41,876 nucleotides of DNA from the NCBI GenBank assembly GCA_938023415.1, contig CALHEE010000007.1, positions 1 to 41,876 on the forward strand. The letters run 5' to 3'. Every line of letters starts with the position of its first letter. Positions within the stretch are counted from its first letter, which is position 1. A program made the position numbers and the translations under genes. Below are positions 1-41,876 of the stretch, piece by piece. The stretch comes from Minisyncoccota bacterium. GTDB taxonomy: Bacteria > Patescibacteriota > Minisyncoccia > Minisyncoccales > GBS-2. Below the pieces are notes generated by a model. It was not told the DNA's origin. It did not search any database and saw only the letters and a list, made by a program, of their open reading frames with translations.

Positions 1-1071
1 TTGACTGTTCCATTTTCCATGATAATAAGCCATGACCCTATCTACTCCGTTTAAGTCTTTGGCGGTAATGGTAAGAGTGATCTCTTCTCCTACCTTAGCA
101 AAGGTTTTGTCAACAGAAAGGGTGCCAGAAACTGGATCTTCTCTTTGGCTTACCACATAGGTAGCAGTGGCTCTGCTAAAGAGAGAAGGATCAGCTCCAT
201 GGGTAGCTGTGACTGAGATTTGATATGCTCCAGCTGGAGTATTAGAAAGAGAGCCAACTCTCAAGGTGGCAAGACCTAGCTGGGTTGGTGGAACAGAGAT
301 TAACTCAGGAGAAATTTCACATCTCCAATTTTCGGGACATTCTGCCTTTAGTTCAAACCTTACCGGATCGCACTCTTTTGAATCTAAGTTCGAGAGATAC
401 ACCCTATAAATTAGAAGTTGCCCTGGGAAACCAGTCTGAGAAAGAGGAAAAATGTTTAATGTTGGTGCTTGATGGCTACAGACAACCGGTTTAACAATGC
501 TAAAATAGTTGTCGCTTACATCTGAAGGAAAAAGAGCCTCAGCGTTAGAGATTTTAATTCGATAATTATTTCCAGGAGGAATGAAAGAAGGAACAGTCCA
601 TGTGTAAGTTCCTTGAGAAGCTGGAACCCTCCGTGCAATTAACCAACCTGCCTCTCTTTCACCAACGATTAACTCAATCCCTACATAGTTTACATTTTCA
701 GCCACCCATTTTATTTCATAGGTCTTTCCGATCTCCCAAGTCTCACCGCCATTTGGAGAAATAACGGTGATGGTAGAGGGAACAGGGGTGGGACGAGGAA
801 TTCGGCATTCAAATCGGGAAAATTTGATAATTACTAATACCTCAGAATCACTAATTTTTCCTGCCAACCAATCAGAAATGGCCTTGCTTTCTTCTGAAGG
901 GCTAATGAAAAAGTCACCATTGAGGTCATATCTTTTAATTAACTGCTGATTTTGCTCGTAAAGAAGAGAACAAGGTGGAGGAACTTGGGCAAAGACCTTT
1001 CCCCCAACGATAATGGAAAATAAAGCTAGACTAATGGTAAGACCACTTATTAATTTTTTAATTTCCGCCAT
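1..1071 (-). CDS. Secreted multidomain surface protein (3' end beyond window): signal peptide, EF-hand/dockerin-like motif, SPNGGE Ig-like domain, NEW3-like Ig domain
   Basis: Not in ORF track. Manual translation from ATG 1071 is open to the window edge: MAEIKKLISGLTISLALFSIIVGGKVFAQ, YDLNGDFFISPSEESKAISDW, ITVISPNGGETWEIGKTYEIKW, CPENWRCEISP. Confidence 0.85.
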   Translation of the reverse strand, partial: MAEIKKLISGLTISLALFSIIVGGKVFAQVPPPCSLLYEQNQQLIKRYDLNGDFFISPSEESKAISDWLAGKISDSEVLVIIKFSRFECRIPRPTPVPSTITVISPNGGETWEIGKTYEIKWVAENVNYVGIELIVGEREAGWLIARRVPASQGTYTWTVPSFIPPGNNYRIKISNAEALFPSDVSDNYFSIVKPVVCSHQAPTLNIFPLSQTGFPGQLLIYRVYLSNLDSKECDPVRFELKAECPENWRCEISPELISVPPTQLGLATLRVGSLSNTPAGAYQISVTATHGADPSLFSRATATYVVSQREDPVSGTLSVDKTFAKVGEEITLTITAKDLNGVDRVMAYYHGKWNSQ

Positions 1072-1131
1072 AACTTTTTATTTTTCAATTTTTAAAATTA
1101 TTTTCGACCTTTGTTTTTCGACCTTTTTATT

Positions 1132-1161
1132 ATTTTATTTTTTCCAAAAAAGCGCTGTCAA
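1132..1161 (-). promoter_or_regulatory. Sigma70-type promoter for the surface protein gene
   Basis: TTGACA-N18-TAAAAT on minus strand, followed by two AAGGTCG copies. Confidence 0.55.
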
Positions 1162-1183
1162 GAAAAATTTTGAAATTTAAATT

Positions 1184-1705
1184 TTAACTAATTTTTTTTG
1201 AAACCATTTTAATTTGGCTATTGGGAATAGAGTGGGAAATATGATTTTCGTCAACAATAACTGTTCTTCTCAAAGTAATTTCTTTCACCTCTCCTTCAAC
1301 CCCGGCAATTTTTACTTTATCTCCTACCTGATACTGATTTTCTAAAACAATAAAGATTCCAGAAAGAAAATCAGCCAAAATATCCCTGGCTGCCATACCC
1401 ACTGCCAAACCGGTCAATCCCAGTCCAGCTAAAATCGGTGCTACATTCACCCCAAATTCAGGCAAAATCATTAAAAGGGCAACAATGTAAATTATAAACC
1501 TCAAAGTCCCGCTAAAAATAGAAACCAAAGTTTCGATTCTTTTTTTTCTTTCTTGGCCAATTTTTGCATTCAACCCTTTTTTTATTACTTTTTGAAGAAA
1601 AATCTGAGAAAACCGATTTACCAAATAAGCACCAGCTAAAATACAACCAATTTTAATGCCAGAAGAAAGCAACCAGGAAATTAACTTTGGTAAAAAATCT
1701 ACCAT
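1184..1705 (-). CDS. Small MscS-family mechanosensitive channel
   Basis: GLAVGMAARDILADFLSGIFI, YQVGDKVKIAGVEGEVKEITLRRT; lacks the long C-terminal domain. Confidence 0.88.
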   Translation of the reverse strand: MVDFLPKLISWLLSSGIKIGCILAGAYLVNRFSQIFLQKVIKKGLNAKIGQERKKRIETLVSIFSGTLRFIIYIVALLMILPEFGVNVAPILAGLGLTGLAVGMAARDILADFLSGIFIVLENQYQVGDKVKIAGVEGEVKEITLRRTVIVDENHISHSIPNSQIKMVSKKIS

Positions 1706-1717
1706 ATTTTTATTTTA

Positions 1718-2155
1718 TTAGCTTTTTGTCAAAAAAGAATGGGCTTTCGTAAGTATTTCTTTTGCATTTTTAAAAGTTAATTTTTCTCTAGCCTCATCAA
1801 AGGGCAACCAAATATAGCCTATGTGTTCTGGAGAAATTTGAACCTTTTTTCTCTTGGCCTTAACCAGAAAAAAGGTGACGAATTTTAAAACATTTTTTCC
1901 ACCCCACTTAAAGAAATATTTTATTGTTTTTTTAAACCCTTCAACAAATTCAATCTCTTTCAATCCTGTTTCTTCCTCAATTTCCCTTTTAGCTGTTTCT
2001 TTTAAATTTTCATTTTTTTCAACATGCCCTTTAGGAAAATCCCAATAATCCTTTTTTGCCCGATGGGAAGAGCCTGGATAATGTAAGAGTAAATAAAAAA
2101 TTTTTCCCTTTTCCTTTCTAAAAATTACTGCTCCCGCCGATCTTTCCACTGGCAT
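1718..2155 (-). CDS. NUDIX hydrolase, Ap4A hydrolase-like
   Basis: Nudix box WDFPKGHVEKNENLKETAKREIEEETGL; ISPEH motif. Confidence 0.9.
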   Translation of the reverse strand: MPVERSAGAVIFRKEKGKIFYLLLHYPGSSHRAKKDYWDFPKGHVEKNENLKETAKREIEEETGLKEIEFVEGFKKTIKYFFKWGGKNVLKFVTFFLVKAKRKKVQISPEHIGYIWLPFDEAREKLTFKNAKEILTKAHSFLTKS

Positions 2156-2156
2156 A

Positions 2157-3884
2157 TTATTTCTTTAAATATTTTAGCAATGTTTCTAACGGCCAGCAAT
2201 TTACGATATCTTTTTTCTCTGCCCAACCTCTTCTTGCCTGAGCGATCCCAAATTCAATAAATCTCATCTGATCTATATGGTGGGCGTCGGTGTTAATGAC
2301 CATTTTCACACCCATTTCTTTTGCTTTTTTGATATTAATGTCGTTTAAGTCCAACCTTTCAGGATAAGAGTTAATTTCCAAAACCGTTCCCGTTTCTTTT
2401 GCCACTCTTAAAATTTTGTCCAAATCAATTTCATATTCATCTCTTTTTTGAATTAATCTTCCGGTAGGATGAGAAATAATATCGACATGAGGATTTTTCA
2501 TTGCCCGAATAATTCTTTCTGTCATTTCTTCTTTTGACATTTTAAATCTTGAATGGACACCAGCAATGACAAAATCCTGTTCTTTCAAACATTCATCATC
2601 GATATCGATAGACCCATCTGGCAAAATGTTTGCCTCGCAACCTTTTAGAATTTTGAATTTTGGATTTTGAATTTTGAATTTTGAATTTATTCTATCGATT
2701 TCTTTATTCCTTTCTTTTAATTTTTTTTCATCTAAGCCATGTTCAATTTTCAAAAATTTTGTATGATCGGCAATGCCCACATACTCATAACCCATTTTCA
2801 TGGCTTGCTTGGCAATTTCTTCGATGGTATTTGCCCCTCCGTCCCATTTTGAATGGCAATGCAAATCCCCTTTGATCTCTTTGTAATCTATTATCTTTGG
2901 CAATTTGTGATTTAAAGCAGCCTCAATCTCTCCCCTATCTTCTCTTAACTCCGGGGCAATCCAATCTAAGCCCAATTTTTGATAAATCTCTTCTTCTGAT
3001 TCTCCGGCAATCATTTTAGGTCCCTTGAAAAGACCATACTCTGAAAGTTTTAACCCTTTCTCAATGGCAATTTTCCTTAAGGCAATGTTGTGTTCTTTTG
3101 AACCGGTAAAATATTGTAAAGCTGCCCCGTAAGATCTTTTTGGTAAAACCCTAATGTCCATGTCAAAGCCTTCCCTTAACCTCACTGATGATTTAGTCGT
3201 TCCCTTCCCCCAAATTTTGACAATCCCTGGCAAAGAGGTAAAAAAATCCATTACTTTAGCTGGATTTTTTGAAATGACCAAAAAATCAACATCGCCGATT
3301 GTCTCTTTCATCCTTCTAATAGAACCTACCGCATCAACCCTTTCTACCTCTTTCAAACTTTTCAATTTCTCATAAACCTCTTTTACTTTCGGCAAAATAT
3401 CTCCCAACAAAAACCTTCCTTTTGACCTTTTGGCAAACTCTATTGCTTCCAAAATGTTTTTTTCCGTTTTTTCTCCAAAACCAAAAAGGGGAGCGATTTT
3501 GTGAGCCAAACAGGCTTTTTCTAACTCCTTTAAATTTTTGATTTTCAATTTTTCATACAAAACCCTAATCCTCTTTGGACCCAATCCTTCAATTCCCATC
3601 AATTCCTCCAAATTGAGGGGGTACTTTTTTTTATATTCTTCATGATATTTAATTTTTCCAGTTTTCAAATATTCTTCTATCTTTTCCGCAATACTTTTCC
3701 CCACACCTGGAATTTTTTCCAAGGCTTCTTTCCCTCCCTTTTTGTAAATTTCTTCGACATCTTCTTCCAATCCTTCCAAAGTAATGGCTGCTTTTTCATA
3801 AGCTATCGGCCTGAATTTATCTCCTTCCATTTGCAAAAAGAAAGAGATTTGATAAAAAATTTGGGCAAGCTCTTGATTTTTCAT
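2157..3884 (-). CDS. polX: DNA polymerase X with PHP domain
   Basis: HhH IPGVGKSIA, GSIRR..GDVD, YFTGSKEHN; PHP motifs DLHCHS, ADH, SHP, NTDAH. Confidence 0.95.
   Translation of the reverse strand: MKNQELAQIFYQISFFLQMEGDKFRPIAYEKAAITLEGLEEDVEEIYKKGGKEALEKIPGVGKSIAEKIEEYLKTGKIKYHEEYKKKYPLNLEELMGIEGLGPKRIRVLYEKLKIKNLKELEKACLAHKIAPLFGFGEKTEKNILEAIEFAKRSKGRFLLGDILPKVKEVYEKLKSLKEVERVDAVGSIRRMKETIGDVDFLVISKNPAKVMDFFTSLPGIVKIWGKGTTKSSVRLREGFDMDIRVLPKRSYGAALQYFTGSKEHNIALRKIAIEKGLKLSEYGLFKGPKMIAGESEEEIYQKLGLDWIAPELREDRGEIEAALNHKLPKIIDYKEIKGDLHCHSKWDGGANTIEEIAKQAMKMGYEYVGIADHTKFLKIEHGLDEKKLKERNKEIDRINSKFKIQNPKFKILKGCEANILPDGSIDIDDECLKEQDFVIAGVHSRFKMSKEEMTERIIRAMKNPHVDIISHPTGRLIQKRDEYEIDLDKILRVAKETGTVLEINSYPERLDLNDINIKKAKEMGVKMVINTDAHHIDQMRFIEFGIAQARRGWAEKKDIVNCWPLETLLKYLKK
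2648..2689. repeat. In-frame 7-bp tandem repeat (GAATTTT x6) inside polX
   Basis: gaatttt gaatttt ggatttt gaatttt gaatttt gaattta; encodes NSKFKIQNPKFKI. Confidence 0.85.
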
Positions 3885-3887
3885 AGA

Positions 3888-4523
3888 TTATGATTTTTTC
3901 TGGAGGCTTTCTTTTAAACTAAAATGGGCGCCGTGTCCAAGTAATTCTTTAATTTCATCTTTCAAAACCAATAGCAAAAGAGAGCTAAAAATTCCCAAAA
4001 CACCAACGGCAATAAAAATTGGAAAAAAACCAAATTGCATTACCACCATCCCACCCACTGCCCCTGATAACCCAATCCCCAAACCAACTAAAGTCGCATC
4101 GAGCCCCCATTCGGTTGCCTCCCAGCCTTTGTCAATATGTTTAGTAAAGATGGCTGACCAACCAGAAAGAGCTAAAGCCATGGCAAAAGCAAAAATTACC
4201 TGCAAAAAATAAATGTGAAATGGTTTTGAGGCGAAAAGATAACCAAAAGAAACTAAACTCGCCAAAAAAAATCCCAAGACCAAAGCCCAATAGTCATCTC
4301 TTTCTCCTGGAAAGATATCTAAAAAAACACTAATGGGAATTCTGAACAAAGATTTTAAAATCCAATAAATAGCTGAGGCAATCCCGGCCACAGCTGCTGT
4401 CCCTCCTTCTATTTTTTCAACAATAAAAATAGCAAAAATAGGATTAATCAGGCCCCAACCTGTCCAAAAAATTAAATCACTCAAGATTAAATATTTGATA
4501 ATCCTGTTAATTTTAAAAATCAT
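3888..4523 (-). CDS. Half-size MFS-like membrane protein (about 6 TM)
   Basis: Six hydrophobic segments; PIFAIFI and MFS-like loop pattern. Confidence 0.65.
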   Translation of the reverse strand: MIFKINRIIKYLILSDLIFWTGWGLINPIFAIFIVEKIEGGTAAVAGIASAIYWILKSLFRIPISVFLDIFPGERDDYWALVLGFFLASLVSFGYLFASKPFHIYFLQVIFAFAMALALSGWSAIFTKHIDKGWEATEWGLDATLVGLGIGLSGAVGGMVVMQFGFFPIFIAVGVLGIFSSLLLLVLKDEIKELLGHGAHFSLKESLQKKS

Positions 4524-5466
4524 TTTTCTCTATTTCAACCTTTTGACCCTTTCTTTTCTTCCAAAGTTTTCTGCCCCACCAAATCAAGAGAGCTAAAGGC
4601 ACCCAAACCTGGGCCCAGACAAAAGCTCTAATTAAAAAGTAAGAAAACCAGCGCCAAAAACCTAAAACGCTTTTCCAGCTTTGCAACAAAACATACTTTG
4701 GTCTCCATTTTTCTCCTGGCGGGATGGGTAATAATTCTTCAGAAAGGGCCAAATTAACAGTGATTGAAGACATTTTAACACTTTGCTCTAAATATTGAAT
4801 TTTCCCTTTTATTTGTTCTATTTGTTGGGTTACACTCGTTAACTCTCTTTGAACTTCCAAAATTTCGCTTACTTTCCCCGTCCTTTTCATCAATTCCAAA
4901 AGTTGACTTTCAGTCGCTTCCAAATTTCTCAACCTCGATTGTAAATCTACATATTCTTCCGTAATGTCTTGAGCTTGAATTTTTTCATTGCTTACTCTAG
5001 TAGCCAAACCTCTAAAATAACTCATTGCTTCATCAAAGTTTTCTGCCGGAACCCTCACGGTAATACTGCCTGAAGGAACCTTTTCATGTTCGAAAATGTT
5101 ACTCGAAACCACCCACCCCCCTTTCTCTTCAGCAAATTTTGAAATTTTCCTTGCTACCCCCAAAACATCTTTGACGATTAAACTCAACCAGCCAGTTTTA
5201 ACAACCATCCGGGAAGGAATTTCTCCTTGTGCCCCAAAAAAACTTTCTTGTTTAGCTGGCCCAGATAAGGAAACTTCTGGCAAAGAGAAACGAGGAGCAC
5301 TTGCCCACCTCTCAGTTGAATATGTCGTAGGAAAATATGGAGCTTTCCCTCCATTTGAATATTTCATCTGAGAAATACTTGTGAGCAAAAAGATTAAAAA
5401 TAAAGCTAAAAGAACTGAACTCAAAATTCCTATTGTCCCAAAAATTTTCCATAATTTTTGGTTCAT
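4513..5466 (-). CDS. DUF4349-like membrane-anchored protein
   Basis: RMVVKTG, ITVRVPAENF, QDITEEYVDLQSRL, coiled coil, N- and C-terminal TM. Confidence 0.85.
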   Translation of the reverse strand: MNQKLWKIFGTIGILSSVLLALFLIFLLTSISQMKYSNGGKAPYFPTTYSTERWASAPRFSLPEVSLSGPAKQESFFGAQGEIPSRMVVKTGWLSLIVKDVLGVARKISKFAEEKGGWVVSSNIFEHEKVPSGSITVRVPAENFDEAMSYFRGLATRVSNEKIQAQDITEEYVDLQSRLRNLEATESQLLELMKRTGKVSEILEVQRELTSVTQQIEQIKGKIQYLEQSVKMSSITVNLALSEELLPIPPGEKWRPKYVLLQSWKSVLGFWRWFSYFLIRAFVWAQVWVPLALLIWWGRKLWKKRKGQKVEIEKNDF

Positions 5467-5509
5467 AAATTTATTTGAAATTTCAATTAAATTTTAAATT
5501 TAACTTTTA

Positions 5510-5914
5510 TCATTTCCCAATTACTTTTATCAAAATTTCTCTTTCTCTGGGTCGGCTATCAAAATCAACTAAAACAACCTGCTGCCAAGTTCCCAAAATT
5601 AATTTTCCGTCTTCAACGGGAATGACTAAAAAGGGTTTAATAAGAGCGGAAAGAATATGAGAAAAGGCATTGGCCTCTCCCCAGGTTCGATCATGGCGAT
5701 AAGGTCTATTTGAGGGGACCAATTTTTCCAAAAATTCCTTAAAATCTTCAATTAAATTTGGTTCTGCTTCAATCGTTGTCAATCCAACGGTAGAGCCAGG
5801 ACAAAAAACTACACAAATTCCATCTTTTATTTTAGAGTATTTCAGCGCGGTGGCAACTTCTCCGGTAATGTCAACGATGTCATTAAATCCTTTGGTAGAG
5901 ATTTTAAATCTCAT
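5510..5914 (-). CDS. yjbQ: YjbQ/UPF0047 family protein
   Basis: GSTVGLTTIE, Y.HD...N..SH, LGTWQQV..VDFD..PREREI. Confidence 0.9.
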   Translation of the reverse strand: MRFKISTKGFNDIVDITGEVATALKYSKIKDGICVVFCPGSTVGLTTIEAEPNLIEDFKEFLEKLVPSNRPYRHDRTWGEANAFSHILSALIKPFLVIPVEDGKLILGTWQQVVLVDFDSRPREREILIKVIGK

Positions 5915-6890
5915 AATTTTTTATAACATTTTTAACAGTAGAAAGACCAAAATGAATAAGAAGGATTCCTCCAGAAATAGCCATTATGAGTTCCGCCCCC
6001 CTTATAATCATGGTATAAGCAGTGGCGGTGGAGAGTTTAAGTTGAAAAGAATTGAAGACAAAAACTTGAACTGCTTCATGGGAACCTAAAGCGGCTGGAA
6101 TAGGAAAAAGTGTTGCTAAATAAGAAAAACTAAAAATAGATAAAGCAGTAAGCCATCCTATTTTTTCTCCAAGAAAAACTACTAAAAACCAACTTCTGAG
6201 ATAAAAAATCAGTGACTTTAAAAAAGCAAGACCCATAAGTTTCCAAGTTCTAATTTTTCTAAAATTAAAAGATTCAAAAATTTCTTTTTCTGTCTCTAAT
6301 GGTTGGCTATCGATTTTTTGATTAAAAAATTTTAGAAAAGTTTTGGCCAAACTTTCTTTTTTAAAAACTTTAAGATAAAAAAAAGAAGTGCCAATCAATA
6401 AAAACAAAAATGTCCCGCCAAAAATGATGGGTAATTTTCCGATAGGAAGTCCAACTTTAGAAATAAAAAATAAAATACCAATGACAATAAAAATGAGATT
6501 AACTGTCATCTCTAAAATTCTTTCAGAAATAACAGAAGCTAAAGCTTTCGTAATAGGAATTGAATTTTTCTTTTTTAGTACCATGGTCTGAAAAATTTCA
6601 TCGCTGATGGTAAGAACGGGGACTAAAATCCTTAAGGAAAGAGCAGCCCAGTAGGTCTTTAAGAGTTGAAAAAAGGAAATTTTAATGTTCTTTGTCTTCA
6701 AAATTTCTTGCCAGATTAAATTTCGCAAAAGTAAAATCAAAAAAGTCAAACAAAAAATTACTCCCCCTTTCCATCCACTAAGAACAAAAATGGTATTTTT
6801 TATTTCTTGCCAACCAACAAAATTTAAAACCAAGATAAATAAAATAGACCCAAGGAGGAGGGAGATTAAAAAAAACAATAGTTTTTTCAT
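5904..6890 (-). CDS. Flippase-like (lysylphosphatidylglycerol synthase TM domain) protein
   Basis: Multiple TM segments; SVISERILE; PIPAALGSHEA. Confidence 0.8.
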   Translation of the reverse strand: MKKLLFFLISLLLGSILFILVLNFVGWQEIKNTIFVLSGWKGGVIFCLTFLILLLRNLIWQEILKTKNIKISFFQLLKTYWAALSLRILVPVLTISDEIFQTMVLKKKNSIPITKALASVISERILEMTVNLIFIVIGILFFISKVGLPIGKLPIIFGGTFLFLLIGTSFFYLKVFKKESLAKTFLKFFNQKIDSQPLETEKEIFESFNFRKIRTWKLMGLAFLKSLIFYLRSWFLVVFLGEKIGWLTALSIFSFSYLATLFPIPAALGSHEAVQVFVFNSFQLKLSTATAYTMIIRGAELIMAISGGILLIHFGLSTVKNVIKNYEI

Positions 6891-6974
6891 AACCGAGATG
6901 ATTTAAATTTTTTCTCCAAACTTTCACTCTAAAATTTCCTATTTATCTCCTGATTCTATCATATTTTTTCCAAA

Positions 6975-7003
6975 AACAAAATCCGCCTTGGGCGGATTTT
7001 GTT
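6975..7003 (-). terminator. Intrinsic terminator after the metalloprotease gene
   Basis: aacaaaatccgcc-ttg-ggcggattttgtt, 13-bp perfect stem with U-rich tail. Confidence 0.8.
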
Positions 7004-7034
7004 ATCTTTTATAATTGCCAGTTATTATCTTTAA

Positions 7035-7718
7035 TTATCGACCGTAGAGTTTTTGTAAACCAATGATATCTGGTAACTCAAGAGTTCTTTTATCGGTCTC
7101 TCCGTAATCTGAGTAACCATACATTGTCACTTGGCTACAAACACTCTGATAAACATCACCCAAACCAAGACCGTGCCCTGTTTCATGGGTGGCGATATTT
7201 TGCCAATCCATTACCTCTGGATTGGCAGTAGCGTCACCCCATGTGAACTCAGAATCAAACATCACATCGTATTCAACAATTTCCTTTGAGTATCTTGTAT
7301 ACCAAATCCTTGTCACGGCGATTACTCCTTCTTGAGGGTAATTACCTAAACTATATTCATTTCTTCCATCGGGATAGTCGTCAAAATTTGCTGACTCATC
7401 TACTTCATATCCGCCAAATAAATTAGCCCTCGTGTGAGCGTCCCATTCAACAGTAGCTGCTAAAATGGCATCTTTATTTACTTGCGGACTTATCACATAA
7501 CTCACTGGCAATCTCTTCCATTTAATCCCTAACAATTTATAACAAGTAGGTGTTTTAGCTGGCTTTGGCCTGCCTTCTACTTTTACTCTTCCGTCTCGAT
7601 AATGAATGAAAGTTATTCTATCTACCGGCTCTTTTGCTTTCGTTGGATCAGCAACTGTTGTTTGAGCTAGTCCTAAAACAATTATTCCGATTAAAATTGC
7701 ATGGAGTATTTTTTTCAT
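7035..7718 (-). CDS. Secreted matrixin-like (metzincin) metalloprotease
   Basis: Signal peptide; HETGHGLGLGD; Met-turn VTMYG. Confidence 0.85.
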   Translation of the reverse strand: MKKILHAILIGIIVLGLAQTTVADPTKAKEPVDRITFIHYRDGRVKVEGRPKPAKTPTCYKLLGIKWKRLPVSYVISPQVNKDAILAATVEWDAHTRANLFGGYEVDESANFDDYPDGRNEYSLGNYPQEGVIAVTRIWYTRYSKEIVEYDVMFDSEFTWGDATANPEVMDWQNIATHETGHGLGLGDVYQSVCSQVTMYGYSDYGETDKRTLELPDIIGLQKLYGR

Positions 7719-7761
7719 TCTTTTAAAAAATAATTAACCCTCAGACCTTTTTTCAATTTTC

Positions 7762-7789
7762 ATTTTACTCTCTTGAACCTTCTTGTCAA
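7762..7789 (-). promoter_or_regulatory. Sigma70-type promoter for the metalloprotease gene
   Basis: TTGACA-N16-TAAAAT. Confidence 0.55.
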
Positions 7790-7839
7790 TCTAAAATAAA
7801 AATCTGATTGGGGTTCCAGCTTAAAAGTCTATTTTTAAA

Positions 7840-9003
7840 TTAAGTTGGCTTTTCTTTCTTTTTCCTTTTTATGAGGGCGAGAATAATTAAAGTGATAAGG
7901 CAAAAAATTACTAAAATTAGCTTCCATGGCGTTCTTCCTATTTCAACCAAACTGGCCAAAAGTAAAGAGGCAAACCCAGGATAAGTAAACGGGGCTTGTT
8001 TTTCTAAAGGGGGAGGTATTATTTGTTCTTCAGGTGGCAAAATTTCGCTAGGAGGTGGTACAATTTCTTCGGTTGGACTTGTCGTTTCCTCACCCAAAAC
8101 TTCTCTTTTAGGAGTTACACCCTTTTTTTCTTTTAAAAGACCAATTTCCACTTTCTTTCCCAAAGTAGTAAAACTATATTCTTGACTAATTGCCAAAGAG
8201 CCTCGAGAAACCGCTCGGAAATAATAAGTCGTTCCAGGCTCCAATCCCGTAATGGTTACTGAATGATAAATTACTTTTGGAATAATATCGTACTCTAAAG
8301 TAGTGCGAGCATAACCATATTTTGGTGGTGTTCCGGTATTATCGGTTAAATCTAAATTGTGTGGTTCTCCTTCTTTAGCATAAATCACATAACTGGTAGC
8401 GGGAAAATTTGTCATCCAAGTAATGGTGAAGCTTGTTTCCGTAGATGTAGTGACTTTTAATGTTTCTTCATAAATCATCAACCCTATTGCCGAATATTGA
8501 CCTCCCCAACCCAAAACAGCATAGCTTTCAACTTCTCTCCCCTCAAAGGTAAAGACTAAGTAAAACTCAACTTTCTTTCCTTGATATTCATTGCCGGCAT
8601 TTTGATCAAGTTGGGCAATGAACTCAAATTGAGTAGTTTTGCCATCAGGAAGATTTGAATCCGGAAGTTCAAGAGTGTTTTCAAAAAGATGAGCTAGAGT
8701 AGTTGTCACTATTTGATTTTCTTTTTTTATGGTTAAATGAATTACTTCTGCTAGATCATAAGTTGAAGTAGGACTAATTCGCTCTCCTCTCAATGATATC
8801 TTTTCGTAATCTTTGCCAGCTTCATTTTTAATGATTACAGTTGAAGTTACGGTCTGACCAGGGAAGAAATTTTCCACTTCAAAAATAGGACTAGGACTAA
8901 TTCTTATTCCACTAGCTTCAACCTGGCTTGGCCTTACCAATAAAACACCAAGGCTCAAAAGAGCAACTAATATTATTAAATTGACTTTTTCTATTTTTTT
9001 CAT
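7840..9003 (-). CDS. Membrane-anchored protein: TasA-like domain, FN3-like domain, Pro/Glu-rich linker, C-terminal TM
   Basis: SPase I signal ending VEA; NFFPGQTV...IKNEAG and AGNEYQGK; HSVTITGLEPGTTYYFR; TM plus KRKKK tail. Confidence 0.75.
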   Translation of the reverse strand: MKKIEKVNLIILVALLSLGVLLVRPSQVEASGIRISPSPIFEVENFFPGQTVTSTVIIKNEAGKDYEKISLRGERISPTSTYDLAEVIHLTIKKENQIVTTTLAHLFENTLELPDSNLPDGKTTQFEFIAQLDQNAGNEYQGKKVEFYLVFTFEGREVESYAVLGWGGQYSAIGLMIYEETLKVTTSTETSFTITWMTNFPATSYVIYAKEGEPHNLDLTDNTGTPPKYGYARTTLEYDIIPKVIYHSVTITGLEPGTTYYFRAVSRGSLAISQEYSFTTLGKKVEIGLLKEKKGVTPKREVLGEETTSPTEEIVPPPSEILPPEEQIIPPPLEKQAPFTYPGFASLLLASLVEIGRTPWKLILVIFCLITLIILALIKRKKKEKPT

Positions 9004-10874
9004 AGATTTGTCTTTCCAGAATTATCCTCAGGTAAAGGTTGTTCTTCATTATTGACTGAAGCATTTTCAATGATTAGTGATTCTTCACTCTTCTCTGGTC
9101 CTTGGTTAATTACCTGCTCTTCTTCATTTAACACCTCCTCGTTTGCCTTTGTTTCCTCTGGTAAGATCTCCTCAAAAATTTCTTCTTCTGTTGACCAATC
9201 TTCTTCTAAAACTGGTTCCCAGCCAGCTACCGCTACTCCAAAAGTGCCAAAAATTAAGGTTTCCACACCATCTTCTGAGGGATTGGTTCCGGGATTTGGG
9301 GTGGCATTAATGATCCAATCTGTAGCTAAATCAGTATCGTAACCTTTAATAATCCTGGCTAAAGATTTGCCTTTACCTGAAAGTGGTAATTCAAAATAGG
9401 TGGTATCATTGCCATAACTCATCGCATCAACAACTGTATCAGAAGCATCTTTAAGAATTACTCTATCTCCACTATTTGCTAAACCATTGCCAATGGCAGA
9501 GTTCAAAACAATTTTTATTGCAGCTGATGGAATTGACCATTTATCCCAGGTTGAAGCTTTATAAGTGATCACGGCAAAACCTTTTGCTGGAATTGATGGA
9601 GAAGGCGGAATTGTATCGCAAGCATTGGCATCGCAAATTTTCCACCCAGAAATGTCAACTGGAGAATCAGTAGGATTGTAAATTTCTACCCATTCGTTGT
9701 CTGGCTCTTTTCCTTTGCCAGTACCAACATGATAATAAACTTCGTTAATCACTGGATGATTAGTTGTTGCTTCGGGCGCTGAAAATTGAATTTCCAAAAT
9801 CGGCCTTAATTCAATGTTATTGCTTTCTCTTGAATGGAATTTTGCCTCATAGGCAGTTGAAGAATTCTCTTGGCTATCTTTTAACATCCAGCCATAATTT
9901 GAGTAAACTCCGTCAACAAACCCTTGAACATCACTTGTCACATTCCAAGAAAGCCAAACATTTTTAGTTGTTCCGCTGGGTATTGAATCTGTTGGGTTTG
10001 AAGCAACGCCAGGTTGATTGTTCCAATTAATTCCGTTTTCAGTCCAAAAATTAGCAACTCTCCAGACTTCATAATTTCTTGAAATTGTTGGTGCTGATTT
10101 CAGATATAATTTCAAACTAGAAGACAAAATCGTTGTTCCTGCTGGGAAATTAAAGTCAAATTTAATAAATGTTCTTTTGTTTTTATTATTTTCGCTTCTT
10201 ATTTGCAATTCACTAAATCCTCCGTAATTTTTATTAGCATCGTTTTGATTCACATAACTGTCAGCAATTGGCGAATAACCAGAAGTTATTGAGCCACCAT
10301 TTTCAATTGTATTTTCTATTTCCTCTTCATCATAAAAACCTTGACCAAAAGACAATCCATCTTGCCATCCTCTAAATATAAATTTAAATTGACAAACTGC
10401 TCCTTCTTCTGGTGGGGTATAACTATTTGATAAGGTCAAAGTAAAAAGCAAATCGTCTTGATTGTTAGAAATTAAAACCGGAGAAGAAAAATTAAGGCCA
10501 GAAAGAGTGCCATTGTAAAGAATAGTTGAGTCTAATTCAACTTTCAAACTTAAAGCATTACAAAAATTTATATTGCTGTTTTCTTCATCTATTGTTGTAC
10601 TGGCATTGTAAATAAAATCCAAACTTCCTTCTTTAATAACGCTGATAGTACTTGTCACTGAATTGCCAGGTTGTAAATCAACTGCTTTTTCTGGAGGTTG
10701 CCAGCCGTTACTGGTTAAAGAAAAGTCTAAGGTGCCGGCAGAAAAAGAATTTTCCAAAGAAGTTTCGGTATCTGAAAAGAAAGCAAAGGTTTCCCCAATA
10801 GCCAAAATTCCCGTCCAGTTTAAACTGATTAAAATGAGGATTATTAAGATTTTAAATAAAGAGTTATGTTTCAT
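9000..10874 (-). CDS. SipW-class exported protein: TasA-like domain, DNRLRE-like domain, lamin-tail domain, acidic tail
   Basis: TFA|FFSDTETSLENSFSAGTLD; ADSYV..NYG..RTFIKFD..FHSRE..RPILEI; VINEVYY..EWVEIYN..VDISGW..TPNPG. Confidence 0.85.
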   Translation of the reverse strand: MKHNSLFKILIILILISLNWTGILAIGETFAFFSDTETSLENSFSAGTLDFSLTSNGWQPPEKAVDLQPGNSVTSTISVIKEGSLDFIYNASTTIDEENSNINFCNALSLKVELDSTILYNGTLSGLNFSSPVLISNNQDDLLFTLTLSNSYTPPEEGAVCQFKFIFRGWQDGLSFGQGFYDEEEIENTIENGGSITSGYSPIADSYVNQNDANKNYGGFSELQIRSENNKNKRTFIKFDFNFPAGTTILSSSLKLYLKSAPTISRNYEVWRVANFWTENGINWNNQPGVASNPTDSIPSGTTKNVWLSWNVTSDVQGFVDGVYSNYGWMLKDSQENSSTAYEAKFHSRESNNIELRPILEIQFSAPEATTNHPVINEVYYHVGTGKGKEPDNEWVEIYNPTDSPVDISGWKICDANACDTIPPSPSIPAKGFAVITYKASTWDKWSIPSAAIKIVLNSAIGNGLANSGDRVILKDASDTVVDAMSYGNDTTYFELPLSGKGKSLARIIKGYDTDLATDWIINATPNPGTNPSEDGVETLIFGTFGVAVAGWEPVLEEDWSTEEEIFEEILPEETKANEEVLNEEEQVINQGPEKSEESLIIENASVNNEEQPLPEDNSGKTNL

Positions 10875-11415
10875 GAATTGGTTTATTTAAACCTGATTCT
10901 TTTTTATCGTTCTTTTTAATTTCGTTTACAATGTTTTTAATTTCCTCAAAAATAATCAAAATTGCAGGTAAAATGATGATCAAGAAAAATCCCAAAGGTT
11001 TTTTGGCAAAAGCCACCGCATAACCTAAAAATGGCACGCTAAACAAAACCTTTCCCAAAATCTCTCTCTTTGTAATTTCTCTGGTATCTGGTGCATTATT
11101 GGCATCACCCTTGGTAATATAAACTGGCTGGCCATTGACCACTTTAATATCGTAAATTCTATGGGTGGTGGGCGCCTTTTTTCTACTATAAGGTCCAAAG
11201 GTTATAACATCGCCGATTTTATAATCATTAGCTGGCTTGACCACCACAATGGAACCCATTTTTATTGCCGGCGCCATTGAACCTGATTGAACAACAAATA
11301 ATTTGTAATTTCCAGTAATCGGAAAGGCCGAAAAAATTAATAACAAAGCGACCAAAACAATGAATGCCAAAAAAATATAATAAATTGTCCCAAATATTCT
11401 TCCTAAGCTTGCCAT
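10864..11415 (-). CDS. sipW: SipW-type (S26B, ER/archaeal-like) signal peptidase I
   Basis: VVQSGSMAP, GDVITF, TTHRI (Ser/His catalytic pair), TKGDANNAPD, VPFLGY; start moved to ATG 11415 (MASLGRIF). Confidence 0.92.
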   Translation of the reverse strand: MASLGRIFGTIYYIFLAFIVLVALLLIFSAFPITGNYKLFVVQSGSMAPAIKMGSIVVVKPANDYKIGDVITFGPYSRKKAPTTHRIYDIKVVNGQPVYITKGDANNAPDTREITKREILGKVLFSVPFLGYAVAFAKKPLGFFLIIILPAILIIFEEIKNIVNEIKKNDKKESGLNKPIHET

Positions 11416-11436
11416 ACTTGTTTGAAAAAAATTATA

Positions 11437-11691
11437 ATGAAATTGATCCTTGAGGATAAAGATATTCAAAAATTAATTGAGGTATTTCTAACTCGCAAGG
11501 ATTTCATTGAAGCAATTTCTAATTTGGTTAATAAGGAAGATATCAATAAACTTCATCCTGCCATCGATGCCTATGCCAAGAAGGTTGATACTTATGCTTA
11601 GGAAATGATAATGTTGGCTCACAAAGTTGATCGCAATGAAAAATGGATCCATCAAATTGCTGAAAAACTGGGAATAAAATTGGAATATTAA
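11437..11691 (+). pseudogene. Small coiled-coil hypothetical gene with an internal TAG at 11599-11601
   Basis: MKLILEDKDIQKLIEVFLTRKDF..IDAYAKKVDTYA*EMIMLAHKVDRNEKWIHQIAEKLGIKLEY; TTGCCA-N18-TATAAT at 11409-11438; hairpin plus T7 at 11728-11751. Confidence 0.7.
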
Positions 11692-11754
11692 CCTCAACAA
11701 TTTTCGATTTTCAATTTCTGACATTCTCAGCTTTCAAAGAGCTGTTTTTTTATT

Positions 11755-11826
11755 TCTTAAACCCTTTAGAGGTTGCCCCAGCTTTCGCCACAAGGAAGCC
11801 TTGAGGCAACCAAAAAGGATTTAAGA
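11755..11826 (-). terminator. Long imperfect stem-loop just 3' of the second tasA-like gene (terminator or stabiliser)
   Basis: tcttaaa/tttaaga, ccttt/aaagg and ggttgcc/ggcaacc pairings; C/A mismatches become G-U on minus strand. Confidence 0.6.
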
Positions 11827-11833
11827 TGAATAT

Positions 11834-12646
11834 TTATGGCGTTACCTGTTCTAATCGGAAAGTGAGATCAAACTGGACACTATCAGATTGAATAACATTA
11901 TCGTTAATATCCCACCATTTCGTACCATCCCAAGCTTGAAGATTGCTTTCTAATTTTGCTTTAAAGAAAAAAGCAATTTCTGCACCTGGAGCAAGTGTTC
12001 CGTAGGTGAAAGTTTTATTCTCCCAACTTTTGAGACCGAAATAACCATAGTTAGTCTTCGGTCCTACTGCCCACTGACTTATAACAATTGATGGGACGCT
12101 CCAATTTTTAGGACCCCAGCCACAACTGCCTCCGGTATTAACTTCTTTACTTACTTGTGCAATAAACCATCCTTCTTCATCGTTCCGCTCTATAATTGTA
12201 GTGTAAGGCTTGGCTTCTTCCCAAATATCATCAGGATGAATCCCGGGCTTTATAAACTCGCTCAGTTCGCCATTAGTGGGATGTCCGAGGGTAGGTCTCG
12301 CCCCAAGCTTACCATAAGGCTCAGCTTCTGCTATGCTCTCGGGCGTATTTATACCATTTTCTTGATCATTCATTGTACCAAAAGTTACCGATAATATACC
12401 GGGCAAACTTCCAACATTTTTCAAGACCCATTTATAATATCCAGAATCGTCGCCTGGCTTCATATTAGAAAGAGTAACATGGACCACATTGGGATCGTCG
12501 TTGTCATCAACTTTCAAATCCAAAGTTCCGGTAATAAATGTGTTTCCAGATGAAGTTTCGGTGTCAGAAAAATAAGCAATCGTTCCGCCAATAACAATTG
12601 CTGAAACTATTCCAATTATTCCAAGGCTGAAAATTATTTTTTTCAT
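11834..12646 (-). CDS. TasA/camelysin-like fibre subunit with SipW-class signal (long form)
   Basis: GGTIA|YFSDTETSSGNTFITGTLDLKV; NMKPGD; LKNVGSL; NVIQSDSVQFDLTF. Confidence 0.9.
   Translation of the reverse strand: MKKIIFSLGIIGIVSAIVIGGTIAYFSDTETSSGNTFITGTLDLKVDDNDDPNVVHVTLSNMKPGDDSGYYKWVLKNVGSLPGILSVTFGTMNDQENGINTPESIAEAEPYGKLGARPTLGHPTNGELSEFIKPGIHPDDIWEEAKPYTTIIERNDEEGWFIAQVSKEVNTGGSCGWGPKNWSVPSIVISQWAVGPKTNYGYFGLKSWENKTFTYGTLAPGAEIAFFFKAKLESNLQAWDGTKWWDINDNVIQSDSVQFDLTFRLEQVTP
12510..12598. repeat. 89-bp direct repeat, copy 1 (signal end plus N-terminal strand)
   Basis: 82/89 identical to 13144-13232 by manual alignment. Confidence 0.9.
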
Positions 12647-12710
12647 AGATCTTTTAAATTATTTTTTTAACCGCAACTCTTTTAACTTTTGAAGTTAAAA
12701 AGATCTACCC

Positions 12711-13283
12711 TTAAGATTGAACCAGATTGAAGGTAATATCAAAACTGGCACTATCTGACTGAATAATATTGCCAACTGTATTGGCTATTGACCACTCAAG
12801 AGTAACATCAACTGTTTCGCTTGGACCAAGATTAGCAACATCAGAATAAGTTTTTGGTAGAAGATTGAGCGTTGTTGTTGCTATTGGATTTCCAGCTACT
12901 TTGAGTATTACATCAATATATTGGCCGAGTTCACCTCCACCAGTTGGTCCACAACTATTATCTCCGGCAGTCGTCTCTGGTTCAGTGCATCCATTGTCGT
13001 CATTAGTAATACCGCTTACTACCAAAGAAAGCTTTCCTGCAACAGTACCAACATTTTTGGCAGTCCAGGTGTAGCTACCGCTATCACCAGGCTTTGCGTT
13101 TGTAATAGTTATTTTGTCTACAGTACTACCTTCTTTATCATTTACTTTTAAATCCAAAGTTCCAGCTGAAAATGTGTTTCCAGATGAAGTTTCTGTGTCA
13201 GAAAAATAAGCAATCGTTCCGCCAATAACAATGGCAGCTATTGCCCCAATGACACTCAAACTAATTAGAATTTTTGTTTTCAT
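12711..13283 (-). CDS. TasA/camelysin-like fibre subunit with SipW-class signal (short form, probable major subunit)
   Basis: GGTIA|YFSDTETSSGNTFSAGTLDLKV; NAKPGD; KNVGTV; NGCTEPE..SCG..GELG; NIIQSDSASFDITF. Confidence 0.92.
   Translation of the reverse strand: MKTKILISLSVIGAIAAIVIGGTIAYFSDTETSSGNTFSAGTLDLKVNDKEGSTVDKITITNAKPGDSGSYTWTAKNVGTVAGKLSLVVSGITNDDNGCTEPETTAGDNSCGPTGGGELGQYIDVILKVAGNPIATTTLNLLPKTYSDVANLGPSETVDVTLEWSIANTVGNIIQSDSASFDITFNLVQS
13144..13232. repeat. 89-bp direct repeat, copy 2
   Basis: 82/89 identical to 12510-12598. Confidence 0.9.
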
Positions 13284-13522
13284 TTTTTTAATTTTTTAAT
13301 TTTGATTTGCCATTTTTATTTTGTTGGCTAAAACCTCCCAAAATGGCAATTTAGCCAACCCGACCTTTATAAATTTAAAAAATAAAACTTCTCCTTCAAG
13401 AGAAGTTGAAACGCGGGATATTTGTTTATCAAAAAATGAAAATTATTCACACCTTCCCGCTTAGTCCTCCTCTAAGCAGATTATTTAATTTTATACGGCC
13501 AAAAAATTTTGTCAAGTGTCAA
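13284..13522 (-). promoter_or_regulatory. Promoter and ~200-nt structured 5' leader of the tasA-like genes
   Basis: Tandem TTGACA (13517-22, 13510-15), TAAAAT 16 nt after the second; hairpin 13387-13407; AAGGTCG 13361-67; interleaved 10-bp stems 13307-13359. Confidence 0.65.
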
Positions 13523-13530
13523 TTTTTAAC

Positions 13531-13655
13531 GAGAGGCTTTCTTTGGGCACCCATACCCACCAATGATGGGAACTGACAGCAAGAAAATTTTGCCACCAGT
13601 AGTTAGGGAGGATTGTACTAACTATGGGTGCCCAAAGAAAATTTCTCTGCATTGA
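13531..13655 (-). ncRNA. Candidate four-way-junction small RNA, family unassigned
   Basis: 18-bp perfect closing stem (13538-55/13623-40) around three hairpins; upstream TTGACA-N17-TATCTT (13690-13662); G-U pairs favour minus strand. Confidence 0.6.
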
Positions 13656-13760
13656 TCCTAAAAGATAACACAAATTTAAAAATCTGTCAAGGAATACCTG
13701 ACAGAAATGTTCATTAGCTGGTGAAGAAGGTTTAAAATAAATTTAATGTCCTATCTTGTC

Positions 13761-14516
13761 CTATCTATTGAGTGTCCTAAGAAGTTCCTTAGCATCTTTT
13801 ACTGCATATCCGTAGGCATCATTATTGAAATAGCAATAAATATCTAAATTTTGTCTTTGCCATTTTTTGATTTTTTGAGCCAATTCCTTTAATTCTTTTT
13901 TTGTATATTTTGAGGCGAATAAAACTTTTGAGCCGTGCATCCTAATATAGACAAAATCAGCGCTCACTACCTCTCTCTTTGGCCAATGAGGAGAATCAAC
14001 AATAACCCAGGCGCAATTTTTCTCTTTTAAAATCTGATAAATTTCTTTGTCGCACCAAGTTTCGTTCCGAAATTCGAAAGCAAACTTTAATTGCCAATTC
14101 CGAGAAATTTGACTACTAATTTTACTGATCATTTCAATAAATTCTTTTAATCTTTTTGTGTCTTTTTTCCAGCCAGGAGGTAATTGAAATAAAAAGGGGC
14201 CCAATTTTTCTTTTAAATTTAGGGCCCTTTTGAAAAATATCGTCCAAAGCTCTTGGCAATCAGCTAATTTTTTAATGTGGGTAATAAACCTTGAAACCTT
14301 AACTGAGAAGATAAAATTTTTTGGTGTTCTTTTGTACCATCCTTCAAAGGCCTTTTCCCCTGGTAATCTGTAAAAAGTGTTATTGAGTTCAACTGTCTGA
14401 AAATGTTGGCAATAGTATTCAAGCTTTTTTGATTTTGGCCAGCCAACTGGGTAAAAAACGCCATTTTCCCAATGGGAATAAACATAACCTGATGTTCCAA
14501 TAAAAATTTTTGCCAT
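13761..14516 (-). CDS. DUF72/YecE family protein
   Basis: IGTSGY, VELNNTFY, FSVKVSRFITH, LFQLPP, EFR, YIRMHG, YFNND; start moved to MAKIFIG. Confidence 0.9.
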   Translation of the reverse strand: MAKIFIGTSGYVYSHWENGVFYPVGWPKSKKLEYYCQHFQTVELNNTFYRLPGEKAFEGWYKRTPKNFIFSVKVSRFITHIKKLADCQELWTIFFKRALNLKEKLGPFLFQLPPGWKKDTKRLKEFIEMISKISSQISRNWQLKFAFEFRNETWCDKEIYQILKEKNCAWVIVDSPHWPKREVVSADFVYIRMHGSKVLFASKYTKKELKELAQKIKKWQRQNLDIYCYFNNDAYGYAVKDAKELLRTLNR

Positions 14517-14568
14517 AAGCTTCACTTTCTCTTGAGCTTTTTGAGGGAAAGCATACATTGAAAGAAGC

Positions 14569-15297
14569 TCAGTCGCTTTTTAGCTTAACTATTCTTTTAA
14601 ATTCCAAACCATTTTCAAGCATGAAGATATTGTTGAAAAGGACATAATTTATTTTCTTATCACAAAATTTTTTAAGCTGAAATAAATCCTCTTTTGTGTA
14701 GCGGTAATTTAAATTGTAAGAATTTTTACCATGGAGCCTAAAATAATTTATTTTTCCAAAGGCTGGCTTTTGCTTGAAAGGATCGACGCAATGGACTAAA
14801 TTCAATTCTTTACAAAGGCTTTCAATCAAACTTTCTTCCCATTCTCCTCTTGGCTCCCAAACAAAAATGAACTTTTCTTTCTTTATTTTCTGGAAAAAAT
14901 TTTTGAAATTTTCAATGTTTTTCTTTTCTGGTTTAAAAGAGGCCGGAGATTGAAAAACAATAATTTTGGCATTTAAGGCTTTAGCTACTTTTTTTGTCAT
15001 TTCCCAAGCTTCAAAAACCTCTTTTGTATTTTTGAAAGATCCATAATTTTTTGGATTGCCGAATTTTTCCTTTAATCTCTTGTAGGTAGAGCTTGAAATC
15101 TCATGAGTAATTACTTGGAAAGCTTTTAAGGTAAACTCAAAATCTTTTGGGGCCTCACTTTTCCATTTTTTTACCGTTTCAATTTTTTTGGGAAGTTGAT
15201 AAAATGTTGATTGAAGTTCAACTATTTTGAACTGTTGGAAGTATTCTTCTTTTTTTATTGGAAAACCGCAACAGCCGACTTTAATTGTCTCAACCAT
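14569..15297 (-). CDS. DUF72 family protein, second divergent (archaeal-like) copy
   Basis: VGCCGF, VELQSTFY, KAFQVITH, FQSPASF, WEPRG, VDPF, YFRLHG, LFNN. Confidence 0.88.
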   Translation of the reverse strand: MVETIKVGCCGFPIKKEEYFQQFKIVELQSTFYQLPKKIETVKKWKSEAPKDFEFTLKAFQVITHEISSSTYKRLKEKFGNPKNYGSFKNTKEVFEAWEMTKKVAKALNAKIIVFQSPASFKPEKKNIENFKNFFQKIKKEKFIFVWEPRGEWEESLIESLCKELNLVHCVDPFKQKPAFGKINYFRLHGKNSYNLNYRYTKEDLFQLKKFCDKKINYVLFNNIFMLENGLEFKRIVKLKSD

Positions 15298-16549
15298 AAA
15301 ATTTCTTTTTCATTTCTTCCATCAACTGAAGAGCAAGAGGATGATCACAAGTTTCAAAGGCATACTCCCAAAGGGGAGCTGCTGAGATTTGCCCCTCTTT
15401 TTCATAAATTAATCCTTGAAGTAAAACAGAAAGAGTGTTCAATTGAGAAAGAAACTTTGCCTCTTTTGAAATTCTTTTTCTGTAATCTTCCCAAAGTTCC
15501 AAAATTTCTTTTCTTTGGGGAATTTTTCTCGTTAACTTCTCTATGGCTTTCTTTTCTTTTTTGAAATCTTTCAAAAATATCCATTCTTTTTCTTTTTTTG
15601 AAAGCCGAAGCATTTTTTCTAAAACTTTTTTTCTTCCCTTTTCGTCCTTTGGTAAAATTCGATCATAGGGAGTGGTATCTCCAGTGTAAACAGCTGATAA
15701 TTCATGGCAAAGAGCCATTTTTAAAAGTTTTTCTACATTAAACTCTTTTCTCTCTTGGCCAAAAAGCCAAGCTACAATAGCGACAGTAAAAATATGGCCA
15801 GCAACGGTCTCTGGATTTTTGATTCCTCTCAAAATCCAATAAAGTCTTGGCATTCTCTTTAATTTTCCTATTTCCAAAAGAAAATTTAAAATATCGGTTA
15901 ACTCTTTTCTTTTTAGAGAAAAAGGAAGTTGATAAAATTTTTTCTGAATAGCTTTTAAAAATTCCAACAAAATGGGGTCAGAGACTATTTCGTTTGTCCA
16001 CTCCCACCAATTTGTGTGTTCAGTTATATTTTTTGTCCCGAAATATTCAATGGATTGAATAAGGGTTTCTATACGATTCAATTGCTGAACGAATCTTCCT
16101 TCTAAAGAACTGTTTTTCTCATATCCTATCCAGAGAGAAATAATTTCATTTTTTAGACTCGGATCTAAAAATTTCACTAACTTGAAAAGAGCTTTTTTTT
16201 CTTTTTGATATTTCTTTTTTCCAATTTTTTCTTTCTCTTCTCGAGAAAGCCTCGCCCATTTCATTAAGACTTTTTTTCTCTTTTCTTTGTCTTTGGGCAA
16301 GGAAGGATAATAAAGAATGGGAGTTAAATCTCCAGCATAAACTTCACAGAGATCATGAAAAAGGGCGACTTTCATCGCCCTTCCAATATTCAACTTTCTC
16401 TTTCCAGCTAATAACCAAGTAATAAACATTAATCTAAAAGTGTGCTCGGCAATTGTTTCTGGGTTTTCAACCTCACGCCAAACCCATCCTGTTCTCGGTA
16501 TCTCTTTTAACTGATTGATTTTTAAAAGAAACTCGATCTTTTCTTTCAC
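15290..16549 (-). CDS. Tandem HD-domain protein (HDDC2/YfbR-like x2)
   Basis: LKEIPRTGW..ETIAEH..HDLCEVYAGD and LKRMPRLYW..ETVAGH..HELSAVYTGD. Confidence 0.85.
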   Translation of the reverse strand: MKEKIEFLLKINQLKEIPRTGWVWREVENPETIAEHTFRLMFITWLLAGKRKLNIGRAMKVALFHDLCEVYAGDLTPILYYPSLPKDKEKRKKVLMKWARLSREEKEKIGKKKYQKEKKALFKLVKFLDPSLKNEIISLWIGYEKNSSLEGRFVQQLNRIETLIQSIEYFGTKNITEHTNWWEWTNEIVSDPILLEFLKAIQKKFYQLPFSLKRKELTDILNFLLEIGKLKRMPRLYWILRGIKNPETVAGHIFTVAIVAWLFGQERKEFNVEKLLKMALCHELSAVYTGDTTPYDRILPKDEKGRKKVLEKMLRLSKKEKEWIFLKDFKKEKKAIEKLTRKIPQRKEILELWEDYRKRISKEAKFLSQLNTLSVLLQGLIYEKEGQISAAPLWEYAFETCDHPLALQLMEEMKKKFYG

Positions 16550-16554
16550 ATTTT

Positions 16555-17034
16555 TTACGATAATTGATATTTAATTTTCTTAATCTTGTAAACCACCCTT
16601 ATGGGAGAGGTGATAACTACCTCCTCACCTACCTTACGGCCCAAAAGGGCCCTTCCTATTGGAGATTCAGAAGAAATTTTTCCTTCATTTGGATTTGCCT
16701 CAAGAGTTCCGACTATTGTAAATTCGTTAATTGTCCCATCTTTGTCCTCTAAAGTGACCGTAGCCCCTAAATTGACAATGTTTCGCTTTCCCTTTGGAGG
16801 GGTTTTAATTAATTGAGCATTTTTTAGAATTTGATCTAACTCAGCAAGACGAAATTCTAAAAAAGTGAGATCTTCCTGAAAGACTAGATATTCTGGGTTT
16901 AAATCTTCAGAATGTAAAATAGCCGGGGGCTCTTGTTTTGATTTTGCCTCTCTTAGCCTTTTTAAATCTTCATATTCCTTTCGCAATCTGCGGAGACCTT
17001 CTTTTGTGAGATAAAATTTTCTAGTGATAGGCAT
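16555..17034 (-). CDS. greA: GreA/GreB family transcription elongation factor
   Basis: YLTKEG, coiled coil, IVGTLEANPNEGKISSESPIGRALLG. Confidence 0.9.
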   Translation of the reverse strand: MPITRKFYLTKEGLRRLRKEYEDLKRLREAKSKQEPPAILHSEDLNPEYLVFQEDLTFLEFRLAELDQILKNAQLIKTPPKGKRNIVNLGATVTLEDKDGTINEFTIVGTLEANPNEGKISSESPIGRALLGRKVGEEVVITSPIRVVYKIKKIKYQLS

Positions 17035-17040
17035 TTTTTG

Positions 17041-17128
17041 AAAAAAGCCTCCTTTCTAAGGAGGCTTGGCAGTTTTTAGCACCTTTAGCTCTCTGGTTAC
17101 TCTCTTTGTCCTCCACCAAACCTCCTTA
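17041..17128 (-). promoter_or_regulatory. Terminator/antiterminator switch upstream of greA
   Basis: Terminator AAGCCTCCTT-AGA-AAGGAGGCTT-TTTT; alternative 16-bp helix 17113-28 with 17057-72. Confidence 0.7.
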
Positions 17129-17228
17129 AAAATTTTTTAGTATTCTTTTTTATCAGAATGAGGAAATTCTCTTCTAAATTTTTCAGGAGGAAAATTGGGT
17201 GGTAAATTTTTGTAATTTTTCTTTTCAT
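17097..17228 (-). CDS. Putative 43-aa leader peptide
   Basis: MKRKITKIYHPIFLLKNLEENFLILIKKNTKKFLRRFGGGQRE*; follows promoter and AAGGTCA motif. Confidence 0.45.
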   Translation of the reverse strand: MKRKITKIYHPIFLLKNLEENFLILIKKNTKKFLRRFGGGQRE

Positions 17229-17252
17229 TTTTTGACCTTTTTTAATACCTTC

Positions 17253-17280
17253 ATTATAGAGGACTAATCAACCCTGTCAA
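17253..17280 (-). promoter_or_regulatory. Consensus sigma70 promoter for leader-greA
   Basis: TTGACA-N16-TATAAT. Confidence 0.75.
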
Positions 17281-17322
17281 GGGGTGAAGAAAAATATGGT
17301 AAAATAAAAGAGAACTTAAGCT

Positions 17323-18354
17323 ATGAGCACAAAGATTATAGAAATTGATGGGTCGATCGGAGAAGGTGGGGGGCAAATACTAAGGATAAGTTGCGCCCTT
17401 TCTATCTTGACAAAAAAGCCCTGCCGTGTTTTCAATATTAGGAAAAAGAGACCAAACCCTGGTCTTCAAGTTCAACATCTTTTGAGTTTAAAAGCCTTAG
17501 CTGAGCTTTCTAATGGAAAGTTAGAAGGCGATTTTTTGGGCTCTAAAGAGATCAAATTTTGGCCAGGAGAAATTTCAGCAAAAGATTTAAATATAAAAAT
17601 TGAAACAGCAGGAAGCATTACTCTTCTTTTACAATCTTTAATTCCACCGGCCCTTTTTGCCTCCTCCCCTCTGAAAATTACCTTTGATGGAGGAGCGACT
17701 GATACTTTCTTTTCCCCTACCCTTGACCATTTTTCTCTTTTTTTAAAGATTTTAGAAAAAATGGGGGCGAAGATAGAAATTGAAGTCTTAAAAAGAGGAT
17801 ATTTCCCTGTAGGGGGAGCGAAAGTCATTGTTAAAATCTTCCCGTCAAAATTAAAACCAATAAACCTAACAGAGAGAGGGGAATTTAAAAAGATTTTAAT
17901 TTTGTCGAGGGCCTCAGAATTTTTAAGAGAAAAAAGGGTGGCTGAAAGACAGGCGATTGAAGCAAAGAAAATTTTCGAAAAACTAAACCTTCCCATTGAA
18001 ACTAAAATCGAATATTCCAAAACTGATTGTCCAGGAAGTTCAATATTAACGGCAGCAATTTTTACCAATACCATTTTGGCCTCCGACAATCTGGGAAAAC
18101 TGGGAAAATCAGCTGAACAAGTGGGCCAAGAGTCTGCCCTCAACCTTTTAAGGGAAGAAAAAAGCGGGGCCTCTCTTGACCGATTTATGAGCGACCAAAT
18201 TTTAATTTATTTAGCTTTGGCAGAGGGAGAATCAAAAATAACTGTTTCTGAACAGACACTCCATTTTAAAACTAACTGTTGGTTGATCCCTCAATTCTTA
18301 AATGGAAAATTTGAAATAAAAGATAACTTAATCTCTTGGGTCCCAAAAAAATAA
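17323..18354 (+). CDS. rtcA: RNA 3'-terminal phosphate cyclase
   Basis: IDGSIGEGGGQILR, NIR..RPNPGL..QHL, TAGSITL, RGYFPVGG, DQ..I, LHFKTN (catalytic His). Confidence 0.93.
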   Translation: MSTKIIEIDGSIGEGGGQILRISCALSILTKKPCRVFNIRKKRPNPGLQVQHLLSLKALAELSNGKLEGDFLGSKEIKFWPGEISAKDLNIKIETAGSITLLLQSLIPPALFASSPLKITFDGGATDTFFSPTLDHFSLFLKILEKMGAKIEIEVLKRGYFPVGGAKVIVKIFPSKLKPINLTERGEFKKILILSRASEFLREKRVAERQAIEAKKIFEKLNLPIETKIEYSKTDCPGSSILTAAIFTNTILASDNLGKLGKSAEQVGQESALNLLREEKSGASLDRFMSDQILIYLALAEGESKITVSEQTLHFKTNCWLIPQFLNGKFEIKDNLISWVPKK

Positions 18355-18463
18355 AATAGACCAAGGGAGATTTTTCAAAAGATCAATACCTCAACTCAAT
18401 TGCTAAGAATAATCTCTTCAAAAGAGATTGAAAAAATCTTTATCAATAGCCAGGTTTCTTTTG

Positions 18464-20968
18464 TTAACTTTGCTTTTTGACCCAATGTTTAAAATAGGAG
18501 AATTTAGCAATTTCAGTAATAGCCAGATAAGCAAGAGAAATTGAAACAATGGTTAAGGTTGTTGAAAGGGTGGGTGAAATGAAACTGAAATATTCCTTGC
18601 CAAATGAGGTAAATGGTAAAGCAAAGGAAAAAATCCCGACGCAAATTGAAAGAAAAACAAGAAGAAAACTTGGGGCTTTGGCTGCTAAAAAGAATTTTCT
18701 TGTTCTTACTGAAAAAATAATAAAAAGCTCTGTTAAAATCGAAAGTAAAAACCAATGGGTCTGAATGACTTTTTCGCCTAAAGGGTAAAAAATGCCAAAG
18801 AAAACAAAATCAAAAAGAGAAGAAATGATGGCCAAAAAGAAAATCAAGGGCAAAATTTGAGAAAATTTTTGTACCTTAGGTCTTTTTAACTCTTCAGGAT
18901 CTAAAGTATCAGTGGCTACCGCCACTAAGGGCAAATCTGACAAAAGATTTAATAAGAGAATTTGAGTAGGAAGCATTGGCAAAAATGGGAAAACTAAAGA
19001 TATCCCAGCCATCGAATACATATTACCAAAATTGCTAGATAAGGTTGCTTTAATATACTTTTGGATGTTTGAAAAAATATTCCTTCCTCTTCTTATTCCT
19101 TCAATTATCGTTTTTAAGTCATCTTTCAATAAAATAATATCTGCTGTCTCTTTTGAAATCTCTGCCGCTCCTTTCACAGCAATGGCAACATTGGCTTCTT
19201 TGAGGGCGGGGGCATCGTTTATTCCTTCGCCAATAAATCCTACTTCATGTTTTTTTTGTAATGACCTTATAATTTTTAGTTTTGTCGTGGGTAAAACCCT
19301 GGCAAAAACCGAATACCTTTCGCAAGCTTCATCAAATTCTTTTTCTGAAAGTTTTTCTATATCTTTCCCCAAAATTACATTTCCCTCATTTTCGATCAAA
19401 CCTATTTCTTTTCCAATAGCTCCAGCCACCTCCGGAGCATCGCCTGTCAAAATCTTAATTTCTACGCCCAACTTCTTCGCTAAGCTCAAAGTTTGCTTGG
19501 CATCTTTTTTTAAGGGATCAATAAAAAACAAAAGCCCTAAAAATTCCAAATCTTTTTCATCTTCTTGAGAATAACTATCTTCTTTCATTTCTTTAAAGGC
19601 AACTGCCAAGACCCTCATTCCTTCTTTTCCTTTTTCCCTTCCTTTCTTCATTATTTCCTCTTTATTAAGACCATTTTTTACTAACTCCAAAATTTTTTCT
19701 GGGGCTCCTCTTACAATTAAATATTTCTTGTCTTCCTTTTCGATTAAGACACTGTTCCTTAATCGGTAGGGAGAAAAGGGTATTTCTGAAATTAATTTTG
19801 CCTTTCTTAGTTCACTAACTTTTTCTTTCACTCTCTCGTAAATAGCTAAATCAAAAGGGTTAGTAATGTTTTCTGGATCTTTTTCTAAACTTCCAGAGGC
19901 CAAAAAAGCAAATTCCAGACATTTTTGTTCGTCTTTAGCAAAAATTGCACTTAAGGTTAACTTGTTTTCAGTGATCGTTCCTGTTTTATCGGTACATAAA
20001 ATTTCGATGTTACCTAAATCCTCAATTGCAGCTAATCTTTTCACTAAAACATTTTTCTTTGCCAGCTTTAGGGCTCCGTTTGAAAGGGAAACTCCAACAA
20101 CTAAGGGCAAAGCTTCTGGGACAATGCCTACTAGCAAAGCTAAACAAAAGATCAAAAATTCAGCTACATTTTCTTGTTTTTTAATGAAAAGATTGACCAA
20201 AAAAATAAGAGCGATCGTTAACACCACAAACCTCAAAATCACCCTTGAAAAATTTCTGATTTCTTTTTCATAAACACTGGGTCTTTCAATTTGAGCGATT
20301 ATTTTCCCAATTTTTCCTATTTCTGTTTCTTTGCCAATAAAAATGACCACTCCTTTTGCTTTCCCAGAAACAATCGATGTTCCAGAAAATAGAATATTCT
20401 TTGCTTCAAAAATACTCTCTGCTTTTTTTACCTCATCTTGTATCTTTCCTACTGGTTCTGATTCTCCCGTTAAGACTGATTCGTCTACCAACAAATCTTT
20501 CGCCTCAATGATACGCAAATCTGCCGGGACAATATCTCCTGCCTGCAAAATAACAATATCGCCTGGGACCAAAAATTTTTTATCAATTATTTTTTCTTTT
20601 CCTTCCCTCAAAACATTTACATCGGGGGGAAAATACTTTTTTAACAAAGAAAGAGCGCGCTCTGCCCTAAATTCTTGAGCGAAGCCCAAAATTACATTGA
20701 AAAAAGCAAAAAGAAAAATTAAAAAAGAATCAATTTTTTCTCCCGCAAAAAAAGCCAAAATGCCAGCAAAAAACAAAAGATAAAAAAAGGCAGACTTTAA
20801 TTGCCTGAAAAAAATTTCAAAAGGAGAGGTTTCTCTTTCTTTAACTTCATTGAAGCCAAAAATTTTTCTTAATTCCTCTACCTCTTTTTCCTTCAGCCCC
20901 TCTTCTCGGCTTTTTAAAAGTTTTAAAACCTCATCTTTGCTTTTTGTGGCAAAATCTTGAAATTTCAT
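18464..20968 (-). CDS. P-type cation ATPase, MgtA-like
   Basis: LTGES, VPEALP, CTDKTGT, ILTGD, SSNFGN, PMLPTQILLLNLLSD; hinge reads GEGIND. Confidence 0.88.
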   Translation of the reverse strand: MKFQDFATKSKDEVLKLLKSREEGLKEKEVEELRKIFGFNEVKERETSPFEIFFRQLKSAFFYLLFFAGILAFFAGEKIDSFLIFLFAFFNVILGFAQEFRAERALSLLKKYFPPDVNVLREGKEKIIDKKFLVPGDIVILQAGDIVPADLRIIEAKDLLVDESVLTGESEPVGKIQDEVKKAESIFEAKNILFSGTSIVSGKAKGVVIFIGKETEIGKIGKIIAQIERPSVYEKEIRNFSRVILRFVVLTIALIFLVNLFIKKQENVAEFLIFCLALLVGIVPEALPLVVGVSLSNGALKLAKKNVLVKRLAAIEDLGNIEILCTDKTGTITENKLTLSAIFAKDEQKCLEFAFLASGSLEKDPENITNPFDLAIYERVKEKVSELRKAKLISEIPFSPYRLRNSVLIEKEDKKYLIVRGAPEKILELVKNGLNKEEIMKKGREKGKEGMRVLAVAFKEMKEDSYSQEDEKDLEFLGLLFFIDPLKKDAKQTLSLAKKLGVEIKILTGDAPEVAGAIGKEIGLIENEGNVILGKDIEKLSEKEFDEACERYSVFARVLPTTKLKIIRSLQKKHEVGFIGEGINDAPALKEANVAIAVKGAAEISKETADIILLKDDLKTIIEGIRRGRNIFSNIQKYIKATLSSNFGNMYSMAGISLVFPFLPMLPTQILLLNLLSDLPLVAVATDTLDPEELKRPKVQKFSQILPLIFFLAIISSLFDFVFFGIFYPLGEKVIQTHWFLLSILTELFIIFSVRTRKFFLAAKAPSFLLVFLSICVGIFSFALPFTSFGKEYFSFISPTLSTTLTIVSISLAYLAITEIAKFSYFKHWVKKQS

Positions 20969-20997
20969 CTTCTTTTTCTTTCATTAATTATCTTCGA

Positions 20998-22593
20998 TCA
21001 CTTTTTAAGCAATTTCAAAATAGTTTCCAAAAGGGAAGCTTGAAAAAAAGAAGGAATTTCTTTTGCCGGGAGTTGAAAACGAGAGGACCTTTTTAGTAAT
21101 CGTTGAGGACAACGATAAGATTCCTTTAAGGTTCCTTTCCCCAAACATCCCAAATTTTCTTCAATTTCTCCCATAAAACCACCAGAATCTATACAGTATT
21201 TTCCTTTTTCTGGAAAGGGCAAATCAACCACTATACAATAAGAATTCTTGGCGCTATAGCAAAAAAGATTAAGTTTTCCACCCTGGATTTTTTTAATCTT
21301 TTCTTCAATTTCTTTTAGATTGGCTCCGTAGAGGGGGTGATTAACATTTAATTTTTGATTGTGACATAAACTTTGATAACCTTCTTCATAAGAATAGAAA
21401 AATTCAGCCATCAATCCCAACCTTCTCATATTACTGATGATTTCTTCTGCTCCTTTTGGTTGGCTTTTTGTCAAAAACTGTGAATACATTTCGAAAAATG
21501 GACCAAAAATTTCCTTTAATTCTTTAGCCTCGGAAGGTTCTTCAATTTGAAGGGGTTTGTTAAATTGGGAATTCTCTAAGCTCACCCTAACCAAAAACTT
21601 GCCCTCTTTGTTTTCCTCAAACTTAGATAAGTCAAAGCTTTTTTCTCCCTTTAGACGGTACAAAAGATAGTCTTTTTTCCCAATCCAAACTTCTCCCTCT
21701 ATCTCTCCTATTTTCTCTAAAAAATCAGCAACTGCTTTCTCGATGTTTTCCTTTTCAGCAGAGAGAGAAAGACCATATTCTTTTATCATCGTTTCTTCAA
21801 GGACCTTAAAAATCTCAGCAAACATCTTTGAAAGTTCTTTTTGATTCAAACTTACTAAATAGTGGTAAACCTTAACCCCATCAATCTTCTCATCTGGAAA
21901 TTGTTTTTTTATAAGATAAAATTTTCTTTTGGAAATAATCCTTTCGATTTTCTCTTGAAGTTCTTTTTGAAGGGCTTTTTCCTTTTCTTCTCTTTCTTCA
22001 ACCTCTTTGAGCATTTCTTCTTTAATTTCCTCTTCAAATGGCATCTCTTTAAGGAAACCTTCAATTGACTCTTTGTCAGTTTTTATCCACTGATCTTTCA
22101 CCATTGAAATTATTCTATTGAGTTCTGGAACTTCTTTTAAAAATGGTATCTGAGGAAGGGTGGTAAGTTTAAGATAGGTTTTTTCTCCTAGTTTTCTTAT
22201 TTCACCACCAAAGGCAAATTTTATTCCCATTCCAGCTGGCGCATTCTTTTCGGAAAAAGAAATAGACAAGTCAAATTTTTGTCCAATCTTTGGTTTTTCT
22301 GGAAAAGTTTTATCTTCTCTGCTTTCTACATTCAATATCATCTCTCCTTGCGTTTGATTTGTTAATTTAAGGGCCAGATCCATTTTGCCATGGTAACTAT
22401 TTACCTTTTTCATTTGATTTATCATTATTGCCATTACCTTTTCTGGCTTTGGCCGGAAAGGGTTCCAAAAAGGATCCCAAAGTCTTGTAGCTAAAGTAAT
22501 GCAACAGCCAAAAAATAAAATCAAAATCAAAAAGAAAATAAAAAATAAAACACTTTTCTTTTGAGAGGAAGCTTGAAAATCTTCTGGTGGCAT
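20998..22593 (-). CDS. Membrane-anchored exported protein: beta-rich LppX/LolA-like region plus C-terminal Cys-rich pilin-like domain
   Basis: N-terminal TM; EKIDGVKVYHYLV, EVWIGKKDYLLYRL, SQFNKPLQIEEP; IISNMRRL..AEFFY..Y.SLC..SYC..YCIDSGG; start uncertain (22593 or 22638). Confidence 0.55.
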   Translation of the reverse strand: MPPEDFQASSQKKSVLFFIFFLILILFFGCCITLATRLWDPFWNPFRPKPEKVMAIMINQMKKVNSYHGKMDLALKLTNQTQGEMILNVESREDKTFPEKPKIGQKFDLSISFSEKNAPAGMGIKFAFGGEIRKLGEKTYLKLTTLPQIPFLKEVPELNRIISMVKDQWIKTDKESIEGFLKEMPFEEEIKEEMLKEVEEREEKEKALQKELQEKIERIISKRKFYLIKKQFPDEKIDGVKVYHYLVSLNQKELSKMFAEIFKVLEETMIKEYGLSLSAEKENIEKAVADFLEKIGEIEGEVWIGKKDYLLYRLKGEKSFDLSKFEENKEGKFLVRVSLENSQFNKPLQIEEPSEAKELKEIFGPFFEMYSQFLTKSQPKGAEEIISNMRRLGLMAEFFYSYEEGYQSLCHNQKLNVNHPLYGANLKEIEEKIKKIQGGKLNLFCYSAKNSYCIVVDLPFPEKGKYCIDSGGFMGEIEENLGCLGKGTLKESYRCPQRLLKRSSRFQLPAKEIPSFFQASLLETILKLLKK

Positions 22594-22736
22594 ATTATTT
22601 TTTAAATAAAAAATTTTTGTCTTTTTCCTTTCTTTCATTTTCTCACAAAAAAATTTAACGTCAACATTATCTTTCCAAAACTACAATTTTTAATTTTGCA
22701 CTTTTTAGAGTTTCTTTTTTTCGGTAATGAGAATTT

Positions 22737-23498
22737 TTAACCGTTAATGAGGTCTAAAATTTCTTGATGAAGTTTTTTGTTTGAGAAGAGAAGGTCGTGT
22801 TTTTCTAAATGCCAAGGGTTCCCTAAAAAATCCGTTATTTTCCCTCCTGCTTCTCTGATAAGTAAAACACCAGCTGCCACATCCCAAGGATCGATTCTGG
22901 TCACAAAAAAAGCTTCTGCCCTTCCGGAAGCTACCCAGCCCAGTTCAATTCCAGCTGAGCCTATTTTTCTTAACTCTTTAACCTTCGGAAAAATTTTAGA
23001 GAAAAGCTTTGTTATTCTTTCTCTCTTTTTTTCACCTCCGTCACAAAATAAAATGTAAGCTTGAGAAATTTCTGAGACTTTTGAAACTTCAATTCTTTTC
23101 CCATTTAAAAACGCGCCTTTACCTTTTTGAGCAAAATAAAATTCACCAATAGCTGGAGCAAAAATCGAAGAACAAATTAATGTTTTCTTTTTCATTAGGG
23201 CAAGAGAAATAGAAAAAAGAGGATTTTTGTTAGCAAAGTTAGAAGAACCATCTAAAGAATCAACCACCCATAAATAATCAGAGCTTCCTTTTAAAAATCC
23301 ACTTTCTTCAGTCAAAAGATTGTCTTTAGGATATTTTTCTTTGATTTTTTTAATTAAAAAATTATCTAAAAGCTTATCATATTTTGTCACTATCTCTTTA
23401 CTTCTCCCTCGTAAAGTAGTTAAATTTTTTTCTTTCTTAAAAAACTCTAAGGCTAGCTCTCCTGCTTCCTTTGTAATTTTTTGAAGAAATTTTTCCAT
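22737..23498 (-). CDS. suhB: Inositol monophosphatase (SuhB family)
   Basis: TEES, WVVDSLDGSSNF, RKIGSA, WDVAAGVL..REAGG; start moved to MEKFLQ. Confidence 0.88.
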   Translation of the reverse strand: MEKFLQKITKEAGELALEFFKKEKNLTTLRGRSKEIVTKYDKLLDNFLIKKIKEKYPKDNLLTEESGFLKGSSDYLWVVDSLDGSSNFANKNPLFSISLALMKKKTLICSSIFAPAIGEFYFAQKGKGAFLNGKRIEVSKVSEISQAYILFCDGGEKKRERITKLFSKIFPKVKELRKIGSAGIELGWVASGRAEAFFVTRIDPWDVAAGVLLIREAGGKITDFLGNPWHLEKHDLLFSNKKLHQEILDLING

Positions 23499-23503
23499 AA
23501 AAT

Positions 23504-23728
23504 TTATTTGAAAAACCGAGAAAGAAAATAAAAAATTGCGGAAAAAATAATGCTTAAAATAAGACAAGTTGTTAAAGGAAAATAAAAAGTAAAAGTTTCT
23601 TTTTTAATAAAAATGTCACCTGGGAGCTTTCCCAAATAAGGGATTTTAGCACTAAAAACCAAAAGAAGGCCTAAAACAATCAAGCAAAATCCCAAAAAAA
23701 TTAAAATTTTTCCGAAGAGAGAAAGCAT
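23504..23728 (-). CDS. DUF2905 family small membrane protein
   Basis: LGKLPGDI..FYFPLTTCLILS between two TM segments. Confidence 0.88.
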   Translation of the reverse strand: MLSLFGKILIFLGFCLIVLGLLLVFSAKIPYLGKLPGDIFIKKETFTFYFPLTTCLILSIIFSAIFYFLSRFFK

Positions 23729-24864
23729 TTGTTTTTGTTATACTCGACTACAAAAGGACACTCAGGATCAGGAAAAAAGGCATTGCCCATTATCTCTTTA
23801 GCTACCGCATGACACCCTCCTCGACAATTTAACAAAAAAGGACATTCTTTACAAGGAGAGGGAGGATTTTTAATCCACTCTCGAAAAAAATTAAATTGAG
23901 AAGAGTTTTCCCAAAAAAATCTTATTTTCTCAGCCTTACCCGCAGGTTCACCCCAGAAACTACAACTTTTCACATTTCCCAAGTGATCGATGGCAGCAAA
24001 ATAATTTCCTCCTACACAACCATCATACCCAAAAAAATTTAAAATCTCTTTTTTCGCTCCACTCCAATAAGCCATTGGTAAAAAAGAACAATCAATCATA
24101 GGATGAATTTTATATTTTTTAGCCAATTTCCTTAAAAGAGAGAAAAAATTAATATACTCTTGGTGAGAAAGCTTAAGCTGAGAATATAAACTCTTTCCCC
24201 TTCCCATTGGTTTGAATCTTAAAAAAAGAACATCTTTTATGCCCATTTTTTTCGCATATTTACAAATTTCCTCTAAATGGGAGTAGCTTTTTTTATTCAC
24301 GATAAAGTTTATTCCCACTCTTATTTTTTCTTTTTTTAAAAGTTGAAGAGCTTTATGCCAACTTCTTTCTTCAAAGGGTAACTTTTCATTAAAAAGATCA
24401 ACCGAAACATGAATGACGCTAAAAACTTTACATTTTTTCACATTTTCTCTGGTAATAAACATTCCGTTAGTGGTGACAGTGGGAGAAATTCCTTTTTCTC
24501 TAGCATAAGCAGCGATGGCAAAAATATCTGGACGGGAAAAAGGTTCTCCCCCACCAAAGGCAACAGAAAAAACTTTCATTTCTGATAAAATATCGATTAT
24601 TTTTTTGATTTCTTTGAAGCTCAATCTTCTGTTTCCCTCTGGTTTAGAGTCTGAGTAACAAAAAGGACATTGCTTGGGACATTGATTGGTGAAATTAAGA
24701 TGAATAAAAAGAGGGGTAGAAAGATAGTTTTTTTCTTGATTCCAAAGCTCGCTTTCTTTCTCTCCCAAAAATTTCATATAATCTTTATCAACAAAAACTG
24801 TCATTCCCAATTTTTCAGAAAATAAAATTCCGCCAAAAGATTCAGGCCTAATTTTCCAGTCCAT
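23701..24864 (-). CDS. Radical SAM/SPASM protein, PqqE/MftC-like
   Basis: CPKQCPFC, GGGEP, TTNG; SPASM C-x12-G-x4-C..CKEC-x5-CRGGC..PDPEC; N-terminal IRPESFGG. Confidence 0.92.
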   Translation of the reverse strand: MDWKIRPESFGGILFSEKLGMTVFVDKDYMKFLGEKESELWNQEKNYLSTPLFIHLNFTNQCPKQCPFCYSDSKPEGNRRLSFKEIKKIIDILSEMKVFSVAFGGGEPFSRPDIFAIAAYAREKGISPTVTTNGMFITRENVKKCKVFSVIHVSVDLFNEKLPFEERSWHKALQLLKKEKIRVGINFIVNKKSYSHLEEICKYAKKMGIKDVLFLRFKPMGRGKSLYSQLKLSHQEYINFFSLLRKLAKKYKIHPMIDCSFLPMAYWSGAKKEILNFFGYDGCVGGNYFAAIDHLGNVKSCSFWGEPAGKAEKIRFFWENSSQFNFFREWIKNPPSPCKECPFLLNCRGGCHAVAKEIMGNAFFPDPECPFVVEYNKNKCFLSSEKF

Positions 24865-24942
24865 AAGAGTAATGATGAATTTAATTAGGATAAACTATTT
24901 TCAAGAATTAATGGATTGGTCTTCAGAAAAATTTTACTCAAA

Positions 24943-25536
24943 TTATCCCCAAAATACCCCAATTAACATCTGATAAATTGTCCAAAGTATGAGCACTCCT
25001 CCCCCTCCTATTAGCATCACAAAAGGAGGTAAAAAGAAATAACGAAAGCGAGGATGACGAACAAAAAAAGAAAAATGACTAATTAAAGAGGTCAAATAAA
25101 AAGTAATAAAAACCCAAAATAATGCTGGCAGGAGACAGCCAAATAAAAAACTACATATTAAAAAAAATATAAAAGCAATGATTTCATTTTCAAAAACATG
25201 AGAAAATGAATATTTGAAAACATCTGTAGTAACAAACCATAAAAAAAATATTCCTACCAATACACTCATTACCAACCTAATAAAATATCTTTTTAAATTT
25301 TTCTTTATCTTCTTTTTTAGCTCCTCTCTTTCTTCTTGAGAAATTATCCTTTCTCCTTTGGTAGCAATCCAAAATCCTTGAAAGAGCGAAAGGGGAATAA
25401 AAATACCTACTATACCTAAAACAGAAAGAATATTAAAAACAAAAAGATAATTAACCGCACCGCTACAATTTGGATTTTTTCCAAAAATAATTTTTAATAT
25501 TTTTCCCTTTTTTGTTTGGATATTACCATTGAACAT
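24943..25536 (-). CDS. Membrane protein (about 4 TM) with KGKILKIIFGKNPNCS leader; candidate radical SAM substrate
   Basis: Leader 12/16 identical to neighbouring gene; remainder hydrophobic. Confidence 0.7.
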   Translation of the reverse strand: MFNGNIQTKKGKILKIIFGKNPNCSGAVNYLFVFNILSVLGIVGIFIPLSLFQGFWIATKGERIISQEEREELKKKIKKNLKRYFIRLVMSVLVGIFFLWFVTTDVFKYSFSHVFENEIIAFIFFLICSFLFGCLLPALFWVFITFYLTSLISHFSFFVRHPRFRYFFLPPFVMLIGGGGVLILWTIYQMLIGVFWG

Positions 25537-25562
25537 ATTCTTAAGCGAAATAATGATAAAAA

Positions 25563-25838
25563 CTAAAAGACCACAAAAGCCAAAAATAAAATTAAGGGTG
25601 CAAAAAAGAAAATGAATATAACCAAACCCAAGACTAAAAAAATATAAAATTTAGATTTGGTTTTTCTTTCTATATATTTCCACACTTTCCAGGTGATTAA
25701 ACTAAGAATTACTGTGAAAATTGAACCTAAAACCAAAAACATCCCTCCGCCCAAAAGAACATCATAAAAAGAAAGTGAGCTATTGTTTGGATTTTTACTA
25801 AAATAAATTTTAAAGATTTTTCCCTTAAAAATTTTCAT
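25563..25838 (-). CDS. Small 2-TM protein with KGKIFKIYFSKNPNNS leader; candidate radical SAM substrate
   Basis: Shared leader; upstream TTGGAA-N17-TAAAAT. Confidence 0.7.
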   Translation of the reverse strand: MKIFKGKIFKIYFSKNPNNSSLSFYDVLLGGGMFLVLGSIFTVILSLITWKVWKYIERKTKSKFYIFLVLGLVIFIFFFAPLILFLAFVVF

Positions 25839-25880
25839 TTTATTTATTTTAAGACAAATTCACTGATTTTCCAAAAATCT

Positions 25881-26915
25881 TTAAGGTTCATTAGAAAATT
25901 TTAACTCTTCTATTATTTCTGGCTGGAAAAATTGGTTAATTTTAACTTTGATAGGCTTTACTTTTTCAATTTTACCACCCTTGACCAAAACCTCCAATAT
26001 CAATCCTTCAGTAGTGTTTTTTGAAAAATTTTGATCAAAAACAAAATTGCCGAGAGAATAAGCAATGTAGCCTTCTTTGTATTTTTCAATGGGCTGAATG
26101 ACATGAGGATGATGGCCTACTACTAAATCTGCTCCGCTCTCAATTGCTACTCTTGAAATTCGAATTTGAAATTCGGTTGGCTTTAAAAGATACTCTGTGC
26201 CATAATGAAAAGAGACAATAACAATTTCTGCTTTTTCTTTGGCCTCTTTAATTTTCTCTTTCATTTTTTCTTCTTCTAACCAACAAATTCCTGATTTCTC
26301 CATCGTTGCCTGCCAAAAAGGGCTTCCTAAATTAGTAAAAGCTAAAAAGGCAATTTTTGTCCCTTTTATTTTTTTTATTAGAGGTTCACAAGCTTCCTTT
26401 TGATTGAAACCTCCTCCTAAAGGATAAATTTTTGCTTCTTTTAATCTTTTGAAAGTATCTTCCATTGCCTCTCTGCCGTAATCGAAAATGTGGTTGTTGG
26501 CTACTGACAAAAGATCAAAGCCGGCAAATTTTAACCCTTCTATTACTTCAGGTTCTGCGCGAAAAGAATAAATAGAACCTACCTTTTTACCTTTATTAGA
26601 AATTGGTCCTTCTAAATTTCCAATTAAAATATCAGCTTCTTGAAGCTCTTTTGCCACTTTTAAAAAGGGAAATTTCCAGTCTCCATTTCCATATTTTTTC
26701 ACTTTTTCTTTCACTCCCCGATCAAGCATAATATCGCCAACAAAAACTAAAGTAATGGAAGGGTTTCTTTTTAAAAATGAAGGAGGTGGTGAGTAAAAAG
26801 AGAGCTTCAAAATTTCATTTTCAAACAGTTTAATTTGAAAAATCAAAAAACTGGCCAGAAAAATTGCTATTAAAATGAAGAGAAAGAGAAAAATAAAAGA
26901 TGAGTTCTTTCTCAT
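25881..26915 (-). CDS. CapA/PGA_cap family metallophosphoesterase-fold protein
   Basis: GDIMLDR, GNLE, ANNH..DYG, SFHYG.EY, GHHPHV, YSLGNF. Confidence 0.92.
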   Translation of the reverse strand: MRKNSSFIFLFLFILIAIFLASFLIFQIKLFENEILKLSFYSPPPSFLKRNPSITLVFVGDIMLDRGVKEKVKKYGNGDWKFPFLKVAKELQEADILIGNLEGPISNKGKKVGSIYSFRAEPEVIEGLKFAGFDLLSVANNHIFDYGREAMEDTFKRLKEAKIYPLGGGFNQKEACEPLIKKIKGTKIAFLAFTNLGSPFWQATMEKSGICWLEEEKMKEKIKEAKEKAEIVIVSFHYGTEYLLKPTEFQIRISRVAIESGADLVVGHHPHVIQPIEKYKEGYIAYSLGNFVFDQNFSKNTTEGLILEVLVKGGKIEKVKPIKVKINQFFQPEIIEELKFSNEP

Positions 26916-27847
26916 TCTCGATATAATCTTTTAAGGCCAAATTGTTTTGCCAAATTAATAGTCTCTTGATATTCTTTTTTTGTAATTTTCCTCGAAAGCT
27001 CTGGAAATTGAAAGGCCTTGTAGGCAGGCCAATATTGATCCATAATGTTTAAAAAGGTATTTTTCGAAATTTCTTTTGCTAAAAATTCAAAGATTTTCTC
27101 AGAACCTGCTAAACCATTTGGTAAAATCAAATGGCGAACTATTACTCCTCTGATTGCTACTCCTTCTGGAATTTCCAAATCATCAATTTTCAATCTGCAA
27201 TCTGCAATCTTTAAATCTCCGACTTGTCGATGCATTTCTTTAATTGCTTTTTTCATGATCTCAAAATAGTTAGGGGCAAGAGAGTATTTGCGTGCAATTT
27301 TCTCATCTGAGTACTTGAGATCTGGCAGATAAATATCAACAATTCCATCTAGCAATTTTAGAATTTCTACTGAATCATAGGAATTGGTGTTGTAAACTAA
27401 GGGAATTTTTAATCCCATTTCAATGGCCATGGAAAGTGATTTTAAAATTTGGGGAACTTGGGGAGTGGGAGTGACTAAATTTATATTATGACACCCTAAA
27501 TTTTGCAATTTAATCATCATTTTCGCCAATTCTTCAAAAGAAATTTCTCTGCCCATCCTCAGTTGAGAAATCTCATAATTTTGACAATAAACACAAGCTA
27601 AATTACAACTAGTAAAAAAAATGGTACCTGATCCATTCTTCCCAACCAAAGGAGCCTCCTCTCCAAAGTGGGGATGGAAGGCAGAAACCATTGGTAAATA
27701 TCCCAGTTGACAAAATCCTTTTTCTCTTTTCATTCTGTTCACATGACATTTTCTGGGACAAATTTCACAATTTTCTAAAATTTTAAAAAGCCTTTCTATT
27801 CTATTTTTCAGTTCTTTTTTCGAAAAATTCAAATAAGAAGGATACAT
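26912..27847 (-). CDS. PflX-like radical SAM protein
   Basis: CEICPRKC.VNR, HFGEE, GSGTIFF, CNLACVYCQN, NINLVTP, RHLILP. Confidence 0.9.
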   Translation of the reverse strand: MYPSYLNFSKKELKNRIERLFKILENCEICPRKCHVNRMKREKGFCQLGYLPMVSAFHPHFGEEAPLVGKNGSGTIFFTSCNLACVYCQNYEISQLRMGREISFEELAKMMIKLQNLGCHNINLVTPTPQVPQILKSLSMAIEMGLKIPLVYNTNSYDSVEILKLLDGIVDIYLPDLKYSDEKIARKYSLAPNYFEIMKKAIKEMHRQVGDLKIADCRLKIDDLEIPEGVAIRGVIVRHLILPNGLAGSEKIFEFLAKEISKNTFLNIMDQYWPAYKAFQFPELSRKITKKEYQETINLAKQFGLKRLYRE

Positions 27848-27864
27848 TAGTTCTATTTTAAAAT

Positions 27865-27892
27865 AAAAACCGCCAGAAGATAATTCTGGCGG
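27865..27892 (-). terminator. Intrinsic terminator
   Basis: ccgccagaa-N5-ttctggcgg with U5 tail on minus strand. Confidence 0.8.
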
Positions 27893-27907
27893 GTGGGAAA
27901 CAGAAAT

Positions 27908-28087
27908 TTACTTTGAAAAACCTTCTGCCCTTCTTTTTGCCCAGCATTCTTTGCAATATATCGGTCTACCAGGCGTAGGTTCAAAAGGCAACTCAGTTAT
28001 TTCTTTTCCGCAATCTGTACAGGTCCAATGTCCTTGGTGCATTTGTCGTCGAAAATTCCTGTTTCCTCCAAATTTCTTGAGGGCCAT
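27908..28087 (-). CDS. CxxC-x17-CxxC zinc-ribbon protein (59 aa)
   Basis: Below ORF-track cutoff: MALKKFGGNRNFRRQMHQGHWTCTDCGKEITELPFEPTPGRPIYCKECWAKRRAEGFSK. Confidence 0.9.
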   Translation of the reverse strand: MALKKFGGNRNFRRQMHQGHWTCTDCGKEITELPFEPTPGRPIYCKECWAKRRAEGFSK

Positions 28088-28207
28088 TTATTTGATAAAG
28101 TTACAAATTTGTAACTCCCAAAATTAAAAGCGACCTTTGACCTCGGTCGCTATTTAATTGGGCTTCAAAAAGAAACTTACTTAAATAGACTTCCCTCGGT
28201 CCTTTTC

Positions 28208-28236
28208 ACTTTAACAAAAATCAATTCCTATGTCAA
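28208..28236 (-). promoter_or_regulatory. Sigma70-type promoter for the zinc-ribbon gene
   Basis: TTGACA-N17-TAAAGT. Confidence 0.6.
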
Positions 28237-28260
28237 ATGAAAAGATCTTCTTTTTTGCTT

Positions 28261-29241
28261 TTAATCGTACCTCAAATTTGACCATTTACCACACCTGTCT
28301 CCCCAGCGAGCGACTATTTTTCCTTCAATTTTAGCTTGAATTACCTCGCACTTATTTGGACAGCCTGAGCACTGGAAAGAGTCACATTCGATTTCTTTAT
28401 CTGAGATTTCAAATCCTCTGAATTTTGTATTTTGGGGAGCCATTTCTTTTACTAAAAGAGCCACGCCAAAAGCTCCCATTACCGTATTGTATTTGGGAAC
28501 AATAATTTCTTGACCTAATGCCTCTCTAAAAGCCCATCTCATCCCGACATTCTCTGAAACTCCTCCCAAAAAAACAATAGGTGGTAAAATTTTTTTTCCT
28601 TTTCCCACTCCAGCTAAATAATTTCTAGCCAATCCTTGACAGAGTCCAGCGATAATATCTTCTATCTTGTGGCCGATTTGCTGTTTGTGAATCATATCTG
28701 ATTCGGCAAAAACACTACATCTACTTGCGATCTGAGTTGGGTTTTTAGACTTCAGGGCCATTTCTCCAAATTTTTCAATAGGAATTCCCAATCTAAAAGC
28801 TTGAGCATCCAAAAAAGCTCCTGTGCCTGCACTACAGAGATAATTTAATGCAAAATCAACTACAACCCCGTTTTCCAAAATGATAATTTTTGAGTCCTGA
28901 CCACCAATCTCAATTACTGTTTTGGCCTCAGGTACAAAATGGGTTACTCCTTTTGCATGAGCGGTAATTTCGTTTTTAATTACATCTGCCCCGACAATGC
29001 TTCCTATCAAATACCTTCCAGAGCCTGTAGTCCCCACTCCGCAAATTTCAATTTGAGGATTATGACTTTCAATCCAATCTTTTACTTTTTTCAGTCCATT
29101 TTTTATTGCCTCAACTGGTCTTCCTCCTGTTCTTTCATATTTCCAATATAAAACTTCTGCTTTTTCATCAATCAAAACAAATTTTATCGTCAAAGATCCA
29201 ATATCAATTCCTAAATATGTCTTAAGACTTTTTTGATTCAT
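28261..29241 (-). CDS. ATP-dependent acyl-CoA dehydratase activator (BadF/BadG/BcrA/BcrD)
   Basis: LGIDIGS, GTTGSGR, NEITAH, EIGGQDSK, CSAGTG, RCSVFAESD, C-terminal CSGCPNKC..RC; start approximate. Confidence 0.92.
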   Translation of the reverse strand: MNQKSLKTYLGIDIGSLTIKFVLIDEKAEVLYWKYERTGGRPVEAIKNGLKKVKDWIESHNPQIEICGVGTTGSGRYLIGSIVGADVIKNEITAHAKGVTHFVPEAKTVIEIGGQDSKIIILENGVVVDFALNYLCSAGTGAFLDAQAFRLGIPIEKFGEMALKSKNPTQIASRCSVFAESDMIHKQQIGHKIEDIIAGLCQGLARNYLAGVGKGKKILPPIVFLGGVSENVGMRWAFREALGQEIIVPKYNTVMGAFGVALLVKEMAPQNTKFRGFEISDKEIECDSFQCSGCPNKCEVIQAKIEGKIVARWGDRCGKWSNLRYD

Positions 29242-30295
29242 GGTAGTTTTTGACAACATCGACAAAAGCTTCTAATCTTGTGTCGATTCCGGCTTCAGCT
29301 ACTTCTTCGTCAAAAGAAAGGGATAGAAAAGGAATACCAGTTTCCTGATGGATTTTTTCTAAAATTGGCCTGACGGTAGTTTCAGGCATACAAAATGCAG
29401 GTAAAAGCTGAATTACTCCATCGAATCCTTTTTTCACATATTTTAACATCTCATAAATTGCATCTCTTCCGTGCCCCCCCACTGTCGATCCTAAATATTT
29501 TTTAATTTTTCTTTGGATTCTCCAATCAACAAACAAAAACTTTTTACTCAAGTGATAAGAAAGGGTAATTTCCTTGTGCACCTCAATTCCTTCTCTTCCC
29601 AATTTTTTCTCAATCTCAAAATTTACCCCAGGATCACAAACAGTATAAATTTCTCCTACAATCCCCACCTTTGGTAAATTTGATATTTTTTGGATCTCAA
29701 TCTTCGAAAATTCTTCTAAGATCTCTTTTTGTACTTTTTTAAAATCTTTTTCCTTTTTTACTTTTTCTAATTTCTTTATTGCCTCAGAAAAAACTAAATC
29801 AGTCTTTCCCTTTTTTATTTCTCTGGGCCTCAAAAAGGCTGCTTTTTTTTCTATTTTTTCGATGAAAAAAAGCATTTCTAAACAAAGTTTGGCTGCTCTT
29901 AAAATCTGCCATATTGACTTTTGAGAAAATTTTTTCACTTTCAAAAAAATATCTCTTACCCCTTGATCTAAGATAATAAAGTTAACTTTCTCGCCCGATT
30001 CTTTTAAAATTTTATCTTGAGTAACCGCGTAATATCTCAACCTACAAGATCCCCCAGTGGCAGTAACCATAAAAATAGTATTGGCTCCATTTCTAATTGC
30101 GGACAAGTAATTTCCCAAATTAACCTTAAAAGGAAAACAAAACATTTCTGGGGAAATTTTTGCCCCTTCTAAAATTGCCTGAGGATTGGTCTTTTCAGGC
30201 AAAACCACTCTTATTCCCAAAGATTCAAAAAGAACTTTAAAGGCGATGGTATAGTTTCCCCAATTGGCAAATGTGACAATAGGCTCTCTTTCCAT
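29222..30295 (-). CDS. 2-hydroxyacyl-CoA dehydratase-like Fe-S subunit
   Basis: PEMFCFPFK, GGSCRL, VGEIY, GGHG, FCMPE, EAGIDTRLEAF. Confidence 0.8.
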   Translation of the reverse strand: MEREPIVTFANWGNYTIAFKVLFESLGIRVVLPEKTNPQAILEGAKISPEMFCFPFKVNLGNYLSAIRNGANTIFMVTATGGSCRLRYYAVTQDKILKESGEKVNFIILDQGVRDIFLKVKKFSQKSIWQILRAAKLCLEMLFFIEKIEKKAAFLRPREIKKGKTDLVFSEAIKKLEKVKKEKDFKKVQKEILEEFSKIEIQKISNLPKVGIVGEIYTVCDPGVNFEIEKKLGREGIEVHKEITLSYHLSKKFLFVDWRIQRKIKKYLGSTVGGHGRDAIYEMLKYVKKGFDGVIQLLPAFCMPETTVRPILEKIHQETGIPFLSLSFDEEVAEAGIDTRLEAFVDVVKNYHESKKS

Positions 30296-30327
30296 AGAAA
30301 TTTAATTTATCAAAAAATGAGAAATTT

Positions 30328-31212
30328 TTAAAGAGTGTCAACAAAAGCTTCTAATCTAGTTTGAAAACCTGCTTCACCAGTGTGTTCATCGATAATTAGA
30401 TATAAAAAAGGAATGTTTTTTTCTTTAAAACTTTTCTCCACAAATTCCTTTAAAACTGCATCACAACCGCAGGCAAAAGAAGAAATTTGAATAGCACCAG
30501 AGAGTGGATATTTTAAAACCTCTTCAATCTTTTCCATCATTTCCTTTCCAAATTCCCAATGAAATTGGATCGCAAATGCCTGACCCTGCAGGGGGGATGA
30601 AGGAACTTCATCAATAAAAATTGGCTCTATGTTCAATTTCTCCAATCTTTCTTTAACCCTTAGGTTGGTAAACTCATCATAGAGATTATATGGATGAGAA
30701 ATTAAAACGATTTTTTTCCTTTCAGAATGAATTTTTTCGAAAAAATGTTCTTTTGCTTTTTCTTTCAAAATTCCTTCTTGAAAAAGGGCTTTTTCCAAGG
30801 CTTTTCTTGTCTCTTTTTCTTTTCTTTTGAGCTTTTCCCCAAGCTCAATTATTGACTGCTGAAAGCTCTTTTTCTTTTCATCAAACTCTTGAGTTAAAAT
30901 TTTTGTTTTTAAAAGAATTTTAGCTAGATCTGGTAGACCAAAAAACTTCGGACAGTATTCTAGTTTTTCTTGGTTAGTTTTTAATCTTGGAACAAAAACT
31001 AAATCTACCTTTCCCTCTAACCACTTTAAATGTCCAAAATAAACTTTGTTTGAAAAGCAGGTTTCAGGATCAGAAATCTTCGTCCCAACTTCAATAATCT
31101 CTTTGTTAGTTTTTGGCGACAATAGAACATCAAAACCTAATTCTTGAAAAAAAGTTTCCCAAAAGAAAGGCCTTTTCCAATAAATTAAAGCTTGGGGAAT
31201 GCCAATTTTCAT
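30328..31212 (-). CDS. DUF2229 CoA-enzyme activase-related protein
   Basis: MKIGIP.AL, ETC..K..GH, CPKFFGLPD, HPYN, FACGCD, DEHTGEAG..TRLEAF. Confidence 0.85.
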   Translation of the reverse strand: MKIGIPQALIYWKRPFFWETFFQELGFDVLLSPKTNKEIIEVGTKISDPETCFSNKVYFGHLKWLEGKVDLVFVPRLKTNQEKLEYCPKFFGLPDLAKILLKTKILTQEFDEKKKSFQQSIIELGEKLKRKEKETRKALEKALFQEGILKEKAKEHFFEKIHSERKKIVLISHPYNLYDEFTNLRVKERLEKLNIEPIFIDEVPSSPLQGQAFAIQFHWEFGKEMMEKIEEVLKYPLSGAIQISSFACGCDAVLKEFVEKSFKEKNIPFLYLIIDEHTGEAGFQTRLEAFVDTL

Positions 31213-31216
31213 GTTG

Positions 31217-32473
31217 TTAAAATAATCTTCCTTGTTGAGAAATATTTTTTCTTTCGCCCTCTTGAAAAATTTTTACTTTCCCATACACCCCATCGTAGCC
31301 AGGTTGAATAAAAACTCTGCCCTCCCTTACCCTCATTATTCCTTCGGCAATTTCCGAGCTGGTGATCTTTTCTAAGTCTTCTCTTTTTACCTCCAAAAGG
31401 ACATTAAATTCATTTCCAAAACTCTCAATCAATTTTTTATATTCTTTGTTGACATTGACCGTGCCTACTTCCTGTCCTAAAACATCGGCGATTATTTCTT
31501 CTAATGGAACCAAACTTTTAAAAGGAATAGCATTTTCTGGAACAAATTTTTCTGGTCGGTCAGCTAATTGTTCTACCCTATTTAAAACCCCAATTGTCAA
31601 AGGCTTTCCGCAAATTGGACAAATCCCATCATTTTTTCTCGTCTCTTTGGGATGAAAGGCTACACCACAGTTCCTATGACCGTCGTAATGGTATTTCCCT
31701 TCTTCTGGAAAAAATTCAATCGTGTATAAAAATTTTGACCTATCTTTTTCTTTAATCGCAGTTAAAATGGCATAATAATTCAACTCGGTATCAAAAACAT
31801 TGGCTTCACGACCGATTTTTGAGGGAGAATGAGCATCAGAACAGGAAATTAAGGTAATTTTATCTAAACAAGAAAGTCGCCAATTCATCTCCGGCGAACT
31901 ACTCAATCCTGTTTCTCCCGCAAAGATATAATCTGAAAACTCTTCAAAGCACTCGTTCAAAGAATCGAATCCAGAACGAGAGCCAAAAAGACTAAAATGT
32001 GGCGTCCACATGTGAGCGGGAACGATCAGGCAGTCGGGAGAAATGTCTAAAATAATTTTTGTTAATTGTTTAGCATCCAATCCCAAGGTGGGACGGCCAT
32101 CTACATTTAAATTACCGAAGCTCTTCAACTTAATGTTGATTTTGTCAACAATTTCAAAAGAAGGAGCAAAAATAATAAGATGAATCTTCCTGATCTTTCC
32201 ATTTTTTAAATAAACACAACTAATTTCAGTAGTTAAAAGAAATCGAACATCAGAGTTTTTGTCTTTTTCCTTTTTAATTTTAAAAAGGCCGGTCTCTGCC
32301 GGTGCTAAATTTTCTTTTAATTCTTTCAGCCACCCCTGGTGAGTAAAATCCCCAGTGCCCAAAACTGTAATCCCTTTAATCTTTGCCCACTTTGCCAAAT
32401 TTTCCAAATCCATTTCTTTGCTCGTGGCTCTTGAATATTTACTATGAAGATGAAAATCAGCCACAAATTGCAT
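31217..32473 (-). CDS. Endonuclease Q-like PHP-family protein
   Basis: DFHLHSKYSRATS, GTGD, PAH.WTP, ETGLS, SDAHS, GKYHYDGHR, CPICG, PGYDG.YG. Confidence 0.9.
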   Translation of the reverse strand: MQFVADFHLHSKYSRATSKEMDLENLAKWAKIKGITVLGTGDFTHQGWLKELKENLAPAETGLFKIKKEKDKNSDVRFLLTTEISCVYLKNGKIRKIHLIIFAPSFEIVDKINIKLKSFGNLNVDGRPTLGLDAKQLTKIILDISPDCLIVPAHMWTPHFSLFGSRSGFDSLNECFEEFSDYIFAGETGLSSSPEMNWRLSCLDKITLISCSDAHSPSKIGREANVFDTELNYYAILTAIKEKDRSKFLYTIEFFPEEGKYHYDGHRNCGVAFHPKETRKNDGICPICGKPLTIGVLNRVEQLADRPEKFVPENAIPFKSLVPLEEIIADVLGQEVGTVNVNKEYKKLIESFGNEFNVLLEVKREDLEKITSSEIAEGIMRVREGRVFIQPGYDGVYGKVKIFQEGERKNISQQGRLF

Positions 32474-32522
32474 GTTTGAATGCAAAATTAAAATGAGACT
32501 TTTGGAAAAATTTCAAGATAAT

Positions 32523-32957
32523 CTACTTAGTTTTGAAAACTCTTTCTTCGAGAATTCTAAACACAGAAAGAATAAGAATAGTCAATAAGCTAGCAAAAAT
32601 AGCTTCAAAATAAAATTTCGTGCCCACCGCAATACCAATGCCAGCAGAAACCCAAAGAGCAGCTGCGGTAGTTAACCCAGCGACTGTTCCCCCTTGATGA
32701 AAGATTACACCTCCACAAATAAAACCAATCCCCATAGCTATTGCCTGAATGATTCTGGTAGGATCGTAATTGATACCGCTTTCTCGATAATATAAAATAC
32801 CCAATTTTAAAGCAATGATGGTAAAAAGACAACTCCCTAAGGTGGCTAAGGTATAAGTCCTCAGCCCTGCTCCTTTTTGCCGATATTCTCTTTCCAACCC
32901 AATTAAAGCTCCCAAAAGGGAAGCTAAGACTAACTGAGTTATTACTTCAATTTCCAT
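32523..32957 (-). CDS. MgtC/SapB family membrane protein
   Basis: IGLERE..AGLRT, DPTRI, GIGF..GGVI, GLTTAA. Confidence 0.92.
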   Translation of the reverse strand: MEIEVITQLVLASLLGALIGLEREYRQKGAGLRTYTLATLGSCLFTIIALKLGILYYRESGINYDPTRIIQAIAMGIGFICGGVIFHQGGTVAGLTTAAALWVSAGIGIAVGTKFYFEAIFASLLTILILSVFRILEERVFKTK

Positions 32958-32969
32958 AAATTTTAGTTT

Positions 32970-33233
32970 TTACAACTTATATACCCGATATCCCTCCCTA
33001 ACTTTCTGGTTAACCTTAAGACCAATTGTATCTCCAGCTTTTGCTTTCTTCACCTTTTGGCGATCGATTTCCATGGACTCAACAACCTGTTGAAAATCTG
33101 TTTGGCCACCAACAATTCTAATTGTTTCACCCACCTCCAAACTATCTGATAATTCAATGACCGCCACCCCAATTTTCCCAAAATAATGGGTAACTTTTCC
33201 AATTAATTTTTCTTGGGGAATGATTTCTTCCAT
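32970..33233 (-). CDS. Stand-alone EF-Tu domain II/U32 C-terminal-like beta-barrel protein
   Basis: IGKVTHYF.KIGVA, F.Q.VESMEID, VREG..VY. Confidence 0.8.
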   Translation of the reverse strand: MEEIIPQEKLIGKVTHYFGKIGVAVIELSDSLEVGETIRIVGGQTDFQQVVESMEIDRQKVKKAKAGDTIGLKVNQKVREGYRVYKL

Positions 33234-33240
33234 AAAATTT

Positions 33241-33804
33241 TTATTTTTTCCCGACCTTTAATTTTTCCTTTTTAATTAATTCGATTAGTTTTCTCACTAG
33301 TTTTTTCGGATCTCTTTCAAAAATAATCTTTTTTACCCCCCGATAAGGACCAGTGACAATAAATCTAATTTTGTCAGCGGTCCCACCACTCCCTTCTAAA
33401 ACACCAATAGGTTTTTGGATCTCAAAGGCGGTAGCAAATTCGTGTAATGTCCCCATCCTTCCACAAATGATAATCACCCCATCAGCTGACTTGGTCATTA
33501 TCACATTTCTACCAGCATAATCTGCTCCGGTATAAACGATGACATCAAAGACATCGGTAGGAAGTTTATACACCTTTATGTGTTCGGCCTCAGAGGCAGC
33601 TGGAGAAAATCCAATGCTAAAACCACCAGCTTCTTTAAAGGCTTTGGCCACTAAATAAGGAACACCGGTGGTTGCTCCGGTAAGTAAATTACAGTTTTGG
33701 CGGGCAATTTCACGGCCTAATTCTCTAGCTAATTTTTCAATTTTTTTTCCGCAGTGATGAACTACGGCCGAACCAGAAACAGCGATTTCAAATTTTTCAA
33801 ACAT
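33241..33804 (-). CDS. LOG/SLOG family protein
   Basis: IAVSGS, TGATTG, SIGFSP, TG....RN, GRMGTLHEF, GGTA. Confidence 0.85.
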   Translation of the reverse strand: MFEKFEIAVSGSAVVHHCGKKIEKLARELGREIARQNCNLLTGATTGVPYLVAKAFKEAGGFSIGFSPAASEAEHIKVYKLPTDVFDVIVYTGADYAGRNVIMTKSADGVIIICGRMGTLHEFATAFEIQKPIGVLEGSGGTADKIRFIVTGPYRGVKKIIFERDPKKLVRKLIELIKKEKLKVGKK

Positions 33805-33823
33805 ATTTTAATTTTATCAAACT

Positions 33824-33850
33824 AAAAACGGGAAGTAAATTTTTTCCCGT
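33824..33850 (-). terminator. Terminator closing the ncRNA
   Basis: ACGGGAA-N9-TTCCCGT-TTTT. Confidence 0.65.
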
Positions 33851-33854
33851 CTTT

Positions 33855-33986
33855 AGTGAGGGGAATAACCTTAATGCCTTTGACTGGTAAGCTTAATTTC
33901 TGGCCGGACAATAGCCAGACGAGATCTCTCCAGTCTCTAGCACTAAGATTACTTGTCCTTTGGGCATATAGCCCGCACCCCTCACT
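33855..33986 (-). ncRNA. Unassigned ~130-nt structured RNA
   Basis: AGTGAGGGG/CCCCTCACT closing stem, nested helices, own promoter TTGACA-N16-TAAAAT (34019-33992) and terminator; GC-richer than flanks. Confidence 0.7.
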
Positions 33987-34020
33987 TTTAAATTTTAATC
34001 TCTAAAAATGCCATGTCAAG

Positions 34021-34092
34021 TGCCCTCGAGAGGAGTCGAACCTCTATCTCAAGCTCCGGAGGCTTGCGTTTTATCCGTTAAACTACGAGGGC
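34021..34092 (-). tRNA. tRNA-Arg(CCG); CCA not encoded
   Basis: GCCCTCG/CGAGGGC acceptor stem, CAAGC-CTCCGGA-GCTTG anticodon arm, GTTCGAC T-loop. Confidence 0.96.
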
Positions 34093-34790
34093 TTTTCAGC
34101 AATTAAGTAGATATTTGTCCTCGGATCTTTACCGCCTCGCCAACTCTTTTTTATTTTAAAACCCACCTGGGCAACCAATTTTTCTAGCCCTCTCTTTGTA
34201 AAGCAATGAAAATATCTCTCGACCAAAATTTCCCCTTTTGGGTTTCGCCAAGGAAGAAAGATGTCAAAAAAGTCCAGTTTTGATTTCCTAATTAATTTTA
34301 AAAAAGTATACTTTAAAAGTAAAACCAAGCCTTTTTTCCTTTTCCAAAAATCCCAAACCCTTAAAATCAGAGTTCCTCCTGGTTTCAATACTCTCTTTGC
34401 CTCTTTCAAATATTGGATACGAAAATCTCTCGAGGGAAGATGATGCAAAACAGAAATACTGTAAACTTTATCGAAGAATTGATCAGGAAAGGGTAATTTA
34501 AGAGCGTTTCCAACCTGAAAATTTCCCTCAGGAAATTCTTTTTTCGCAAGCTCAATTAACTTTTCAGAAAAATCAATCCCGTAGTATTGGACATTTTTTT
34601 CCTTTAAAACCTTAAATAACCTTCCATTTCCACAACCTGAATCTAAAATTTTTTCCCCGGAGAGGGCATAATCTGCTAATTCTTTGATATCTTCTGATAA
34701 AAAAGCTCTTGTTCTTGCATATTCTAAGGCGATAAGGTTATAATCTTTTTGAGTCTTTTCAAGTAAATACTCAGCGTAGTTTTTTTCCAT
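34083..34790 (-). CDS. Class I SAM methyltransferase, Trm9/ALKBH8-like
   Basis: Y..IA..Y..TR, LDSGCGNG, ISVLHHL..R...L.E..RVLKPGG....VW, DIFLPW, RYFH.F. Confidence 0.8.
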   Translation of the reverse strand: MEKNYAEYLLEKTQKDYNLIALEYARTRAFLSEDIKELADYALSGEKILDSGCGNGRLFKVLKEKNVQYYGIDFSEKLIELAKKEFPEGNFQVGNALKLPFPDQFFDKVYSISVLHHLPSRDFRIQYLKEAKRVLKPGGTLILRVWDFWKRKKGLVLLLKYTFLKLIRKSKLDFFDIFLPWRNPKGEILVERYFHCFTKRGLEKLVAQVGFKIKKSWRGGKDPRTNIYLIAEKPS

Positions 34791-34793
34791 AAT

Positions 34794-36410
34794 ATGATTG
34801 AAGAAAAAATAATTAGGGAATTGACTAAAGAAAAACTTAAAAATCAGAGTGATTTAGATTCTTTTAAAAGAAAAATTGCCAAAAAATATAAAATTCCTTG
34901 CCCAAGCAACACCTGGCTTTTTAAAGCTTATCACAAATTGATAAAAGAAAAAAGGATAAAAAGAAAACAGAAAATAGAAGAATTATTGAAAACTAGACCT
35001 GTAAGATCTCTTTCTGGAATTGTCAATATTACTGTCTTAACAAAACCTTATCCTTGTCCAGGCCAATGCATTTTTTGTCCTTTAGAAAAGGAAATTCCAA
35101 AGAGTTATTTATCGGGAGAACCAGCGGTCGAGCGGGCAAAAAATTTAAAATACCACCCTTATCTCCAAACTAAAAAAAGAATTGAGGTCTTAAAAGAAGA
35201 AGGTCATCCTACCGACAAAATTGAATTAAGGATTGTAGGGGGAACATTTAGTTTTTATCCCCTCAAATATCGTCTCTGGTTCATTAAGGAATGTTTCCGA
35301 GCTGCCAACACCTCAAAAATGTCGCACATTAAAAAGCCATGGCAAAATAATGTGCAACAATTGTGGGAGGAATTAGTTAGTGAGCAGAAAAAAAATGAAA
35401 AGGGAAAAAATAGAATCGTAGGAATTTCGATTGAGACGAGGCCAGATTTTATAAATGAGGAGGAAATTAAAATCTTGAGAAAGCTGGGGGTGACGATGGT
35501 TGAAATGGGAGTGCAAACAATTTTTGATGATATTTTAGAGAAAAATAAAACAAATTTGACTCAAGAAAAAATTGCTCGGGCAACAAAATTATTAAAAGAC
35601 GCTGGCTTTAAAGTTTTGTATCATTTAATGCTCAATTTGCCAGGCTCTGATTTAAAAAAAGATTTTGAGTGTTTCAAGATTATTTTTTCTGATGAAAGAT
35701 TTAAACCAGATTGGATAAAAATTTATCCAGTGGCAGTAACAAAAGAAAGTCAACTCTTTAGAATGTGGCAAAAAGGAAAATATCAACCATATCCTGACAA
35801 AACACTCATTGAGCTTTTAATTAATATCAAAAAAATTCTCCCTTATTGGGTAAGGGTGGCAAGAATTTTAAGAGATATTCCAGCTCAAAAAATTGAGGCA
35901 GGTTGTAAAATTTCAAATTTGAGAGAAGTGGTAAAAAAGGAAATGGAAAAGAGAAATTTAAGGTGCAAATGTATTAGATGTCGAGAAATTAGAGAGAGAT
36001 ACAATCGAAAAGAGAAGATCTATTTATTCAGAGAAGATTACGAAGCTTCCGGTGGAAGCGAGATATTTTTGAGCCTTGAAAACAAAAATAGAACCAAATT
36101 ATACAGCTTCTTAAGATTAAGAGTCCCAAAAATCTCAGAGGAGAAATCTTCGGCAATTTTTCCGATCTTAGAAAACTCAGCAATAATTAGAGAAATTCAA
36201 ACTTTTGGCGAGCAGGTTCCAATTGCTCAAAGAAAATTAGCTCCCCAACATCGAGGTTTAGGAAAAAAATTGATAAAGGAAGCGGAAAAAATAAGTAAGA
36301 AGGAATTTGGATTAAATAAAATCGCAGTAATTTCAGGAATAGGAGCGAGGGAATATTTCCGAAAATTTGGATATAAATTGAAAGAAACTTATATGGTTAA
36401 ATTGCTTTAA
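34794..36410 (+). CDS. elp3: Elp3 tRNA wobble-uridine carboxymethyltransferase (radical SAM plus KAT)
   Basis: RSLSG, CPGQCIFCP, PKSY..GEP, GGTF, ETRPD, KIYP, RILRDIP, CIRCRE, QHRGLG, ISGIGAREY. Confidence 0.93.
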   Translation: MIEEKIIRELTKEKLKNQSDLDSFKRKIAKKYKIPCPSNTWLFKAYHKLIKEKRIKRKQKIEELLKTRPVRSLSGIVNITVLTKPYPCPGQCIFCPLEKEIPKSYLSGEPAVERAKNLKYHPYLQTKKRIEVLKEEGHPTDKIELRIVGGTFSFYPLKYRLWFIKECFRAANTSKMSHIKKPWQNNVQQLWEELVSEQKKNEKGKNRIVGISIETRPDFINEEEIKILRKLGVTMVEMGVQTIFDDILEKNKTNLTQEKIARATKLLKDAGFKVLYHLMLNLPGSDLKKDFECFKIIFSDERFKPDWIKIYPVAVTKESQLFRMWQKGKYQPYPDKTLIELLINIKKILPYWVRVARILRDIPAQKIEAGCKISNLREVVKKEMEKRNLRCKCIRCREIRERYNRKEKIYLFREDYEASGGSEIFLSLENKNRTKLYSFLRLRVPKISEEKSSAIFPILENSAIIREIQTFGEQVPIAQRKLAPQHRGLGKKLIKEAEKISKKEFGLNKIAVISGIGAREYFRKFGYKLKETYMVKLL

Positions 36411-36526
36411 AAAATCTGCCTGATTTTTGGAAATTTCAAACCATCAGTCAGATAATATGTTGGAAAAAATTTCTCCCTTGCCAAAATTCCTCCGCAAATT
36501 CATCCAAAAGAAAGATCTACTTTTGG

Positions 36527-36610
36527 CTCTTTCAATCCTGGAGCTTGCCCAATATCATAACTTTGGCATTGCTTGGCCCTTCCCCAGCTACTGCTTTTTC
36601 TCAGTTTTTT
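36527..36610 (-). pseudogene. Frameshifted N-terminal remnant of a family-4 uracil-DNA glycosylase
   Basis: KAVAGEGPSNAKVMIL, then after a 1-nt shift GQAPGLKE; no continuation. Confidence 0.65.
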
Positions 36611-36681
36611 CCCATTTTTGCTACTATAATATAATAAACCTCAAGGTCGAAAATAAAAGCTGTTAAGATTCAAAAAATTTT

Positions 36682-37446
36682 ATGTGGTATCTGTTCTTAT
36701 TTTATTTAATTGTTGCCATTGTCATTTTGGGCTTTGCTGGATTGAGAATTGTCAATCAATATGAAAGAGGAGTGGTTCTCACTTTGGGAAAATATACTGG
36801 TACCTATTCTCCTGGACTTCATTGGATTTTTCCCGGTATTCAAACAATGATTAAGGTCGACATGAGAATTGTAGCAGTTGATGTTCCCAGACAAGAGGCG
36901 ATTACTAAAGACAATGTACCAGTGGGAGTGAATGCAGTGGTGTATTTTAAGGTCGAAAGGGCAGAAGATGCCGTTTTGAAAGTGAATAACTATCACTACG
37001 CAGTTTCCCAATATGCCTTAGCTGCCTTGAGAGATATTATTGGTGGAGTAGAACTTGATACTTTATTAGCCGAAAGAGAGAGGATCGCTTCAGAAATCAA
37101 AAAAGTGGTTGATATAGAAACAGAGGCTTGGGGAATTGATGTCACGGCCATAAAAATGCAAGATATCGAATTGCCGGCAGCAATGAAAAGAGCAATGGCT
37201 GCCCAAGCAGAATCAGAAAGAGCAAAAAGGGCGATTATTATCAAATCAGAAGGAGAAATTAAAGCGGCAGAGAATCTTAAAATAGCCGCCCAAATTTTGG
37301 GTGAGGTGCCTGGTGGTCTTTCTTTAAGAACATTAGAAACAATTGAAAAGATTCAACCTGATCCATCAAAGACAGTGATCTTTGCCTTACCGGTGGAAAT
37401 TTTTGAGGGAATAAAAACCCTCGCGACAAGAAAAAGAGAGTGGTGA
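36682..37446 (+). CDS. SPFH/stomatin (slipin) family protein
   Basis: YERGVV, VDMR, QEAITKDNV, WGIDV, MAAQAESER. Confidence 0.93.
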   Translation: MWYLFLFYLIVAIVILGFAGLRIVNQYERGVVLTLGKYTGTYSPGLHWIFPGIQTMIKVDMRIVAVDVPRQEAITKDNVPVGVNAVVYFKVERAEDAVLKVNNYHYAVSQYALAALRDIIGGVELDTLLAERERIASEIKKVVDIETEAWGIDVTAIKMQDIELPAAMKRAMAAQAESERAKRAIIIKSEGEIKAAENLKIAAQILGEVPGGLSLRTLETIEKIQPDPSKTVIFALPVEIFEGIKTLATRKREW

Positions 37447-37449
37447 AGG

Positions 37450-38241
37450 TTACCTAATTTCTTTTAAAAATTCCTCAGCTAACTTTGCAGTTTGGGCTGT
37501 GCTTTGATAAAAAGCCTTCCAGACGACTACAATGTCGACACCGTTGAAAATTGCGCGTTGAACTTCTTGAATGGTATCACCCCCAGCTATTGCCACCATA
37601 CTATCGAATTCGTTCTTAATTCGGGCAATTTCATGGTAGGGAATTTCCGATTGTGGGTTAAAGGATTCTTCATCTACTCCCCGATGTAAAATCACTACTT
37701 CTGGAGGTTTTTTTAATTTTCTCAATATTGCTAAGGGATATTCAACATTCATCATATCAATCATGGCATCAATTTTTTGTTTTTCGCACTCTTTAATAAA
37801 GGCATCTATCGTCTCAATGGGTGCTTGTCCTAAAACAACAGCTGCACTGGCTCCTCCTTTTTTAGCGAGAGCCACTTCTGTTGCCCCCCTATCCATGCAC
37901 TTTAAATCGGCCACGATATAGGGAGTAAAGGATCTTTCTTTCTGTAAGATTTCATTTGTTGTACTCTCAGTTTTTGAACCTGAAGTTTTTAACAAAAATT
38001 TTAGCAAACTCATTTCTGGGACTTTTTCTGAACTCTCAAAAGAATAACCGAAAGTTCTCATTTGCCACCAATAACTAATTTTTTTAATTGCCTCCAAACC
38101 GTAGCTTTTAATCAGAGGTGTGCCTACTTCAATAATGATTCTCTCATCTAAGGGAATTTGGTAAATAATTTCCCTCGCTTCTTCCAGGGTATTGTTTAAG
38201 GCAATCTGCAGATATTTTTGTTTTTTGTTTAGCATTCCCAT
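37450..38241 (-). CDS. 3-hexulose-6-phosphate synthase-like protein (OMPDC/HUMPS family) with an insertion
   Basis: YLQIAL, IEVGTPLIK.YG, ADLKCMD, IDMMNV, LHRGVDEE, AIAGG. Confidence 0.8.
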   Translation of the reverse strand: MGMLNKKQKYLQIALNNTLEEAREIIYQIPLDERIIIEVGTPLIKSYGLEAIKKISYWWQMRTFGYSFESSEKVPEMSLLKFLLKTSGSKTESTTNEILQKERSFTPYIVADLKCMDRGATEVALAKKGGASAAVVLGQAPIETIDAFIKECEKQKIDAMIDMMNVEYPLAILRKLKKPPEVVILHRGVDEESFNPQSEIPYHEIARIKNEFDSMVAIAGGDTIQEVQRAIFNGVDIVVVWKAFYQSTAQTAKLAEEFLKEIR

Positions 38242-38246
38242 TTATT

Positions 38247-39098
38247 TTAACGCATCAAAAAAGCAAAAAGCAAATAACCTCCAATAGAAAATGAGGCAAT
38301 GAGTGGTAGGGCAGGGATGGGCTTTCTGGGTGTTTGTCTGAGTAATAAATAAAAATTGGCCAAGAGACCAAAGAGGGCAAAAAAGACGACGATTAATGAA
38401 GCGAAAATTCCCTTTGACAAAAGAGAGACAGAAAACAAAAGAGGAAAAGCGACATCCCCTCCACCCAGAATCAAAAATTTTCCACCAGGTGCGATTTTTG
38501 CTAAGCTTTCTTTAAAACCAAAAACATCGGAAGGCACAATCAAACCAAAAATCACTCTTTGTTCTATCATTTCTTGAGCCATTTTCACCATATGTTTTGT
38601 TTTATAAACAGCGATAAAATCATAAATTGATAATAAGATCAAAAGCAAAACTATCACTTCTGGCTTCATTTGAAGGCCCAAAATTATCGAAATGCCAACA
38701 ATCCCAAAAATCATTAAAAGATTTTGGTTAAAAACGGATGGTTTTTTAATCCACCAAAAAAGCAAAAGAGAAATTAAAAATAAGGGAATAGGTTCTGGAA
38801 ACCAAATTTCAAAAAAAATCATTCCGGCAAAAAAAGAAATAAGCACAAAGAGGAATTTGTAAAGTTTCCCCTTAACCTTTTTTGACTTCAAAAACCTAAT
38901 GAGCAAAAAAATAAAAAGGGAAGCTAGGGCAAAATGAAAAATAAACTGAGGCAAAGAGAGAGGGTAAATTTCAATGCCTTGAAGGGCTGAAGTTTTTCTC
39001 ACTCTTTCTCCAGAAAGAATACCCAAAATTAAAGCGGAAAAAAACAGTATTCCTCCGATGATAAAAAAATTCAAAAATTCTTTATTTTTGAGATTCAT
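38247..39098 (-). CDS. Presenilin-like (A22) intramembrane aspartyl protease
   Basis: YDFIAVYKTKHM, LGGGD, PALP; multiple TM. Confidence 0.92.
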   Translation of the reverse strand: MNLKNKEFLNFFIIGGILFFSALILGILSGERVRKTSALQGIEIYPLSLPQFIFHFALASLFIFLLIRFLKSKKVKGKLYKFLFVLISFFAGMIFFEIWFPEPIPLFLISLLLFWWIKKPSVFNQNLLMIFGIVGISIILGLQMKPEVIVLLLILLSIYDFIAVYKTKHMVKMAQEMIEQRVIFGLIVPSDVFGFKESLAKIAPGGKFLILGGGDVAFPLLFSVSLLSKGIFASLIVVFFALFGLLANFYLLLRQTPRKPIPALPLIASFSIGGYLLFAFLMR

Positions 39099-39282
39099 CC
39101 AATTTCAAAATTTCCTCAATTGGGTAGTGAGGGGCAATTTTCAAAATCTTTTCTATAATTTTTTCTTTCTCTTCCTTGGTTGTTGCGGATAAATACTTAG
39201 CCTTCAATTTTTTGATCTTTTTTCTTCTGTTTCTCTTTTTCTTAATTTCAAATTGCCTTCTTTTTGGAGAAATTTTGCCCAT
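39082..39282 (-). CDS. Small basic helical protein (DUF6800-like)
   Basis: RQ.EI...R.RRKK..KL..EKI..IAP; fits operon spacing. Confidence 0.65.
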   Translation of the reverse strand: MGKISPKRRQFEIKKKRNRRKKIKKLKAKYLSATTKEEKEKIIEKILKIAPHYPIEEILKLDESQK

Positions 39283-39287
39283 AATTT

Positions 39288-40442
39288 CTATTGAAGATTT
39301 TTAATTAAATCTTTGGTCTTATCAGTTTTTTCCCAACTAAATTCGGGTTCTTCCCTTCCGAAATGACCATAACAGGCTGTCTTTCGATAAATCGGCCTTA
39401 AAAGGTTCAATTGTCTAATTATCCCACCAGGACTTAAATCAAAAATTTTTGGAATTATTTTAATTATTTTTTCTTCTGAAACTTTTCCTGTTTCAAAAGT
39501 ATCGATGCTTAATTCTGTAGGTTTTGAGCCCCCAATTACATAAGAAATTCTTACCAAGCATTTCTCAGCTAGACCAGCAGCGACAATGTTTTTGGCAATA
39601 TAACGGGCCATGTAAGCTCCCGCTCTATCAACCTTAGTCGGATCTTTTCCAGAAAAAGAACCTCCGCCTACGGGAATAATTGGACCATAAGAATCCACCA
39701 CTGTCTTCCTTCCAGTCATTCCCGTATCAGAAATTGGCCCTCCAATGACGAATCTTCCAGTATTGTTTATATAAAATTTTGTTTTCTTGTCCAAAAAATC
39801 TTTACAGACAGGTTCAATCACTACCTTTTTAATGTCCTCTCTTAATTTGTTTATCGAAACCTCAGGGTCATGCTGGGCAGCAATTATGACGCTATCTAGT
39901 CTTTTAGCCTTTCCTCTTTCATATTCTAAGGTAACTTGCGCTTTCCCATCTGGCCTTAAATAATTCAATAACTTTTTTTCTCTTACCTCAGCTAATCTTC
40001 TTACTAATCTATGGGCTAATACAATGGGAAGGGGCATTAATTCTTTTGTTTCGGTGCAGGCATAGCCTATACTCGAACCCTGATCTCCTGCTCCTTGCCT
40101 TTTTGTCCCCGTCTTTCTTACCCCTCTGGAAATATCTGGGGATTGTTCAGAAATAGTATTCAAAACTGCTACTGTTCGCCAATCAAAACCATATTCTGGC
40201 TTTTCATAACCAATCTCTTTGATGGTTTCTCTTACTAAACTGTTGATGTCCACCCAGGCCTTAGTGGTAATTTCCCCTCCGACAATCACATAACCTTTGC
40301 TGACAAAAACTTCGCAAGCTACCCTTGCGTATTTGTCTTCCTTTAAAATGGCATCTAAAATTGTGTCAGCAATCTGGTCCGCTATTTTATCGGGGTGGCC
40401 AGGACAAACCGATTCTGAAGTTAAAAAATAATTTTTTTTCAT
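39288..40442 (-). CDS. metK: S-adenosylmethionine synthetase
   Basis: TSESV..GHPDK, GAGDQG, RPDGK.QV, GGGSFSGKDPTKVDR, YGHFGR. Confidence 0.97.
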   Translation of the reverse strand: MKKNYFLTSESVCPGHPDKIADQIADTILDAILKEDKYARVACEVFVSKGYVIVGGEITTKAWVDINSLVRETIKEIGYEKPEYGFDWRTVAVLNTISEQSPDISRGVRKTGTKRQGAGDQGSSIGYACTETKELMPLPIVLAHRLVRRLAEVREKKLLNYLRPDGKAQVTLEYERGKAKRLDSVIIAAQHDPEVSINKLREDIKKVVIEPVCKDFLDKKTKFYINNTGRFVIGGPISDTGMTGRKTVVDSYGPIIPVGGGSFSGKDPTKVDRAGAYMARYIAKNIVAAGLAEKCLVRISYVIGGSKPTELSIDTFETGKVSEEKIIKIIPKIFDLSPGGIIRQLNLLRPIYRKTACYGHFGREEPEFSWEKTDKTKDLIKNLQ

Positions 40443-41569
40443 ATTCTAATTTTTATTAATCTTTTTTGAGCTTCAACCTTTTCTTTGTTTGAAATTTTTG
40501 CCTTTTTAACTGCCATTTCTAAAATTCTTATTGTCCGATCATAATTTTCTCTGTCAACTGGATAAGGAACTTTATCTTTTCCTCCGTGGGCAAAAGAATA
40601 TCTAGCGGGGTCTTCAAAAGAAGGTTTAGCTCCGTAAATGATTTCTGAAACTAAGCTTAAGGCTCTGATTGTCTTTGGGCCTACTCCCTCTATCATTATT
40701 AAATTTTCAAAATTTTCTGGTTTTAAAAAATGGGCTTTTTCAATTGTCTTTTTTAGTCTTTTGAAGTCAAAATGTTCCCTTAAAACAGGATGCCAATAAA
40801 ATTCCCTCTCTTCTAATTCTATCTCACAAAATCCTGGTAATCTTTTTTGCTTCATTAAAGAATCTTTTTTTCCAAAAATTAATCTATAATCTCTTAAAAA
40901 AGTTTTTGGTTCTTCTTTCACTAACTCTAACGAAATTTTTTTATTTTCCTCGCTTTCCTTAGCCACCAAATTCAAAACCTTTGTCTTAAAATCAGAAATA
41001 ATCCCAGAATGGGGTTCTCTGGTGAAATCTTTGACATTTTGAGAAAACCAATGATATCTCCTTGCCCTTTGAAAGGTAGCATTCATTCCCTGCTGGACAA
41101 CAGCCCAAGATCCAGACTTTGTGAAAATGAAATTGTGATGGTATAAGGTAAAACCATCTTGGACTAAAGCCGAATCTACCTTGGCCACAATTTTTGAAGC
41201 ATAAATTAAATTTGGAGCAAATTCAAAACCTCTAGAAATTCCATAGGCCATAATTTCTTCCGGCGTTTTTTTTGACTCTCTTTTTCCGCCACAAACATAA
41301 ATTCCCAATTGATCTTGAATGTCAAAAAGTCCTGCTTTTAAAGCACCCAAAGTAGTCACCCCCAAACCTGAAGAATTCCAATCAAAACCCAAAACACAAC
41401 CTAAACTTTGAAACCAAATTGGATCAGAAAGTCGTCTCAAAAACTCCTCCGGACCAAACTCTTCAACGATGGCCACGGTAATCGCTCGACCCAACCTCCT
41501 CATTCTTTCAAAAAGCCATCTTGGGCATTTCCCATAATCTAAAGGAATGGTGGCAATTCCAGTTCTCAT
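40439..41569 (-). CDS. DUF763 family protein
   Basis: DPIWFQ.LG...G.DW.SSG, VAKVD...VQDG..LYHH, VVQQGM, GVGPKTIRAL, AHGGKD..PYPV. Confidence 0.9.
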   Translation of the reverse strand: MRTGIATIPLDYGKCPRWLFERMRRLGRAITVAIVEEFGPEEFLRRLSDPIWFQSLGCVLGFDWNSSGLGVTTLGALKAGLFDIQDQLGIYVCGGKRESKKTPEEIMAYGISRGFEFAPNLIYASKIVAKVDSALVQDGFTLYHHNFIFTKSGSWAVVQQGMNATFQRARRYHWFSQNVKDFTREPHSGIISDFKTKVLNLVAKESEENKKISLELVKEEPKTFLRDYRLIFGKKDSLMKQKRLPGFCEIELEEREFYWHPVLREHFDFKRLKKTIEKAHFLKPENFENLIMIEGVGPKTIRALSLVSEIIYGAKPSFEDPARYSFAHGGKDKVPYPVDRENYDRTIRILEMAVKKAKISNKEKVEAQKRLIKIRI

Positions 41570-41582
41570 TTTTTTAATTAAA

Positions 41583-41876
41583 TTATTTGCTGCGAGAGAC
41601 CCGAATCAAACCTGAACAAGGAATAATTTCAATTCCTCTTTTTTCCAACTCATCTAAAAATAAATTCATGCCTAAAGAATCTGAAGGAGTGTGGCCAGCA
41701 ACAATGACATTAAGGTGAGCTTCTCTTGCTTGCTTCCAGTGCTCTTCAGATTGATGCATGGAAACTATAGTTCCAATTCCGGCAATGGCTAATTTTTCAT
41801 AAATTTTTGGCGAACCTTCTGTTCCCCCTGTCACTTCAGTTAAGGCAATTTTTCCGCATCTGTTTTCTGGCGAGCC
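41583..41876 (-). CDS. NIF3-like protein, C-terminal part (start beyond window)
   Basis: TGGTEG, GIGTIVSMH, NVIVAGH..SDSLGMN. Confidence 0.75.
   Translation of the reverse strand, partial: GSPENRCGKIALTEVTGGTEGSPKIYEKLAIAGIGTIVSMHQSEEHWKQAREAHLNVIVAGHTPSDSLGMNLFLDELEKRGIEIIPCSGLIRVSRSK

What the first reader, a model, noticed from the sequence alone, without database searches (positions are those of the whole stretch)
23701..25838. Candidate RiPP-like system: SPASM radical SAM with two membrane-anchored NPNxS leader proteins
Seen: two co-oriented, very AT-rich membrane-protein genes share only a 16-aa N-terminal motif, KGKILKIIFGKNPNCS (25462-25509) and KGKIFKIYFSKNPNNS (25779-25826), 12/16 identical, just before the first TM. 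The next gene is a full 7-Cys SPASM enzyme whose N-terminus (KIRPESFGGILF) recalls the LRPEPFGAL motif of the mycofactocin peptide-binding protein MftB. Known: such enzymes modify leader-bearing peptides. Inference: the substrates are membrane proteins and not soluble peptides, with modification or cleavage at F-x-K-N-P-N-x-S. No protease or exporter is adjacent, so the product may stay in the membrane. The chemistry cannot be read from sequence.
Basis: partly seen in the sequence, partly recalled or inferred. Interest (0 to 1): 0.86.

Follow-up and report, generated by a model that had tools for sequence, protein, structure and literature searches.

The report
Radical SAM enzyme with membrane-anchored NPN-motif partners
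A radical SAM/SPASM enzyme in a tiny-genome bacterium sits beside two membrane proteins whose N-terminal tag it probably binds and modifies, and the same unannotated enzyme-plus-tag pair turns up in many environmental microbes.

Summary

**In the window.** The window holds an intact rSAM/SPASM gene (23701-24864, minus strand). Two co-oriented membrane-protein genes lie just upstream. They share only KGKI(L/F)KI..F.KNPN.S.

**In relatives.**
- In 80 metagenome loci found through the enzyme, 64 carry a motif ORF on the enzyme's strand. Most often it is a ~70-aa single-pass peptide, M-KGRILKIKTGYNPNSSSIG plus one TM helix, directly upstream.
- Of the other 16, 13 have a stated reason: 10 have flanks that are too short, and 3 have a broken enzyme with a decayed motif.
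- Across two samples of 401 genomes each (own genome in both), motif and enzyme occur together in two genomes. Neither occurs alone.
- The peptide family has at least 809 clusters, all named "hypothetical". No Pfam or NCBIfam model fits it, and I found no paper on it.

**Structure.** The enzyme's closest solved structure is SuiB. A co-fold scores 0.84 against 0.02 for the best control. It pairs the tag's basic strand with strand 3 of a 45-residue N-terminal sheet and puts NPNxSS at the barrel.

**Open.** Binding is model-level, covalent modification is inferred, and the chemistry is unknown.

**Verdict.** This is a new variant of RiPP-like maturation with membrane-retained substrates. The window copy is divergent.

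The parts
23701..24864 (-). Radical SAM/SPASM enzyme, 387 aa, intact
   Evidence: ORF. Pfam Radical_SAM 72.9 bits. Best NCBIfam hit is MftC at 123 bits, below its 265 cut-off. AF2 model pLDDT 91.8. Closest structure is SuiB: Z 30.1, rmsd 3.4 over 358 residues.
24730..24864 (-). N-terminal ~45-residue domain (strands 4-8, 11-16, 21-26; short helices 27-32, 39-42); the predicted tag-binding sheet
   Evidence: R6, E8, F10, G11 and G12 are invariant in 27 homologues. Secondary structure. The co-fold pairs residues 20-26 with tag residues 7-13. Folded alone, its top hit in both searches is the N-terminal domain of SuiB, but weakly: Foldseek E 0.26, rmsd 1.5 over 32 columns, 34% identity; VIA Z 3.3.
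24658..24681 (-). CX3CX2C radical SAM cluster motif (C62, C66, C69)
   Evidence: Sequence; invariant in alignment A1.
23758..24090 (-). SPASM region with eight invariant Cys (C259, C283, C301, C338, C341, C347, C351, C369)
   Evidence: The pattern CX12GX4C...CX2CX5CX3C...C was read from the sequence.
24943..25536 (-). Motif protein A, 197 aa, about 4 hydrophobic segments, N-terminal tag
   Evidence: Top hit in the whole genome for the leave-out motif HMM (E 0.001). No relative other than itself among 1.84 billion representatives.
25462..25509 (-). Tag of A: KGKILKIIFGKNPNCS
25563..25838 (-). Motif protein B, 91 aa, 2 hydrophobic segments, N-terminal tag
   Evidence: 40% identical over 82 aa to the first gene of the L050 locus. 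This was the partner chain in the co-fold.
25779..25826 (-). Tag of B: KGKIFKIYFSKNPNNS

Best explanation
The three genes are a minimal, divergent copy of a widespread, unannotated two-part system. One part is a cytoplasmic radical SAM/SPASM maturase. The other is one or more membrane-anchored proteins carrying an N-terminal tag: a basic amphipathic strand (G-K/R-I-L-K/R-V/I-K), then G-(Y)-N-P-N-(S/C/N)-S-S, then the first transmembrane helix.

Proposed mechanism:
- The tag stays on the cytoplasmic side. This is inferred from its positive charge.
- Its strand adds to strand 3 of the enzyme's 45-residue N-terminal sheet, in the manner of a leader on a RiPP recognition element.
- The NPNxSS segment then lies across the open face of the SAM barrel.
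- A 5'-deoxyadenosyl radical abstracts a hydrogen there. The outcome is a cross-link, an oxidation or an epimerisation within N-x-S-S.
- No leader protease or exporter accompanies the system, so the product stays in the membrane.

Shown: gene order, conservation, co-occurrence, co-loss, and the enzyme's fold class.

Model-level: binding and its geometry.

Inferred: that the tag is the substrate, its topology, and any chemistry.
For: **1. Co-occurrence from the enzyme side.**
- An alignment-based scan of metagenome contigs found 347 stretches encoding relatives, and the best 80 were kept.
- The motif HMM gave 72 ORF hits at E <= 0.01, all on the enzyme's strand. The next best hit was E = 1.7.
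- 61 of 80 loci have a hit. In 45 of them the ORF ends within 150 bp upstream of the enzyme.
- Three more loci (L013, L014, L016) carry a GHEANCSS variant just downstream.

**2. Whole genomes.**
- Phylum sample of 401 genomes (own genome included): enzyme in 1 of 401 and motif in 1 of 401, both G000.
- Order sample of 401 genomes: a full-length enzyme only in G000 and G761. A real motif ORF only in the same two genomes.
- The third motif hit, in G471, is a 39-aa frame antisense inside a 418-aa gene.
- G761 has one motif ORF in its whole genome. It overlaps the start of its enzyme gene.

**3. Co-loss.**
- L011 and L012 have an enzyme that lacks the N-terminal domain and two of the three cluster cysteines. 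The motif in both of their membrane proteins has decayed.
- L031 has a fragmented enzyme and a degenerate motif.
- A ~95%-identical strain in two runs has a 657-bp deletion (25205-25861). It removes B and the first 111 codons of A. The same contigs carry five 1-nt indels inside the enzyme gene.

**4. Selection on the protein.** N12, N14 and S16 are invariant in 77 unique 19-mers. Codon usage at invariant residues is varied: S17 is encoded by both AGY and TCN, and L5 by six codons.

**5. Fold.**
- Top sequence match among solved structures is PqqE, E 1.9e-24.
- Top structural matches are SuiB, PqqE, SkfB, anSME and CteB.

**6. Co-fold of the enzyme with B residues 1-45.**
- Score 0.84; best of 3 controls 0.02.
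- That mark was reached by 58 of 80 solved complexes and by 2 of 110 mismatched pairs. The tool says these counts hold only roughly here, because my own alignments were used and small molecules rode along.
- The runs agree in at least 56% of their contacts. The partner's pLDDT is at least 47.
- Tag residues 7-13 pair with enzyme residues 20-26 and 276-279. Tag residues 4-30 make confident contacts, including with enzyme residues 99-105, which hold the GGGE motif.
Against: - No modification has been observed, so nothing here separates a substrate from a non-substrate binding partner.
- The co-fold may pass by likeness to solved leader-enzyme complexes, for example 5v1t and 9gm3. In one run the partner's own fold is uncertain (pLDDT under 50).
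- B is not recognised by a motif HMM built without its own clade.
- The residue after NPN is S, C or N. No single side chain at that position can therefore be essential.
- Three loci with usable flanks (L033, L044, L058) show no motif ORF in the DNA I held.
- Independence was tested from the peptide side only in Patescibacteria genomes. The contexts of the 809 peptide clusters could not be examined.
- The isolated N-domain's match to SuiB is weak (E 0.26; Z 3.3).
- The sister strain's loss of the system shows that it is dispensable in this population.
Confidence: 0.6

Rival explanations
1. The tag proteins are membrane tethers or regulatory subunits, not substrates. On this view they recruit the radical SAM enzyme to the membrane, where it acts on something else such as a lipid, a cofactor precursor or another envelope protein.
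For: Co-occurrence and the co-fold show association, not modification. The partners are always membrane-anchored. No protease or exporter accompanies them. A membrane-lipid rSAM, GDGT-MAS, appears among the structural matches at Z 18.5. The recurrent neighbours are envelope proteins: TPR, HupE_UreJ_2, DUF2950, metallophosphoesterase and TonB receptor.
Against: The invariant N-P-N-S-S-S follows the binding strand directly. In the co-fold it lies at the barrel face rather than pointing away. The five best structural matches are SuiB, PqqE, SkfB, anSME and CteB, which by their entry titles and my recall all act on peptide or protein substrates. In two CPR genomes the cassette has no other conserved neighbour that could be a substrate.
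Confidence: 0.2
2. The window copy is a decaying remnant. The family may be functional elsewhere, but here the divergent tags (K for Y, C or N for S) are no longer recognised or modified.
For: B fails the leave-out motif HMM and A only just passes. Close relatives L011, L012 and L031, and a sister strain, show the system breaking down. A has no detectable relatives.
Against: The window enzyme is full length, with every invariant Cys and motif of its family. Both tags keep N-P-N, the following S, and the K-I-x-K-I strand. The co-fold with B itself scores 0.84 against 0.02. L050 keeps the same K/R-N-P-N-(C/N)-S form on three proteins.
Confidence: 0.1
3. The tag is the precursor of a small diffusible product cut out of the membrane protein, such as a peptide-derived redox cofactor in the manner of mycofactocin or PQQ.
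For: The best NCBIfam and PDB sequence matches are MftC and PqqE. The N-terminus carries an MftB-like RPExFGG strand.
Against: All of these scores are far below the family cut-offs. There is no MftB in the genome. No peptidase lies in the window or among the recurrent neighbours that I scanned. The tag has no conserved C-terminal Tyr or Glu-Tyr pair (the precursor features of mycofactocin and PQQ are recalled, not tested here).
Confidence: 0.07
4. Chance adjacency: the shared 16-mer is only a remnant of a local duplication and has no link to the enzyme.
For: Within the window alone, two adjacent paralogous N-termini could come from a duplication.
Against: The same motif lies next to the same enzyme family in 64 of 80 loci, always on the same strand. 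In a second genome of the order it does so as that genome's only copy.
Confidence: 0.02

Closest known systems
SuiB/StrB (streptide Lys-Trp cross-linking rSAM/SPASM with an N-terminal RRE)
   Same: Best structural match: Z 30.1, rmsd 3.4 over 358 residues, with the alignment starting at model residue 1. Foldseek E 1.2e-15. The isolated N-domain also hits SuiB residues 6-102 first. Both have three Fe-S cluster sites and a peptide partner encoded next door.
   Different: About 20% identity. The N-domain here is about 45 residues (three strands and two short helices), not a full ~100-residue RRE; the RRE size is recalled. The partner is a membrane-anchored protein with the conserved site at its extreme N-terminus. 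There is no Trp/Lys motif and no exporter or protease.
PqqE with PqqD, and MftC with MftB (peptide-derived cofactor maturases)
   Same: Best sequence matches: PqqE in the PDB at E 1.9e-24 and the MftC model at 123 bits. The RPExFGG strand resembles the start of MftB.
   Different: Both fall below their curated cut-offs: 123 against 265, and 79 against 381. The chaperone-like element is fused and truncated. There is no MftB in the genome. The partner has no MftA-like or PqqA-like features (those features are recalled).
anSME and QhpD (SPASM enzymes that mature whole proteins)
   Same: anSME is a full-length structural match at Z 23.7. As in anSME (recalled), eight Cys are available for two fully ligated auxiliary clusters. 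The window's partners are proteins of 91 and 197 aa rather than short peptides. Ser and Cys alternate at one motif position; the parallel with Ser-type and Cys-type sulfatase sites is recalled.
   Different: The tag does not fit the sulfatase C/S-x-P/A-x-R signature (recalled). anSME has no N-terminal sheet; its alignment starts at model residue 50. QhpD was not compared here.
Sactipeptide/ranthipeptide maturases (CteB, SkfB, PapB) and the NxxC beta-thioether enzyme NxxcB
   Same: CteB and SkfB are strong structural matches at Z 23.5 and 25.4. Tag A reads N-P-N-C, which fits an NxxC pattern (that motif is recalled).
   Different: 71 of 77 unique tags have Ser, not Cys, at that position. A thioether therefore cannot be the general chemistry. 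The NCBIfam scores for the models tested (StsB, PapB, AlbA) are far below their cut-offs; NxxcB itself was not compared.

Membership tests
Radical SAM superfamily | CX3CX2C cluster motif and a Pfam PF04055 match above the gathering score | tested here: met
   C62/C66/C69. PF04055 scores 72.9 bits against a cut-off of 29.5.
SPASM subfamily | C-terminal seven-Cys pattern CX9-15GX4C ... CX2CX5CX3C ... C (pattern recalled) | tested here: met
   C283-x12-G296-x4-C301, C338/C341/C347/C351 and C369, all invariant in 27 homologues. Pfam PF13186 itself was not matched at E <= 0.01 for the window protein, but it is on record for some homologues.
MftC (mycofactocin maturase, TIGR03962) | Score at or above the curated cut-off of 265 bits | tested here: not met
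   123 bits.
Mycofactocin system | An MftB chaperone gene present (TIGR03967, cut-off 33 bits) | tested here: not met
   The best hit in the whole genome is the enzyme's own N-terminus, at 11.1 bits. The N-terminal 53 aa score 13.1 bits.
PqqE (TIGR02109) | Score at or above the curated cut-off of 381 bits | tested here: not met
   79.1 bits.
RiPP recognition element (PqqD-like winged helix) | Three-stranded sheet plus three helices, with the leader bound as a strand beside strand 3 (definition recalled) | tested here: inconclusive
   Three strands and two short helices in 45 residues. No Pfam or NCBIfam RRE model was matched. The top fold hit is the SuiB N-domain, but weakly (E 0.26; Z 3.3). 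The co-fold puts the tag strand beside strand 3.
RiPP biosynthetic system | A gene-encoded precursor adjacent to the modifying enzyme and co-inherited with it | tested here: met
RiPP biosynthetic system | Covalent post-translational modification of the precursor | not testable with these tools
   This needs mass spectrometry of a co-expressed or in vitro-treated tag.
RiPP biosynthetic system | Leader protease and/or dedicated exporter in the cluster | tested here: not met
   None in the window. None among the recurrent neighbour families of the 80 loci that gave a Pfam match: TPR, metallophosphoesterase, HupE_UreJ_2, DUF2950, AhpC/TSA-like and TonB receptor. Clusters c5, c6 and c14 gave no match and remain unassigned.

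The most novel reading that the evidence does not exclude
This is a new class of radical SAM modification, placed on the cytoplasmic N-terminus of membrane micro-proteins at an invariant N-P-N-S-S-S site. The product is never released. It works as a membrane-tethered modified cap or cofactor, together with envelope partners (TPR, HupE/UreJ-like and metallophosphoesterase proteins). In ultra-small CPR genomes the 20-residue tag has been moved onto polytopic membrane proteins, so the enzyme there acts as a tag-directed protein maturase.
Probability: 0.35. Interest if true: 0.85.

Novelty: new variant of a known kind. Interest (0 to 1): 0.72.

Why it matters
Radical SAM/SPASM enzymes are a main source of new peptide chemistry, and nearly all known cases make soluble, exported products.

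This family differs in several ways:
- It is large: at least 809 peptide clusters at 90% identity and 347 enzyme-encoding stretches in one metagenome scan.
- It has no curated model and, as far as I could search, no paper.
- Its conserved site is at the cytoplasmic N-terminus of a membrane-anchored micro-protein.
- It has no release machinery.

If the tag is modified, that would define a new modification site and possibly a new reaction. It would also be a rare case of an rSAM-installed mark on integral membrane proteins.

Two 0.6-1.0 Mb CPR genomes carry the system as a bare two- or three-gene cassette. That gives a minimal version to reconstitute. Natural knock-outs (L011, L012, L031 and the sister strain) are available for comparison.

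Tried and rejected
**Searches that led nowhere**
An alignment would have been the better query.
- within 61 relatives, the only other matches were 28-31% identical paralogues that start at query residue 41-47.
- the ESM Atlas gave only "hypothetical protein" clusters, at 0.82, below its own lead threshold.
- a search for motif proteins of 161-2000 aa found none. The tool itself calls this weak evidence.
- protein A has no relative other than itself. I therefore could not show that the tag was grafted onto an older family.
- the N-domain profile has no significant sequence match in the PDB.
- no RNA holder is listed, so nothing can be said on expression.
- the promoter and terminator scan gave consensus matches only. 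I draw no operon boundary from it.

**Leads examined and dropped**
- NF038378 (DNZ54_00345): B's 16.8-bit hit is noise. The family rings over its cut-off only in E. coli, and comparable 15-17-bit hits occur in genomes without the system.
- the window's PGA_cap protein has no pairwise similarity to the metallophosphoesterase neighbours of the canonical loci. I do not count it as part of the system.
- the G471 motif hit (E 6.7e-4) is a 39-aa antisense frame, so it is chance.

**Literature**
- Five full-text searches found nothing on this motif or pairing: rSAM + SPASM + HupE, 0 papers; "NPNSS", 19 unrelated papers; rSAM/SPASM/transmembrane/precursor/Patescibacteria; rSAM + RiPP + membrane-anchored; SPASM + SSN + transmembrane helix.
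- In PMC10288494 I ran only a term search of the main text: 0 occurrences of membrane, transmembrane, NPN, Planctomycet or Patescibacteria.
- That paper's supplements, a compendium of about 15,000 rSAM proteins according to its abstract, were closed. They could list this family.
Full report
**What is in the window.**
The window is contig C7 of a 619-kb, 96.7%-complete genome. The 401-genome phylum sample drawn around it holds genomes of about 0.5-1.0 Mb. The label Patescibacteria/CPR is my reading of that pattern; no tool named the phylum.

On the minus strand lie, in order:
- a PGA_cap gene;
- protein B (25563-25838, 91 aa);
- protein A (24943-25536, 197 aa);
- a radical SAM gene (23701-24864, 387 aa);
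- a DUF2905 gene that overlaps the enzyme's end.

The gaps are 26 bp between B and A, and 78 bp between A and the enzyme.

A and B share nothing else that BLASTP can see. Both are hydrophobic, with 4 and 2 Kyte-Doolittle segments.

The enzyme has CX3CX2C (C62/66/69), GGGE (104-107) and the full SPASM cysteine pattern plus C259. All of these are invariant across 27 homologues. No NCBIfam model reaches its cut-off. The best is MftC at 123 bits against 265, followed by NirJ/AhbD-type models, GeoRSP and PqqE.

**Is the pairing real?**
The enzyme has homologues down to 63% identity in metagenomes. Some, at 45-47%, are named Heimdallarchaeaceae by their source.

An alignment-based scan of metagenome contigs found 347 encoding stretches and kept 80 loci. 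A plain pattern search, followed by a 19-residue HMM, gave these results:
- 72 ORFs match at E <= 0.01. Every one is on the enzyme's strand. The next hit is at E = 1.7.
- 61 of 80 loci have such an ORF. In 45 it ends within 150 bp upstream of the enzyme.
- In 15 it lies 0.9-4.4 kb upstream, with a TPR gene or other genes between. In L020 it lies just downstream.
- L013, L014 and L016 carry a variant...LKIRLGHEANCSS..., on 150-205-aa frames directly downstream.

That makes 64 of 80. The other 16 break down as follows:
- Seven have under 500 nt of upstream DNA.
- Three have the TPR gene at the contig edge, where the peptide gene would lie beyond the end.
- Three (L011, L012, L031) are discussed under co-loss.
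- Three (L033, L044, L058) show none in the DNA I held.

**Whole genomes.**

| Sample | Enzyme at E <= 1e-50 | Motif at E <= 1e-3 |
|---|---|---|
| Phylum, 401 genomes | G000 only | G000 only |
| Order, 401 genomes | G000, G761, G523 | G000, G761, G471 |

- G761 matches over query positions 3-382, that is, full length.
- G523 has two paralogues that lack the N-terminal domain. It has no motif, even at E <= 1.
- The G471 hit (E 6.7e-4) is a 39-aa frame antisense inside a 418-aa gene, so it is chance.
- In G761, the only motif ORF in the genome is a canonical 68-aa peptide. It overlaps the enzyme's start codon by 32 nt. The cassette lies between V-type ATPase genes and groES/groEL, with none of the accessory genes seen elsewhere.

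Within what I could search, the motif never occurs without the enzyme. These genomes are kin and form a sample, so this is concordance and not a statistic.

**Co-loss.**
- In L011 and L012 the enzyme frame starts at the equivalent of residue 63 and keeps only one of the three cluster cysteines. Their B-like protein reads KIQRIISSKKSS where L050 reads KIQKIIFSRNPNNSS. Their A-like protein has no tag.
- In L031 the enzyme is in pieces with an internal deletion, and the tag is degenerate.
- Contigs of two runs from one study carry a strain about 95% identical to the window. Those contigs join 25204 to 25862, which removes B and the first 111 codons of A. They also carry 1-nt indels at 24079, 24282, 24288, 24566 and 24711 inside the enzyme gene.
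- These are contigs at depth 5-8, not reads, so I treat the strain variant as a hint. Even so, it is the third case in which tag and enzyme decay together.

**The family.**
The typical partner is about 70 aa: M-KGRILKIKTGYNPNSSSIG, one hydrophobic helix, and a short charged tail.
- Over 77 unique 19-mers, N12, N14 and S16 are invariant. G2, I4, L5, G10, Y11, P13, S15 and S17 are present in about 90% or more. Position 15 is S 71, C 4, N 2.
- 67 of 69 occurrences have a hydrophobic segment within 15 residues of NPN. 62 have exactly one.
- Invariant residues are spelled with varied codons, so selection acts on the protein.
- A profile search finds 809 clusters at E <= 0.01. All 120 listed lack Pfam domains. 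Where they have a name, it is "hypothetical", apart from two evident misnomers.
- Pfam and NCBIfam have no model for them.
- Tag variants (NPNSSS, NANSSS, NANSGS, EANCSS, K/R-NPN-C/N-S) follow the enzyme clades in a FastTree of 123 enzymes. No support values were printed, and kin share labels, so this shows co-inheritance only.
- The window's enzyme groups with P0001-P0010, beside the clade that holds the Heimdallarchaeial sequences, nested inside the family.
- Recurrent neighbours among the 80 loci: TPR proteins in 53, metallophosphoesterases in 32, HupE_UreJ_2 proteins in 22, DUF2950 in 18, AhpC/TSA-like in 10, TonB receptors in 7. No peptidase or ABC exporter is among the families that gave a match. 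None of these neighbours is in the window or in G761.

**How it probably works.**
The AF2 model is confident (pLDDT 91.8, pTM 0.90). It shows an N-terminal unit of three strands (4-8, 11-16, 21-26) and two short helices ahead of the barrel. The same unit appears when residues 1-50 are folded alone.

Structural matches:
- The whole model matches SuiB best: Z 30.1, rmsd 3.4 over 358 residues, starting from residue 1. PqqE, SkfB, anSME and CteB follow.
- The isolated N-domain finds SuiB first in two independent searches, aligned to SuiB residues 6-102. Both matches are weak: Foldseek E 0.26, rmsd 1.5 over 32 columns, 34% identity; VIA Z 3.3.

The co-fold used the enzyme, three 4Fe-4S clusters, SAM and B residues 1-45:
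- Scores 0.84, 0.80 and 0.89. Best of 3 controls: 0.02.
- That mark was reached by 58 of 80 solved complexes and by 2 of 110 mismatched pairs. The tool says these counts hold only roughly here.
- The runs agree in at least 56% of their contacts. Partner pLDDT is at least 47.
- The lowest-error contacts pair tag residues 7-13 (KIFKIYF) with enzyme residues 20-26 (strand 3) and 276-279.
- Tag residues 4-30 all make confident contacts, including with residues 99-105 at the SAM-binding GGGE strand.

This is the leader-on-RRE geometry, and the pass may owe something to solved leader complexes. It supports binding but does not show it.

My reading is as follows. The positively charged tag stays in the cytoplasm, is clamped by the N-terminal sheet, and presents N-P-N-x-S-S to the 5'-deoxyadenosyl radical. 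The product stays in the membrane.

The chemistry cannot be read from the sequence. The S/C/N alternation after NPN argues against a thioether as the general reaction. It leaves open a cross-link at an Asn or Ser carbon, oxidation, or epimerisation.

**Comparison and verdict.**
The enzyme works like a RiPP maturase of the SuiB, PqqE or MftC kind, but it is not a member of any curated family. The MftB resemblance is a 15-residue sub-threshold motif.

Three things set the system apart:
- The partner is a membrane-anchored protein with its conserved site at the extreme N-terminus.
- The recognition sheet is fused and truncated.
- There is no release machinery.

In the window's clade the tag sits on polytopic, fast-evolving proteins. 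A has no detectable relative among 1.84 billion representatives.

Six literature look-ups found nothing on it.

I rate it a new variant of a known kind. The association itself has high confidence. My confidence that the tag is the modified substrate is about 0.6.

Noticed in passing
window 25205-25861 and 24079-24711: Contigs of two runs (X2, X3) carry a ~95%-identical strain with a 657-bp deletion that removes gene B and the 5' third of gene A. The same contigs have five single-base indels inside the rSAM gene. Run X1 matches the window form.
   Followed up: partly
window 25881-26915 (-): The PGA_cap (CapA-like) membrane-anchored protein directly upstream of gene B has a sub-threshold NCBIfam match to MslH, the lasso-peptide C-terminal Trp epimerase (68 bits against a cut-off of 700). 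It is not conserved next to the system in L050, L011 or G761. It shows no pairwise similarity to the metallophosphoesterases of the canonical loci.
   Followed up: partly
window 26912-27847 (-): A second radical SAM protein of 311 aa. Its best match is the NrdG2-type activase model at 42.7 bits, below the cut-off. Function unassigned.
   Followed up: no
window 27908-30295 (-): A 59-aa treble-clef zinc-finger protein, followed by a strong terminator-like hairpin (27892-27870). Upstream of it lies a BcrAD_BadFG ATPase next to a DUF2229/HGD-D protein, which looks like an activase/dehydratase-like pair.
   Followed up: no
L051, L052, L059, L075, L078, L086, L088: These canonical loci carry two tag peptides with different transmembrane helices. 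One lies ahead of a thioredoxin-like (AhpC/TSA) gene and a 760-aa metallophosphoesterase. The other lies ahead of the TPR gene and the enzyme. This suggests that each peptide pairs with its own envelope partner.
   Followed up: partly
L013, L014, L016: One enzyme clade uses a variant tag (G-H-E-A-N-C-S-S) placed downstream of the enzyme on 150-205-aa frames. L016's frame shows several hydrophobic stretches; the other two were not checked. This may be a second, independent move of the tag onto larger proteins.
   Followed up: partly
G523:C69:23054-25290 (L094, L096): Two tandem rSAM/SPASM paralogues (E about 1e-51) lack the N-terminal sheet, in a genome without any tag ORF. This may be a different system.
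   Followed up: no
L050 1770-2524: The enzyme in this closest locus (65% identity) is split by a frameshift at a run of lysine codons. An intact near-identical protein (P0001, 11 member sequences) is on record. The split may be an assembly error or a recent break.
   Followed up: no
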